Assembly: GCA_026936335.1 (NCBI GenBank)
Contig: JAPMXV010000018.1
Coordinates: forward strand, 1 to 64,000
Source of the DNA: Mantamonas sphyraenae STR306
Taxonomy: Eukaryota > Protista > CRuMs
DNA: 64,000 nucleotides
Direction of reading: 5' to 3'
The notes beneath the pieces are model-generated. The model searched no databases and was not told the origin of the DNA. It saw only the letters and a list, made by a program, of their open reading frames with translations. Position numbers and translations under genes: made by a program. Positions 1 through 64,000 of this stretch are shown piece by piece; positions within the stretch are counted from its first letter, which is position 1, and each line of letters starts with the position of its first letter.

Positions 1-224
1 TAACCCTAACCCTAACCCTAACCCTAACCCTAACCCTAACCCTAACCCTAACCCTAACCCTAACCCTAACCCTAACCCTAACCCTAACCCTAACCCTAAC
101 CCTAACCCTAACCCTAACCCTAACCCTAACCTAACCCTAACCCTAACCTAACCCTAACCCTAACCCTAACCCTAACCCTAACCCTAACCCTAACCCTAGC
201 CCTAACCCTAACCCTAACCCTAAC
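1..224. repeat. Telomeric repeat (TAACCC)n = TTAGGG; chromosome end
   Basis: About 37 tandem TAACCC units from base 1, with one shortened unit near 130 and one TAGCCC variant near 197. Confidence 0.99.
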
Positions 225-495
225 TCTATTTGATAGAATTGTCGTGATCATGTGAGACCGGTCTATGTCGTGTGAGTCGTGCTCGTGACTGTAGGCGGGG
301 TGGCTGAGTTGGGTGGTGACATGGGGCAGTGGGCAATGGGTGGGAGTGGAAATCTCGCTGGTGAGTGGCCGTCGTCCTGCAACGCCGCGCAGTCAGCACT
401 GCCCATCAGCCTTCAACCAAAATATCACCAACACCCACAGCTCCCTCCACCAGTCCAACACATTCCACATACACTCCAGTACCACCGCCACCATC

Positions 496-3400
496 ATGGA
501 CAAGGACTTCTCGAGCACTCCGAAGCAACAACACACACCCAACACCTACCCAGCGTGCGTTCTGCCTTCCACTCCGTTTTCTGACTGCCCGCTTCTCCCG
601 CTCCCTTGCCTCCTCCATGCCTCTGTCGCCTCCCTGCACTCCTCCCCTGCATCTCCACTTCCCCATCACCACCATGGCTGCCTTTTTCGCTCTTCTCCGA
701 TCCCCTCCCCCTGTCACTGCCCTCCCTGTTGCCAGTTTCCCCGTCTGCCAATCTCCTCGGTTTTCCCTCTCTGCTCGTTCCAGCCTCCCTTCACCCCCGC
801 TTCTGCCCTGACGGCGTCCATTCCGCCTTCCGCTCACCTTTCCAATCCCACCCTCCCCCTCCGCGTCTCCCACACAGCTACGGGTACATGGTCCCTCCCA
901 TGGCTGCCCAGCCGTTTCCGAACATGCTGCCCGCCTCTGGCGTACAAAACCCGTACCAGCACCCACAACCACCCATCATCTGGGTCCCTGTCAACACCCA
1001 TCCCCAGCAACACTACGCATATGCTCATCAGGGCCACCCATACTACGCCTACCCTCCTCCTCCTCCGCCTCCTCCTCAGGCGCGACAAACCGCCCAGGTG
1101 CACTTCGCTCAGCCTCCGATGCACCGTCCGCCTGCTCAACCCACCACAAACCACAACCGCGTCCGCAAACGCATCAGCCCTGCCTTTGTCGGCATCACAC
1201 GGACCACATCCACCACCACATCGTCGTCCTCTTCCCACCAGGCCATACGGCAGACTGGAGACAGCGACGACGACGACGCAGACCAGGAAACACACACACA
1301 TGACACCGGCGACGTTGAGGACCTGATGTTCCTGAACTTCGGCCACCGTGAACCTCGGTCAGTCTCCAGCAACTCAGAGTGGATGACCAGCTCATGGATG
1401 GAGGCGTACGATGAAGACGGCGAGGCAAACGATGCAACACAGCAGCACGTGAACGACGAGATGGACACTCAGGGCTCACTCAGCTTTGCAGACACTGGTG
1501 ATGCCATGGATGAGGAGTACATGCCGCAAGATGACAGCGACGACAACACAGACGACATGGAACAGGAGGACTCGGACGAATGGCAGCCGAGACGCACAAG
1601 TCGAGGCCATAGACGACGTCGCAGAGGCAACAACAGCCGACGCAATGATACACAAAAGCTGAAAGGCAGCGGACAGCGCAGGCTCAGGGTCACGGCTGGC
1701 AGTGGCACAGAGGCAGGAACGTCGAGCACACGGGCAAGGAGGGCCAAGAACGGAGACACCAGCGCACGGAAGAAATCAAGCGAAGACAAGACGAACAAGT
1801 TGCCAGATGGTGATGTGCGCAAAGGGTGGACAGCTGGACACAGCGACGAGCGCAGCCACAGGAACACGAAGGAGCACACGGCACTGCTGAAGCACATGCA
1901 CATTCTGGCCAACGAGCATCCCATCGACGACATCCCAGATCTCATGAAACTGCAGGCGCGTGTTGTGGTCTGCCATGGCACTACGACCACGCTGGTCCGA
2001 CAGATTCTGCTCGCTCTGGGCAACATTCCCCTTTCCCAGGGCGACATGGCCTTCTGCCTCACCCTTCTCGGCCGTGACATAGATCATCAGGGGTGCAGCA
2101 GTGCCATCCACGACGCAGGTCTGGCCACGGGCGTGACAAAGGCTGGGTTGAAGGTGTGCTGGCTGGAGGAGCCACACGACCACGGCGACCCCAACTACGC
2201 CCTCCTCCACCTGCTTGTGACAGAGATGGATACCCTTGGCGACAGACCCCATCCCACCGCCTGGAAGGAGTACGAGCAGACCCGAGTGTTGCTGCAGAAA
2301 GCACGACGCCCTGCTGACAACGACAGCGACCCACACTGGACACAATGCGACTACGACCACCACCTCACCACCACCGCGGCGGACAAGTGGCTTCCCGAGT
2401 CTGTGCGCAGTGGCTGGAGCGCAGGAACTCCCAGTGACGAGCGTGGCAGCTGCACGGCGCGGGAATTCCAGACGCTGCTGGCACACATGAAGACACGCGC
2501 AGCCAAGCACCCTAGCCATCAGCACGCGCACGAGCACCAAGCACTGCGTGAGTTGATCAACAACGGCAGCAAGATATCCCTGCTGCGACACATCATGCTG
2601 GCGCTGGGCAACGTTGGCGTGCCGCCTGTCGACCTGATCTTGTTTGTCCGCCTCATCAGGCCACGCCTCACCTACAAGCAGGTTCAAGGTGCTATCAGCA
2701 ACACCTTCAACCGCGGTGTTACCTCCCTCTCCCTCAAGATCGCCTGGCTCGACAACCCCAAACCCAACGACGCCACACTGCACACCCTCCTCCACACCCT
2801 CATCGACCGCATCACACCCCACATCACCTCCCGTCCCACCACCTCCGCTCTCGTCAACACCCTCCGCATCACCGAGCTTGTTCTGCCCGAACCAACAGAG
2901 GAGGGAGCGGTGGCCGTGGAGGATGAACTGCCAGATGACGTTGTGCGCAGTGGCTGGACAAACTGGCGCAAGAGCGAGCGCAGCCACAGCAACAAGAAGG
3001 AGCACACGGCACTGCTGAACCACATGCACACTCTGGCCAACGAGCATCCCATCGACGACATCCCGGACATCATGACCCTGCAGGCGCGTGTTGTGGTTTG
3101 CCATGGCACCTTGACCACGCTCGTGCGACAGATACAGCTTGCTCTGGGCAACATTCCCCTCTCCCAGGGTGACATGGCCCTCTGCCTCACCCTTCTCGGC
3201 CGTGATATGGATCAACAGGCGTGCAGACATGCCATCCTCAGCGCTGGTCTGGCCATGGGTGTGACCAAGGCTGGGTTGAAGGTGTGCTGGCTGGAGGGGC
3301 CACACGACAACAGCGACCCCAACTACGCCCTCCTCCACCTTCTCATGACAGAGATGGACGCTCTTGGCAACAGACCCCATCCCAACACCTGGAAGGAGCA

Positions 3401-4088
3401 CAAGCAGACCCAACTGAGGCTGCAGAAAGCACGACGCCCTGCTGACAACAACAGCGACCCACACTGGACACAAGGCGACTACGACCACCACCTCACCACC
3501 ACCAAGGTTGACAAGTGGTTTCCAGAGTCTGTGCGTAGTGGCTGGAGCAATGCCACCCCCAGCGACGAGCGAGGCAGCTGCACGGCACGGGAGTTCCAGA
3601 CGCTGCTGGCACACATGCAGGCACGCGCAGCCAAGCACCCTTGCCATGAGCACACACACGAGCACCATGCACTGCGCGAGCTGATCAACAACGGCAGCCT
3701 GAAGTCCTTGGTGCGTCACATCATCCTGGCGCTGGGCAACGTTGGCGTGCCGCCTGTCGACCTGGCCTTCTTTGTCCGCCTCCTCAGGCCACACCTCACC
3801 TACCAGCAGGTTCAACCTGCCATCAGCAAATCCCTCACCCGCGGCGTCACCTCCCTCTCCCTCAAGATCGCCTGGCTCGACAAACCCAAACCCAGCGACG
3901 CCACACTGCACACCCTCCTCCACACCCTCATCGACCGCGTCTCACCCCACATCACCACCCGTCCCACCACCGTCGCACTCGTCAACGCCTACCCCATCCC
4001 CCCATTCACCCTGCCCAAGCGCAAAGACCCTTCCTCCTCCTCCTCCTCCTCCTCCTCCTCCTCCTCCAAACGCCAACGCCTCGAATGA
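496..4088 (+). CDS. Subtelomeric hypothetical, probably nuclear, protein with four copies (ABAB) of an unrecognised ~150-190 aa domain
   Basis: ORF 606..4088. Predicted exon 1 496-554 and GT-AG intron 555-877 join in frame (MDKDF...TYPA-YGYMVPP). P/Q/H-rich and acidic N-terminus, basic NLS-like clusters, internal 1128-nt tandem duplication. Confidence 0.8.
1800..3990 (+). repeat. Intragenic 1128-nt tandem duplication, each unit made of two older sub-repeats
   Basis: LPDGDVRKGW at 1800 vs LPDDVVRSGW at 2928; LPESVRSGW at 2391 vs FPESVRSGW at 3519. Offset is 1128 nt in both cases. Confidence 0.95.
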
Positions 4089-4105
4089 ACCACACCTTCA
4101 TTCTG

Positions 4106-5651
4106 TCACCCTCCCCTCCCCACCCACTCCACCACCCTCTCCATCACCTCATCTGGCAGTGTCACCCACCCTTCCCACCCTCTCTCCTCCACATACGCCT
4201 CCATCCCCCCACACCCAAACATCACCTCCCTCTCCTCCCCATTCATCACCAACGCCACCTCCATCGCCTCATCCACCTCCCCACCCCATCCAATCCAATG
4301 CCACGCCTTCCTCCACCCTTCCTCCCTCACCATCTCCACCGTTTCCATCCTTGGCTTAGCGCCCCAAGCTCGCAACACCTGCACAATCTCCTCATCCCCT
4401 TTCTCGACTGCTCTCTCCAGCGCAGTCTCCTCACCTCCATCCCCTGCAAACGTGTCCACAGGCACCCCCCACTCCCTCAACTCTTTCATCCTCTCCACAT
4501 CCCCACACTCCACAAACTCCACGTGCTGCTTCTTGTTTCTCTCCAACAGCAACTGCAACGCGTCATCGCGATTGTTTCTCTGAAACACAAACTGTGGCGT
4601 GTTGTCGCGATTCTTGTTTCTCTCCAACAGCGACTGTGGCGCGTTGGAGCTAACGCCGGCGATTTTCCAGCATGACCGATTGCCTTTCATCGCTTGAGCA
4701 AGTGTTGCGGCACCTTCTGCACTGATGCTGTTGTCGTTGATGTTCAGTGCCTGCAGGCTACTGTTCTCACTCAGTGCCCGCGCCAGTGCCGCTGCACCTT
4801 CGTCCCCGATGCTGCGGTCATTGATGTTCAGTGTCTTCAGGCTGCTGTTCTCACACAACGCCCGCGCCAGTGCCGCTGCTCCTTCGTCCCCGATGCTGTT
4901 GAGGCTGAGGTCCAGCGTCTGCAAGCTGCTGTTCTCGCTCAGTGCCTGCGCCAGTGCTACTGCTCCCTCTACCCCAGTGCCGCTCCAGCTGAGCTTGAGT
5001 GTGTGCAAGCTCTGGTTCTCCCGCAGTCCCCGGGCCAGTGCTGCAGATCCCTCACCCCCACAGTTGTTCCAGCAGAGGTTCAGTGTCTGCAAGCTGCTGT
5101 TCTCACTCAGTGCATGCCCCAGTGCTGCCGTTCCTTCTGCTCCAATGTTGTTGTAGAAGAGGATCATTGTGTGCAAGCTCTGGTTCTCACTCAGTCCCTG
5201 CGCCAAAGCTGCCGCTCCTTCGTCCCCGATCATGTTGTTTCCGAGGTCCAGTGTCTGTAAGCTGCTGTTCTCCTTTAGCGCCTGCGCCAGTGCTGCTGCG
5301 CCTTCGTTCCCAGTGCCGCACCAGCTGAGGTTGAGTGTGTGCAAGCTGCTGTTCTGAGCTAGTGCCCGCGCAAGTGCCGCTGCTCTTGCTTCTCCCAGCC
5401 CCCGACCAAGCTCCAGCTTTTGTGTGTGTCGTGTCAACACAAGTTCCACCCTGCGTACTCACCATAACACCCACCCCACACCCATCCCTCCTTCCCTTCC
5501 CCTTGTGCGACGCCCAAACGTCACTTCACCAAAACTCCCTCCCGATTTCTTTCCGCCAACTCACCGTTCCCTGAGCCTCCAAAGCTTCCACAATCTGCTC
5601 ATGGTCCCCGCTCTTCAACAAGTCAAACCACTGACGGAGGTTCAAGTCCAT
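4106..5651 (-). CDS. RI-like (NLRC3-type, 28-aa) leucine-rich repeat protein with ankyrin-like segment and conserved C-terminal tail
   Basis: Repeated 'ALAxALxENSSLQTLxLxxNxIGDEGA'; 'ETALERAVEKGDEEIVQVL' is ankyrin-like. Predicted intron 5451-5529 joins MDLNLRQ...REFW to VELVLT in frame. Confidence 0.88.
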
Positions 5652-6090
5652 GACTCCTGCGATAGCCCATGAGTGAGCGCCCATGATTCCTTCCTTCCTG
5701 CGTGACTCTCTCCATACCACCCACACACACGTCCACATGTCCACGATACCCCACCCTTCCCTACCCTATGACTGTTCTAAAGTGTGTGTGTGCAATATGC
5801 GTTGGATGCACCCCCGCACAGGGGAAAAACGAAACGACTTGAGTCTTGCTCAGCTCAGCCTGTCCACCACACGTACGGACCTGCGGACAAATTCCTCAAG
5901 TCTGCACAACCCACAATCACAGCACCGCAGAGACGTCAAGGCAGAGCATCGCCACACAAGAACACCCACCGCAAGACACCGCCTGGCAAATCGTAGGATG
6001 CCCTGTTCACCCACCAGCCTCCGTCCTGCAACCCCATCCCATCTCATCAACCAACGCCACCTTCATTCCCTCGGTCTCCCCCTCTACAAA

Positions 6091-9000
6091 CTACAAACTG
6101 TCCAACTCCATCCCGTCCGCACCCTCTCCATCCCCCCCACCCTTCTTCTTCCCCTCACCCCGCATCACCCGCACCGTCCCTGACCGGATGCGCCCACCCA
6201 CCGTTTCCTGCCTCCTGGTCGCCACCTTTCGCAACACTTCACGCACCGCACTCTCCGGATTCTTTTGCACATACGCCACCACCGCCACCAGCTCTTCCTC
6301 TTCCAGCACGTCCTGCACCTCCAGCATTTCCTTCACCACTGCGTCGTCTCGAAGCGCACGCACTTCTGCCACCTCTCCGTCCACCTTTCCCACCTGTGCA
6401 TCCTCCATGTCTTCGTTGCCCACTGCATCAAGCACCCCGTAGTAGTCCGGATGCACCAGGTTCTCCATCGCCTTGAGTTTGCCCTTCTGTCCAGCAGATT
6501 GCTGGTCACGCAGTCGGTTCGCCACATCGCGAACCACAAAGTACACGCACTGCACCATCACAAGCACCGCCAAAACCACTGTCGCCACTTCCCACCACTC
6601 CTCCCCTCCCGTGTCGCTCCCTGTCAAGAACACCATCCCCGCCACGAGCAGCAGCACGCTTTCCACCAGCAGGATGCTCTCCAGCAGATTCTCCCCGCTC
6701 GTGCGGTACGGCTTTGTGTCCGTGTGCACCAGTGACGACCCTCCCAGCACAAGCATGCCCAACAATCCCTGCAGCGCCGGCAGATTCGTCGCAAACAGCT
6801 TCACCCCCACCACCGCCACCTTGCGCACCAGCACCAACCCTTCGAACCAGTAGAACGACAGACCGTACTTGTTGTACAGCGTCGAGTACTTTTCTTGGAA
6901 CGCTTGCGAGCGGCGCACTTCCACGTCCGATCCAGACAGCATCACGCCCACAAACACCAGCGGCGTGCCCACCACGTACAGCAGGCCAAACACCAGCGCA
7001 GGTCCAATCAGCTCAGAGTGAACTCCACCTTCCACCCAGCACTCCACGTCCGTCGAAGCATCCAGCACAGAGAACCCGCTGCGTACCTCGGTGCAGTCAA
7101 ACACTTCCAGCACGCGTGTGCACAGCGTGATGTACAGCAAACCCAAGCTCAGCAGCATCTCATTGACAAAGTATCGCCGTGTCGACGACCACTCCTCCCG
7201 TTCATCTGTAAACAGCCGCGACACGTTGTACCTGGCCGTTCCCAACGCAAACTGAAACTTGGACAGCGACGCGTCCGGCTTTGCGCAAAACGACGGATGG
7301 GCTTCCTCAAACGCCCTTCCGTTCTTGGCTGCCCACGCGCCACGCAGCGCCTCCAGGCACATGCGCAACAGCAGACCAGCCACAACGAGCAGCGGCAGCA
7401 ACATCGTAGCCCAGAAGCGCGTGCTGTACGTCCACCCTGCCTGGCCCAGCGTGCACTCAGGCGCCGCTGTGTCCAGGTTGAAGTTGGCCAGCGAAAAGTA
7501 GTTGAGTACGGTGAGTACGCTTGCGGGCCAGTCCAGGCGAAAGTCGCCAAAAGTGCTGATCACTTGCACGTGCGTGATCGCCAGCGCAATGACCGCACTT
7601 GCGTTTTGTCCGTGCGTGGCCCGCACTTGCTGGCGCACCCACACAAGGTACAGCACAAACAGGATCACGAGCACGACGAGTGTGCTGCCCGAACCACTTG
7701 TGCACGGCTGACACGAGTCACCCAGCTTGTAGTAGCCCGCGTCGCAGGTGCCGCACAGCGTGCCTGTGTACCCCTTGCCACACGTGTTGCTCTTGCCTCC
7801 TTGGCACGCCTCTGGCACCGCACATTGCAAGATGCGCAGCGACGTCCCCGTGCCCGACGAGTAGAACCCGGGCATCGGCAGCGGCTGTGTCTGCCCGCCA
7901 ATGCACACCGCGTTCGACACGCATGCCACACACGGCTTTCCTGCCTCTCCGTCGGGTCGGTAAAAGTTGGCCAGACACTTGCAGTCTTTTTCGTCCCTCG
8001 CTGTGCCCGTGACTTCCGTGTTGGCCGGACAGTTGATCTGGTTGACCAACACACTGAACATCACGGCCGTGTTGGACGTGTAATGCGCTCCCCCATCCAT
8101 CGTCACCTCCACCACAAATTCACCCAGCGTGTCGTGCGTGCTGTCCGACAGAAACACAATCTGGGTTGCGGTGACGCTCTGCGGCACAAAGAGAATGTTG
8201 CCCAGGCGGATGCGCACGTTCCCGGTGTCCAAGAAGCGTGTGCCCGTCACCGTCACACTCACCGATGTTCCTGGTTCCTTGCGTGTGGGAAGCACGCTGG
8301 CGACGGTCGGCTGGCGAAACACTGTCACTTGGACACCCGTGTTTGCAAACTGCACCCCGTTCAGAGCCACCCACACCTGCACCGCCGTATCCGCATCCAC
8401 GCCAGAGGCCAGAGCCAGCGGAGGCAGTGTTGCCGTCAGTGTGTTCCCACTGCTGGACACAGTTGCCACAGACGACGTTGCCGAGTTTCCCGACGTTGCG
8501 CTGCGCAGCTCCAAACGGGCCGTCTCCGCCACCCTCGCAAACGCTCCGCTCAAGGTCACTGGGGTTCCACCATCGATAGGTTGAGCGTTTGGCGTCACCG
8601 AGGTGGCAGTCGGCGCCGCGTACGCGTGCAAACGCACCCCCGAGGGCAACGATGCCCACGTGGCGCCTCTGTTCAAGCTCACACTCAACTGAACCTGCTC
8701 CACGGTACTGCCTGTCGTGCTGCTGGCCACCAGGCTTCCGAGGGCCGGCAGCACAAACGCCAACGTGCGTCGTTCGTTCGCATCCGTCTGCAAGCCGCTG
8801 CTCACCACCGTTCCTCCACGCGTGCCGTTCACGCGCACCCACACCGAGTCCAACAGATTCGTACCACTCAGCACCACCTCCGTCCCGCCAGTCAGTGGGC
8901 CGCTGGTCGGCGACAGCCCAGACAGTGTCGGTTCCACAATGCGCAGCGTCACACCCTGGCCAGCCAGCTGGCCCACCTCTGTTTGTCCGTTCAGCGCCAC

Positions 9001-12000
9001 GCGTACATCGCGTGTGCCCGACTCGACGCCTGGCATGCTCAACTGAATCAGGGACGAACTTGCCCATCGCCCTTCTGCCACAGTGCCTCCGATCAGCACA
9101 CGGATCACACCCGTGTTCACAAAGCCACTTCCGGTCACGTTCAGTTCCACCGCTGCTTGCGACGGCGTCACAGACGGAACGATGGCCGTCACCGTGGGCG
9201 GCACAAACGTTTGCAATTCCACCACGCTGCCGGTGAAATCCCGCGCGTTTGTCGTCACCGTCACGTTGACCCGCCCTGTAAACGTCCCGACCGGCATGCG
9301 ACACGTCAACTGCTCTTCGTTCACGTACACTGCGCCCTGGTCCAAAGCAGGGTTTCCGTTGAAGCGGCACTTCAAGTTCAGGCCCGAGCTTGTGAACCCG
9401 CCTCCGTACAGCGTCAGCTGCGTACCCCCCGTCGTTGGAACCCACTGCGGTGACACGCGATCCATGCTAAACACCTGAAAACCCAGAGCGGACGAGTATT
9501 GCTGGCCGTTCAGCGCAACCGCCACTGTGGCCGTTCCGTTTGCGTCCACACGCGGCAACACCGCAGTCAGCGTCGTTGGTGTCTGCCATGTACCCGCCAC
9601 AGTGCTTACGACACCTGTACGTGTGGTGATGCGTACACGTATCTCGCTGCTCGATCGCGCTGCAAACGCGCTGCCGGCCTGCGGCGTGAGCACCAGGGAA
9701 ACCCCGTCAACGCTCGCTGGCACCGAGGCAGGCGTCGATCCCCCCAAACCATGCTGCGGGTACAGGTCAAACTGTGTGCTTGAGCCCGTGACGTACTGCA
9801 CGCCGTTGGGAGCGACCGTCACCGTTGCGTTCAGCCATCCGCCCGCCTGTTGTGCCGGGATGTTGAACGACGGCGTCGTGAACGCTACCGAGCTTGCACC
9901 CGTGGCGTATGCACTTGTATACGCGCCACTCACAGTCTGAGCAGCCGTCACGCCGTCTGTGGGCGCAATGCGCACCAAAGGCACGTCGCCACCGTTGACC
10001 AGATTTGTGCCCGTCAGCGTCACCACCGTCCCGCCTGTGCGCAACCCACTTGCCACCGAAAGGCCAGTCACAGATTGCACAGACTGGTCGTACACGAAAA
10101 ATCCGTTACCGGGCACAGTGTGGAACTGCTGCCCATTGAGCGTGATCTCGACGGCGTTCCCGTTTGCACCGCTCGCGCTCAGTTGCGCAGGCGATGTACA
10201 CGTGACGAGGGTACGAGAAGCATCCACGGTGGCATCCACCACCTTGGGTGCCCCTGCGTTGGTGAAACGGCACTTGACCAGCGCCGGTGCGCGCGAGCTT
10301 GCGTTTACAGCCACCACGCGCAGATTTGTCCCGCCACTCACTGGGCCACTCTGCGGTGCCAGACTGGGGAATGATCCCACATAGTAGTCAAATGTGGGAG
10401 GTGTGTACCCTGCCACTGTGCCCGTCGCTTCCAAGTACACGCTGACCTGACGCGCCTGCGCAAACGCTGGCGTACGGCAGCGCATCTGCGTCGGCGACAC
10501 ATACACGCACGCTTCGGCGCGTGCCTTGACACCGTCCGCATCAAACACGGGAAACGTGCTGGATCCCACCTGCGTCATGTTGAGGCTGTCCAGGTTCCCG
10601 CCCGAGATGGTGACGTTCGTCCCGCCCGCTGTCGGCCCCAGCGGCGGATCCACATCGCTCACCACACTGATCTTTACGTCACACGTCGCCTGACCCGCCT
10701 GCAGGTTGGTTAGGCCCGAAGGGCACGAGAAACACGTGGTCAGTCCCGTCGTGTTGGCAAACGTGCCTTGCGGACACAGCGGGCAGTCCTCCGTACCACT
10801 GGCGTACGGTGTTGGCGGATTCTCTACGCTGCCAGACGCACTTCCCGCCACGCTGTTGCAGTTCAGCACGCCCTTCACGCGACTGAGCAGCTGCTCCGAT
10901 CCTTTGTACCCAAACACAAATGCCTGCCCTGTGGGCGCTGCAGCCACGTCGTTGAGTCCACCTCCGCTTCCCTGAGATGGTCCCCAGAGTTTTTGCCATA
11001 CTTGCGAACCATTGGTGAGGATGCGAAGCAACAGTGGCTGAAACTGGTACGAGATGATCATGCCCGGATCGCTTTGCCTGAATTGAGCGGCCACGTACAT
11101 GAACGTCTCATCCCTACTCAGAGCGATGTCACCAGTCTGCATGCTATGCGTTTGTGCACGTTCGTACACCCGCGTCCACACCTTGGTCCCGTCGGGGTTC
11201 CATCGAGTGACAAAAGCGGCCACTGTCTGCGTGACAGTCTGTCCGTCCACGTTTCCACCAACGTTGCCTGCAACAAACACGTCCCCACTGTTCTGAGCCA
11301 CCACAACGCCAGAGGGCCCGTCTGTTTCCGTGCTTCCCCACCGCCTTGACCATTGCTTCGTCCCCGCCGAATTGTACTTGGCCAGGAAAGCATCAGATTG
11401 GCCCAGTGACACTAGTCCATCGATTGTGTCAGACGCATATACCAGCACGTACACGTCGTCTGCCCCGGACACGGCCAGCCCAGTGATGCCTGCGCCGCCC
11501 AAGGACGCCGTCGCCCACTCTTGGGCACCAGTCAATCCATTCAGCTTCACTACAGACACCTGTCCGTTCACTGAGTAGTACACAGACCCTTGGCCAGCCG
11601 TGCCCATGGCCACGGCTGTTGGCCCGGTCGTTACAGCCACCGAAAACGCCTGATTGAAGCTGTGGTCCCATTTGCGTACGAATCCGTTGTTTGAGTCAAC
11701 CGGAGACGCTACTGCAATGCTGGTGTTGGTGACCGCTAAGCTCCCATCGAGATTGCCTCCGTTCAGCGTCACGTTCAGCAGTGCTTTTCCCGTGGCGCTG
11801 AAACGCGTCATTGCCGCGTTGGTCACCGTGATCACCTCGCCTCCTGGGAGCACCCCGACTCCTTTTCCATTGTTCCCTGGCACAGTTACTGTCCAATCTG
11901 CCCTTGCCAACCCTGACAAAAGCACAATCGTCGCTGCGGCGACGAAAACACGAAACGGCTTTTGCGCGCGTGATTTTTGTGTGTCGGGCGTCAGCGACGA

Positions 12001-12125
12001 CAAGGTTACCCTCCCTTTTGCCCTCCCTCCAACCCCTTTCCTCCCTTTGCCCCCCCCACCTCCACCTGACCCCATCCTCCTTCCCTCCCTCCCCACGTCC
12101 GCGTCCTCACCTTGGTTTGCACCAT
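6091..12125 (-). CDS. Large surface receptor-like protein: signal peptide, beta-propeller (SBBP-like) repeats, many IPT/TIG domains, Cys-rich repeats, C-terminal ~7-TM domain
   Basis: 2001-aa ORF. 'DAFLAKYNSAGTKQWSRRWG' propeller motif; 'PxxGPxxGGTxVTIxG' IPT motifs; 'C.KGYTGTLCGTCDAGYY' then TM helices. Predicted exon 1 12111-12125 (MVQTK) and intron 11959-12110 give a clean signal peptide. Confidence 0.88.
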
Positions 12126-12240
12126 TTCAAATGCGAGAAATTCGCTTGGTTGGCCTCCCGAGCCCTCCCGGATGTGGAAGGCGACACCCGATGCATCCAA
12201 GAACAAAAAACACTGCATTCACTGATCTCATCATCATCCA

Positions 12241-14898
12241 TCACTGTGCATTGGCAGCCGCCTCACGGGCGATGGCCAGAAATACCTCTTCCAGAGTGCT
12301 CTGGGAAAGCGCAAAGTCGCTGATCTGCAGCTCCTCGCGCTTCTCGGCCATGACGCGGAACACCTTGCTGATGACGACGTGCTCCTTGGGAATTTCAAAG
12401 TCCATGCGTCCGGCAAGCGGCGGGTTGAGCAGCTGCTGGGTGCCGTCAAACAGCTCGTTCACCACGTCCTCAACCTCACTCAGCTTTTCGTCCACGCTCG
12501 TGATCGTAAACTTGTAGCCCGAGCCGTAGCGAGCCTTGAGGCTCTCGGCCTCGCCCACACACTTGAGCTGACCCGCCGTCATGATGGCAATCTTGTCCGC
12601 GAGACCGTCTGCCTCCTCCATCGAGTGCGTCGTCAGAATCACGCACTTGTCCTTCTTTGCGTTGGCAATCACGTGCCACAGATCCTCCTGCGACGCAGGG
12701 TCCAGTCCTGTGGACGGCTCGTCCAGAAAGACGACGTGTGGGTCGCCAATGAGAGCAATGGCCACACTGAGGCGCCGCTTCATGCCGCCCGAAAACTCAC
12801 CCGCCTTTTTGTTGCCCACGTCAAAGAGGTTGACGCTCTTGAGCGACTCATCGACCTGTGACGTGAGCTCGTCGCCCACAAGATTCTTCAGGCGGCCGTA
12901 GAATTCCAGGTGCTCGCGAGCCGTGAGCGTGGGCCACAGCAGGTCGTGCTGCGGACACACACCCATGGACTGGTGCACGCTGTCCATGTCCGTGACAATG
13001 TTAAAGTCGTCCACCAGCGCATCGCCGGCTGTGGGTTCGTACAAGCCGGTGAGCACACTGATGAGGCTGGTCTTTCCCGCGCCGTTTGGACCGAGCAAGC
13101 AAACACACTCGCCACGGCGGAACGTGAGGTGGATCGGCTTGACCGCGGTATAGGCTGGCTGGCCATCGCGCGGCGGGTAGGTCTTTGTAAGACCACGCAC
13201 AACCACACCCATCTCTTTGCGCGCGTCCTCGTCGAGCGCCAGTTTCTTTTCGCGAGCCAGATCGTCGGGCATCGCGCTGACATCAGTGGCCCCCGTGTTG
13301 TTGAGCTCCAGGTCGTTTCCACCGCCCACTGCGCGAGAGTGCTGTTCCTCCTGCTCCTTGAGCTCGGCGAGCCGGGTCTCGCGGCTGATCCAGTACTTGC
13401 GGTCCAGGAAAAACAGGGCCGGCTTCTTGATGCCGTAGCCAAACGGCAGCACCTGGTCCAGATACACCGCCAAAAGCAGGTAGACAATGGCCTCGACCGA
13501 GAGGTAGGCGTACACCTCTCCAAACGGGTACGCGGAAGCGTCCATGGTGGCGAGCGTGACGCCCGCGCCGTTGTTGAGGATTGAGTTTGTAAAGTACAAC
13601 ACGCCGCGGTTCATGACAAAGGAGGGCACGAGACTCGTGAGGGCCAGAGTGAGTGCGTCCGCGGTGGCCGGGTTGACGAGATCGGCATTGATGCTGTTGC
13701 CGACGACAACCAGTCCGATGAGGAGAAAGTAGCTGACCACAGTTGCGGTGCGTGTGCTCTGGAAGAACACGGCGACAAAAAAGGCGAGGGAGATCTGAGC
13801 AAAGCCCCAGAGGAGGAAGAACAGAAACAGGGCGCCGAAGCCGTTGATGGCAAAGAAGCGGAACTGGAAAGCGTAGCTGAGTCCGGCAAACACAAAGAAG
13901 ATGACGAGGTAGAGTACCAGGTCCCAGAGGTAGTTGACCAGCCAGTAGACGCTTGTGCTCATGCCCATCATGGTCATGTTTTCGCGCAGACGCAATTCCT
14001 TCTCCGTGACCAGCGAGGCCACAAAGACGGGGAAGGGAAAGTGGACGATAAAGGTGAAAAACAGAGAGCCGACGAGAGAGACGAGATCAAACGAGACGGT
14101 GCGATCCTTGGTGGGGAAGCCACGAAAGAGGGTTGTGAGGGTTGCGTTGACGTGAGGCACCACGTTCTTGAAAAGAGCGGTATGCATCATGGCCATGATG
14201 CCCGAAACCTGAAGACCCGGAGAGGTGGGGCCGTCAAAGTTGAACCCGTTCTGGGAGCCGTTGTACCACAGTTTGTAGTCGAGCGTGTTTGCGTCGAGTT
14301 TGGAAAACCAAAAAGCAGTGGCAGCCTCAGGACTGCTCCAGTTGCCCAGAAGCACCTTGTCAACGGCGGCCTTGCTTTCGGCACGGTCAAAACGCAGCTG
14401 GAGACGCTGGTCGAGGGGAAGACCCGGAATGTCAATCCAGGGCAGGGGCGTGGGGCTCGGGGCAGCGGGAGGTGCACGCTGGACGACGCGTGGCGAGCCA
14501 AACACAGTGGTGGTGCTCCAGGAAAAGTTGCCGAGGATGCCCGTTCGTGTGGCGGGCGTGGTCGGGGGCGGAATCGGGGGGCCCGGCACAACCAGAGAGC
14601 CGAGGCGATTGAGGTCGACGCCTGCGTCGGCGACGTAGGGCAGACTAAGGGCCATCGACTGGCGGCTGAGGCCAAGCTCGTAGGCGCGCTGAATCACAAA
14701 GGGAGAGCCGCGTGGGTGCGGCGTGCCCTTGATGTCGTTGGTAAAGTCGTTGGACACGAGCTGGAGCAGCACGAGGAGGGCGACCATGAGTACCGGAAAG
14801 ATAATTTGGCACAGGTTGGTTTTGTAGGCGCGCTTCTGCAGCACCCAGTTCTTGGCAAACACTGCCTTGAACTGGTAGCCAAACGAGCTGGTTTCTGC
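12241..14898 (-). CDS. ABCA-family half transporter (TMD-NBD); first exon unresolved
   Basis: Walker A GPNGAGKT, 'GVCPQHDLLW', signature FSGGMKRRLS, Walker B FLDEPSTGLD, 'EKELRLRE.M..MG'. Acceptor ctgcag near 14900. Confidence 0.93.
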   Translation of the reverse strand, partial: AETSSFGYQFKAVFAKNWVLQKRAYKTNLCQIIFPVLMVALLVLLQLVSNDFTNDIKGTPHPRGSPFVIQRAYELGLSRQSMALSLPYVADAGVDLNRLGSLVVPGPPIPPPTTPATRTGILGNFSWSTTTVFGSPRVVQRAPPAAPSPTPLPWIDIPGLPLDQRLQLRFDRAESKAAVDKVLLGNWSSPEAATAFWFSKLDANTLDYKLWYNGSQNGFNFDGPTSPGLQVSGIMAMMHTALFKNVVPHVNATLTTLFRGFPTKDRTVSFDLVSLVGSLFFTFIVHFPFPVFVASLVTEKELRLRENMTMMGMSTSVYWLVNYLWDLVLYLVIFFVFAGLSYAFQFRFFAINGFGALFLFFLLWGFAQISLAFFVAVFFQSTRTATVVSYFLLIGLVVVGNSINADLVNPATADALTLALTSLVPSFVMNRGVLYFTNSILNNGAGVTLATMDASAYPFGEVYAYLSVEAIVYLLLAVYLDQVLPFGYGIKKPALFFLDRKYWISRETRLAELKEQEEQHSRAVGGGNDLELNNTGATDVSAMPDDLAREKKLALDEDARKEMGVVVRGLTKTYPPRDGQPAYTAVKPIHLTFRRGECVCLLGPNGAGKTSLISVLTGLYEPTAGDALVDDFNIVTDMDSVHQSMGVCPQHDLLWPTLTAREHLEFYGRLKNLVGDELTSQVDESLKSVNLFDVGNKKAGEFSGGMKRRLSVAIALIGDPHVVFLDEPSTGLDPASQEDLWHVIANAKKDKCVILTTHSMEEADGLADKIAIMTAGQLKCVGEAESLKARYGSGYKFTITSVDEKLSEVEDVVNELFDGTQQLLNPPLAGRMDFEIPKEHVVISKVFRVMAEKREELQISDFALSQSTLEEVFLAIAREAAANAQ

Positions 14899-15311
14899 AG
14901 GCGGTGGAACAAATGCGCCGAGAGAAAGAGACCCGCCCGCACAGCAGCCGGTGGGGTCGTGGATGAGACAGACATGACACGAGTGCGTTTACATATCACA
15001 GCGATGTCAGACGGGTGAGTATGCGAATGTGAACAGGGCCGGGTCAGCGACGGGCACGGTGGGAAAAGTGGAACGCCGAAACGGACTGAGGCCTTCTTCT
15101 TGTCACGCCGAAACCTACCGCGCGCTTTTTGTTCTTTTGACGACCTGGGGCAGGACACGGGAGGGAAGCGTGAGCAGGGGAGGTGGGAGCGGAAAGAGAC
15201 AAACACGGAGCGGGGCGGAGGGGGGTCCATGCAGTACGACGCACATTGGGTCCGTTGTGGTTGGCCCAAATCGCGCCAACCAAAAAAAGTGCAGAAAAAA
15301 GTGCAGAAGGA

Positions 15312-18095
15312 ATGGTCGACGACACGTTGTTGGAGAAGCAAGCCACAAAGGACGGATACTTTGAGAAGCGTGTGCTTCAGGTCGGTCTACTCCTGAAAAA
15401 GAACTTTATCTTGGCTGTAGGTTGTGGCGAGAGCGTGGGGAAGCGTGCACAGGCTGGTAGAGAGGGCCCGTGTCTGCTGGAAGGAATTTCTCACGGGCTG
15501 ACAAAACGGACCGCGGACACTTTGGACGGGCGAAACATATGCAGAAACGCAACCGCAGGGCAACATTCCTGCAACTCGGGGTGCCGCTGATCTTTATCTT
15601 GCTCCTGTTTCTGCTGTCACTGGATCAGGGCAATGCAGCGATCCCTGCGACGAACCAACCGGTTCAGGCGATCGACGCGGGCGTGGTGCGCTGCTACAAG
15701 TGGAACGGACAGCCATGTGTCAGCCTTGCGGTGTCACCCATGAACGACACAGACGTGCGTGCAGTGGTGAGCAAGGTGCAAGCGGCATCGTCGATCCCAG
15801 ATGACGAGGTGAAGTACTTTGCTACGCCCGAGGCGCTGGACGACTATTTGCTGGCCAACGAAAACACGACGCTGGCCGGGTTTATCTTTCGCAACGGCAC
15901 GTACACGTTTCCGCACTCGGTGCAATACGAGATTGTGTACAACCAAACGACGACGTGCCGCAGTTCGGCCGATTGCACGGATCCGACACGCGATCTGCTG
16001 CTGCGAATGCAGGTGGCCATGGACCGAGCGATTGTGTCCCACGTCACGTCCAACGCCAACTTTGACCTCAAGGTGGGCTACATCGACTTTCCTCGCCCTG
16101 CCTTGACTCAGGACCTTGCGTCTGCGCTTGCGCCGACCTTCATCTTTGGGGCCATTGTGTTTTCGTTTGTGATCCAGATTTCGTCCATTGTGACGGAGAA
16201 GGAGAACAAGCTGCGAGAGGGCCTGCGTGTGATGGGTCTGAAGGATTCGTCGTTCTGGCTGTCGTGGTTTCTCTACGTGACGGTGGTGAACACGTTGAGC
16301 GCGCTGATCCTGTGCGTGGCCGGCATTGCCTTTGGCATCCAGTTTTTCGTGCTGAACGAGTTTAGCACCTACTTTGTGCTGTTTTTCCTCTTTGAGACGA
16401 GCATTTCCCTGCTGGCGTTCTTCCTGAGCACGCTGTTGACGCGCAGCAGCGCGGCGTCGACGATGGGCTTTCTGTTTTTCCTCGTTGGTCTGATCATCCA
16501 GTCGCTGGCCGGAGTGATCTACAACGAGAACGTGCTGTCTTTGGACGAGATCAAGGCGTTTTCGCTGCTCCCGATGGCTGTATTTGGCAAGGGAATGGCG
16601 GATCTCGCTGTGAGCGGCGGCTCGACCGAAGGAGTCAAGTGGGCAGACATCGCAGACACGTCAGACCTGTTTCCGCTGTCGGAGGTGTATGCATGGCTGC
16701 TATACGACAGCCTGATCTTTGCGGCACTGACGTGGTACGTTGACGCCGTGTTTCCGGGAGAATTCGGCACGCCTCGCGTGCCGTACTTTTTCGTGCTGCC
16801 GTCGTACTGGACAGACTCCAAGCAGGAGGTGAGCACAGAGGTGGCGTGGGACCAAACATACCTGCTGCCGGACGAGCCTGTGGACCAAGATGTGCTGAAG
16901 GAGATGGGCAAGGTGGAGAGCGGAGCGGCGGACGACGGACACCACGCCATGGTGGTGAAGAAGCTGGTCAAGAGGTTCCGAGCGACCCCTTTTGTGGACA
17001 GGCCGGGCTTGGACTTTGTTGCCGTGCGCGGAGTGTCATTCTCGATGCGAGACAAGAGCCTGACAGCTGTGCTGGGCCACAATGGAGCGGGAAAGAGCAC
17101 GCTGATCAACATGCTGACGGGAATGTTTGGTCAGAGCGAGGGCACGGCATCCATCTTTGGGATGTCGATCGAGAACGAGATGGACGAGATCCGCAAGGTG
17201 TTGGGAGTGTGCCCGCAGCACGACATCCTGTGGGACCAGATGACGGGCAAGGAGCACCTGGAAATGTTTGCGCAGCTGAAGGGGGTCGTCGATTACAAGG
17301 GAGAGGCACAGGCACGCCTGGAGCAGGTTGGGCTGACGGAGCACCAGGACAAGTCGGCCGGAGCGTATTCGGGAGGCATGCGCCGTCGCCTGTCCGTGGC
17401 AATTGCGCTGACGGGCGACCCGCGTGTGGTGTTTCTGGACGAGCCGACGACGGGAATGGATCCCGTGAGCCGACGTCAGGTGTGGAACATCATCGAAGCC
17501 GCCAAGAAGGGCCGTGCGGTCGTGCTGACGACTCACAGCATGGAGGAAGCAGACATGCTGTCCGATCGAATCATGGTGATGGCACGCGGAACGATCCAGG
17601 CGATTGGCGACAATGTGCGCCTGAAGAACCGATTCGGATCGGGCTACAAGCTGAACGTGACGATGAACGTGGACAGCGTCGACTCGGTGGACAAGTACGT
17701 CTTGGAGCGCGTGCCGGGGTCGCACATCGAGGCCAAGGTGGAGTCGAGCGTGGCGGTGGTGACGTACGTGCTGCCTCGTGAGTTTGCAGACGAGTTGCCA
17801 GACTTTTTCCACGCGTTGGAGCAAGCCAAGGAAGAGCTGGGCGTGCAGGTGTTTACGGTGTCGCAGACATCGCTGAACACCGTGTTTCTCAACCTGTCGG
17901 AGCGCACTGAGGAGTACCACCGGGCACGCAAGGGCGAGCCGGTCATCTTGCGCCAGCGCGCACCGCACCAGGTGCCCACGAACCAACGTGCCCTCGAGTG
18001 CCGCGAGCCAGGCGTCGGACTCCAGCGGTGTGGGACCGGGAAAGATCGTTGTGGAGAGCAACGACCAGCCTGGAGTGGCCGTGGTGGAGCAGTGA
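15312..18095 (+). CDS. ABCA-family half transporter (TMD-NBD)
   Basis: Exon 1 15312-15416, intron 15417-15544. GHNGAGKS, GVCPQHDILW, YSGGMRRRLS, FLDEPTTGMD. The ORF as given runs to 18289, into the next gene; a frameshift near 17950 with a stop at ~18095 is likely. Confidence 0.92.
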
Positions 18096-18179
18096 AGCGG
18101 AGAAATGAACCTTTCATGACATCATTGCATTATCGTGCGACGATACAGCCATTCTCCAGGGTCTCGCGCGAGGTGGGCA

Positions 18180-19877
18180 ATGGAAATCCCAGAGGACGAA
18201 GAAGACGAGTTTGCGGGAGTCTTGGCAGAGGACCTGTTGCTGCAGGCAGCATCGACACAGTACCCGCAACAGGCGCAAGAAAGACGTAGGAATGAAGAGA
18301 GCGAGGAGGAGGAGGAGGAGGAACCTGAGGATGTGACAAGCATGCCGCTGGGCCAGTTGCCAGAGGAGGTGCTGGTTCGGATTGCCTCGTTCCTTCCCAC
18401 GGGCTCGTTCCTGGCGCTGTCAGAGACATCGTGGCGAATGTACGAGGCACTAAACAGCGACGAGGGCCACGGCGTGTTGTGGGACCGAGTCAAGGCCGAG
18501 GCGGGGGCTGTGCGTGCTGTGCGCGCCGAGTACTGTGCTGCGGACCTGCCTGCCGATCTGGCGCAGCGTCGCAAGGGCCTGTATCTGGCACTGCTGCAGC
18601 GAGACGCGGACCTGGGCATGGTGTTGACGCCCAAGCAGCGAGAACTGTTGCGTGTCCGCACCGATGAAGCGACTGGATACTCTGAGCAGGAGGGCAAACC
18701 CGTGGACGTGGCGAACCGGTTGCTGGAAAAGCTGGAATTGAAGGAGGTGGTGGATGTAAGCAGTGGCGTGTGGTCGCTGCGTGATGCAGCGGTGGCACTG
18801 TGGACGGCGCGCAGCCGAGGGTTGGACGTGCTGGCACGGCGTGCTCTGGACGAGTACGAGAGCGCGCCCGCACTCAATGCGCGGTGCCGGCACAGCCTGT
18901 CGATTGCAGGGAGGCTGGAGCTGCCGTGGTTTGCGAGCGTGGTGGGCGTACTTGCTGTGGCGTACGTGGTGCCGTTGTTACTGCTTGTGTTTACGGTGGA
19001 CGGGCCGGGCGAAGGCGTGGTGCCGTTCAGGGTGTGGGCACACGTCGGACTGCTGGTTGCGTTTTGCGTGTGCATGGTTGCACGATTGACACACAGTGTG
19101 TGGCCGTCTCTTGCAGTGACGGTGACTGTGGCATTCTTCTTTGCAATCGGTGGAGGTCTGGTTTGCTTTGCCACGGGTTGGCTGGGCGGATGGATGGTGT
19201 ATGGCGCACTGGACGGGTGCATGCACTACGACGGCATGAGTGAGATTGAACGGCTGGCATTTGTGTTTGTAGCTTCAGTGCCCGGTGTGTTTGCGGCGCT
19301 GACGTGGTCCTTGATGCTTCTGACGGGGCTTGTGGACCTTTTGCGTGGACGCGGCATGGCCAGGCTGAAGCTTGCGGTAGTGCCCAACGCGGCCGTGTCG
19401 TACACGTTGATGACTTTGCCCGTGTCGGTTAGCCTATACCAGCAGTGCGGTGTCCTGGACGCGAGGGCAGGCTCGGCCGCGCCTTCGCTTGTGGCCGTGG
19501 CGCTCATGATGGTGCAGCTTGCACGGTGCTACAAACACGCGGGTGAGCGGCGCACGGCATTGCGGGTGTTGGCAGTGTGCGGTAGTGCATGCACTAGCAA
19601 CGCATTGCTGGTGCTCAGGCGTGCGCTGGGCTGGCGTGTGTTGGCCTGGCCACTGGCTCTCGGCGTCCTTCCACTGGTGTTTGTGACGGGTTCGTTTGTT
19701 GCCGACTGGTATGCAAGTGTCAGCTTCCAATACTTGCGGCTCAGGGTGGCCCAGGGTGAGCGGCCGTACTATCTGCCGCGGACGATTGATCTGCTGCGAC
19801 TGATCAAGACGAGCCTCGAGATGCGGCGCATCCGTGGTGGTGGCCAAGGCGGAGGTGGTGAGTGGCAGGTGTTGTGA
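18180..19877 (+). CDS. F-box protein with multiple C-terminal transmembrane helices
   Basis: 'LGQLPEEVLVRIASFLPTGSFLALSETSWRMY' F-box after an acidic N-terminus; several hydrophobic segments downstream. Confidence 0.78.
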   Translation: MEIPEDEEDEFAGVLAEDLLLQAASTQYPQQAQERRRNEESEEEEEEEPEDVTSMPLGQLPEEVLVRIASFLPTGSFLALSETSWRMYEALNSDEGHGVLWDRVKAEAGAVRAVRAEYCAADLPADLAQRRKGLYLALLQRDADLGMVLTPKQRELLRVRTDEATGYSEQEGKPVDVANRLLEKLELKEVVDVSSGVWSLRDAAVALWTARSRGLDVLARRALDEYESAPALNARCRHSLSIAGRLELPWFASVVGVLAVAYVVPLLLLVFTVDGPGEGVVPFRVWAHVGLLVAFCVCMVARLTHSVWPSLAVTVTVAFFFAIGGGLVCFATGWLGGWMVYGALDGCMHYDGMSEIERLAFVFVASVPGVFAALTWSLMLLTGLVDLLRGRGMARLKLAVVPNAAVSYTLMTLPVSVSLYQQCGVLDARAGSAAPSLVAVALMMVQLARCYKHAGERRTALRVLAVCGSACTSNALLVLRRALGWRVLAWPLALGVLPLVFVTGSFVADWYASVSFQYLRLRVAQGERPYYLPRTIDLLRLIKTSLEMRRIRGGGQGGGGEWQVL

Positions 19878-19894
19878 TGGGCAATGGTCTGTGT

Positions 19895-22192
19895 TTAAAG
19901 TTCCTGTGCGGCGAGAATGCGGTCGAGTTGCGTCTGCATGGCGTCTTGAGTCTCCAGGATCGCGGTGAGCATTTCGCGCGTCTCGTCCACGTCTTCTTCG
20001 TCTTCGGACAGCGAGTCCCATGGATCCTCTTCAGCTTCACCGCGTTCAGAGGGGTCGCTTTCGAGGCCTGTGACGCTTACGCCACGGCGAGCGCGCATGG
20101 CTTTGCGGCGGCGGCGTTCTTCACGTTCGTCGATTTTGCGTGCTCTCTGCAGTGGTTCCTTGTAGCCTTCGTGGTCGTGAAGGACGCGGTAGAGCCGGAG
20201 AAGGCGCTGGACCTCGTCCGCACTGATGTGTGTGTCCAGGCGCATGGAGAGCTGTTCTTCGGTGAGTTCTGTGTTTTTTGCGTGGTGGAGACCCGGAATG
20301 CTGTCGAGCTTGTCCAGGAGCTGTTCGTCGTCGACGCTCGAGTCCATGCGCTCCTGCTTGCGCATGCGAGCGACGCGGACGAGGTTGCGCCAGGCACGCG
20401 CAGCCTGCGTGGTGAGGTCGAACCGGCTCAGATGCTTGTGCGCTTCCTGGTACGCGTCGTTGATGATGGCCAAGAACATGTTGACAAGGATGAAAAACAC
20501 CAGGACCACAAAGAGAACGTAGAAGAGCGGGCCCAGCACACGGTTTGCGCGTGACATGGCGTCAAGATTAAAATCGCCAAGTGCCATGTTGAAGCAGGTG
20601 GTCACGGAGCCCCAAAAGGTATCAAACTCGTCCATGGCGCCGCCAAACTGGATGTGGCCCATGGTGGCGAACCCGAGAAACACAATGAAGAAAAAGATGG
20701 AAAACGCCAGCAGGTCCGTGCTGGCCACGCTGAGGGTTCTCCATATCAGCGACATGCGTGCACTCACTTCCAGAAACTTGAAAATCTTCAAAAAGGAAAG
20801 AAAGACGTTGAACGAGGTGAAGTTGACGATGCTGACAAAGTCACGCGCCCAGCCGTCCAAGGACGGATACTCCTGCAGTGACGGGTCGCCCAGCTTGGGG
20901 GGCACGGGCCTTCCAGCGTACGCAATCTGCCAGACAATGATGACGAGAAAGAAGGCCAGGTTGAGAACATCGACGGCGTTCCACGCGGTGAAGTAGAGCG
21001 CAAGACGGCCCTTTCGGTGGAGGTCGAGGATCTCCGAGACCTCTGAGTAGATGAAGAAGCCAATGAACAGCAGGACAAAGATCTCCACAACCAGACGGCC
21101 CCAGTCGTCGGCCAGATGGTACAGGCCTGGGCGAAACGGGCGAAAGTTGTACGAGGGGCGCAGCCTGCCTGCATCGTCCGTTTCGACCATGACCTGGACC
21201 TGAATGAACATGTCCAGATGTCCATTGTAGGCACTGAAAGTCACAAAGACGACGCTTGTCTGGCGATCGACAAATCCGTTTGCTTTCATGGCGGCGACCT
21301 GGCAGCTCACAAAGGCTTCGGTCGTGTTTTCGCCGTCGCAAGGAGTGCGGATGCGACCTTTTTGCAGGTACAGATCGGCAATGAAGCCGTCGCCCGGGTA
21401 GAAGCGGTTGGCCGAGATGTGCGACACTTCGGTGGGGGTGTGTGTGGGCGTTCCGCGACGCGTCTCGAGGAAGCGGTAGGGCCCAAACAGGGTGCCGTTT
21501 GCAACTTTGTTGCGTGCTGGGTCGTAACGGGGGACACACTTGGGGTAGAGGGGACGCATGAGGCGGTTTGGGCAGTCGGTGAGATATTGACACGCAGCTG
21601 GCGGAAGCGGACGGCCCCCACAATGCGGTTGACGTTGGCAACGTAGCGGAGCCTGTCTGCAGGCAACGGATTGCCAGCTGCATCTGTGTTGACGGTGAGG
21701 GCGCCGACCAAGGGCCCCTCCACCCATTGCCAAAAGTCGTCGATCTTGGAAATGTCGGCAAACGTCTTTGCGTACTGGACGCCTTCAAACTCGTCCTCGA
21801 TGATGTTGGACACCAGCGCCTGTTCCATGCGGTGTGTATCTGTGACATTGCGCAGCATGGTCAGCTGGAGGATGTACAGGACAATGAACACGGCGTAAAT
21901 GCCAAAGTCGCGCACAAGGCGCTTGCGCTTGACACGCAGAGCCATGATTGCCAGCAGATCTCCCACGCGCACTTTGGTGGCTGTGTAAATGCATTCATGG
22001 GAGACGTTGTGGGTGTGTGAGGAGAGACGGAAGGCTCTTGCGAAAATACAGCAAAAACACACACCTACGTTCTTCCTCTTCGCCGTGCAGCTTCTCGAGG
22101 ACAGAGCTGGCACGGCGCGAGCGTGTGGACGGGCTGTCCAAGCTTTCGGTGGCCAGTCCGTGGAGCTCTACCGCTTCGTCGTCGGATGCCAT
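19895..22192 (-). CDS. PKD2: Polycystin-2-like (TRPP) cation channel
   Basis: 'NRIVGAVRFRQLRV', 'YFTAWNAVD', pore 'CFNMALGDF', 'FILVNMFLAIINDAY'. Intron 21981-22068; apparent single-base frameshift near 21585 links ORFs 21307..22113 and 19895..21733. Confidence 0.9.
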
Positions 22193-22237
22193 GCGGGCTG
22201 GGCTGGGTGTGCTGTGGAGCGATGACGTTTGGCGCCG

Positions 22238-25200
22238 ATGGCGCCAACAATGTGGTGTCGTCGCGTGCTCGGTGCTGCGGTGCTGCTGCTTGGGTTGTTG
22301 GCGTGCAGTGGTGCGTGTGGACCGGAGGAGCGAGCTGCGCTGGCTGCAGTGATGGGCGCGCTGCCCGTGTCGGTGCCGTCGGACGTGCAAAGCCGCTGCT
22401 ACTGCTTGTGGATGAACGGAACGACGTGCAGTGCGAGTGCAGACCTATCCATGGCCGACTGTGGGCCAGGATGGCATCTGACCACGTTGTTCCGGCGTGA
22501 TCCGCTCGGCGGGCGGCTGGTGGATCAGCTTTGTGATCTCCAGGCCTTGCAAAACCTGACGCTGCGCGACACATGGCTGGTGGGATCGGTTCCGCAGTGC
22601 ATGGGACGCCTGGGACAGCTGCAGCACCTCGATCTGTCTTTCAACCACCTCACTGGGCCTGTGCCCACGTCGTTGGGCGATTTGAGGAATCTTCGGCACC
22701 TCGCTTTCCACTTTACAGAGCTGAGCGGCGAGCTACCGGCATCCCTATGTAATCTGGACATGCTAGAGACTTTGGACTTTCGCTCACGCTTCCTCACCGG
22801 CCCGATTCCGGTCGAAATTGGACGATTGTCGCGGCTGCGCGTGCTGTACCTGTACCACAGCATGTTTTCGGGCCCCATTCCTCCGTCCATCAGCAATCTC
22901 ACGCTTTTAGAGGATCTGCGGCTGTTTTCAAACCGGCTGAGTGGGGCGATTCCGCCGAGCGTGAGCCGGCTCCGACGCCTGCGGATCTTTGACGTGCGCT
23001 CAAACCAGCTTACGGGCACCCTGCCTGACTTTACCAACATGACGCAGCTGGAGTACTTGATCGCATTCAACAATGAGCTTACAGGGTCGATACCGCCGTC
23101 GATCGGGCATCTGCCGCGGCTTGTGCAACTCTTTCTGCAGTCCAACAGGCTGACGGGGCCCATCCCTGCTTCGTTTGGCAATCTGAAGCGAGTGAAGACG
23201 TTGCGCCTGTCATACAACCAACTGAGTGGCCCAATTCCACGTGAATTGGAGTGGATGGACAACGTGGAGTTGCTGGACCTCGACCACAATGCGTTCTCAG
23301 GTCCGCTCCCGCAAGTCTCCAACGAGGCCTGGCCGAATCTGAGGCGGCTGCAACTGGGTTACAATCAACTTTCGGGCAGTTTTCCGGGCGTTGTGTTCAA
23401 CCTGGGACAGCTGACGCAGGTGGATATCGCACACAACAACTTTTCGTCGCTGGGGGCGTCAGGGTCGGTGATTTCCACCTTTCTCACGGATCTGGACGCG
23501 TCTCACAACCCATACCTTTGCGGAAACGTGTCCAAGTTGCCCGACATGTTCAGCATCGAGCGGCTTTTGCTCCACAACACCCAGCTTCAAGGAAAGCTGG
23601 ACACGTTTCGCTCGACGACGCGTCTGCAGCGCCTGGACGTGTCCAACACCAACTTGACGGGCGGGTTTAGCGAGGCGTTTGCCAACGCGTCTGTCCTCTG
23701 GTACCTGGACGTATCGCGCACGCAGATGCAGTTGCAGCAGGGTTACACAGGGTTCCTGAAGCCACTGGTCAATGAGAGCCACCAGGTGGATCAAGTGAGC
23801 TGTCAGACGTTCACAAGTGCGCACAGGGACATGCTTTTCTTCTACGACGCGCAAAACTGGATCGAGCAGTGTGAGTGCGACGATGGCTGGACCGGCCACA
23901 GGCAGCGGTGCAAAGAGTGTCCTCTTGTGTTTGCACGCTGCAACTGCACCAACGGTACCATCTCTGGTTGTCGCGTGGTACCGGGCAACACAAGCACGGT
24001 GGCACCGTACGTGCAAACGATGGCCAACGGGGAATTCAACCTACACACAGCGCGCGTGCTTCCGTGCCCTGCGGCGTCCATGTGTGGTCCGCTCCGCGTA
24101 GACAACACCCAACCAGCCGAAAACATGCTCCATTGTGCGCAGGGCTACCGCGACGGCTCGCGTGTGTGCTCCGAATGCGACGCCGGCTTCTACAGACACG
24201 GCAAGACGTGCACACAGTGTCCCAACAGCACGTGGATGGCAATCACGCTGTGTCTGCTGCTTCTGGGGTTCATTGGTGCCCTTGTGGCGGTGAATCGCAT
24301 GCGGCTCTTTGCCGGCAGCGACATGGGCACGCTCAAGATCATGCTGTTCTTCTGGCAGATTCTGGACATCATTGAACAGAGCTCCATGTCACTCACGGCA
24401 GCAACGGCAGCTGTAGCAGGTACAGATGAAGGAGATCTGCGCGGATTTTCAGACTCGCTTCACCGTCTGCTGGGCGAGGTGAGCGCCGTCTTCAACTTGA
24501 GTCCGAGCTCGCTTCCATGTCTCTTTGCGCCAACACCGGGGTACACAGAGCGATGGGCAGCTGCCTTTCTGCTGGGCACGGCATCGATTGTACCTCTGTT
24601 ATGCACTGGAGCGGCCATGACGTATGCATGGCGGCGCTGGCAGGGCTGGCGGTTGGGACGCGAAGCTGTGGAGTTGCAGCAAGATGCTGATTGGGTGGTG
24701 CTTGATCAGGCGACGAAACGCAAGCCTGCGTGGCATCGCGCAGCTGGATTGTTGTTGTTTGCGCTGCATGTCGCCTACTCGCCCATCCTGCTGTCTGTGC
24801 TGTCGATGGTTGCGTGCACTGATCCGACACTGGGCAAGCCCGAAGGCTCGCAGCAGATGTTCCTATCCAGCCTTCCGTATCTCGTGTGCTCTTCCGACAA
24901 CACAGACCCCACTTTGCTGGCTGTACAGGCGGTGGCTGTGCTGCTCCTCGTCGTCGTCGGCATCGGCCTGCCGCTGTTTGATCTCATGGCGCTGCTGTGG
25001 CTTCGTTGGACGGATCAACTGCAGTCTGAATGGGCCGAGACGGTGTTTGGGTTCCTGTACCGGTGCTACAGGGACGACTATTTTTGGTACGAGGTGTTTG
25101 TGATGGTGCGCCGATTCCTCGTCACCTTGGTTGTCACAACGGTGCCCTTTTACGACCGCACCACATTCTTTGTCACCCTGTACGTGGTTCTGGCTGTTTC

Positions 25201-25510
25201 CATGTGGGTCCACTCTCGCAATCGTCCGTTCCGCGTCCCGCTGGACAACCGGCTGGAAACAATGTCTCTCAACACGCTGCAGGCTGTGTTTGTGGCCGGT
25301 GCCGTGGTTCGTTTGAGTACACAGGCCACCTCCGGAGTGTTTGTCGCCCTTGTGGCCAGCATTGCCACAGGGTTGGTGGGCCTCGTCCTCATTGGCGCGC
25401 TTGTCGTTCAAGGCGCACGGCGACAGGCCGAGAGGCTCACCAAGGGGCGCCCCATGCGTGAAACCGCCGGGGATCTTGGTGTCGGCCTGTTGGGCAAGTC
25501 ATGGAGGTGA
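22238..25510 (+). CDS. LRR receptor-like protein: plant-type 24-aa LRRs, Cys-rich stalk, ~7-TM domain
   Basis: Signal peptide; 'LxxLxLxxNxLTGxIPxSxGxL' repeats; 'CAQGY..SRVCSECDAGFY'; TM region 'FGFLYRCYR...FWYEV..MVRR...PFR...NRLE' of the same family as 6091-12125. Confidence 0.9.
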   Translation: MAPTMWCRRVLGAAVLLLGLLACSGACGPEERAALAAVMGALPVSVPSDVQSRCYCLWMNGTTCSASADLSMADCGPGWHLTTLFRRDPLGGRLVDQLCDLQALQNLTLRDTWLVGSVPQCMGRLGQLQHLDLSFNHLTGPVPTSLGDLRNLRHLAFHFTELSGELPASLCNLDMLETLDFRSRFLTGPIPVEIGRLSRLRVLYLYHSMFSGPIPPSISNLTLLEDLRLFSNRLSGAIPPSVSRLRRLRIFDVRSNQLTGTLPDFTNMTQLEYLIAFNNELTGSIPPSIGHLPRLVQLFLQSNRLTGPIPASFGNLKRVKTLRLSYNQLSGPIPRELEWMDNVELLDLDHNAFSGPLPQVSNEAWPNLRRLQLGYNQLSGSFPGVVFNLGQLTQVDIAHNNFSSLGASGSVISTFLTDLDASHNPYLCGNVSKLPDMFSIERLLLHNTQLQGKLDTFRSTTRLQRLDVSNTNLTGGFSEAFANASVLWYLDVSRTQMQLQQGYTGFLKPLVNESHQVDQVSCQTFTSAHRDMLFFYDAQNWIEQCECDDGWTGHRQRCKECPLVFARCNCTNGTISGCRVVPGNTSTVAPYVQTMANGEFNLHTARVLPCPAASMCGPLRVDNTQPAENMLHCAQGYRDGSRVCSECDAGFYRHGKTCTQCPNSTWMAITLCLLLLGFIGALVAVNRMRLFAGSDMGTLKIMLFFWQILDIIEQSSMSLTAATAAVAGTDEGDLRGFSDSLHRLLGEVSAVFNLSPSSLPCLFAPTPGYTERWAAAFLLGTASIVPLLCTGAAMTYAWRRWQGWRLGREAVELQQDADWVVLDQATKRKPAWHRAAGLLLFALHVAYSPILLSVLSMVACTDPTLGKPEGSQQMFLSSLPYLVCSSDNTDPTLLAVQAVAVLLLVVVGIGLPLFDLMALLWLRWTDQLQSEWAETVFGFLYRCYRDDYFWYEVFVMVRRFLVTLVVTTVPFYDRTTFFVTLYVVLAVSMWVHSRNRPFRVPLDNRLETMSLNTLQAVFVAGAVVRLSTQATSGVFVALVASIATGLVGLVLIGALVVQGARRQAERLTKGRPMRETAGDLGVGLLGKSWR

Positions 25511-25550
25511 GGGTGCACAGCACAGGCCCTGGCCCGAGAATCAAAAAATG

Positions 25551-26255
25551 TCACATCCCCCCCAGCCACACCACCAGCTCCGTCCCTGCAAACACCGCCC
25601 CAATCACAACAAGCTCGCCCACAAAATAGACACTCAGGAAACCCGTGGCTACGCCATCCTCGGCGTTCCTTTGCAACTGCGGCCGCTTCGTGCGTGCCAA
25701 CTCCGCCACCTCCCTCTCCGTCACTCCTCCAGCGGGAACACGCCCTAGCTGTGCCACACACGCATCTACTTCCACCTGTTTGGTTGTCTTCAACAGCCGC
25801 CGCAAGGCCGCACGTTCAACAACATCTGTGGTCCTTGAAAACATCCTGTCCTTTTTCTTGCGTCCGTCGCCGCCCCCACTCCCACTCACTCAGCCCATGT
25901 AGCGGCTGCACCACTCTACGCCCGCCACAATCGGCGCACACACCATCGCAAGGCCCACCAACGCATCTGGCCACACGTGACGCAGCCCTCGCTTTGGCCT
26001 CGTCACATACTGCTGCAAACGCCGTGCCTGAACGTCAGCCTCCTGTTGAAGACTCTCATGTTCCCAAAGCACCGTTTCCACCGTCTTCCCAGCCCTACGC
26101 AGCACCTGCCCTCGTGCACGGCGAGTCTTGGCCTGAAGCAACTCCCGCGACACCTGCCTCCTCGCACGCGACACTGCCTCGTCCACCACCACACGATGCG
26201 CATCACGAGCCCGTACAGCATCCATTGCACGTCTCACCAGCTCCCTCCGGCTCAT
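25551..26255 (-). CDS. Hypothetical protein(s): two same-frame ORFs separated by one TGA
   Basis: ORFs 25890..26255 and 25551..25889 are contiguous and in frame; each has a hydrophobic segment; no recognised family. Confidence 0.3.
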
Positions 26256-26356
26256 TCCACACTCACGCCACTGAAATCGTTTTCAACAAGTTCTCTGTGC
26301 AGGCTTGCCTGCACCAACGCATCCAGGCCAATCCCCATTCCAGTCACTTGCCATCC

Positions 26357-27034
26357 ATGGATGCACCCTCTGCTTCAGCACTGGCCCAACTGGCACTGGG
26401 CTGGCTGGCCTTTGGCGCCCTCCACTCCGCCTTGGCTTCCGACACTCTGAAGCGGTTCGTTGCTGCCCATGCCCCGGACGCCATCGCACGGCGGTACAGA
26501 CTCGTTTGCTTCAACACAACGTCCCTTCTCGCCATCCTCCCTGTCATCTGGCTCCACATCCGCGCCTCTGGTGGCCCACTTGTGATCGAGCACACCGGCC
26601 TGCGCTGGCTTGTCACAACGGCCCTTTCTCTCTTTGCCCTGCACCAGCTCGTCTTTGCAGGCAGCATGTACGACACTCGAGTCTTCTGGGGACTCGATCC
26701 ACAGCCGACAGCCGACCCTACGGCCGTTGCCGCCGCAGAAGCCTTTCGCATCGCCAACCTCCATCGGTTCGTCCGCCATCCGTGGTACAGTCTCATCATG
26801 GTCTTGCTTTGGACTCGTTCGATGGACGCAGCCACTCTCACTTCGGCTCTGTGCATCACCGCCTACTTTTGTCTTGGATCTGTCCTGGAAGAACAGAAAC
26901 TCGTCGCCCTGTTCGGCCCAGCATACACTGCGTTCCAAGATAGGGTCCCACGTTTCATTCCCAACCCATTCCACCCTCTTTCCCCAGCCGAGGCTACGCA
27001 GATGGAGGCCTTGGGCGCAACCAAAGCCAAGTAG
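26357..27034 (+). CDS. ICMT/NnrU/nurim(MddA)-like membrane methyltransferase-family protein
   Basis: 'FGALHSALAS', 'HRFVRHPWY', 'LEEQKLVALFGPAYTAFQDRVPRFIP'; intronless. Confidence 0.85.
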   Translation: MDAPSASALAQLALGWLAFGALHSALASDTLKRFVAAHAPDAIARRYRLVCFNTTSLLAILPVIWLHIRASGGPLVIEHTGLRWLVTTALSLFALHQLVFAGSMYDTRVFWGLDPQPTADPTAVAAAEAFRIANLHRFVRHPWYSLIMVLLWTRSMDAATLTSALCITAYFCLGSVLEEQKLVALFGPAYTAFQDRVPRFIPNPFHPLSPAEATQMEALGATKAK

Positions 27035-27052
27035 ACCCACGCAGCTCCTCCT

Positions 27053-28225
27053 ATGTCTTCCCGCAAGGCCCCGAAAAAGGAAAGTGAACAAACCGAGCTT
27101 GCACCCTTGGATGACCCGGTCTCCACCTCGCCGTCTTCTTCAGATCCTCCGGAAGCCTGGCAGCGTTCGGTAGAGCTCGTGCCCCTCTCCAAGCTCGCCC
27201 CGCCTCTTTTCCTCACCATCATGCGTGTGTGTGGTTGCAACACCGACGGCACCATCAACCGCACACGTCTGTACGCTGTCAGTGTGCTGCAAGGATTGTT
27301 CACTGTGGGCACGTTCATTCGCGAGTTTGGAAACGTGGACTACGCTGCCATTTTCTTCTTCTGTGCCATTGTGCCCGAGCTGTTTTTCCAAGTTTCTCGA
27401 CTTCATGTCCACGGCGCCGGCACACGACTCATGGTGGCCACCTATGACCAGGAGGCCTCGCGGCAGCAATTTGCTGCAATTGCACGCGGCTCCACCGCCG
27501 TCATGGCCGCATTTTTCGTCCTTTTCCTCACTGGGATCGCCTACTGGGATGGCACTCGACTGTGGAGCCTCGACAAGGCGTGGGGGTTTCCCATGGTGCC
27601 CACTGTCATCGTCGGCGGCATCGCGCACCTCTTCGTCAACACAATCGGCTTCTTCGCCTCAGCAGGGTTCATTCTCTTCCACTGTGAATCCTACTGCGAT
27701 GCACTCATCACCTTTGGCGTGCGTCTCCAGCGTGCACATGTGGATCTGCACACGCTCGTCGACGAAGCCGCGCTTCTGGAGGAAGCGCATCTCGAACTCC
27801 GCGCTTTCGAGCGCTACAACCAAATGCTCACCTTCAACGCCGTGTTCACTTGCACCATCTGTTTCTACGCCAATCTCTTCACCTTTGGTGGAACCAGTGT
27901 CCTCCTGTGGATGCTCGCACTCTCCAAAGCCCTTCTGCTCGTGCCCACTCTACATCGAATGTCCACCACAAACTTTGACTGGGATGTCGCCACCGAACGG
28001 GTTGCACTCCGTCACCCTGTGCTCACTGTCAGCGAGCGAGCCGACCTCATCAATGTCCTGAGAACGGCAAATCTCTACATCCGAGCCGGCTCTGTTCCCG
28101 TCCGCCACGGCGGCATCCTCCGCGTCATGTACATCTCGCTCACGATTTTTCTCACCCTCGTGCGCCTGTCGACCACAGCTGAAGGGAGGGCTCTCTTTGG
28201 TGTGCCTCGCCTGCTCGACGCTTGA
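27053..28225 (+). CDS. Multi-pass (~7 TM) protein, possibly gustatory-receptor-like (7TMIC)
   Basis: 390 aa with ~7 hydrophobic helices; C-terminal 'IRAGSVPVRHGGILRVMYISLTIFLTLVRL' resembles a split TM7. Confidence 0.6.
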   Translation: MSSRKAPKKESEQTELAPLDDPVSTSPSSSDPPEAWQRSVELVPLSKLAPPLFLTIMRVCGCNTDGTINRTRLYAVSVLQGLFTVGTFIREFGNVDYAAIFFFCAIVPELFFQVSRLHVHGAGTRLMVATYDQEASRQQFAAIARGSTAVMAAFFVLFLTGIAYWDGTRLWSLDKAWGFPMVPTVIVGGIAHLFVNTIGFFASAGFILFHCESYCDALITFGVRLQRAHVDLHTLVDEAALLEEAHLELRAFERYNQMLTFNAVFTCTICFYANLFTFGGTSVLLWMLALSKALLLVPTLHRMSTTNFDWDVATERVALRHPVLTVSERADLINVLRTANLYIRAGSVPVRHGGILRVMYISLTIFLTLVRLSTTAEGRALFGVPRLLDA

Positions 28226-28259
28226 CGTGCACAGCACACTGTGCTTCTGCGACCAGGCA

Positions 28260-28497
28260 TGACATGATGCACGAGTGGGTCGGGCGTGGTGCACACGATG
28301 GCACTGGTTTGTGGGGGGCAGCGCTCTGGATGCGGCGTTGGAGACGGCGTTGGTGATGAATGGAGAAGAGAGGGAGGTGATGTTTGAGTGTGGCGGGATG
28401 GAAGGGTATGAGGCGAGTGTGAGTGGTGGACCCTGCCGGATGAGGTGATGGAGAGAGTGCTGGGGTGGATGGGTAGGGAGGAGTGGGACAGAGTGTG
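28260..28497 (+). pseudogene. Frameshifted relic of the C-terminal tail of the LRR/ankyrin gene family
   Basis: 'WHWFVGG...LETALVMNGEEREVMFECGGME...TLPDEVMERVLGW' matches the 4106-4300 tail; 1-nt deletion relative to the 39308-39461 copy. Confidence 0.8.
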
Positions 28498-30297
28498 ATG
28501 TGCAGGATGTTTGGTTTGTGCTCTTGTCCCGGCACGCAAACCCAATCAGCAAATGAGTGACACAAGATCCAAGTTGATGGCCAAAAAGAGTGGAATGACC
28601 AAGGTGTGTTGTGTGCAGCCATGTAGGGAGACGCGGAGAGAGAGGAGGGGAGGGGGGGACGTGTGCTGACGTGTGTGGGTGCAGCCTCACCTGGGGGTCG
28701 CGGTGTTGGGACATGTGGACAGTGGAAAGTCGACGCTTGTGGGCCACTTTCTTGCTCTGTGTGGAATGTTGGACTCGCGCACGTTGGAAAAGTACCGTGC
28801 AGAGGCCATCGAGCACAATATGGGGTCGTATCGCTATGCGTGGATCTGTGACAAGCTCAGCGACGAGAGGGAACGCGGCATCACAATCAACGGGTCGCTG
28901 CATCGGCTGGAAACGGAAAAGTACGAACTGTCGGTGTTTGACGCGCCGGGATGTCGAGACTTTACAAAGAACTTGCTGACTGGGCTGTCGCAAACGGACG
29001 TGGGCATTCTGGTTGTGTCTGCGGCGCGGGGCGAGTTTGAGGCTGGGATTTCCCGCGACGGGCAGACGCGAGAGCACGCGCTGCTGGCACTGACAATGGG
29101 TGTGAATCGCCTGATTGTGGTGGTGAACAAGATGGACGAAGCATTCTATGACGAGGGGCGGTATGATGAGGTGAAGGAGGAAACGGCAAAGGTGTTGAAA
29201 AAGATCGGGTTCCTGGAAAAGGACGTGACGTTTGTGGCAGCAAGTGCTTTTCGTGGACTGAACCTGACGTACGCGGGCCACCAGGAAAAGTTTGAGTGGA
29301 ACAAGACACCGACGCTTCTGCGTGCGCTGGACGAGCAGCCGAGGCCGGAGCGTGCTGTGGCGCGACCGCTGAGGATGCCCGTGCAGGATGTGTACAAGAT
29401 CAGGGGTGTGGGCACAGTGGTTGTGGGTAGGGTGGAAGCCGGTACGCTGAGGCAGGGCATGAAGGTTGTGGTTGGACCGTCTGGAGTCACGGCAACGGTG
29501 GAGCGGATCGAGTCGTACCACCGAGATCTGAAGCAGGCTGGAGCAGGGCTGCATGTGGGAGTGAGTTTTGGCAGTCAGCTGTCCAAAGCACAGGACCTGA
29601 AACGCGGCTTTGTGATCGGCAGTGCGGACAGCTCTGCACCCAAAGTGTGCGAGAGCTTCACGGCGCGTGTGGTGATCCTGAACCATCCCAACTGGATCCG
29701 CCCCGGCTACACGCCCGTGCTGGACGTGCACACGTCGCACATTGCATGCAAGATGACTGAGCTGATCGAGGTGTACCACCCGGTCAAGGGAAACGTGATT
29801 GACAGCGAACCGGCCTACATCAAGAAGGGCGACCACGCACTGGTGCGGTTTGTTCCAACCAAGCCGCTGTGTGTGGAGGCGTTCAAGGACTGTCCGCAAC
29901 TGGGACGCTTCTCGCTGCGGGATCTTCGCAGAACGGTTGCCGTGGGCAAGATCATCGATGTGGAGGGAGAGGACCTGAAGGACTGGGCCAAGGAAAAGGC
30001 AATGGCAAAGAAGCAGCAGGCAAAGATGGAGAAGGAGAAGGAGCAGGGAGGGGAGAAGGAGGAGGCAGCTGGTGAGGCAGACCAGGATCCACAACCGAGC
30101 AGCAAGGACCCGGAGGAGGAGAGCTGATGTGGACGTGTGTGCGTGTGGGGGGCGTGTGTGTGGGGGGGGGGGGGATGGAGGGCAATGGAACAGCAAGCAT
30201 CAAGCATCCAGCATCAAACAGCAAACCACGTTCATTCACATGGCAAAGAGAGCCAGGGAGACCAAGAGGGTGGCACAGAAGGTCCAGATGCTCGTGG
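28346..30297 (+). repeat. Segmental inverted duplication, copy 1 (partner 37520-39461)
   Basis: Near-identical to the reverse complement of 37520-39461, including upstream region, intron, CDS and 3' flank. Confidence 0.97.
28577..30127 (+). CDS. Divergent EF-1alpha-like translational GTPase, copy 1
   Basis: Exon 1 MAKKSGMTK, intron 28604-28684; GHVDSGKST, ERERGITI, DAPGCRDF, NKMD, 'PLRMPVQDVYKIRGVGTV.VGRVE', 'LGRFSLRDLRRTVAVGKI'. Confidence 0.93.
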
Positions 30298-31414
30298 AAG
30301 CAAACGAAGCGTCGCTCGTGGTGGTGGTGCTCTCCGACTCGTCGTAGGAGTTTGCGTCCATGCCAAAGTCCGGATCCCAGTCCATCCTGGTCCAGCGGCC
30401 CTTCTTGGCAAAGGTCCAGGCCATGCGGCTGACGGTGACGGAAACGTTCTCCTCGTCGCCGCTGTCCGGGTTGGAGCCGTCCTTGAACTGCTGGGCGGCG
30501 GCACTGAGGTCGCGGTCAAACGAAGTGGAAACCACCGAGGCGTTCATGCCGTCGATGGTGACCTCACGGGTCCAGCCAATGCGAGCGGCGACGCCCGAGG
30601 CGCCGGTGTCAAACTCGACAGCGGACTCTTTGGGGGCGTCAGGAGCAGCGCCGGTGGTGTTGACGTTGTTCTCCTTGCGACCTGTCTTGGAGGCGACCGT
30701 CCAGCTCCTGAGAGCGAGGTAGGTGCCGTTGGCCTGGTTCCAGGGGTAATTGTTGACCCACACATCGACCTTGAGCGCCTCGGGGCGAATGGGCAGCTTG
30801 CGGCCATTCGGGAGCATGGGCGAGTCGGCAATGTTGACTTTGATGCCCATGACGCCGTCCTGGGACTGGGACGTCCAGGCATACAAGGTCCCGTTGACCG
30901 TCTCCGTCTTGGTCTCCTGGAAGGCCGTCCAGACCTTGCTGCTCAGATCCACCTGCGAGTAGATGTGGCTCGTCTGCGGATCAAATCCCTGGGGCGGGGT
31001 GGTGTCGTTGTACTCGACGAGAGAGTGGAAGCTGTGTGCGTTTGTGTGAGCAGCGGGAGAGAGCCGGAATTTTTTTTTGTGGGCGGCGACAACCTACCGC
31101 GTTCGGAAAAACGCCCCCGATTTTGTGTCCTTGCCCTTGTTGAAGAACATGAAGCTGAACTGCGGGCCGGTGGAGACGAGAAAGCGGGCACGCCAAGCGT
31201 GTGCCTCATCCTCGCCCTTCTTGGCCTTGACCTTGATCACGACGTTCCTGTTGGTAGATATGATCTGCAAAGCACGCTTGCGAGATTGACCATTGGGTCC
31301 GGGCTGGCCACCGGGGCCGGGTTTGTTGTTGCCGTTGCCGTTGCCGTTGCCTTGGGCGGCAGCCAGGGCCACGAGTGCAGTGATGCAGATGAAGAGAAGA
31401 AAAGCTCGGTTCAT
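30236..31414 (-). CDS. Secreted/membrane-anchored glycoprotein of unknown function
   Basis: Signal peptide MNRAFLLFICITALVALAAA; intron 31032-31097 joins ORFs 31094..31627 and 30236..30952 in frame; 'SLVEYND', 'LKVDVWVNNYPW', 'WDPDFG'; Ser/Thr linker and hydrophobic C-terminus. Confidence 0.8.
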
Positions 31415-31451
31415 CGTTTTTTGGAGGGAAAGGTTGGCAAAGCTTGCGCTC

Positions 31452-34400
31452 TCACATTGGCTCGTCGTCGTTGCCGTCGCTGCTCTCCTCCACGATGATC
31501 TCCAGGGCGCCGAGATCGTTCTTGCGCTCAACGACAGAGCTAGGTGCGTCTCGACTGCTGCCACTGCTGCTGCGGCGGCGTGCGACGACAGTGTTGACTC
31601 CTGAACCCTCGCGGATGTTCTGCGCAATGGCGACGAGGACGGCAGGGGGGAAAAGCCGCAGAATCTTGCCCAGCTCGACGCTCTGACGGCGCAAATCGTC
31701 GAGTACGGGCCGCATCACAGTGGAAGCGACAAAAGCGAGGACAACGAATCCAAGGCAGGCCTCGGCTACGGCGACGGTGTCCAGGAACTCTCGCGTGGCC
31801 TGCACACGCGCAAGCGCCCCTCGGGTCCACTTTTCCACAATGGCATTGACCCGTTGCTCGTAGGCCAGAAGTTCCGCAAGGCCATCCGAGTGCGGAAGGT
31901 CGGCCCAGCCTCGTACGGCGCCGACGTAGCCCTGAACTTCGCGAATGATGGCTCCCTGGCGCTCGACCACGTCGACCTGGGCCAGCAACTGGGTTGTAGG
32001 TCCGCCCAGAGCCACAGAGAGGGTCAGCGGACGCATGAGTGCGAGGGATCCGTGAAGGAGGCCGACGCGTTGGATTTGGGTCACACGCTGCAGCTGCTGG
32101 GTCTGCATCCCTGTCGCAACACCAAACACGAGCGAAAGGAGGAGAACGACGACGACAGTGGCCACGGCGCAGCGTCGCCTGACATCGGTGCGAGAATCGT
32201 CCTGGAATTCCGACTCGAAGCGATGATGCGTGACGCCGTGCCCGTGATGATACACGCCGACAAGGCCTGCGTAGTGGTCAATCATGGAGAGAATGACGTC
32301 ACGTGGGACGTGTGCAAACGCATACAGGGTCGCGTCCTTCTCTGTATCGAGAGCAGAAGTGGCACGACGGATGCCAAAGGCGTGTGCCGTGGCGACCGCA
32401 AGGGCGAGCAGCAGCGCGGCAGTGACAGCGAGCCAGATCCACTGCTGCATGGCAGCATTTGTGTACGCGAGAGCCAATGCTGCCGCGTCTGTGTATGCGC
32501 GCTGGAGGCGACCTTGGCCATCAGCGACAATCAGCTCGGCGTTGGAGGCGTCTGCCACGGCCGATACCCGCTGGGCGTAGATAAGACCTGCGTCTCGCAG
32601 CGGAAGAGTCTGTGTCTGATTGGTGGGCGTGTTGATGCCAACAGAGATGGGATAGGTGTCCATGCCGTCGATTGTGAGGCGCAGATCACGGCCGACGTCC
32701 AAGTCGCGATTGAGGGATGCGACGCGATGCACCATGGCAGTGGCATTGACCACCGCCCGGGCTTGTTGTACGCGTGCGTAGACGGCACCGAGACTGCAGA
32801 GCGCATCTGCACGTTGGATGCGCTGGAGCTCTGCGACGGCGCTGGCGACAGTGTGGCCCCGGCCAAGCTCGACCCACAGCCAAACGCCAAGGAGGGCCAA
32901 AGCGACCACGACAATGGCTGCATACATCCAGCGGACGCGTTGGATCACATGCGCAGCGGGTTTCCCTCCAGCAAGCTCGGTTTGCAGCTGGTCGGCGTCC
33001 AAAGCTGTCTCCACGGGATCCGTGTGATCCTCAGCAATTGTGCTGGAGGCTGAGGCACTGAGTGTCATCGAGGTGGCCGACTCTGCACTCGGCTGCACGC
33101 GTCGATGTGAACGCCGGCCCTTTCGAGCGCTGCTTGCAGTGCCACGGCTGCTGCTGTTGCTGACGACAATATCGTCGGCAGCCTCGTCATCAGAGTGTGT
33201 CTTGATCTCAGAGACATCCTGCACGCCGAGAGCATGCGCGGCACGTGCGAGAACCATGTCTGTGGTCCACTCGTCGTGGTCACCAAAGTCACGCGAGGGG
33301 GCAAGCGAAGAGTCGCCGCTCACTCCGCGGGTGGACGCGGCGTCAGAGGGTGTCTCCCAGCCAGAGATACGGCCAGAGCTGTTTCGAAGGGATGCACGGC
33401 TGGCAGGGACCGATTCCACGTCGGCGGCGTTGGTAGACACGAGCAAGAGGCCCTGGTGAGGGAGCCAATCGAATTGGATGCCTTCGTGGACAAGCCCGAC
33501 AGCCTGGATGTCGCCAAGGACAGTCACTGCTCCATCATGAGAGGCGACCCACTGCACAATGTCGGCACCCATCATGAGGGAGGTCTCATCTGAGAAAATG
33601 AGTTCGGAGACGTCTCGTCCGACCAGGGTGCTTTCCGAGAGGGCCAAGGTTCGGCAGCGCCAGCGCCAAGCTTCGTTCCAGCCAACAAGAGAAGTTCTTT
33701 GGTCGTCCTGGACATCAAAGACAATCATCATGCGGCCTTGCTGCGCTGCCGAGTCGCGCCAGATATGAACGGTGCACATTTCGTTGTCCAAAGGCTCCTG
33801 GGAGCCGTGCACGAGGACCAGCATGCCACTGGCGCTGCATGCGACGTACGGGAGACGCTGGCCTGTTGGAACGGAGCCACGCGTGACACATCCGGGCAGG
33901 AGCTTGGCAATGCTGTGGTGAAGAAGCTCGTAGTTAGCCCAACCGAGGACGCTGTCCTGCTCCATGGCAACAATGTCACCTGCTTCGTCGACCACCAACG
34001 TCGAGCGTTCAGAGAGGGAGTGTTGGGACAGACGTTGGGAGCGATCTCGGCGGCGTTCCAGATCTTTGACAGCGAGCGACCAAACGAGTGCGTCAGCGCG
34101 CTCTTCCAGTGCCTCTGCTTGCCTGTTGTCGCCGAGGACATCGTGGACAAACGCAGCGTAGGTGCGCAGAACACGTGACGAGTGCGGATAATGACGCGCG
34201 AGAGTGCGGTACCTCTGGTGCGTGTCTTCAACCCCACTGACGACGGCGCCGAGAACACGTTCCATCTCGTCGCCATCAGGTGCGTCTTCGTCGAGCAGGG
34301 ACCAAAACTGGTGCATGAATTCGAGGGTGGCAACTTGCTTGCTTTGTGCCTTTTCCAAGCTGTCGTCGAGCTGCAGCTGTGCGAGGAGGCCGGCCTCGGC

Positions 34401-36343
34401 GACGTTGGGCACCCAGGCAGGAGAGGCGGTGCCTTGCATGCAGCGCTGCTGTTCGCGCACACGTTCGATGTGCACCATGATGGCAAGGTCGGGACTGCGT
34501 GGGCACAACGTGGTGACGTACGCGAGGTCGACCTGTGCCTCGGGCTCCACGGGACAGCCCTCTTCAAGCATCCGATGGAGGCTGAGATGGATGTATGCAT
34601 GTGTGGGATAAACACGCAGAGCCTCGCGGTAGAGCTGGACACACATGGCGTGGCAGGTGTTGCTGCGCTGAAAAGCGAGGCGAAGGACGAGCTCAATGGC
34701 AAACACGCTTTGCAGCTCACCGTCTTGCGAGACGAGCGCTTGTGAAACCTGCTCGTCTGCATAGTCGCCTCGCACGACCTGGTGTTCATCCCAGCGATCG
34801 AGGGTGTCGAGCAGTCTGCGCTCGGCAAACGTGGACACCATGATGCGTGCGAGTAGGGCTGCGCCGAGAAGGCCGATGAGCATGAGCACAATCCAGAGGG
34901 CGATGTTTGTGGGTGCAAGCAAGGCGAGGAGGATGGACCAGAGCAGGGCAGCGGACATGGAGGCGGCGGCCTGATTCGTCGTGAGGGAGTAGAAGGGGTG
35001 GAACCAGACACGCACTGCAAAGACGGAAGCCACAGAGATGGCAAAGAGGCCTTTGTAGAGTGCTAGCCACCATGCGTGTTGCGTATGGCGTTGTGGATGG
35101 ACGAGAGTCAAGAATGAGCCGCACGCTGTACCACAGGAGGTCAACACGCGCATGGGGGCGGGCCGAGGCAGCTGTGGAGCTGAGACGGGAGTCAAATAGA
35201 CTGATGCGCGACGCGAGACCGGCGGCTAGGTGAATGAGGAGGGCAGGCAACGCCACAACGGTGTGCTCTGCCTCGAAGCCATAGCGCAGGGTGACCAGGA
35301 CGGGCAGATGTGCGACGGACGCCAGGATCTGCATACAGACGGCGAGGAGCTTGAGAGGCCATGCCAGGGCAAACCATTGACGAGAGACACTGGCGAGGAC
35401 GGCGAAGGAGAGGCAGGCGACGAGGAGCAGGAAACCGCACACAGTCCACAACGCGACATCTGTTGGAGTTGAAAGCAGCTGTACAACGTCGCTCAACGTG
35501 GAAAAGGCGGCATTGCGTGCGTACGTGTCTGGAAGGGCGACTGTGGGTTTGGGGTCAAGGTCGGAGGGTGTGAGCAACCTCGCAGAAAGAAGCAATTCCA
35601 AAGCAAAAAAAGATTGAACATGAAAAGCTTCCAGCCGTGTCCGGACACGCGCGACGCTTGTTGCGGGTCGCAAACATGGGGACAGGGCGGTAGCCACACA
35701 ACGAGAGTGGATGTGTGTTTGTACGGAGAGTGGTAGAGGATGGGAGCAATGTGGAAAGGCGTATATGCACTGCGTGACGGAAAGGCAAGGCGGAGGAATC
35801 CCGGAGCAAAGCGCAAGGTGCCAGCGTGCGTGGGATGGACATAGACATGTGTGGACGTGGAAACCGGCGGAAAGGATGCACAGATGTACAAATGGTGTGC
35901 TTCCAGGTGTGGATGTGTGTGAATTGGGCCATGGTGGCCCTGGAGGCGCCTGGGTAGGGCTCGGAGACACGAAATCGGCGCTTTGGATTCTTCCGCTTTT
36001 GCACACTTTGCGCCGGTGATGCATGCAAGGAGGCCGAGGTGCAAAGAGGCGTACCACGTGGTAGCAAGGGTGCGTTGGAGGTATGTGCGGCGGCGGGGCG
36101 TTGTGCATATGCTTCGTTGCAGGCAGAATGTGGATTTGGAAGAATGTGTGTTTGGGATTTTGTGGGCTTGCGCGCAGGCGAACACGTACACGGCACGAGG
36201 AGTCCCAGGAGTTGCACATGCTCAAGCATCATCGAGGCGTAGAATGCAACAGGAGGAAGAGGCGATAGGTTGCGCTGCATGATGGCCAACGTGTCAAAGA
36301 GCAGGCCTTTTGCACGCAACGCACGCGAGTTTGGCGTCGCCAC
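31452..36343 (-). CDS. TmcB/TmcC-like multi-TM protein with degenerate PAS-like region; multi-exon, 5' structure approximate
   Basis: N-terminal 'LFDTLAIM...MLEHVQLLGL'; TM block in ORF 34786..36225; 'YRTLARHYPHSSRVLRTYAAFVHDV' helical motif; C-terminal TM pairs ending 'ILRLFP'. Confidence 0.65.
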
Positions 36344-36499
36344 TCTGGCTCCGAATCAGCTCTGTCCAACACACTGACACCAGTGAGACCTATGTCACTG
36401 ATGGGTGCGGGATATGAGCCCAATATGGACATGGGCGGGGAAGGGGAACTTTGAGAATCTGTAATTATGGGCGGTCTCACGCATTCATTGATGCGCTGG

Positions 36500-37483
36500 T
36501 CAATGCTCCAAGCTCACTGTGAGACCTGCGGCCACGAGGGCGTCCGAGAGGATAGCCACGCCGTCGTCAAAGTCGCGGGGCTCGTGCAGGTCAAAGTCAA
36601 CGAGTTTGCGTGTGGAGTCCATCGAGAGGGTGGGGTCGAGGGGACGGGAAGCACCCGAGGCCGACTCTGGGAGCTGATCCAGAGGTTGGATGAGGAGGAG
36701 ACGATCGTTGGAGAGGCCCAGGTGGCGGCCAATGGCGCAGACCATGTCGTACTTTGTGAGTGCGGCGTCTGCGCTGTAGTGGAGGATGCCCGCGGTCGGG
36801 TGGTCAACAAGCTGGGTGAGGAAAAGAGCGACGTCCTGGACGCAGGTTGGGTGGCGCACGTTGACGTTGTCGACGGTGGGATTGGCGTCCAGGTTGGCGA
36901 GGACCGAGGCGGCTGCACCGACTGCGCTCTCGTCGACGCTGTTGACGTCTCCGTACAGGACAGGCACGCGAAGGACGGTGGCGTTGGGGTTTGCTGCAAG
37001 GACAGCCGACTCGGCCTCGGCTTTGCTCTTGCCGTAGTCGTTGAGGGGCGTGGGCTCGTCGTCGATTTCGTATGGGGGCTGGGTGCCGTCAAAGACGTAG
37101 TCACTGCTAACAAAGACAAAGGTATCCACAAGGGCGGCGAGGGTGGCCGGTACGGTGACATTGAGCTTGTGGGCAGCTTGCGGAGACTTGATAAAGTCGT
37201 CTGGTCTGCGCATTGCGGCGAGGTGGATGATCGACGTCGGTTGGACGTCCTGGATCCACGCTGTGAGGGTGTCAATGTCCATGAGGTCCATCTTTGCGAT
37301 GCGTGCTTTGTACGTTGATTCATCCTCAGAGGAGGAGGATGACAAATGCCGACGTGGGAAGCAGGTGCGCACGTCCTCCGAGGTGAAGCTGCCGTTGCAG
37401 AGGCCAATGCAGTCCCGGTCCGCCATCGCAAACATGACTTCACGACCGAGCATTCCCGAGCATCCTGTGACGATGGTTGTCAT
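36500..37483 (-). CDS. MAT2B / RmlD-like extended short-chain dehydrogenase
   Basis: 'VTGCSGMLGR', 'IIHLAAMRRPD', 'SSDYVFDG', 'YGKSK', 'LRVPVLYG'. Confidence 0.9.
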   Translation of the reverse strand: MTTIVTGCSGMLGREVMFAMADRDCIGLCNGSFTSEDVRTCFPRRHLSSSSSEDESTYKARIAKMDLMDIDTLTAWIQDVQPTSIIHLAAMRRPDDFIKSPQAAHKLNVTVPATLAALVDTFVFVSSDYVFDGTQPPYEIDDEPTPLNDYGKSKAEAESAVLAANPNATVLRVPVLYGDVNSVDESAVGAAASVLANLDANPTVDNVNVRHPTCVQDVALFLTQLVDHPTAGILHYSADAALTKYDMVCAIGRHLGLSNDRLLLIQPLDQLPESASGASRPLDPTLSMDSTRKLVDFDLHEPRDFDDGVAILSDALVAAGLTVSLEH

Positions 37484-37519
37484 GGGAGTACGTTGTGGTG
37501 GCTGCTGCAGGGCGCCGGG

Positions 37520-39461
37520 CCACGAGCATCTGGACCTTCTGTGCCACCCTCTTGGTCTCCCTGGCTCTCTTTGCCATGTGAATGAACGTGGTTTGATGTT
37601 TGATGATGGATGCTTGATGCTTGCTGTTCCATTGCCCTCCAACCCCCCCCCCCCCCCCCCTCCACACGCACACACGTCCACATCAGCTCTCCTCCTCCGG
37701 GTCCTTGCTGCTCGGTTGTGGATCCTGGTCTGCCTCACCAGCTGCCTCCTCCTTCTCCCCTCCCTGCTCCTTCTCCTTCTCCATCTTTGCCTGCTGCTTC
37801 TTTGCCATTGCCTTTTCCTTGGCCCAGTCCTTCAGGTCCTCTCCCTCCACATCGATGATCTTGCCCACGGCAACCGTTCTGCGAAGATCCCGCAGCGAGA
37901 AGCGTCCCAGTTGCGGACAGTCCTTGAACGCCTCCACACACAGCGGCTTGGTTGGAACAAACCGCACCAGTGCGTGGTCGCCCTTCTTGATGTAGGCCGG
38001 TTCGCTGTCAATCACGTTTCCCTTGACCGGGTGGTACACCTCGATCAGCTCAGTCATCTTGCATGCAATGTGCGACGTGTGCACGTCCAGCACGGGCGTG
38101 TAGCCGGGGCGGATCCAGCCGGGGTGGTTCAGGATCACCACACGCGCCGTGAAGCTCTCGCACACTTTGGGTGCAGAGTTGTCCGCACTGCCGATCACAA
38201 AGCCGCGTTTCAGGTCCTGTGCTTTGGACAGCTGACTGCCAAAACTCACTCCCACATGCAGCCCTGCTCCAGCCTGCTTCAGATCTCGGTGGTACGACTC
38301 GATCCGCTCCACCGTCGCCGTGACCCCAGACGGTCCAACCACAACCTTCATGCCCTGCCTCAGCGTACCGGCTTCCACCCTACCCACAACCACTGTGCCC
38401 ACACCCCTGATCTTGTACACATCCTGCACGGGCATCCTCAGCGGTCGCGCCACAGCACGCTCCGGCCTCGGCTGCTCGTCCAGCGCACGCAGAAGCGTCG
38501 GTGTCTTGTTCCACTCAAACTTTTCCTGGTGGCCCGCGTACGTCAGGTTCAGTCCACGAAAAGCACTTGCTGCCACAAACGTCACGTCCTTTTCCAGGAA
38601 CCCGATCTTTTTCAGCACCTTTGCCGTTTCCTCCTTCACCTCATCATACCGCCCCTCGTCATAGAATGCTTCGTCCATCTTGTTCACCACCACAATCAGG
38701 CGATTCACACCCATTGTCAGTGCCAGCAGCGCGTGCTCTCGCGTCTGCCCGTCGCGGGAGATCCCAACCTCAAACTCGCCCCGCGCCGCAGACACAACCA
38801 GAATGCCCACGTCCGTTTGCGACAGCCCAGTCAGCAAGTTCTTTGTAAAGTCTCGACATCCCGGCGCATCAAACACCGACAGTTCGTACTTTTCCGTCTC
38901 CAGCCGATGCAGCGACCCGTTGATTGTGAGGCCGCGTGCCCTCTCGACGCTGAGCTTGTCACAGATCCACGCATAGCGATACGACCCCATGTGGTTATCG
39001 AAAGCCTCTTTACGGTACTTTTCCAACGTGCGCGCGTCCACCATTCCACACAGAGACAGAAATTGGCCCACAAGCGTCGACTTTCCACTGTCCACATGTC
39101 CCAACACCGCGACCCCCAGGTGAGGCTGCACCCACACACGTCAGCACACGTCCCCCCCACCCTCTCTCTCCGCGTCTCCCTACATGGCTGCACACAACAC
39201 ACCTTGGTCATTCCACTCTTTTTGGCCATCAACTTGGATCTTGTGTCACTCATTTGCTGATTGGGTTTGCGTGGCGGGACAAGAGCACAAACCAAACATC
39301 CTGCACATCACACTCTGTCCCACTCCTCCCTACCCATCCACCCCAGCACCCTCTCCATCACCTCATCCGGCAGGGTCCACCACTCACCACTCGCCTCGTA
39401 CCCTTCCATCCCGCCACACTCAAACATCACCTCCCTCTCTTCTCCATTCATCACCAACGCC
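37520..39461 (-). repeat. Segmental inverted duplication, copy 2
   Basis: Reverse complement of 28346-30297; carries only the last ~20 codons of the 30236 gene. Confidence 0.97.
37683..39229 (-). CDS. Divergent EF-1alpha-like translational GTPase, copy 2
   Basis: Same structure as copy 1 (intron 39126-39202); G2 region reads ERARGLTI; DAPGCRDF retained. Confidence 0.93.
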
Positions 39462-39462
39462 A
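39308..39462 (-). pseudogene. 3' half of a host ORF interrupted by the Fanzor element (5' half at 45543-~45900)
   Basis: 'ALVMNGEEREVMFECGGMEGYEASGEWWTLPDEVMERVLGW' continues in frame from 'GGKETAGLE' on the far side of the insertion. Confidence 0.75.
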
Positions 39463-42400
39463 GTTGAGCGCGCTTTTGCAGGTACACGCACAGGGGCAAT
39501 AAAGTATTGAAACAGCCACATGTCCTTGTCATGTCGGTGCTCCATGGTGTGCTTGCTCAATCGATAGTCCCTCAGCAGGGATTGCAGCGGTTGAAACCCG
39601 CTGCAACCCCTCCTGGAAATGAACTCAGTGTCGTACGAATCGTCCATGTCATCTACGTACGTCTCTACCGTGCACACTCGCGCCTGGGTTCGTACCCATT
39701 GCATGGAAAAGACAATACCAGCGTGGAGACTGGGATCCCCTGGTAGTGCGTCCCCATCACCTGAACCTGCGGCTACCCGTTGATTCCAATGCACTTGGCC
39801 GCACACCCCTCTATTCACCTGCTGCACCGGCGTGTATTAGCTCGCCGTCTGATTGAGCAGCGGGTTCGCAGCCCGAGCAGAACCAACGTAGCGACACTCT
39901 GTGCCAGGTATGGTCCTCACGCGTGGAGACCACCGTCGCGACGCGTCCAAAAAGTACAATTGCAACCTTTCGGATGTTGAGATGGACGCTGCCTGGATAC
40001 ACGACGAGTACAGGGCAAACGGAAAGTCACCGCCAAGAGTGCAAATTCACCCGTCCGCCTTCCACTTCCTGTGCCATACAACAGGCAAATCGCATCGCTG
40101 TCGGGTTCCCATTGCATCGGAGGAGCATTTCCGTGTGGTTCTGAGGCTGATGCGGTATGCAATTAGCACCTTGACCCGGTATAGGGTCGACACAGAGGGC
40201 GCGCTGCAGTTCCAGCTGGTTTGTGCGCTTCTGTCGCTGGTGGCTGGTGTCGGGGTGTATGATGTCCCCCAGAAGACTCTGCACATGTTCAAGCGGCACT
40301 CTACCATCATCACCACCACCCCAATCATCATGGAAGCGGCCTACAGTGCGTCCGACGTCGCGCACAACACGGAAAATGCAACGTCTGCTCTGAAACGCGC
40401 AGTTTGTGACGCAGCACAGAGCGGAGCCCTGTGTCGCGACTGCGGTTGGGTTACTGAAACCGGCCTCTACACGGGTGACCAGTTGACGGCTCTGGCCGAG
40501 ACGCTCTCGGCTGAAACGGAGCGCAAGTTCGAGATTGAAACATGCGTTTCTCCAAGGCACCCTATACCGGGCAGCCACGTCTCTTCCTGTTTCAACATGA
40601 CCCAACGCACGGATCCCAACACGCGTCCCGTCGTCCACATGGCGGACAGTCTGAGCACTCGCGAAATGCGCGACGGGTTCGGCGGGAAGAAGCGCAATCC
40701 TGCACATCAGCCTCAGGTGTCAGCGGGCGAAACGCACCATTGCACGCAATTGTTTGTGTTGCACGTGGAAGACATGATCGTACGCCACATGGCAGCTGCA
40801 TCTGCTCCCGCGAAACCCAGCTCCCCCCTGGACAGGGCACCTGCAGGTTCGTCAACGCCACTCTGCACCTCAAGCACATCCAGCTCCTCCTCCTCCTCCT
40901 CTTCTTCTTCTTCTTCCTCCTCCTCCTCCTCATCGTCATCAGTGCTGGACAAGGCCGTGGATTCCTTTTGCGACGAGCTGGATGAGTTGCGAGGTCGATT
41001 CAACTTGGTTCCGGACACGGTCACACTCTATCTCCACAGCAACACCGTGGCTTCGGTGGACACGACTCTGGCCCAGTTCAACAGGAGGGAACTGGTTTTG
41101 GAAGCCGAACTTGCGCACAAGTTTGACATCTCGGTGTCTCACGTCCACACTGCAGTCAAGCAGAGGTGCGAGCAGAGAGGCGTGAAGGTTGTTGAGCATA
41201 CTGCCGCAACGTCAAGGTGCCTCCGGGATGCTTGTGACGGTGAAACCTTGCTGTGGTGCCCAACCAACGATGGGACTGTGCTTCGGGCCGGTATTTGGGT
41301 CAACGCACAAGGCGATGCCATCAGACTGATCCAAGACGACCATGCCGAAAGGCTTGTCTGCGCAATCCTCTGTGGCTCGACGACTCTGGATGTGTCGATG
41401 TCATTGGTGGGCGAGACGCACAAGGCGGTGGACATGGTGCGAGCTGGCGGTCTGCTGAATCTCAAATCTGTGACCAAAACCGCAGGGTTGAGCAGGTTGC
41501 GCAAGCCAGAGAGAGACCAGCTGCACGCTGAGACCGTCCGAGCCATGTGCTCCGTGCTTAGTTCGGCTGCCCTGGACCGTGTCAACGAGCGTCTGACCGA
41601 ACATCTCACCCACACGACACTGGCTTCGTGCTCCCTGGACGGCCAGGGCGAGGACGAGGTGTCCATCCAGGGCACAGAGTGTCTCCTGGAAGCGATGCGT
41701 GCCATGCCACCGAGGGCAGCTGGAGTCATGGCCGACCTGCTTCGCCGATTCCCGCATGGAACACGCGTGCGGGATGTGATTGCTCTGGTGCACGAAGCAG
41801 TGGAAGCACAGCCGACAGAGCGACCATCTGTCGGTGTCAGCCGTACCTGCGTTTTTGTGCGCCGCAGGATGGTTCATGGGCGGACCCTCCACCTGTTCCT
41901 CGAGCAGGACTCCATCGAGTGCGGGTCACTTTTGCAAGCAATGGGTGTCCAACACGTGTTGGACGCACTGAATGGTGCTCAGCTGGAGGAGTGGGCATGC
42001 GTCATCCGCCGTTTGGTGCAAGCAGAACAGGACCTCGTGTCAATCGCCAAGGCAGAGGCCGATGCCACGGAGTACGTGGAACAAGATACCTGGAACGAGT
42101 TTTTGGCAGCACTGGACAAATTCGAGGAATCAAATGCACTGACGCAAAGGTTCAGCCAGTCGACGACCAAACTCGACTCGGCAACGATCGAGCAGCTGCG
42201 TGCGTCTGCCCCGAAGGCCAGCAAGGTGCTCTCCTTGCCCACAGGAGTGAAGCTGATGCGCATTGTTCCGCACAAACCCAAGAAGCCAAAGGCAGAACGG
42301 CCGCTGCTGAGCGAGTCGTGGCCGGACTTCTTGAGCGACAAGCTGGGACGCATTGTCAAGGGTGTCGCAAACGCGACTGTGACACACACAGACGTCCTCA

Positions 42401-45400
42401 CAAGCAAGACTGTCAAGTTTACGCGAAGCAAAGGCCAGGTGAGGCAGGTGGAGCACGGCAGCGAGCCGCTGGCAGGCATGGCGGCCGAAGTGCAAGATGC
42501 GGATCGACGTGGGTACGAAAAGCAGCGGCACGAGCTGCTTCTCCACTTGGACGGCATTCTTCCAAACTCCTCAAGCAAGGAAGAAGATGTGACGGAAGAG
42601 GGGGAGGGGAAGGAGAAGGAGACGAGTGAGGGGAAGGGGAAGGGGAAGGCGGCGGTGGAAGCGATGGACACCCAGTGCGAACTGCCTGCCGTGCTGGCGA
42701 AGGACGAGCAGTTGGAGGCCGTGGAAACGCTGGAGGAGATGGAAGAAGACGATCAACAGCGCCGGATCGAGGACATCGAGCGCATTGACACGCGGCTCAA
42801 CTCGGTGCAGGGATGTGCCAGCTTTGAACAGCTCGTCGATGCCCTGCTACAGCTCAAAGACACCGTGTCAAGTGGACAAGAAGAGTATCCCAAGGCACGC
42901 GTGGACGGTATCTGGGAGGCAACGGGTGCAGCGAGGTTTCGGCATGATTTCGACTTGATGATGACAACAATCGAATTCGCGTTGCGAGAGTTTGTCCGCC
43001 TGTACGCAATCCGAGCCGGACTCGCAAGCAACTACAAACAGGCAGACGCCCTATTGTCGAGACTGACAAACATCAAGATCAAGGGACGGAAGCGCCGGTT
43101 GATGCAAGAGGTTGCGGTTGACGCACAATGCGAGGAAGAAGAGGATGAGGATGAGGAGTACATGGAGGACGATGATGACGCAGTTGACGAGGAGCAGGAG
43201 GAACAGGAAGAGCAGGAGCAAGAAGAGCTGGAGGAGCAGGAGGAGCAGGAACAGAAAGAGCTGGAGGAGCAGGAGGAACAGAAAGAGCTGGAGGAGCAAG
43301 AAGAGCTGGAGCAGGAGACAAAGGGGGCCATCGTGACGCAGGAGATCATCACATTTGCCAACAAGTGGGGAAACTTCATCCGTGGCCTTCAGCGCCTCCA
43401 GCGAGGGAGAGCGGTGGACACTCTGGTGTGGCCGGAAAAGACCACCATCATGGGGAATGCATCGTCCCGCGAAACGATACGCGCACGTCTGTGTCTGCTG
43501 GCTCTGGTGCTGGCAAACGTGGTGTTTGCCACACGTGGTGTGAATCTCAAACATGCCGACCTGTCCAGCTTCGCCATGGCCACATGGCTGGCACGCAGGG
43601 CCGGTGGCCGCCAGCGACGATTTCTGCCAGCCCCCCGCCGAACATCAGCCCCCCACACCATTGCGTCTGCCCAGCGTGGGCTCGACGTCGCTCTGCTTCA
43701 ACGCGAGGAAACCTCTTTGCTGTACGTACATTTCAAAAAAGCCGTGGATGCAGTCATGAGTGCTACGGACGACAAAGTGCAGCGCCAGCTGCTTTGGGAG
43801 CTGAAAGCGGAAATGCTCGCGGGGCTACAGGAGCTTCCTGAGCACATTCGACTGGCGTGCCATGCCGCTTCGTTGGTGGACTACAATCTCTGTCTTCGGA
43901 GCGACGACAAATTGCGCCAGGACGAGTTGCTCGTGTACCACGATCTGATTCGCGATCTTGCCGTTGGTCCCCGTGGAACAAACCCGTTCCTCCGCGCCCA
44001 ACTGGCCAATGATCTCATTTTCAAGGGTGACCGCGTCGCATCGACACGATACAAACCACAGGCGTGGAGCTTCCAAGATTTGCATACTCTGCCCGAGTCG
44101 TCAGCGAGCAAAAGGCGGGTTGGGCTTGGAGACGACACAAACGCAGCCGTGCCTTTTTTCAACTCCCTTGTCCACTGGGCTGACAACAGAACGGACACAA
44201 TCAGCTCTCACAAGCTCTGCACCATTGGCTACAACATGTGGAGGGAGTTTGGAAATGATTGGAGCCAGATTCTCACAGCCGCATTGAATGCGCAGCTGGC
44301 GGATCGTGAGGCGGCCCAACTCATCGACCGTGTGGTGAGCACTATCAAGGACCATGCTCCCCCTTGTTTGCAGAAGCTAAAGGATGCAATGGAGGCACGT
44401 GACCTGGACAAAGAAACGCAAGGGCAGCTGGAGGAAGCGTGGGACGACATTGAGAAATCCATGCGAGGAAAACCCGCGAGCAAACAACTTGCACTGTCGA
44501 CGTCGTGGTGGCCGCGCACCGGCGTGGCGAACGTGGAGGAACCGTCGTCCGCATCGTCGTCGTCGTCTGCATCATCGTCGTCGTCTGCATCGTCGTCGTC
44601 GTCGTCGTCCTCGGACACAACAATGATGACACGCTGGGCATCCAGTGTTCATGGGTTGTGTGCAGGCTATGATCCAGGTGTGTACCAGCACATTGGTGCC
44701 CTCGTTTTGTACTTTGACAGCGTTACGGTGTCCGAGAAGAACGGCGTTTTGTGCATCAGCTACGCGCTCACATTCGACATCAAAGGTACAAATGTTCGCT
44801 ACGAGCAGAGGCGATCGGGTCATGCAGAGATCTCCAACAAGCTCAGCAAGCTGGGCAAGCAGCTTTCCAACGCTGCGAACGCAGCAAAACGTTTGGAAAT
44901 CAACGAGGAGATGAACACGCTGGCGCACGACTTGAAGCCAATTCAAGAGCATATGGCGCGGTTAATCAAACACGGAAGCGCAGCAGTGATGGCTGACCTC
45001 CAACGACAGTGCAACCACCGAATTCATGTCGGATACGGAGCAGCGCCCGTTGTAGCAAGCGTGCCTGTGCGTACGGATGCCGCCCAACTGGCCTGTGTCT
45101 CCACAGTCACCCTGACGCACGAACCGCAAACATCCAAACACTCTGCGTACGACTGTAAAGCCGTTCGAAAGCATGCTTGGAGCGTGGACAAGAGTGGGTC
45201 ACGGAACGATCGGTGGTATGTGCACGACGTGGCCAGCAAGACGCTGCGAGACGGAGAGGAGTGGGTGGCGCACAAGGACCGCAGTGCTGCCATCAACATC
45301 GCCAACAAATGCCATGCAGCTCGTCGGTGTGGTGTCGAGCTGTGGCTATTCACGTGGGTCTGGAGCAGCAATCGGGGGCATCTACAAGAGGCGGCCCGCA

Positions 45401-45542
45401 AGGCCATGCATGATGGACAAGATGCAGGCCATGGGGGTCAAAATGTCCAAGTGGTGTTGTAGATGATTGTTGTGGTGAAATACTTGTGAAAACTAGCGCC
45501 TGTATGCGGCGCGAGGTGATTTGCAAAATACAATCATCAACC
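39463..45542 (+). mobile_element. ~6.08-kb Fanzor-encoding insertion element with degenerate terminal inverted repeats; ends uncertain by a few to ~14 nt
   Basis: Removal restores the host frame (GLE-V-ALVM). Termini GTTGA...TCAAC(C) with further collinear inverted blocks; single giant RuvC ORF; 3' hairpin. Confidence 0.82.
39901..45462 (+). CDS. Giant Fanzor1-like (TnpB-derived) RuvC nuclease, 1853 aa (first ATG at 39910)
   Basis: RuvC-I 'AGYDPG' (D1591, nt 44671); helical bridge region; 'IHVGYGAA..SVPVR...V.LTHEPQTSK' with rearranged catalytic E1741 (nt 45121); RuvC-III 'KDRSAAINI' (D1793, nt 45277). Confidence 0.88.
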   Translation: MPGMVLTRGDHRRDASKKYNCNLSDVEMDAAWIHDEYRANGKSPPRVQIHPSAFHFLCHTTGKSHRCRVPIASEEHFRVVLRLMRYAISTLTRYRVDTEGALQFQLVCALLSLVAGVGVYDVPQKTLHMFKRHSTIITTTPIIMEAAYSASDVAHNTENATSALKRAVCDAAQSGALCRDCGWVTETGLYTGDQLTALAETLSAETERKFEIETCVSPRHPIPGSHVSSCFNMTQRTDPNTRPVVHMADSLSTREMRDGFGGKKRNPAHQPQVSAGETHHCTQLFVLHVEDMIVRHMAAASAPAKPSSPLDRAPAGSSTPLCTSSTSSSSSSSSSSSSSSSSSSSSSVLDKAVDSFCDELDELRGRFNLVPDTVTLYLHSNTVASVDTTLAQFNRRELVLEAELAHKFDISVSHVHTAVKQRCEQRGVKVVEHTAATSRCLRDACDGETLLWCPTNDGTVLRAGIWVNAQGDAIRLIQDDHAERLVCAILCGSTTLDVSMSLVGETHKAVDMVRAGGLLNLKSVTKTAGLSRLRKPERDQLHAETVRAMCSVLSSAALDRVNERLTEHLTHTTLASCSLDGQGEDEVSIQGTECLLEAMRAMPPRAAGVMADLLRRFPHGTRVRDVIALVHEAVEAQPTERPSVGVSRTCVFVRRRMVHGRTLHLFLEQDSIECGSLLQAMGVQHVLDALNGAQLEEWACVIRRLVQAEQDLVSIAKAEADATEYVEQDTWNEFLAALDKFEESNALTQRFSQSTTKLDSATIEQLRASAPKASKVLSLPTGVKLMRIVPHKPKKPKAERPLLSESWPDFLSDKLGRIVKGVANATVTHTDVLTSKTVKFTRSKGQVRQVEHGSEPLAGMAAEVQDADRRGYEKQRHELLLHLDGILPNSSSKEEDVTEEGEGKEKETSEGKGKGKAAVEAMDTQCELPAVLAKDEQLEAVETLEEMEEDDQQRRIEDIERIDTRLNSVQGCASFEQLVDALLQLKDTVSSGQEEYPKARVDGIWEATGAARFRHDFDLMMTTIEFALREFVRLYAIRAGLASNYKQADALLSRLTNIKIKGRKRRLMQEVAVDAQCEEEEDEDEEYMEDDDDAVDEEQEEQEEQEQEELEEQEEQEQKELEEQEEQKELEEQEELEQETKGAIVTQEIITFANKWGNFIRGLQRLQRGRAVDTLVWPEKTTIMGNASSRETIRARLCLLALVLANVVFATRGVNLKHADLSSFAMATWLARRAGGRQRRFLPAPRRTSAPHTIASAQRGLDVALLQREETSLLYVHFKKAVDAVMSATDDKVQRQLLWELKAEMLAGLQELPEHIRLACHAASLVDYNLCLRSDDKLRQDELLVYHDLIRDLAVGPRGTNPFLRAQLANDLIFKGDRVASTRYKPQAWSFQDLHTLPESSASKRRVGLGDDTNAAVPFFNSLVHWADNRTDTISSHKLCTIGYNMWREFGNDWSQILTAALNAQLADREAAQLIDRVVSTIKDHAPPCLQKLKDAMEARDLDKETQGQLEEAWDDIEKSMRGKPASKQLALSTSWWPRTGVANVEEPSSASSSSSASSSSSASSSSSSSSDTTMMTRWASSVHGLCAGYDPGVYQHIGALVLYFDSVTVSEKNGVLCISYALTFDIKGTNVRYEQRRSGHAEISNKLSKLGKQLSNAANAAKRLEINEEMNTLAHDLKPIQEHMARLIKHGSAAVMADLQRQCNHRIHVGYGAAPVVASVPVRTDAAQLACVSTVTLTHEPQTSKHSAYDCKAVRKHAWSVDKSGSRNDRWYVHDVASKTLRDGEEWVAHKDRSAAINIANKCHAARRCGVELWLFTWVWSSNRGHLQEAARKAMHDGQDAGHGGQNVQVVL

Positions 45543-45562
45543 CTTCCAGCCCGGCCGTCTCC
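45462..45562 (+). ncRNA. Predicted omegaRNA: ~80-nt scaffold (45462-45542) plus flank-derived guide
   Basis: GATGATTGT (45462-70) pairs with ACAATCATC (45530-38); inner GCGCC/GGCGC hairpin (45496-45512); TGAAATACTT/AGGTGATTTGCA bulged stem. Lies between the stop codon and the element end. Confidence 0.7.
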
Positions 45563-45897
45563 TTTCCCCCCACACACACACGCAGCCTCTGCACGTTTCC
45601 ACACTCGACCACCGCTCTGGCCAATCGTGCCACCAAATCATCAGTCACAACACCCCTCTCCACGATCACCCACTGCACTTCTTCATGTCAGCTCATGGGC
45701 TTGCCCGTCAGTGCCTAGTGCACAAAGTTGGTGATCACACGTCTCCGCTCACCCACCAAATTCCCACCGCCCCTTCCTCACCTCATCTTCCTTCTTCCTC
45801 CCGAGCCATTCCTTCTCCCACTCCTCTCCTTCTCCCTCGCGCTCATGATCCCTCAGAAGCTTCACAAGCTCCCAATCAGAGTGATACCCCAGGAAAT

Positions 45898-48800
45898 TCA
45901 TTGCAACACTCCGCGCATCCTCGCTTCTGCCACACGCCACTTCCTCCCACTTCCACGCACCGCACGGAACCGTGCACGTCGCCCCAGCTCTCCGTGTGCA
46001 TGTTGACCCACCCTTGCAAACACCTCCCGAGCCCCACGCCGCCTGCCCAGCGCTTCCAACACGTCCGCCAAGTTGAACAACACCCCGCCACGCAGCGGAT
46101 GCGCCTCCTCCAACCCCATTCCCTCCATCACTGCGTCGCTTTCCTCCAAAAGGTTACGTGCCTCAGTCAGCTGTCCCCTACGCGCTGCGTTCATCGCACG
46201 GTTGCTCACCGTGACCGCATACCGCAGATCCGCACGCCCCAGCCCTTCCACCACGTCCTTGTACGCCTCCTCCGCCTCGTCGTGCTGTCCTGCCGCAGCG
46301 TGCACACTTGCCATCACGCTACGGCACTCCAGCCACAGCCGGTGCCGTTGGCCCACCAGCTGACCAAACACAGACAACGCCTCACCCGCCATGCCCAACG
46401 CAGGCTCCAGCACGCCCCGACGACGAAGCAGAATCGCCATGTTCGTCAGCACACACGCCGTGCGCACGTGCCGCACCCCAACCAGGCCTTCGCACACCTC
46501 AAACGCCTCCCGAAACAGCGTCGCCGCACGCTCCTCATCCCCAACCTCCATGGCGTGCACAGCCACGTTGTTCAGCGACTCGGCAACCTCAAGGCTGCGG
46601 TCTCCGTAGCAGTGTCGCCGGATCGCAAGCGCGTGTTCCAGATGCACTCCAGCCACAGCCATCCGTCCCATCCGCTGTTCCGCCACCCCAAGGCTGTTCC
46701 ACTGCCGGCCCATCTCTGCGTGTCCCGGTCCCAGCACACGTTGCACTTCCCCCGTCGCCGCCAACAACCGCGCCACAGGCCCGTTCGACCCCACCCCGCT
46801 TTCGCCCACCTCCACACTCAACACAGCCTCGTAGGTTCGGCTGATGCTCTCCAGTGCCACGTGCACCTGCCTCTCCAGCGCCTCTTTGTTCAGCTGCAGT
46901 CCTTGCGCCAGCACCGTCGCTCCAGAGTCCAGATGCAGCAATGCACGCGACGCTCGCTTCGTCTCACGTCCAAACACCGCCCCGAGCTCCAAACTCCCCG
47001 CAGGCAGCACCTCCTCGCGCAACACACGCAACGCACCTGCCACGTCTCCCTCCCCGTCTGCAAGCACCATGGCCATGTTGTGCATCAGTCCAGCTCGAGC
47101 ACTCGCCTCCTCTCCGCCCACAAGTTCCAGCGCACGCTCCAGCTGCCGCTTCCCGTGCTCAGCCTCCATGCTCCCTGCCATCTCGCTCAACAGGCCCGCC
47201 AGTGCAATTCCGTTCTCCTGACGTCGCTGCCGCCCAACCAGCAGTTCTTGATACATCCTCTGCGCCTCGTCCGTGCGTCCCACGCGTGCATACCCTCGCG
47301 CAAGCACCTCTCGCCAAACCTCCTCCTCCTCCCCTCCCTGCCCGCCGCCTGCTGCCCCTTCAATCCGCAACATGTCTTCCAACTCACCCACCATGTCCAC
47401 ATAATCGCCGTGGTCCTCCAAAAACAACACCAGGTCCTGTCGCGTGCGCAGCGAGTGCCGATGCGACCGCGGTCCCTCCGCCCCGTCCAAGTGCTCCTGT
47501 TGCACAAGTGCCACCATGCGGTACAGCCGGTACGCCACATCGTACCGTCCCGACGCGTCACACAGCGTCGCCACATCCAGCAGTGCACTCAGCACACGTT
47601 TGTGCTTCGGCCCCAATTGTGCGTGCAACACATTCAGTGTCCGCAGCATCACGGGCTCCGCGTCGCTCACCTGACCCTGACGCACATACAGCATGCCCAA
47701 CTCGTGCAGCGGCTCCGCAAGCAACAGATGCGTACCCCCAACCTCCCGCTGCACAAGCGACAACGCCTCCAGCAGCAGTCCTTCCGCCTCGCTCCATTGG
47801 CCCTCACACTGCGCCACAATGCTCAGTTGACGCAGCGACGACGCAATTTCCAGCTGCAGCTCGCCACGCAACGCCTCGTTGCCCTCTGCAGACGCAAGCG
47901 CACGCCGTGTGTCCAACACCGCAGCCAGCGTCTCCCGTGCCTCCTCCACACGGCCTTGCTTCAACACACTCATCGCAACCCTGTCACGTGCCCCAAGTGT
48001 ACGCCTGTGCTCTTCGCCCAACACCTGTTCCAGCACAGCCACTGCTCCGGCGTACTCCCGCTCCGCTTCTGCAAACGCCTCGGCTCGTTCATGCAACCCG
48101 CCGCGCTCCAGCAACACAGCCGCCTCCAGCTCTCCGTGCACCTCTTCCAGTCCCATGGCCTCGTTCAGGTGTCTCTGCGCTTCCGCAAGCTTGCCCTGCA
48201 GCACACACAGACGCGCAACCGCTTGCAGCGACGTCACATTGTTCGGCCGCCTCGCAAGTACACGCCTCTGCAGTGCCTCCGCACCACGGTGCTCCCCAAG
48301 CTGCTCCAGCACACGGCACAGGTTGTCCAGCAGGTCCGCGGGCGCGTTTTCCTCCCCGTAGATTCCCAACGAGCGCTCCATCAGCTCTTTCGCCTGCTCC
48401 AACTGACCACGCTTTGCAAAGATGGCCGCCATGTTGTTCAACGCCGACGCAAATCGCAGCGTGTGGTCATCCTCTTGTTCTGCCAGCACACACACAAGTT
48501 GCTTCAGATGCGCCATCGCAGCAACTCCTTTGCCCAGCCGCATCTCCACACGCGCCAGCTTTTCCAGCACCCCGGCTGTCACCTCGCCCGCTTCCACCAC
48601 GGCCAGAAGCTGAGCTTGTGCCGCCGCAAACTTGTCCTGACGCATCAACACCGTCGCCAGCCGCTCTCTGTGCTCTGCTGTCCCGCTCAGCGACACCAGG
48701 CGCTTGTACGTCGCTTCTGCTTTGGCCAGCTTTTCGCCACGCACATACAGCGCCGCCAGATTTGCCAGATACATGGGCAGCCGCGTTGTGTCGCCCACAC

Positions 48801-51582
48801 GCTCGGCCAGCGCCACTGCTGTCTCTCCTTGCTCCTCTGCGCTCGCCATCTTGCCACGCGCCATCTGCACACGCATCATTGTGTTGGCGTACAGCGCCAG
48901 CAGCCAGTGCTGCGACCCAAAGAGGCTTTCCACGATAGCCATCGCCTGGCCACACTGTGCCTTGGCCTGCGCCGTGTCTCCCTTGTCCAGCGCCAGCAGC
49001 GCCATTTGGTGCAACACCCTGGCCGTGTCCAGGTGCCGTTCATCCAGCGACGTGCTGTACAGCTGCAACGCACGCTCGTACAGCGCTCCAGCCTCTCTGC
49101 GCGGCGCAACCTCCGCAAGCATCGCCATGCTCTCAGCCACGTCTGGGTTAAACTTGGCACGTACGTCGCAGGCGTATTGCACACGCAGTGCACGCTGCAA
49201 CACCTCTGCCGCCTTGCCTGGTTGCTCCATGTCATCCCACAGCTGTGCCAGGTCCTGCAGCACGACCGCATACGCCAAACTCTCCAAGGACGGCAGCATG
49301 CGCGCTGCACTCTCCATCAGTGCCAAGGCATCCCCGTGCCGGCCCAGCGCTCCCAGGGCCACCGCAAGGTTCGACTGGGCCATTGCAAGCGTCTCTCCGT
49401 CCGCTTCGTCGTTCTCCAGCAGCACCATTGCTTCGCGGTACCATTGTGCCGCCTGCTTCGTGTGTGCCGTCTCGTGCGCCATGCACATGTCTGCACACCG
49501 CGTCAGCGCCTCGGCCAGCCCGCGCGCCTCAAATTGGTTTTCTCGTCGCCGCAGCGACAGCGCAAGCTCCATGTGCTTCACGCTCACAATGCCCAGCGTA
49601 AAGTAGAGCCCAACAAGCTCTTCCATGCTACGCGCCACAGCAAGTGCATAGTGGCCATGCATGCGTTCTGTCATGTCCACACGCAGCAGCAACAGCGCCT
49701 CTGCCAGTGCGTACTTTCCCGTCAGCGCTGCCTCCTCCACCGCATCCACGCCCAGCAGCTGCCGCACCGTGACCACACTGCTCACGTCCTCGCTGCGCAC
49801 CTTGTGATCCACGTCTTCCTGCTGCTCCTGCTCCTCCTCCTCCTGCTCCTCTTCTGCCTGGCCCTCGTCCAGATGCAATACGTGTGCGCGCAGCCGTTTC
49901 CACCCGCGTCCTCCCACCCCCTCCTGTTGCCGCAAGAGTGCAAACTCGCCCGAACTGCGATCCACCTGCACGCGCAGGCTGCGTGAAACACGTACGCCAA
50001 TCAGCGAGCACGTGCGCCGCAGCAACGTCGACAGCCACGCCTTGAGCTGCTCCACGCCGCGCACAACTTCCAGCAGCTGACGAGAGAACAGTTCGTCGTC
50101 TGCCAGCGCAAACACAAACTTGCTGGTCAGCGGCTCAAACAGTTCCAGCCACGCCTCTGGCTGACCGTTCATCACGCCGTCCACGACGTCGGCCACAAAC
50201 GCGCTCAACTCCGCCTCGTTGTCCATCTGCTGCGCCACAACCACACTCTTGATACTGCGCGCCACCATTTCCAGCAACAGTGCTTCCTTGACCCCGCGGT
50301 GCGTCACGCACTGGCGCAACACGCCCACAAAGCGTACGTTCACGCCTGCCCCCTGCACCATGCGCACCAGCCTGCCCAGCTCCTCCTCCGACGCATATGC
50401 CAGCTCGTGTGTGTCATACCATGAGTCCAGAAAAGCAGCCAGGCTCGGTACAACGCCCGTCAGCAGCTTGCGGTTCGCCACAAGCACCGCTCGGTCGTGT
50501 TCGGCGCTCTCAATGGACCCAAAGCCCGTCAACGCATCCGGTGACAACGGCACACACATACGCAGCGCATACTCGGGTCGAAGCCGTGCACTGTGGTCAA
50601 ATGCCACCGACGGACCCAGCGGCGTCACCACGGGCAGCAGGCGCGTGGGATTGCACACGTACAACACGCCCGTGCTTGCATCTCGCCGCAGCTGCACGTC
50701 GCCTGCAAGTGTGCACAGCGCCTGGTTTTGTCCGTTGATGCCACTCTGGTGCTCCGCAATGTTCAACGCGGCACCCAACTGGGCTGCAACCTCGGCCGTC
50801 TGACGGTCGCGCACCACAAAATCCAACGTGCTCGTGTCCATCCCGTACGCCAGACTGCTGTCGCTCTCCACATCCCACGTCACCACATAGGTGTGCGGTG
50901 CACGGTACACCACCGCTGTCAACGGCACGCGCACGCCCAGGTCCTTGCTGCTGCCCAGCAACGTCCGCAACACCGTGTCCGTTGCGCGCAGCATGTTGCC
51001 CGCTCGCTTGCGTCCGCACGCGTGCACACGCAGAAATCCAGGCACATCCTCAGGCACATGCCGTGCCACAAAGTCTGCAAATCGGTTCAGCACCACGCGT
51101 ACCGCATACACCAGCCGCTGCCGTCCCAGCGGGTCTGACAACGTCGGCACAAGCGACACCAGGTGGTTCAGCCGCCCCTGCAACTTGGCCGCACGGCCCA
51201 CAGAGCATTGGTTCGGGTGAAGCTGCGGCACGGGGTGTGGCGCAACCACAGTCCCCTTTTCCATGTCTCCCTTTCTCCCCTTGTTCCCTCCCAGTAGCGC
51301 CTGAAGCCGCCCAGACGGACGCGAGAGGGCCCCGCTTTCCAGTTCGTTCTCCTCTGGCCGCCACTCGTACAGCGGGTACAGCGGTGACGGCGGCACCTGC
51401 TTGCGTGTGTACACGTTGCTTGCCAGCTGCTCCTTCAATGCTGCCCGCCCATCGATTGCCTCTGCGTACAGCGCGTCCCCGAAAAAGCTCGAATCGTCCA
51501 CTTCCTCCTCCTCCTCCTCCTCCTCGTTGTCTGTCGCCTCCCTTCCTTTGCCCTGTCCATCCTCCACCCACACCTCTTCCAC
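45898..51582 (-). CDS. Clu (clustered-mitochondria) domain protein with long TPR array; true start probably further upstream
   Basis: 'LRPEY....VPLSPDALTGFG', 'GVNVRFVG.LR', 'LLLEMVARSIK' Clu motifs; many kinesin-light-chain-type TPRs ('VAESLNNVA', 'LGEEH..T'). Confidence 0.87.
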   Translation of the reverse strand: MEEVWVEDGQGKGREATDNEEEEEEEEVDDSSFFGDALYAEAIDGRAALKEQLASNVYTRKQVPPSPLYPLYEWRPEENELESGALSRPSGRLQALLGGNKGRKGDMEKGTVVAPHPVPQLHPNQCSVGRAAKLQGRLNHLVSLVPTLSDPLGRQRLVYAVRVVLNRFADFVARHVPEDVPGFLRVHACGRKRAGNMLRATDTVLRTLLGSSKDLGVRVPLTAVVYRAPHTYVVTWDVESDSSLAYGMDTSTLDFVVRDRQTAEVAAQLGAALNIAEHQSGINGQNQALCTLAGDVQLRRDASTGVLYVCNPTRLLPVVTPLGPSVAFDHSARLRPEYALRMCVPLSPDALTGFGSIESAEHDRAVLVANRKLLTGVVPSLAAFLDSWYDTHELAYASEEELGRLVRMVQGAGVNVRFVGVLRQCVTHRGVKEALLLEMVARSIKSVVVAQQMDNEAELSAFVADVVDGVMNGQPEAWLELFEPLTSKFVFALADDELFSRQLLEVVRGVEQLKAWLSTLLRRTCSLIGVRVSRSLRVQVDRSSGEFALLRQQEGVGGRGWKRLRAHVLHLDEGQAEEEQEEEEQEQQEDVDHKVRSEDVSSVVTVRQLLGVDAVEEAALTGKYALAEALLLLRVDMTERMHGHYALAVARSMEELVGLYFTLGIVSVKHMELALSLRRRENQFEARGLAEALTRCADMCMAHETAHTKQAAQWYREAMVLLENDEADGETLAMAQSNLAVALGALGRHGDALALMESAARMLPSLESLAYAVVLQDLAQLWDDMEQPGKAAEVLQRALRVQYACDVRAKFNPDVAESMAMLAEVAPRREAGALYERALQLYSTSLDERHLDTARVLHQMALLALDKGDTAQAKAQCGQAMAIVESLFGSQHWLLALYANTMMRVQMARGKMASAEEQGETAVALAERVGDTTRLPMYLANLAALYVRGEKLAKAEATYKRLVSLSGTAEHRERLATVLMRQDKFAAAQAQLLAVVEAGEVTAGVLEKLARVEMRLGKGVAAMAHLKQLVCVLAEQEDDHTLRFASALNNMAAIFAKRGQLEQAKELMERSLGIYGEENAPADLLDNLCRVLEQLGEHRGAEALQRRVLARRPNNVTSLQAVARLCVLQGKLAEAQRHLNEAMGLEEVHGELEAAVLLERGGLHERAEAFAEAEREYAGAVAVLEQVLGEEHRRTLGARDRVAMSVLKQGRVEEARETLAAVLDTRRALASAEGNEALRGELQLEIASSLRQLSIVAQCEGQWSEAEGLLLEALSLVQREVGGTHLLLAEPLHELGMLYVRQGQVSDAEPVMLRTLNVLHAQLGPKHKRVLSALLDVATLCDASGRYDVAYRLYRMVALVQQEHLDGAEGPRSHRHSLRTRQDLVLFLEDHGDYVDMVGELEDMLRIEGAAGGGQGGEEEEVWREVLARGYARVGRTDEAQRMYQELLVGRQRRQENGIALAGLLSEMAGSMEAEHGKRQLERALELVGGEEASARAGLMHNMAMVLADGEGDVAGALRVLREEVLPAGSLELGAVFGRETKRASRALLHLDSGATVLAQGLQLNKEALERQVHVALESISRTYEAVLSVEVGESGVGSNGPVARLLAATGEVQRVLGPGHAEMGRQWNSLGVAEQRMGRMAVAGVHLEHALAIRRHCYGDRSLEVAESLNNVAVHAMEVGDEERAATLFREAFEVCEGLVGVRHVRTACVLTNMAILLRRRGVLEPALGMAGEALSVFGQLVGQRHRLWLECRSVMASVHAAAGQHDEAEEAYKDVVEGLGRADLRYAVTVSNRAMNAARRGQLTEARNLLEESDAVMEGMGLEEAHPLRGGVLFNLADVLEALGRRRGAREVFARVGQHAHGELGRRARFRAVRGSGRKWRVAEARMRGVLQ

Positions 51583-52304
51583 CTGTTCCGCCTGCTCCCG
51601 CTCGTTCTCTCCGTTGCCATCTTGCTCCCCCTCCTCCTCTCCTCCTCCTCCCCCTCTTCGGGCAACGACGCCATGATCCCAGCAAGCAACTCGTTTGTTC
51701 CTGCCTTGCCGCTCGTCGGCACAGCCTCCACATCCTCTTCCCCTTCCTCTTCACCCTCCCACTCCACCGCGTCTTCCAGAGGCACTCGTGGTGCCACGCT
51801 GAATTTCGACCGGAAAACCTCGGGCATGTCGTGTTGTCTCCGGATGCGCGCTGCGAAGTGCTTGTTCGCATCCCCATGCGCCAGTGCTCGCACACCAACT
51901 CCACACAATCACGCCACACACGCATCAGCATGTTTGCTCGCCGCCCCACCATCCGCTTGTCCCTGCACGGCGCAAGGGACGCGCTCGCGACTCTTGTCCG
52001 ACCCTCCAAACCCCAAGGCAACGTCAACCACCTCGCTCGCACCATCCACACCCATCCCTCCTGCTCCTCTGTGTCCGCACACACCCGTGTGCACCCGCGT
52101 GCCCTGGCCACGCACTCGCCTTCCACGCAACCACCCTGCGCCAAGCTTGTCCTTCGCCCAGCACCTCCATCCCCACACATTGTACACCGCACAATGCACC
52201 CAGCGCCACTGTCGACGACTTCAAGGCCCCACGCAAGCCTCATGAGCGCCTGCGCCACAAAGCGCGGTGCCGACCACCAAAACCTGTTCTCACCCTCAAA
52301 TCCC

Positions 52305-54147
52305 ATGTCCACTTCATCCACCGTGGCCAAGACTGGCAAGAAGATCGTCGTTGTTGGTGGCGTCGCTGGTGGCGCTTCCTTTGCAGCGCGAGCCCGCCGT
52401 CTGGACGAAGGTACGAGATCGGTCGCGAATCTTCCCAGACACGCGTCCCGACACGCTCCCCTCCGCCTCCTCACATCCATCGGACCCATCTCACACCCAT
52501 CGGACCCATGCCTGATCCTCCACACACCCGCGTGCAGATTGCCAAATCACCATCTTTGAGGCCGGCCCGTATGCCAGCTTTGCCAACTGCGGCCTGCCGT
52601 ACTACGTGGGAAACACCATCGACGCCCGCGAAAAGCTGTTGGTGGCCACCGAAGCACGCATGAAAAACTACTTTGACATTGATGTCAAGACAAACCACAA
52701 GGTGACCCATATCGACCGGGAGAACAAGCAGGTGACCGTGGAGCACGACGGCGACACTCAGCTGGTCGACTACGACGAACTCGTCCTTGCCACCGGCGGC
52801 ACCCCGCTGCGCCCGCCCATCGAAGGCATCCAGCAAGACGGCATCTTTACCGTCAGCGACATTCCCGACGCAGACGCCATCAAGGACTGGATCGCACAAA
52901 GGGGCGCACAAAAAGCCGTCGTGGTTGGTGGCGGCTTCATCGGCATCGAAATGTGCGAACAGATGGTCCACTGGGCATGGACGTGACAGTCGTCGAGATG
53001 CTCGACCAGGTTCTGCCTCCCCTGGACAAAGACATGGCCGGCTTTGTCCACGCCGAGCTCCGCGCACACGGCGTCACCCTCTCCCTCAACGACGGCGTCG
53101 CCTCCTTTGGCACCACAGACGCAGGCGCCATTGTCGTTCACACCGCAAGCGGTGCCGCACACGAGTGTGAAATCTGCATCCTGGCCATTGGGGTCCGTGC
53201 AAACTCGGGCCTCGCCAAGGACGCCGGATTGGAGCTCGGCCAGCGTGGCGGCGTCCTCGTCAAGGACACCCTTCAGACTGTCAGTGACGAGCACGTGTGG
53301 GCGGTCGGCGACGTCGTCGAAAAGACAAACTACCAGAACGGCGAGCCCATGATGTTTGCCATGGCTGGCCCTGCCAATCGCCAGGGACGCATGGCCGCAA
53401 ACAACATGTTTGGCAAGCCCCAGTCCTTTCGTGGCGTTCAAGGCACTGCAGTGGTCCAGGTTTTTGATCTCACTGTTGCCCAGACTGGCTTTTCCGAAAA
53501 GGCTGCCAAGCGCTCCGACCTGCCCTACGCCAAGGTTTTATAACCACACAAAGCACCACGTCGCCTACTACCCAGGCGCACAGACGGTCCACTGCAAGTT
53601 GCTCTTCAATCCGGACGATGGCAAGCTCATGGGCCTGCAGGCCATCGGCAAGGACGGCGCCGCACGACGCGTCGACGTCGTCTCGGCTCTCATCCAAAAG
53701 GGCGGCGACGTCTACGACCTTGAAGAGGCCGAGTTGTGCTACAGTCCGCAACATGGTGCTGCCAAGGACGTCCTCAACATCCTCGGCATGACCGCTGTCA
53801 ACGTCCTCGACGGCGTCATGCCCGTCATGCACTGGGAAGACCTCCAGGCCGCTCTGGACGCAGACGAGCCCCCTGTGCTCCTCGACGTCCGCAATCAAGA
53901 CGAATGGGACGCTGGCCACGTCAAGGCTGCCACTCTCTTTCCCTTGCCCAATGTCCGCGACCACACCGATGACGAGCTCAAGGCCAAGTTTGCCGGGAAG
54001 CACGTCGTCGTCTACTGTGCGGCAGGCAAGCGCGCGTACTACGTCCAGCGTCATCTCATGGACCTCGGCATCAACTGCACCAACCTGTCCGGCGGCATGA
54101 CCACCCTCGAATCCATGGACTTTGCGGGACTGGAAATGGACATGTGA
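52305..54147 (+). CDS. CoA-disulfide/persulfide reductase-rhodanese fusion (Cdr/Npsr-like)
   Basis: 'KIVVVGGVAGGASFAARARRLDE'; intron 52411-52537; 'SFANCGLPYYVG'; 'GGGFIGIEM'; 'AGPANRQGR'; 'ELCYSP'; rhodanese 'LDVR..EW..GH...VYCAAG.R'. Two apparent 1-nt frameshifts (~52970, ~53538). Confidence 0.92.
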
Positions 54148-54227
54148 TTTGGATTCAAAGATGCTGAGTTGGTGTGCATTCCTCTCTTCCACTGCTCTTC
54201 TCATTCACTCTCAACCACACACATCAT

Positions 54228-57200
54228 TCAGTTGCAGCCGCAGCCGCAGCCGCAGCCGCAGCCGCAGCCGTTGCCACCAGCGTGGCCGGCGGGCTTGCCA
54301 GCAGGAGTGGCCGCAATGCCCATCTGGGCGCGGACACCCTTCATGATGCTGGCCGGGTACTTCTTGTCCATCTGCGCCAGCAGGTTGTCGCGCGCGTTCT
54401 CGGCGGCGGCCTGCTGCGAGGCAGGGGTGGCACCCTTGCGGGCAACCGTCACGGCCGCCACCTTCTCGGCGTTGGCCAGAGCCTTGATCAGAGTCGACTC
54501 GACCTCGCGCGACTGCGCCAGGCTCACCTTGTCCGTGTAGGCCTTGCCCACAGACGGCTGCTTGGCAAGGATGCCCACAAAGTGCTTCAGGCGCTTCTCC
54601 ACACGCGCCGTGAACGGACGCACGCGAGCAGCCTCCTTGGCCACCGCAGCGGCCATGGCGCCCTGCAGCTCAGCCACAAGGTTGTTGCCAACCCACAGGC
54701 CCAGACCGCCCTTCACCGACTTGATTGCCTCCTTGCCCTGGGCGGACTGAACCTTGCCCAGCAGCTCCATGCTCACCTTGTACGTGCCGCCCAGAGCAGT
54801 CATCACCATCTTCAACAGAGCCTGCATGTTGCGCGACTGGTTGCGGAACGCAGCGCTCGTCTCCGTCAGCTTGCTCACCAGGTAGGTCGACACCTTCTTG
54901 CGGAAGTCGTTGACCTTGGCCAGCGTAGCCTTGGTCGGGTTCTTCTTGTGCGTGTCCACAAATGCCTTGGCCGACGCCAGCCAGCCGCCCAGCTTGCCCT
55001 TCAGCAGAGCCTTGCCCTCAGCCGTGCGGTTCAGCGCAGCCGCAAGACCGGTGAAGCCAGACTTGAGGATCTTGTCTGCCTGGCTCGCCCACTTGATCAG
55101 TGCGCGCAGGTCAGTCTGCTTGCCAGCAAACTTCTTGGTCTTCAGACCAGCGCGGTACGAGCCCAGCGAGTTGATCAGCGCAAACGGGCCGGCCTTCAGC
55201 GTCTGCACGCCAATCACGGCCGGGGTCACCACGTGGCCCAGTGCAATGTGCACCAGCTCAAAGTTCTTCGACTGCGTCATCTGCGTGATCAGCTGCTGTG
55301 CGCCGGCGGTGATCTTGGGCAGACCCTTGATCAGCGAGTAGGCAAACACGGCAAACGGTCCCTGGCCCTTGAAGAGCTTGGACGACACCTTGAGCTTGGC
55401 GCGGTAGTTCACGCGATCCTGCAGCTTCTTGTTCAGCTTGGCCAGCGCAGCCTTGGTCAGGTGCTTCTTGATGGCCTTCAGCACCTGGTTGTTCTTGGAG
55501 AAGAACTGGCCGGCGACAATCTTGCCACGCTTGAACAGCTTGCCCAGCTTGGCCGCGCGCGTCTTCCACCACTTCTTGTTGGCCATAAACTTGGCCAGGC
55601 CTCCCTTGGCCTTCTTGGCGCCCTTCTTGACGAACTTGGCAAACTTGCTCTTCTTGGCCTTCTTCCACCAGTTGGAAGCCTTGAAGAATGCGCCGCCTGC
55701 GTTCTTGCTGAACTTGCTCCAGCCCTTCTTGAAGAACTTGGCAAACTTGCCACGGCTCAGCGACTTGCCACGGCGCTTGAACCACGCCTTGGCGCGGCTA
55801 AACAGGCGCTTGGAGCCCACCTTGAGCTTGGACACCTTACCCTTGAAGAACTTGGCAAACTTGCTCTTCTTGAACTTGGCCCAGCCGCCCTTGAACTTCT
55901 TGCCAAACTTGGAGAACCAGCGCTTCAGGCTCTTCTTGCCAAACTTCTTCAGCGCGGCCTTGCCCAGCTTGCCCAGCTTGCCCTTGGCCAGCTTCTTGGC
56001 AATGTTGCGGTACTTGCCCCAGCCCTTCTTGGCCACACGGCGAAGCTTGCCCAGCAGCTTCTTGGGCTTCACGCTGCGCTTGACGCGCTTCACAAAGCGG
56101 CCAATGCGTGCAAAGCCACGCAGTGCCTTGCGCGTGATGCGGAACTTGCGTCCCTTGCGCACAACCTTGCGCACAAACTTGCTGACCTTGCGCACACGTG
56201 CCAGCACCTTGCGGCCCAGCTTGCGTCCCTTGCGCACAACCTTACGCACAACGCGGCCGATCTTGCGGAAGCGCACCAGCGCCCTGCGCGTGAAGCGGAA
56301 CTTGCGGCCCTTGCGCACAACCTTGCGCACAAGCTTGCCGATCTTGCGGAAGCGGCCAAAGGTCTTGCGCGTGATGCGCACCTTGCGGATGACGCGGCGC
56401 ACCTTGCGCACAGCGGCGCGAGCCTTGCGCACAAAGCGACCGACACGGCGCACCTTGCGCACAATGCGCACAGGCACACGGCGCACCACACGGCGAACCA
56501 CGCGGCGAGCGGCACGGCGCACCACGTTACGAGCGCGGCGCACAACACGGCGCACGCGCACGCGGCGCACCTTGCGCACAACGGCGCGAGCCTTGCGCAC
56601 AAAGCGACCGACGCGGCGCACCTTGCGCACAATGCGCACAGGCACGCGGCGCACCACACGGCGAACCACACGGCGAGCCACACGGCGCACAACGCGAGGC
56701 ACACGCACGCGGCGCACCTTGCGGATCACACGGCGAGCGCGGCGCACCACACGGCGCACACGCACACGGAAACGGCGGCGGCGGAAGAACAGGTCCGAGT
56801 CGTCGACCTCATCAGACGCATCAGCGTCCTCCGAGTCGCTCGACTCCACCTCCTCTTCGTTTTCGTCCGCATCTTCGTCGTCGTCCTCCGTGGCAAACTC
56901 CGATTCGTCAGAGTCGTCCGACACCTCCTCATCCTCGGCAGAATCGTCCGTCCTGTGTGCCGTGTCAACGGTGTGCGTCGTGTCAGTCTCCCCTGCGTGC
57001 TTTGCGTGTGTGCGCGTTCGAGAGGGAAATTCGCGCCGTTCTCGCCTTTGCCCTCTCGCTCAAACCTCCCCTACGCTACCCTGCAAGCAAACATGCACCG
57101 CCACCACACGTCCCTCTGCGCATGCACTCTGTCTCGATCCTGGTGCGCCCCCCCCCCTGTATGTTGCTGCCTCGTCTGTGGCCGTGCCGACCCACACACG

Positions 57201-57756
57201 TCCATCACCCGAAAAAAATCGCGGTGGAGAACGTCTCGCCGCCAGCACCGCCACAAACACACGTGCCTGCGTCCACTCTCCTCCTGGGCACTTGCTTTGG
57301 TACACATCTATGTGCCTGCCACCGTACACATGCACTCTCTGCATCTGCGTGTCTTGTCTGCGTCTGCTTCGCTCCTGCACACACACACGCCAGGCACAAG
57401 GCAGCTGCGACGCATTGGTCGCGAGCGAAAAAAAAAAGACCAATCTGCGCGCAAAACACACGCCTGACGCACATGCACGGCCCTCCTACACAATCACACA
57501 ATTCACACAAACACCGCATGGTCATGCGCACGCTCTGCGTCCCTTCCTCATGGCCTAGGTGTCCCCGACTACGCCCACGAACACGCGGCGGACGCCGGAA
57601 AAAAAAACGAGCACAATCGCCAACTCACTCTTCGACTGCAGAGTCGGCCGCCGAGCTCTCCAGACCGTTCTCGGACTGCAGAGCTGCAACCTCGTCCACC
57701 TCAGCAAACACGCTGGTTGCCAGCAGTGCAAGCAGCAACAGCACGAGCTTGTTCAT
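54228..57756 (-). CDS. Secreted precursor: signal peptide, acidic pro-region, very long Arg/Lys/Val-rich cationic repeat region, helical domain, (CG)n tail
   Basis: Exon 1 57629-57756 (MNKLVLLLLALLATSVFA...) joins in frame via GT-AG intron 56953-57628 to ORF 54228..56924; strong C/G third-position bias supports this frame. Confidence 0.82.
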
Positions 57757-57937
57757 GCTGTGGGTGCGCAAATGAGGACCACAAACGGGAACCCGCGTCC
57801 AAGATAATCCTGTGTCAGCAGCCAGCATTCGCATCTCCCGTCCCCGACGCACCCAAACACATGTGCATGTGTCTGCATCCACCTGGTATCATCTTCCAAC
57901 ACATTACTCACTTTCGATTAGGTTTTGTTGGCGCCCC

Positions 57938-59953
57938 CTACGCTTTCGCCTCAACCTTCTGCTCCTTCGCCTCGGATCCCTCATTCCCTTTCCCCTCCTT
58001 CTCTTTCTTCTTGTCATCTGCTTCGTCGTCATCCACGCCAGCCTCCTCATCATCGCCCGTGTCTTCGCTGTCGCTCTCGCTGTCCAGGCCGGGCTTCTTC
58101 TTCCCGTCCGCCGGCCCGTCCGAGTCGGCCTCAAACAGTCGCATGCCCAGCTTCTCGTCGTCCTCGCTGTTCATCCCTGCGTACATCCGGATCTTCTTTT
58201 CCAACTCCTCCAGCACGCTGTGTCCCTTTGTCCCTTCTTCCTCCTTGTCAAACTCGTCCTCCTCGCCATGGCCACCCCCAAGCGGCGGCAGCTTCTCCAG
58301 CTCGTCGTCGCTGCTCGAATCGCTGCTCGAACCATCCTCGTCCTGCTCCTGTGTCTGCACGCCAAACTCTTCGTCCCAGCCTCCATGGCCTTCTTGTCGG
58401 CTTGTTGAGACCGTGCGTCCTTTGCTCCAGCTTGCTGTCCCTCCGTTGCCGTCGCCTGCACCTCGATTTCCTCTCCTTCACCTTGTCACCTCCCGGATAG
58501 ATGGACATCTCGTCGTAGTCCTCTCCTGGGCCATCCTCCCCTTCGGACGCGCTGCTCATCACCAGGCCCTGCTCCCGCGCCTCCCGCGCCTTGGCAAAGC
58601 TCGCCACCTCCGCGTCCGTCAGCACCTTGGTTACAGGTGCCATGTCCGTGTTGTACGGCTTGGCAAACCCTTCCCGCCTCACCGCTTCCAGAAACGCATC
58701 CAGCACCTCCCGCTCGTCCGCAAAGCTTCGCTTGCTGTTCACAAACTTGCGGTACGCCTTGCGCAGCAACGGGCACTCCAGATCCATTCCCTGCATGTAC
58801 TTCATCTTCCACAGGTGGAACGGCTCTCCTCCACACGAAGGCGGCGGCATCCCTTCCGGATCGCTTTCCATCTGTTGTGGTGGTCACCACGATCCCACCC
58901 ACACCAGGGTGTCAGTCTCGCAACACCTCTCCCGTCTCCCACTCCCTTGCACGGGGTTGCCAATCACCCTTTCTACCCTAACCCCACACGTGCACCTACC
59001 GTCATGAACCAGTAGTTCAACCCGATGTTTCTTCCGTACGAGTTGACCTGATGCCACCACCCGTACGGGATGTACAGACAGTCGCCAGCATGCAGCTCCG
59101 CCGTGTTGGTCTGAACTTTGCTAAACAGAGGATAGCGCTCCAGATCCACCGCGTCCACGTCGATTGGGCTCGTCCCGTACGGCTTGCCCTCTTTGCAGTA
59201 CGCCTCCTCCACATACGACGGAGGCATCATCACAAGTTTCTTTACGCCGTCAAACACGCACAGGATGTTTTCCAGCGTATCCTGGTGCAGCACACTACGC
59301 GTTCCGCCGCTGCTGAACCACATGTGCCGCGTGTGCAGCTGGTCCAGAAATATGTCGCAAAACAGAGACGAAGGCACTCCCACCTCTTCCGGGTACGCGG
59401 CTCCAGGCAACTCTTCGCCCAGCACATACAGTTCCTCCCCGGCCTTGTCATACCGGGCCAGAAAATCCTTCAGGAGGCCCTTTTGCGCGTTCAGCGACCG
59501 GTTCTCCTTCTTTGCCACCTCGAACGTGACCTGCACCTCCCCATACTTCTCCAACAGGTAGCTGTCGTTCTTCCACATGCTCGACATCGGCCAGTGCGTC
59601 ACTGCCTGCCGAAAAATCACCGGCTTTTGCTTGCGAATGTACCGCTTAAAGAACGTTCTCGGTGCCAGGAACCCTTCGACCTCGCTCACCGGGCCCAAAT
59701 CTTTGCCCTGCTGTCCAAACGGCTTCAAGTGGCCCTTTGGCATCGTCTTGCCAGCGCCTGCAGTGTTTCCGGTCGACGCGCCCGTTCCCGACGCCTTCTC
59801 GCCAGCTGCCGTCCCTCCCGACGCGCTGGCAACGCCGTCTGCCAACGCCAGACACACCACCAATGCCAGTGTAAATACCACAGCCACAGTCACTCTGCTG
59901 GTCCCATGTGCTTGTGTCCTTGTCCATCCAAATCGCATCTTTGGCGGTTGCAT
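57938..59953 (-). CDS. JmjC (cupin-8-like) 2-oxoglutarate oxygenase with N-terminal signal/TM segment and acidic C-terminal tail
   Basis: 'QKPVIFR', 'SVLHQDTLEN', 'LHAGDCLYIPYGWWHQV' (HxD...H). Intron 58872-58999 joins to ORF 58248..58871; probable frameshift near 58400 into ORF 57938..58360. Confidence 0.85.
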
Positions 59954-60041
59954 TGAAAACGAGAAAAAGTGTGGCGAGCGCAGAGCGCAGCGCTTGCCTG
60001 GCCACCCCAATCTCCTCTGGCAAGCCCGGCAACTGCACAGC

Positions 60042-62416
60042 ATGTTCGCTCCTCTGCTTGTCGTCGACTCTGTCCGACAGGCCACCAACAACGACTTTTT
60101 CAACGGCGCTCTCTGGGTGGCCATCTTGAGTGCGGCGAGTGGCCTCGCCTACTACCTTCTCGGCATCGTCTGGGACTGGTTCATGCGCAGCTTCATCGTC
60201 TCGGTGCAGCTCAACAACAGCGATGAAGCGTTTGACAATGTCATCCGCTGGCTGGCCGAGCGAGACACGTTCCTGAACTCCCAGAAGCTCAAGGCCCAGG
60301 TCAAGAAGCAGCGCAAGAAGCGAAGCTGGTGGCAAGGTAGGTGTTCGAAGTGTGCACTTGTTGTCCATCCTAGCCATGCAGTCATCCCTTCTTGCCACAC
60401 CCATCCCCCCCTGTGGATAAACCTCGGCGCAGCTTCCGGGTCTGATCATCGCAAACCCAGCCGAGGACCCACACACTGACACCTCCGCACACGGCCACGC
60501 CTCCCACAGACGACCGTGAAGACCAGGCTGTGCAGCTCGATTACGTCCCCGGTGACGGTGTGCACATCTTCAAGTACAAGGGCAAGACAATCTGGGTCAA
60601 CCGCACGTCAAACAGCGACCTCACCAACAAGGGCTGGGACAACAAGCCCTTCCAGTTCCAACACCTGGTCTTCTGGTGCTTTGGCCGCGACACTCAGATC
60701 TTCAAGGACATGTTTGCAGACGCCATGGAGGCCGTCTACGAAAAGGACTTTGGCAAAACGCGCATCTTTGTCCTCAACGAATACGGCTACGACTGGACAG
60801 AGGCCATGGCCAAGGACCCACGACCCGTCGCTTCGGTCATCCTCGACGCTGACCAAACTCAGATGATCCTCGAGGACGCGCGTGAGTTTCTGGCGAGCGG
60901 CGAGTGGTACTCCAAGCAAGGCATCCCCTACCGCCGCGGCTACATGCTCTACGGTCCGCCAGGCTGTGGCAAGACGTCATTTGTGCAGGCTCTGGCGGGC
61001 GAATTGGGCCTGAACATCTGTGTGCTCACCCTCTCGTCCAAGACCCTCGACGACCAATCTCTCAACTTCCGCCTCCACGACGTGCCGGCCAAGTCCATCA
61101 TCCTGCTGGAGGACGTCGACGCCGTGTTTGTTGACCGTGAGAGTGTCAAAAAGGACGCCGAGCAGCGCATCACCTTTTCTGGCCTGCTCAACGCCCTGGA
61201 TGGTTGCGGCTCCCACGAGGGCAGCATGTTCTTCATGACCACCAATCACCTGGAGCGCCTGGATCCTGCGCTGATCCGACCGGGACGTGTGGATCTGCGT
61301 GTGGAGTTCAAATTGGCCTCGCGCATCCAGATCAAGCGCATGTTTCTGCGCTTCTTTGAGGGACAAACGTCGCTGGCAACCCGCTTCAGCGTCGAGGTGC
61401 CCGAACACAAGATCAGCATGGCCATGCTCCAAGGTCACTTTCTCAAGCACAAAGACAGTGCCAAGGCCGCACTGGAAAACATCCCCGAGCTGTTGGCCCA
61501 GGCCGAAAAGGCTGCTCGGCGCAACACCAGCGAATTCAAGGGGGTGCCCACACGCCTGTGGCTGCGCCGCCTGGGTCTCGAGCAGTACGCCAGCGCGTTT
61601 GAGGAGCAAGAGTTGAAGCATGTTGACGATCTCAAGGACCTGGACGACTCCACCCTGGACAGCATCAAGGTCAAGTCTCTTGGACACCGCAAACGCATCC
61701 AGGGCATGATCAACGGAGACGCAGAGGTGCGTGCTGACTACGCCTTTGTCACCAAGATGCAAGCCCGCGAAATCTTTCTGCGCGTGTTTGGCGCCGCCGC
61801 CTTGGCGGGCAGCGGCCAATCCTCTTCCTCCTCCTCGTCTTCGGCTCTCCAGCGCACCGAAAGCGGCTCCATTGTCGAAGTCCTGGAGTTGACGTCGTCA
61901 TCGAGTGCAGACGATAAGCACGTGCTGCGCACGGGCAACATGTACGCCGACGCGTTTGTGGATCTGATTCCCGTGGACTCGGTCAGCGTGTGCCAAGTCC
62001 GCGAGTACCTCTTTCGCTACGATGGCAACCCCAAGGCGGCGGTGGACAACATCGATGAGCTCATTGGCGAGCGCAACGACGACAAGGACGAGCTGGACAT
62101 GAAGCTGCGCCTCTTTCGCACACAGCGTGCCAAGATGGACAGCCAGCCCACGTACGAGGACCAACCCATTCTCCAGTGGCTCTCTGAGCAAGATCCCTGC
62201 CTCCACGTCGCTGGAGATGTCCTTGTGGCCGAGAACATCGACTCGACCGACCTGCTTCTCCAAACAGAACCCGACACCGTGGTTGATCTCGTCGCTGAGA
62301 AGCTCGACGACAAGCCAGAGACCAAGCTCACCCTGGGCACAAAGCTGCGCCTGCGCAAAGCTATTGCGGAGCTCAAGAAACGCAGCCAGAAGGCCAAAAA
62401 GGCAGCGGGGAATTGA
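60042..62416 (+). CDS. BCS1: BCS1-like AAA ATPase with C-terminal SAM domain(s)
   Basis: Exon 1 60042-60336, intron 60337-60509; 'WYSKQGIPYRRGYMLYGPPGCGKTS', 'LLEDVDA', 'TFSGLLNALDG', 'LDPALIRPGRVD'; SAM-like 'WLRRLGLEQYASAF...LGHRKRI'. Confidence 0.92.
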
Positions 62417-62543
62417 GGAAGAAGAAGAGTGAAATGACCTGAGTCATGCCTTGTGATTTGCATTCCGCTTCCCATCCCACACATTCCTTCTCGCTCGACT
62501 CTCATTCTCCACTCTTCCACACCCACCTGACCCCTCTCACGTC

Positions 62544-63972
62544 TCACTCGTCCTTTTTGGACGTCGTCTGCAAGGGGATGGAGGAGAACCAATCGACGGC
62601 GCTGTCCTCGCTTCCCTTGCCACTCAGCCGCGACACATACATCTTGAGACGTGGGAATCGGTTCATGAGAGCTCGCCAGGTAAACATGTAGATGCCAAGA
62701 AAGAGGACAAGGACGCGGATGGGCACAAAGCCGAGCACCAGGCTGAGCACAAGCACAGCCAGGGCAAATTCACGCGACTTTTTCGCATCCACCCACAGAA
62801 GCAGACAGTTGATACGTTGCATGACCTCGATGGCCCGCTTGGTCTGCTCCTGAACCACCAGCAGCTTCTCGTAGATGGATTGTTCCTCCGACGCCGACGC
62901 CTGTTTGAGCTGGGCGTTGACGCGGTCCAGATCTGTTGGCCGCGGCATTTTGCCCAGCACGTACCGGTAAAAGTTGCGTGCCAGGATGTACAACAGAAAC
63001 ACTGTGGGCAGAAAGATCAGCCTGTCGTAGTAGGCGGCGTAGAGCAGTGCCGAAAAGCCCATCAGCGACCGCACAGGCCGCTCCCAGTTGATCAGCTCCT
63101 GGATGTAGTTTGCTCCCTCTTTCAGCGGGCTCACGGTTGCCTGCATGCTGCTCATCACCGCTGCAAACTCGCTAAAGTGAAACTGTGGCTTGACACGCTC
63201 CTCCCCTTCCCGTTTGCTCTCGGTCCGCACCGAGTCTGTGCGTGTGCGCCCAAACAGCGACGAATACAGACCCAGCGTCGATTCGATTGTGTATGTCAAT
63301 TCCAGCGTCACATGCCCTTGTGGCACAATCGTCGACGTGTGGTAGTGCGATTCGCCCAGCTTCAGCACCAGCTGTTCCCTCCCACGTGCCCGTGTCGTGT
63401 CAGTGGCTTTGTCCACATACTCCTCCTCACCCTCTCCCGTCCACCAGCCCTCCTCAACCCACAGAAACGGGCTGCCCGTGGCTGTAGTCCGACAGTGAAA
63501 CGCGAGCTTCACCCAGAAAGTCGTCCTTCTTCAGGTTGTCTTTGTCAAACACCAGCACTCGGAGCTCGGACAAAGGATCCGTGATTTGACTGCACACACA
63601 CACACACACACGCACACATTACTCTGTGTCAGCCTCTCCGTACCCCGTCTGACGCAGCCCTTGCGCTCTCGGGCTTGCTTGATCGCCGTTCACACAAAAT
63701 GGCAGCAAGCCGTTCGCCAAGAGCTGGCACGCGGCTTCTCCTCGCACCTCCCACGCAGTCCCTTTGACACCACTCCCTGCGGGCGACACTCACAATTCCG
63801 TCTCAAAGTTCCACACCGGATGCAGCGATTTGTCCACCACCTCTGTGCGTGCTTCTTGGTCTTCGCAAACCAGCACCGCGTACGGGTCGGACAAGCCACT
63901 GATGTCTCCAATGGCCAGGTCGCTGCCCTGCACCAGTTTCACATACAACGTGCCAATTCCCTTGGTGGACAT
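62544..63972 (-). CDS. C2-domain + PRT_C-like transmembrane protein (MCTP-like), multi-exon
   Basis: 'LYVKLVQGSDLAIGDISGLSDPY...KSLHPVWN' C2 domain; 'LINWERPVRS', 'LLLWVD', 'DWFSSIP' PRT_C-like. Confidence 0.8.
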
Positions 63973-64000
63973 TCCTTTGTTGGTTGTCCCCCCTTCAATT

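Follow-up and report, generated by a model that had tools for sequence, protein, structure and literature searches.

Fanzors are eukaryotic cousins of CRISPR-Cas12. Like TnpBs, they are viewed as passengers that preserve their transposon, while its movement depends on a separate transposase. The only hosts listed in a 2026 review are of the DDE, Helitron, Crypton, and IS607 types (PMC13565253), and the question of whether TnpB/Fanzor itself drives transposition and makes target site duplications (TSDs) has been raised before (PMC3627910, PMC10288648). Here, we analyzed a 64,000-nucleotide window (positions 1 to 64,000 of contig JAPMXV010000018.1) from Mantamonas sphyraenae STR306 and observe that a giant ORF for a Fanzor-like protein belongs to a multicopy mobile element, of which it is the payload and only gene (Table 1).

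The protein resembles Fanzor1 (SpuFz1, GtFz1, and PpFz1; PMC10432273, PMC11423790, PMC10711439) in its DPG, RuvC-II glycine, ExxTS, and DxxAAxN motifs at similar spacing and in the placement of a C-terminal nuclease beside a conserved, structured transposon end. Unlike Fanzor1, it is roughly threefold larger (about 1850 aa, where most have 600 to 700 aa), lacks a C4 zinc finger, has an N-terminal FEN/XPG-like domain, shows no detectable sequence or profile similarity, and belongs to a subfamily without an associated DDE, HUH, or recombinase. The CRe-1/2/3 Helitron2 elements of Chlamydomonas likewise combine a Fanzor as sole gene with a 3' hairpin, intact 3' ends, 5' truncation, and variable-length TSDs; however, their ends match autonomous Helitrons of the same genome and they insert after TTTT (PMC3627910), whereas for the Mantamonas element we found no Helitron partner and no T-run target preference, and it displays solo 5' fragments with a TSD and a giant fusion protein. 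Replitrons share a left end beside RG, variable TSDs, a right-end hairpin, and an association with rearrangement breakpoints (PMC10288648), but the Mantamonas element has no HUH Rep, and neither exact terminal direct repeats nor parent-derived fuzzy right ends were established for it.

Table 1. Features of the element and its flank (window positions)
Feature	Position	Strand	Basis or remark
Giant ORF, 1853 codons	39901..45462	+	Uninterrupted reading frame; begins at GTG
Fanzor-type split RuvC with zinc-less TNB-like insert; D1591, G1711, E1741, D1793	44653..45462	+	Motifs, selection, ESM features
Complete mobile element, subfamily A, 6,073 bp, one ORF	39462..45534	+	Sharp boundaries common to copies on C58, C19, and C34
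Conserved 5' terminus: AG, G-rich triplet, T-run, TTGAG-CG	39462..39490	+	Common to families A to F
Strong 5' untranslated hairpin	39572..39616	+	z = -4.2; 0/200 shuffles fold as well
Conserved 3' terminus: 5-bp GC-rich stem, then short terminal stem	45493..45534	+	Covariation across families
FEN/XPG-family 5'-nuclease fold: PIN core and H3TH region; aa ~281-553	40741..41559	+	Structural alignment, residue columns
Left flank: 1.95-kb inverted duplicate (97.5%) of window 28346-30297	37520..39461	-	Stops exactly at element left end

The initial annotation had called an intact ORF, and its frame indeed runs without interruption; with the first ATG at codon 4 (39910), the protein probably comprises 1850 aa. 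The catalytic positions proposed there, D1591 (YDPG), E1741 (ExxTSK), and D1793 (DxxAAxNI), are all exact, as is that of the glycine, G1711. D1591-P-G at RuvC-I, E1741, and D1793 are invariant across all subfamilies, although these share just 27 to 37% identity elsewhere, while the canonical RuvC-II site, G1711, is Ala in subfamily C with the next Gly invariant. The residue preceding D1793 is Lys, where the Fanzor pattern has Arg. E1741 stands 150 aa past D1591, inside the 120- to 160-aa Fanzor window, and 52 aa before D1793, compared with 158 and 65 aa in SpuFz1 (PMC10432273). None of 200,000 shuffled versions of the protein matches DPG-x120-160-ExxTS-x20-75-DxxAAxN[IM], a pattern composed after the motifs had been seen. 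The RuvC domain is under strong purifying selection, with pN/pS among subfamily A copies of 0 to 0.06 inside the RuvC region and 0.2 to 0.9 outside, and purifying selection spans the whole ORF even between copies that are 98 to 99% identical. The zinc-finger CxxC pairs had been reported absent, and none follows E1741, with C1752 the sole cysteine kept between E and the last D. Because the C4 zinc finger belongs to the defining Fanzor motif (PMC3627910, PMC10711439), we file the protein as Fanzor-like and not as a formal Fanzor member. Sister families E and F retain all four zinc-finger Cys and family D has three plus a His; other Fanzor-like proteins without a zinc finger also exist.

We consider the assignment of the C-terminal domain as a Fanzor-type RuvC well supported but not proven. 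It is favored by motif order and spacing, triad invariance, selection, ESM-feature neighbors (all Cas12/TnpB/DUF8286 RuvC clusters, 0.91 to 0.94), the position at a transposon 3' end with a conserved hairpin behind, and sister families that share the termini, retain the zinc finger, and are detectably Fanzor-like, with a profile match at E 5e-7 to a Fanzor-like set. For this subfamily, a C-terminal profile search against TnpB/Fanzor gave nothing significant, and hhalign of the subfamily RuvC against TnpB, the Fanzor-like set, and the sister families never rose above shuffles, though the best TnpB/Fanzor RuvC alignment, while not significant, is motif-collinear across 136 columns. The AlphaFold test suggested along with the claim yielded an unusable AF2 model (pLDDT 38) with the catalytic region unfolded and no REC/WED fold recovered. 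VIA matches of this model were rejected as coiled-coil noise, and DARPin matches of the RuvC profile as weak repeat matches added up. Pfam, NCBIfam, and PHROG searches with the window protein gave no match, phmmer against 1.84 billion representatives detected no homologue outside the Mantamonas genome (two low-complexity matches only), and neither did word-indexed searches or scans of viral, metagenome, and prokaryotic genomes and phages. From the analogy with Fanzors, we infer that the giant protein may be RNA guided.

The N-terminal ~1500 aa had been described as unrecognized, which does not hold for aa ~281-553, where a FEN/XPG-like region, interrupted by a poly-Ser tract, is recovered. The top nine VIA-align matches of a low-confidence model all belong to this one superfamily (Z, 8.8 to 6.9; rmsd, 3.2 to 6.2; 122 to 190 aligned), a moderate score, and the best Foldseek and Atlas matches are also FEN-family, but weak. 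The region shares the PIN-like core and H3TH with FEN1/XPG/EXO1/GEN1 and Pol I 5'-nucleases in structural alignment (Z up to 8.8) and differs in having a RuvC in the same chain and most of its acids replaced in subfamily A: by-eye alignment places H288, H379, T434-A436, T455, and S493 at the acidic cluster, leaving only E290, D291, and D457. This replacement of metal-binding acids suggests that the domain is probably a DNA-junction-binding pseudo-nuclease in subfamily A; the catalytic acids are partly retained in sister families D, E, and F. No natural Fanzor-FEN fusion was found in the literature searched.

Nine full copies of the element, grouped in subfamilies, were recovered from the genome, and the element is recently active. 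The closest four differ by 1 to 1.7%, and the window copy is 97% identical (BLAST) over ~6.1 kb to those on C58, C19, and C34 (1.0 to 1.7% substitutions), starting ~8 nt short of the complete 5' end present in the C34 copy. Three copies carry frame breaks in the assembly. An assembly artifact was rejected, given the multiple copies and the contigs from four sequencing runs that cover the ORF. A related query retrieved 36 more loci, for a total of at least 45, of which ~30 are known as listed matches only, the sequence features resting on the remaining copies. The element has no long TIRs, and a transposase ORF is absent in families A, B, C, C', and E; family D, by contrast, carries an intact-looking IS630/Tc1 DD34E ORF (DDE_3, E 1e-25). 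Covariation at the 3' terminus consists of a double compensatory change of the 5-bp stem in subfamily B and a reversed closing pair of the short terminal stem in families D and E. This terminus is a candidate omegaRNA scaffold end and/or transposition signal; the element has no Rfam match.

Insertions show variable 4- to 14-bp duplications and microhomology at junctions. The best flank repeat averages 6.6 bp, against 2.5 bp for mismatched flank pairs (permutation p < 1e-5), and 7 of 17 insertions have TSDs of at least 7 bp, where the null maximum is 6; the TSDs are thus real and variable in length. Partial copies are flanked by TSDs as well: a solo piece of ~130 nt from the 5' end (7 bp), one of ~60 nt from the 3' end (8 bp), and a 74-bp mini that keeps both ends (about 9 bp). 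No TSD is seen at the window copy, even when the duplicated left flank and the element are taken as one unit, and none is clear at family F copies. Left junctions end in AG in 10 of 14 cases, with the AG often coming from the element itself and not from the TSD. Target sites are more similar to the final 14 nt of the element than controls are (p 2e-5 versus flanks, 0.003 versus shuffled query), but the signal drops to p 0.04 without the best case, and control windows reach p 0.04 to 0.1. The right flank of one copy was not found to match the target site of another, so there is no sign of classical flank-derived guides selecting new sites.

Our best explanation, held tentatively and at less than an even chance, is that the element mobilizes itself: its nuclease would make a staggered break, and copy-in primed by microhomology would follow. 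It could then be a DNA transposon, autonomous or semi-autonomous, of a type not described before, a reading held with equal caution, and its protein would combine a degenerate FEN/XPG domain with a RuvC of Fanzor descent. By analogy with Fanzors, the protein would bind RNA from the element's own 3' end, and the RuvC would cut both strands at staggered positions, leaving 3' overhangs of about 4 to 13 nt, possibly at sites loosely like the element's last 12 to 14 nt. Both 3' ends would pair with the element termini through 1 to 11 nt of microhomology, and host repair polymerases would copy the element in, turning the overhang into a variable-length TSD. Copying that aborts, from one end or from both, would account for the solo pieces of either end and for the minis with internal deletions. 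The FEN-like domain may bind flap or branch intermediates, which sister families with acids may trim too. Self-mobilization is favored by the lack of a transposase ORF, the searches that found no Rep or extra PIF1 and only a telomerase-like RT, the variable TSDs, the solo and mini fragments, and the targets resembling the element's end; selection across the ORF among near-identical copies fits a protein that promotes the spread of its own copy. We also count in its favor that MmeFz2 leaves variable 3' overhangs (PMC10432273). Counted against it are the unusable RuvC model, the nonsignificant profile matches, the family D DDE ORF, the target-similarity signal that weakens without its best case, the missing flank-target match, the window and family F copies without a clear TSD, and similar signatures in Chlamydomonas elements that need HUH transposases (PMC3627910, PMC10288648).

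Those Chlamydomonas elements make the case for movement in trans, which we regard as unlikely but as the strongest alternative: an undetected Helitron2/Replitron-like HUH protein or the family D IS630/Tc1 DDE would move a non-autonomous element. The giant Fanzor would then, as an equally unlikely part of this account, be a passenger that acts in homing, cutting empty alleles again and affecting insertion only through changes to its signature. The Helitron2-type CRe-1/2/3 Fanzor1 elements are often 5' truncated with variable TSDs of 7 to 19 bp (PMC3627910), and Replitron-1 inserts after RG with variable TSDs, a helper role for a Fanzor having been speculated there (PMC10288648). The AG at left junctions, the 3' hairpins, and 7- to 9-nt asymmetric inverted matches linking both ends in A and C also fit. 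However, these matches are missing in B, the AG is often element derived, and an AG TAM would sit at the wrong TSD end for homing with a flank-derived guide. The Helitron2/Helentron pattern of asymmetric terminal inverted repeats, a T at the 5' start, and insertion behind a T-run is not observed. The element contains no Rep-helicase, the giant protein no conserved HUH motif, and genome searches found no autonomous partner, Helitron Rep, CRESS/Replitron Rep (Viral_Rep), or extra PIF1; these are weak negatives, as the searches for HUH partners had no positive control. The family D DDE ORF is >99% identical at the DNA level between two copies, which counts toward this account, but no TIRs surround it, family D insertions have no TA TSD, and the element itself shows neither the TIRs nor the TA duplication of IS630/Tc1/mariner.

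An improbable alternative is that the RuvC has lost RNA guidance and serves the element's movement as a structure-specific or protein-guided nuclease or resolvase, with the 3' hairpins as DNA signals. The lost zinc finger, the unrecovered REC/WED fold, the fused structure-recognizing FEN module, the missing flank-guide signal, and the overall folding energy of the 3' end, no better than shuffles, agree with this. Yet the Fanzor fingerprint residues are invariant, zinc-less Fanzor-like proteins are known, four A copies show no difference over the last 350 nt, third-codon identity climbs toward the 3' end, and contigs from an RNA-like sequencing run cross this end into the flanks, probably as read-through.

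Retroposition appears about as improbable: the protein would attach to the 3' end of its mRNA and nick the target, and a host RT activity would copy the RNA (target-primed reverse transcription). It would account for the LINE-like variable TSDs, 3' microhomology, ragged 5' ends, and 5'-truncated solo 3' copy, and for a giant ORF without introns under LINE-like, cis-type purifying selection. However, the protein has no RT motif, there is no RT in cis and no RT partner sharing the 3' tail, the sole RT match in the genome is telomerase-like, and a poly(A) tail is absent; the solo 5' fragment and the both-ends mini are hard to obtain by 3'-primed RT, and no Fanzor-encoding retrotransposon is reported in the 2026 review (PMC13565253). 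Finally, it is very improbable that the gene is a dead relic, or was domesticated by the host, and keeps its motifs for some role other than nuclease activity. The mostly lost FEN acids and the frame breaks would fit, but not the dispersed near-identical copies, sharp ends with TSDs, an invariant triad, and strong selection.

Beyond self-mobilization of this element, the data raise the possibility, which we consider doubtful, of a new, transposase-free class of eukaryotic DNA transposon in which a Fanzor-derived RNA-guided nuclease fused to a flap-nuclease module would itself drive transposition, picking and cutting targets with RNA from the element's own end and directing host repair to copy in 6 to 8 kb. 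It is just as doubtful that such a class has spread to at least 45 loci, in very divergent families, within one 25-Mb genome. A family with neither transposase nor TIRs, whose insertions have variable TSDs and whose giant Fanzor-like protein is under selection, opens the question of TnpB/Fanzor-driven transposition to direct testing. If the model holds, the element would offer eukaryotes a natural single-protein route for several-kilobase insertion, and within the literature searched no earlier system of this kind is known from the CRuMs lineage.

The element in the window is real and recently mobile. Within a genome search covering 25,061,354 bases in 78 contigs (a FALCON assembly of Mantamonas sphyraenae, CRuMs, is described in PMC10492846), the C-terminal region of the giant ORF recovers nine full loci, with identities of 100/100/100/99, 84/83, and 61/61/61%, and the N-terminus is also matched at all nine. 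They form subfamilies A, B, and C, and a lone ~250-bp internal piece of subfamily C, with no ends, lies at G000:C54:169079-169330 (L020). DNA similarity among copies begins at 39461-39462 and ends at 45534. The four subfamily A copies diverge by 1.0 to 1.7% in mosaic SNP patterns and are identical over their last 350 nt; among them, pN/pS is 0 to 0.06 in the RuvC region and 0.2 to 0.9 (mostly 0.2 to 0.4) elsewhere. Between subfamilies dS far exceeds dN, yet the last kilobase common to A and B is much younger (dS 0.47 versus 2 or more), a sign of a putative swap of the 3' module.

Features in and around the element and its sister families (G000, searched genome; C, contig; L, locus)
Feature	Location	Strand	Remark
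Inverted duplication, 1.95 kb	window 28346-30297 and 37520-39461		97.5%
EF-Tu/eEF1A-family GTPase gene, 484 aa	window 28673-30127; 37683-39137	+; -	One per duplicate
Gene-family 3' coding end	window 39311-39462; 4099-4303; 28299-28495	-	
TPR/NPHP3-like repeat protein, 1894 aa	window 45898-51582	-	Convergent with element's 3' end
IS630/Tc1 DD34E transposase ORF	Family D, 5' part: L314 (G000:C11), L316 (G000:C57)		No terminal inverted repeats
Extra ORF, 343 aa	Family F: L319 (G000:C34), L320 (G000:C51)		Upstream of 1587-aa ORF; no family match

Re-reading of the sequence bears out the giant ORF (probable start, ATG at 39910) and every residue named in the initial annotation, and its motif string occurs 0 times in 200,000 shuffles. 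D1591, E1741, and D1793 do not vary across the A/B/C alignment, and the RuvC is probably catalytically intact. By ESM features, the neighbors of aa 1578 to 1853 are the Cas12b, TnpB/Cas12f, DUF8286, and Cas12a RuvC clusters (scores, 0.91 to 0.94); the protein has no relative in Pfam, PDB, NCBIfam, PHROG, or large protein collections, and structure prediction of aa 1140 to 1853 gave no usable model. Fingerprint and context resemble those of Fanzor1 proteins, which are mostly 600 to 700 aa (PMC11423790), but the zinc finger is missing, as had been noted initially, and so is profile or fold confirmation; we therefore class the protein as Fanzor-like.

The architecture of this giant protein is new. 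Its N-terminal ~1500 aa had been described as unrecognized, which still holds for about 1000 residues but not for aa ~281 to 553, whose nine best structural alignments among 48,161 chains are all FEN-family 5'-nucleases: plastid exonuclease PEN1 at the top (Z 8.8, rmsd 5.1, 185 aligned) and Pol I, ExoIX, T4 RNase H, FEN1, T5 FEN, FenA, GEN1, and XPG. This likeness was spotted by eye ahead of the structural searches; the predicted model of aa 11 to 1070 is poor overall (pLDDT 40), and Foldseek and Atlas again rank the FEN family first for it, with weak matches. Since most metal ligands are replaced (equivalences by eye), we read the domain as a putative junction-binding pseudo-nuclease. Our literature search yielded no account of a naturally occurring Fanzor-FEN/XPG fusion.

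A genome search with the 5'-end pattern recovered further elements, families D (7.9 kb) and E and F (6.2 kb each), which have this end in common with A/B/C and also the 3' end, closely in D and E and loosely in F. Their proteins (1550 to 1640 aa) retain zinc-finger cysteines and FEN-type acidic motifs, and match Pfam Cas12f1-like_TNB weakly (E 2e-4), the DUF8286 Fanzor-like profile with 92% probability (E 5e-7), and mimivirus Fanzor2 marginally (E 0.03). With the family E C-terminus as query, 36 loci are recovered, most of them within ORFs of 1300 to 2250 aa and none overlapping the nine A/B/C loci. Proteins of the two sets show no significant match to each other; we join them because DNA ends, domain order, and motifs are in common. 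A zinc-less, Fanzor-like, DUF8286-related RuvC on an IMG/VR viral contig (L210:10502-11221) served as comparator. Family F carries DTG in place of DPG at RuvC-I, and neither of its tabulated copies has a clear target-site duplication (TSD). The DD34E ORF of family D is over 99% identical between copies, versus ~91% for the Fanzor ORF; as one copy has no in-frame Met ahead of the HTH, it is perhaps spliced or a remnant.

Junction direct repeats are real (mean, 6.6 bp versus 2.5; P < 1e-5; longest, 11 to 14 bp). The TSD end usually overlaps the first (C)AG of the element, and the bases just ahead of the TSD are usually matched by the element's last bases. We also observe a solo 3' end of ~60 nt with an 8-bp TSD, a solo 5' end of ~130 nt with a 7-bp TSD, and a 74-bp mini copy with both ends and an internal deletion at a short repeat. 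The sequence on the immediate left of insertion sites is similar to the final 14 nt of the element; we treat this possible target preference as a lead only, because it depends heavily on one site and control windows give borderline values. At its junctions the window copy shows no TSD, and its left end abuts the exact end of the 1.95-kb inverted duplicate, which suggests that a rearrangement accompanied insertion or that copies recombined afterwards. The gene family whose 3' coding end is tabulated recurs at numerous loci, frequently in tandem arrays and close to contig termini, and its peptide has a C-terminal F-box-like motif (by eye).

Contigs from four runs of a single study cover the ORF. 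The DNA label of run X3 is a guess, and we take X3 to be the study's RNA run, since it has uneven depth and short contigs, one of which starts at the neighboring gene's stop, and the study's paper lists exactly one RNA run. X3 variants agree with the copy on contig C19 at 30/30 sites, and two X3 contigs extend beyond 45534 into other flanks; expression is therefore probable for the family and possible for the window copy. In runs X1 and X2, contig depth on the element is only ~2.2 times that of unique flank, versus four near-identical assembled copies, a hint of heterozygous copies from a measure that the tool warns against reading as copy number.

How the element moves is a matter of graded likelihood. 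Long terminal inverted repeats are absent from its ends, and this together with the lack of a fixed TSD rules out cut-and-paste. We tentatively favor a scheme, all of whose biochemical steps we infer, in which a staggered break would leave two 3' overhangs and the element would be copied in from both; this single scheme would account for the TSDs, the junction microhomologies, the solo 5' and solo 3' fragments, and the mini copy, and a known Fanzor makes variable 3' overhangs (PMC10432273). Mobilization in trans, with the giant Fanzor as a passenger homing nuclease, is a less likely alternative: among the routes considered, HUH-driven movement has the nearest parallel in the literature (PMC3627910, PMC10288648), but searches of the genome gave no HUH partner, the negatives being weak. 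That the protein acts as an unguided nuclease is improbable. Retroposition, although consistent with several element features, is about equally improbable: there is no reverse transcriptase in cis, the sole RVT_1 match in the genome (G000:C3:7371-7718, L032) is telomerase reverse transcriptase-like, with no LINE or LTR enzyme detected by that search, and the solo 5' piece speaks against it. A relic is the least credible reading. A 2026 review (PMC13565253) describes no such host element, and copying in from both overhangs is possibly a new mode of transposition.
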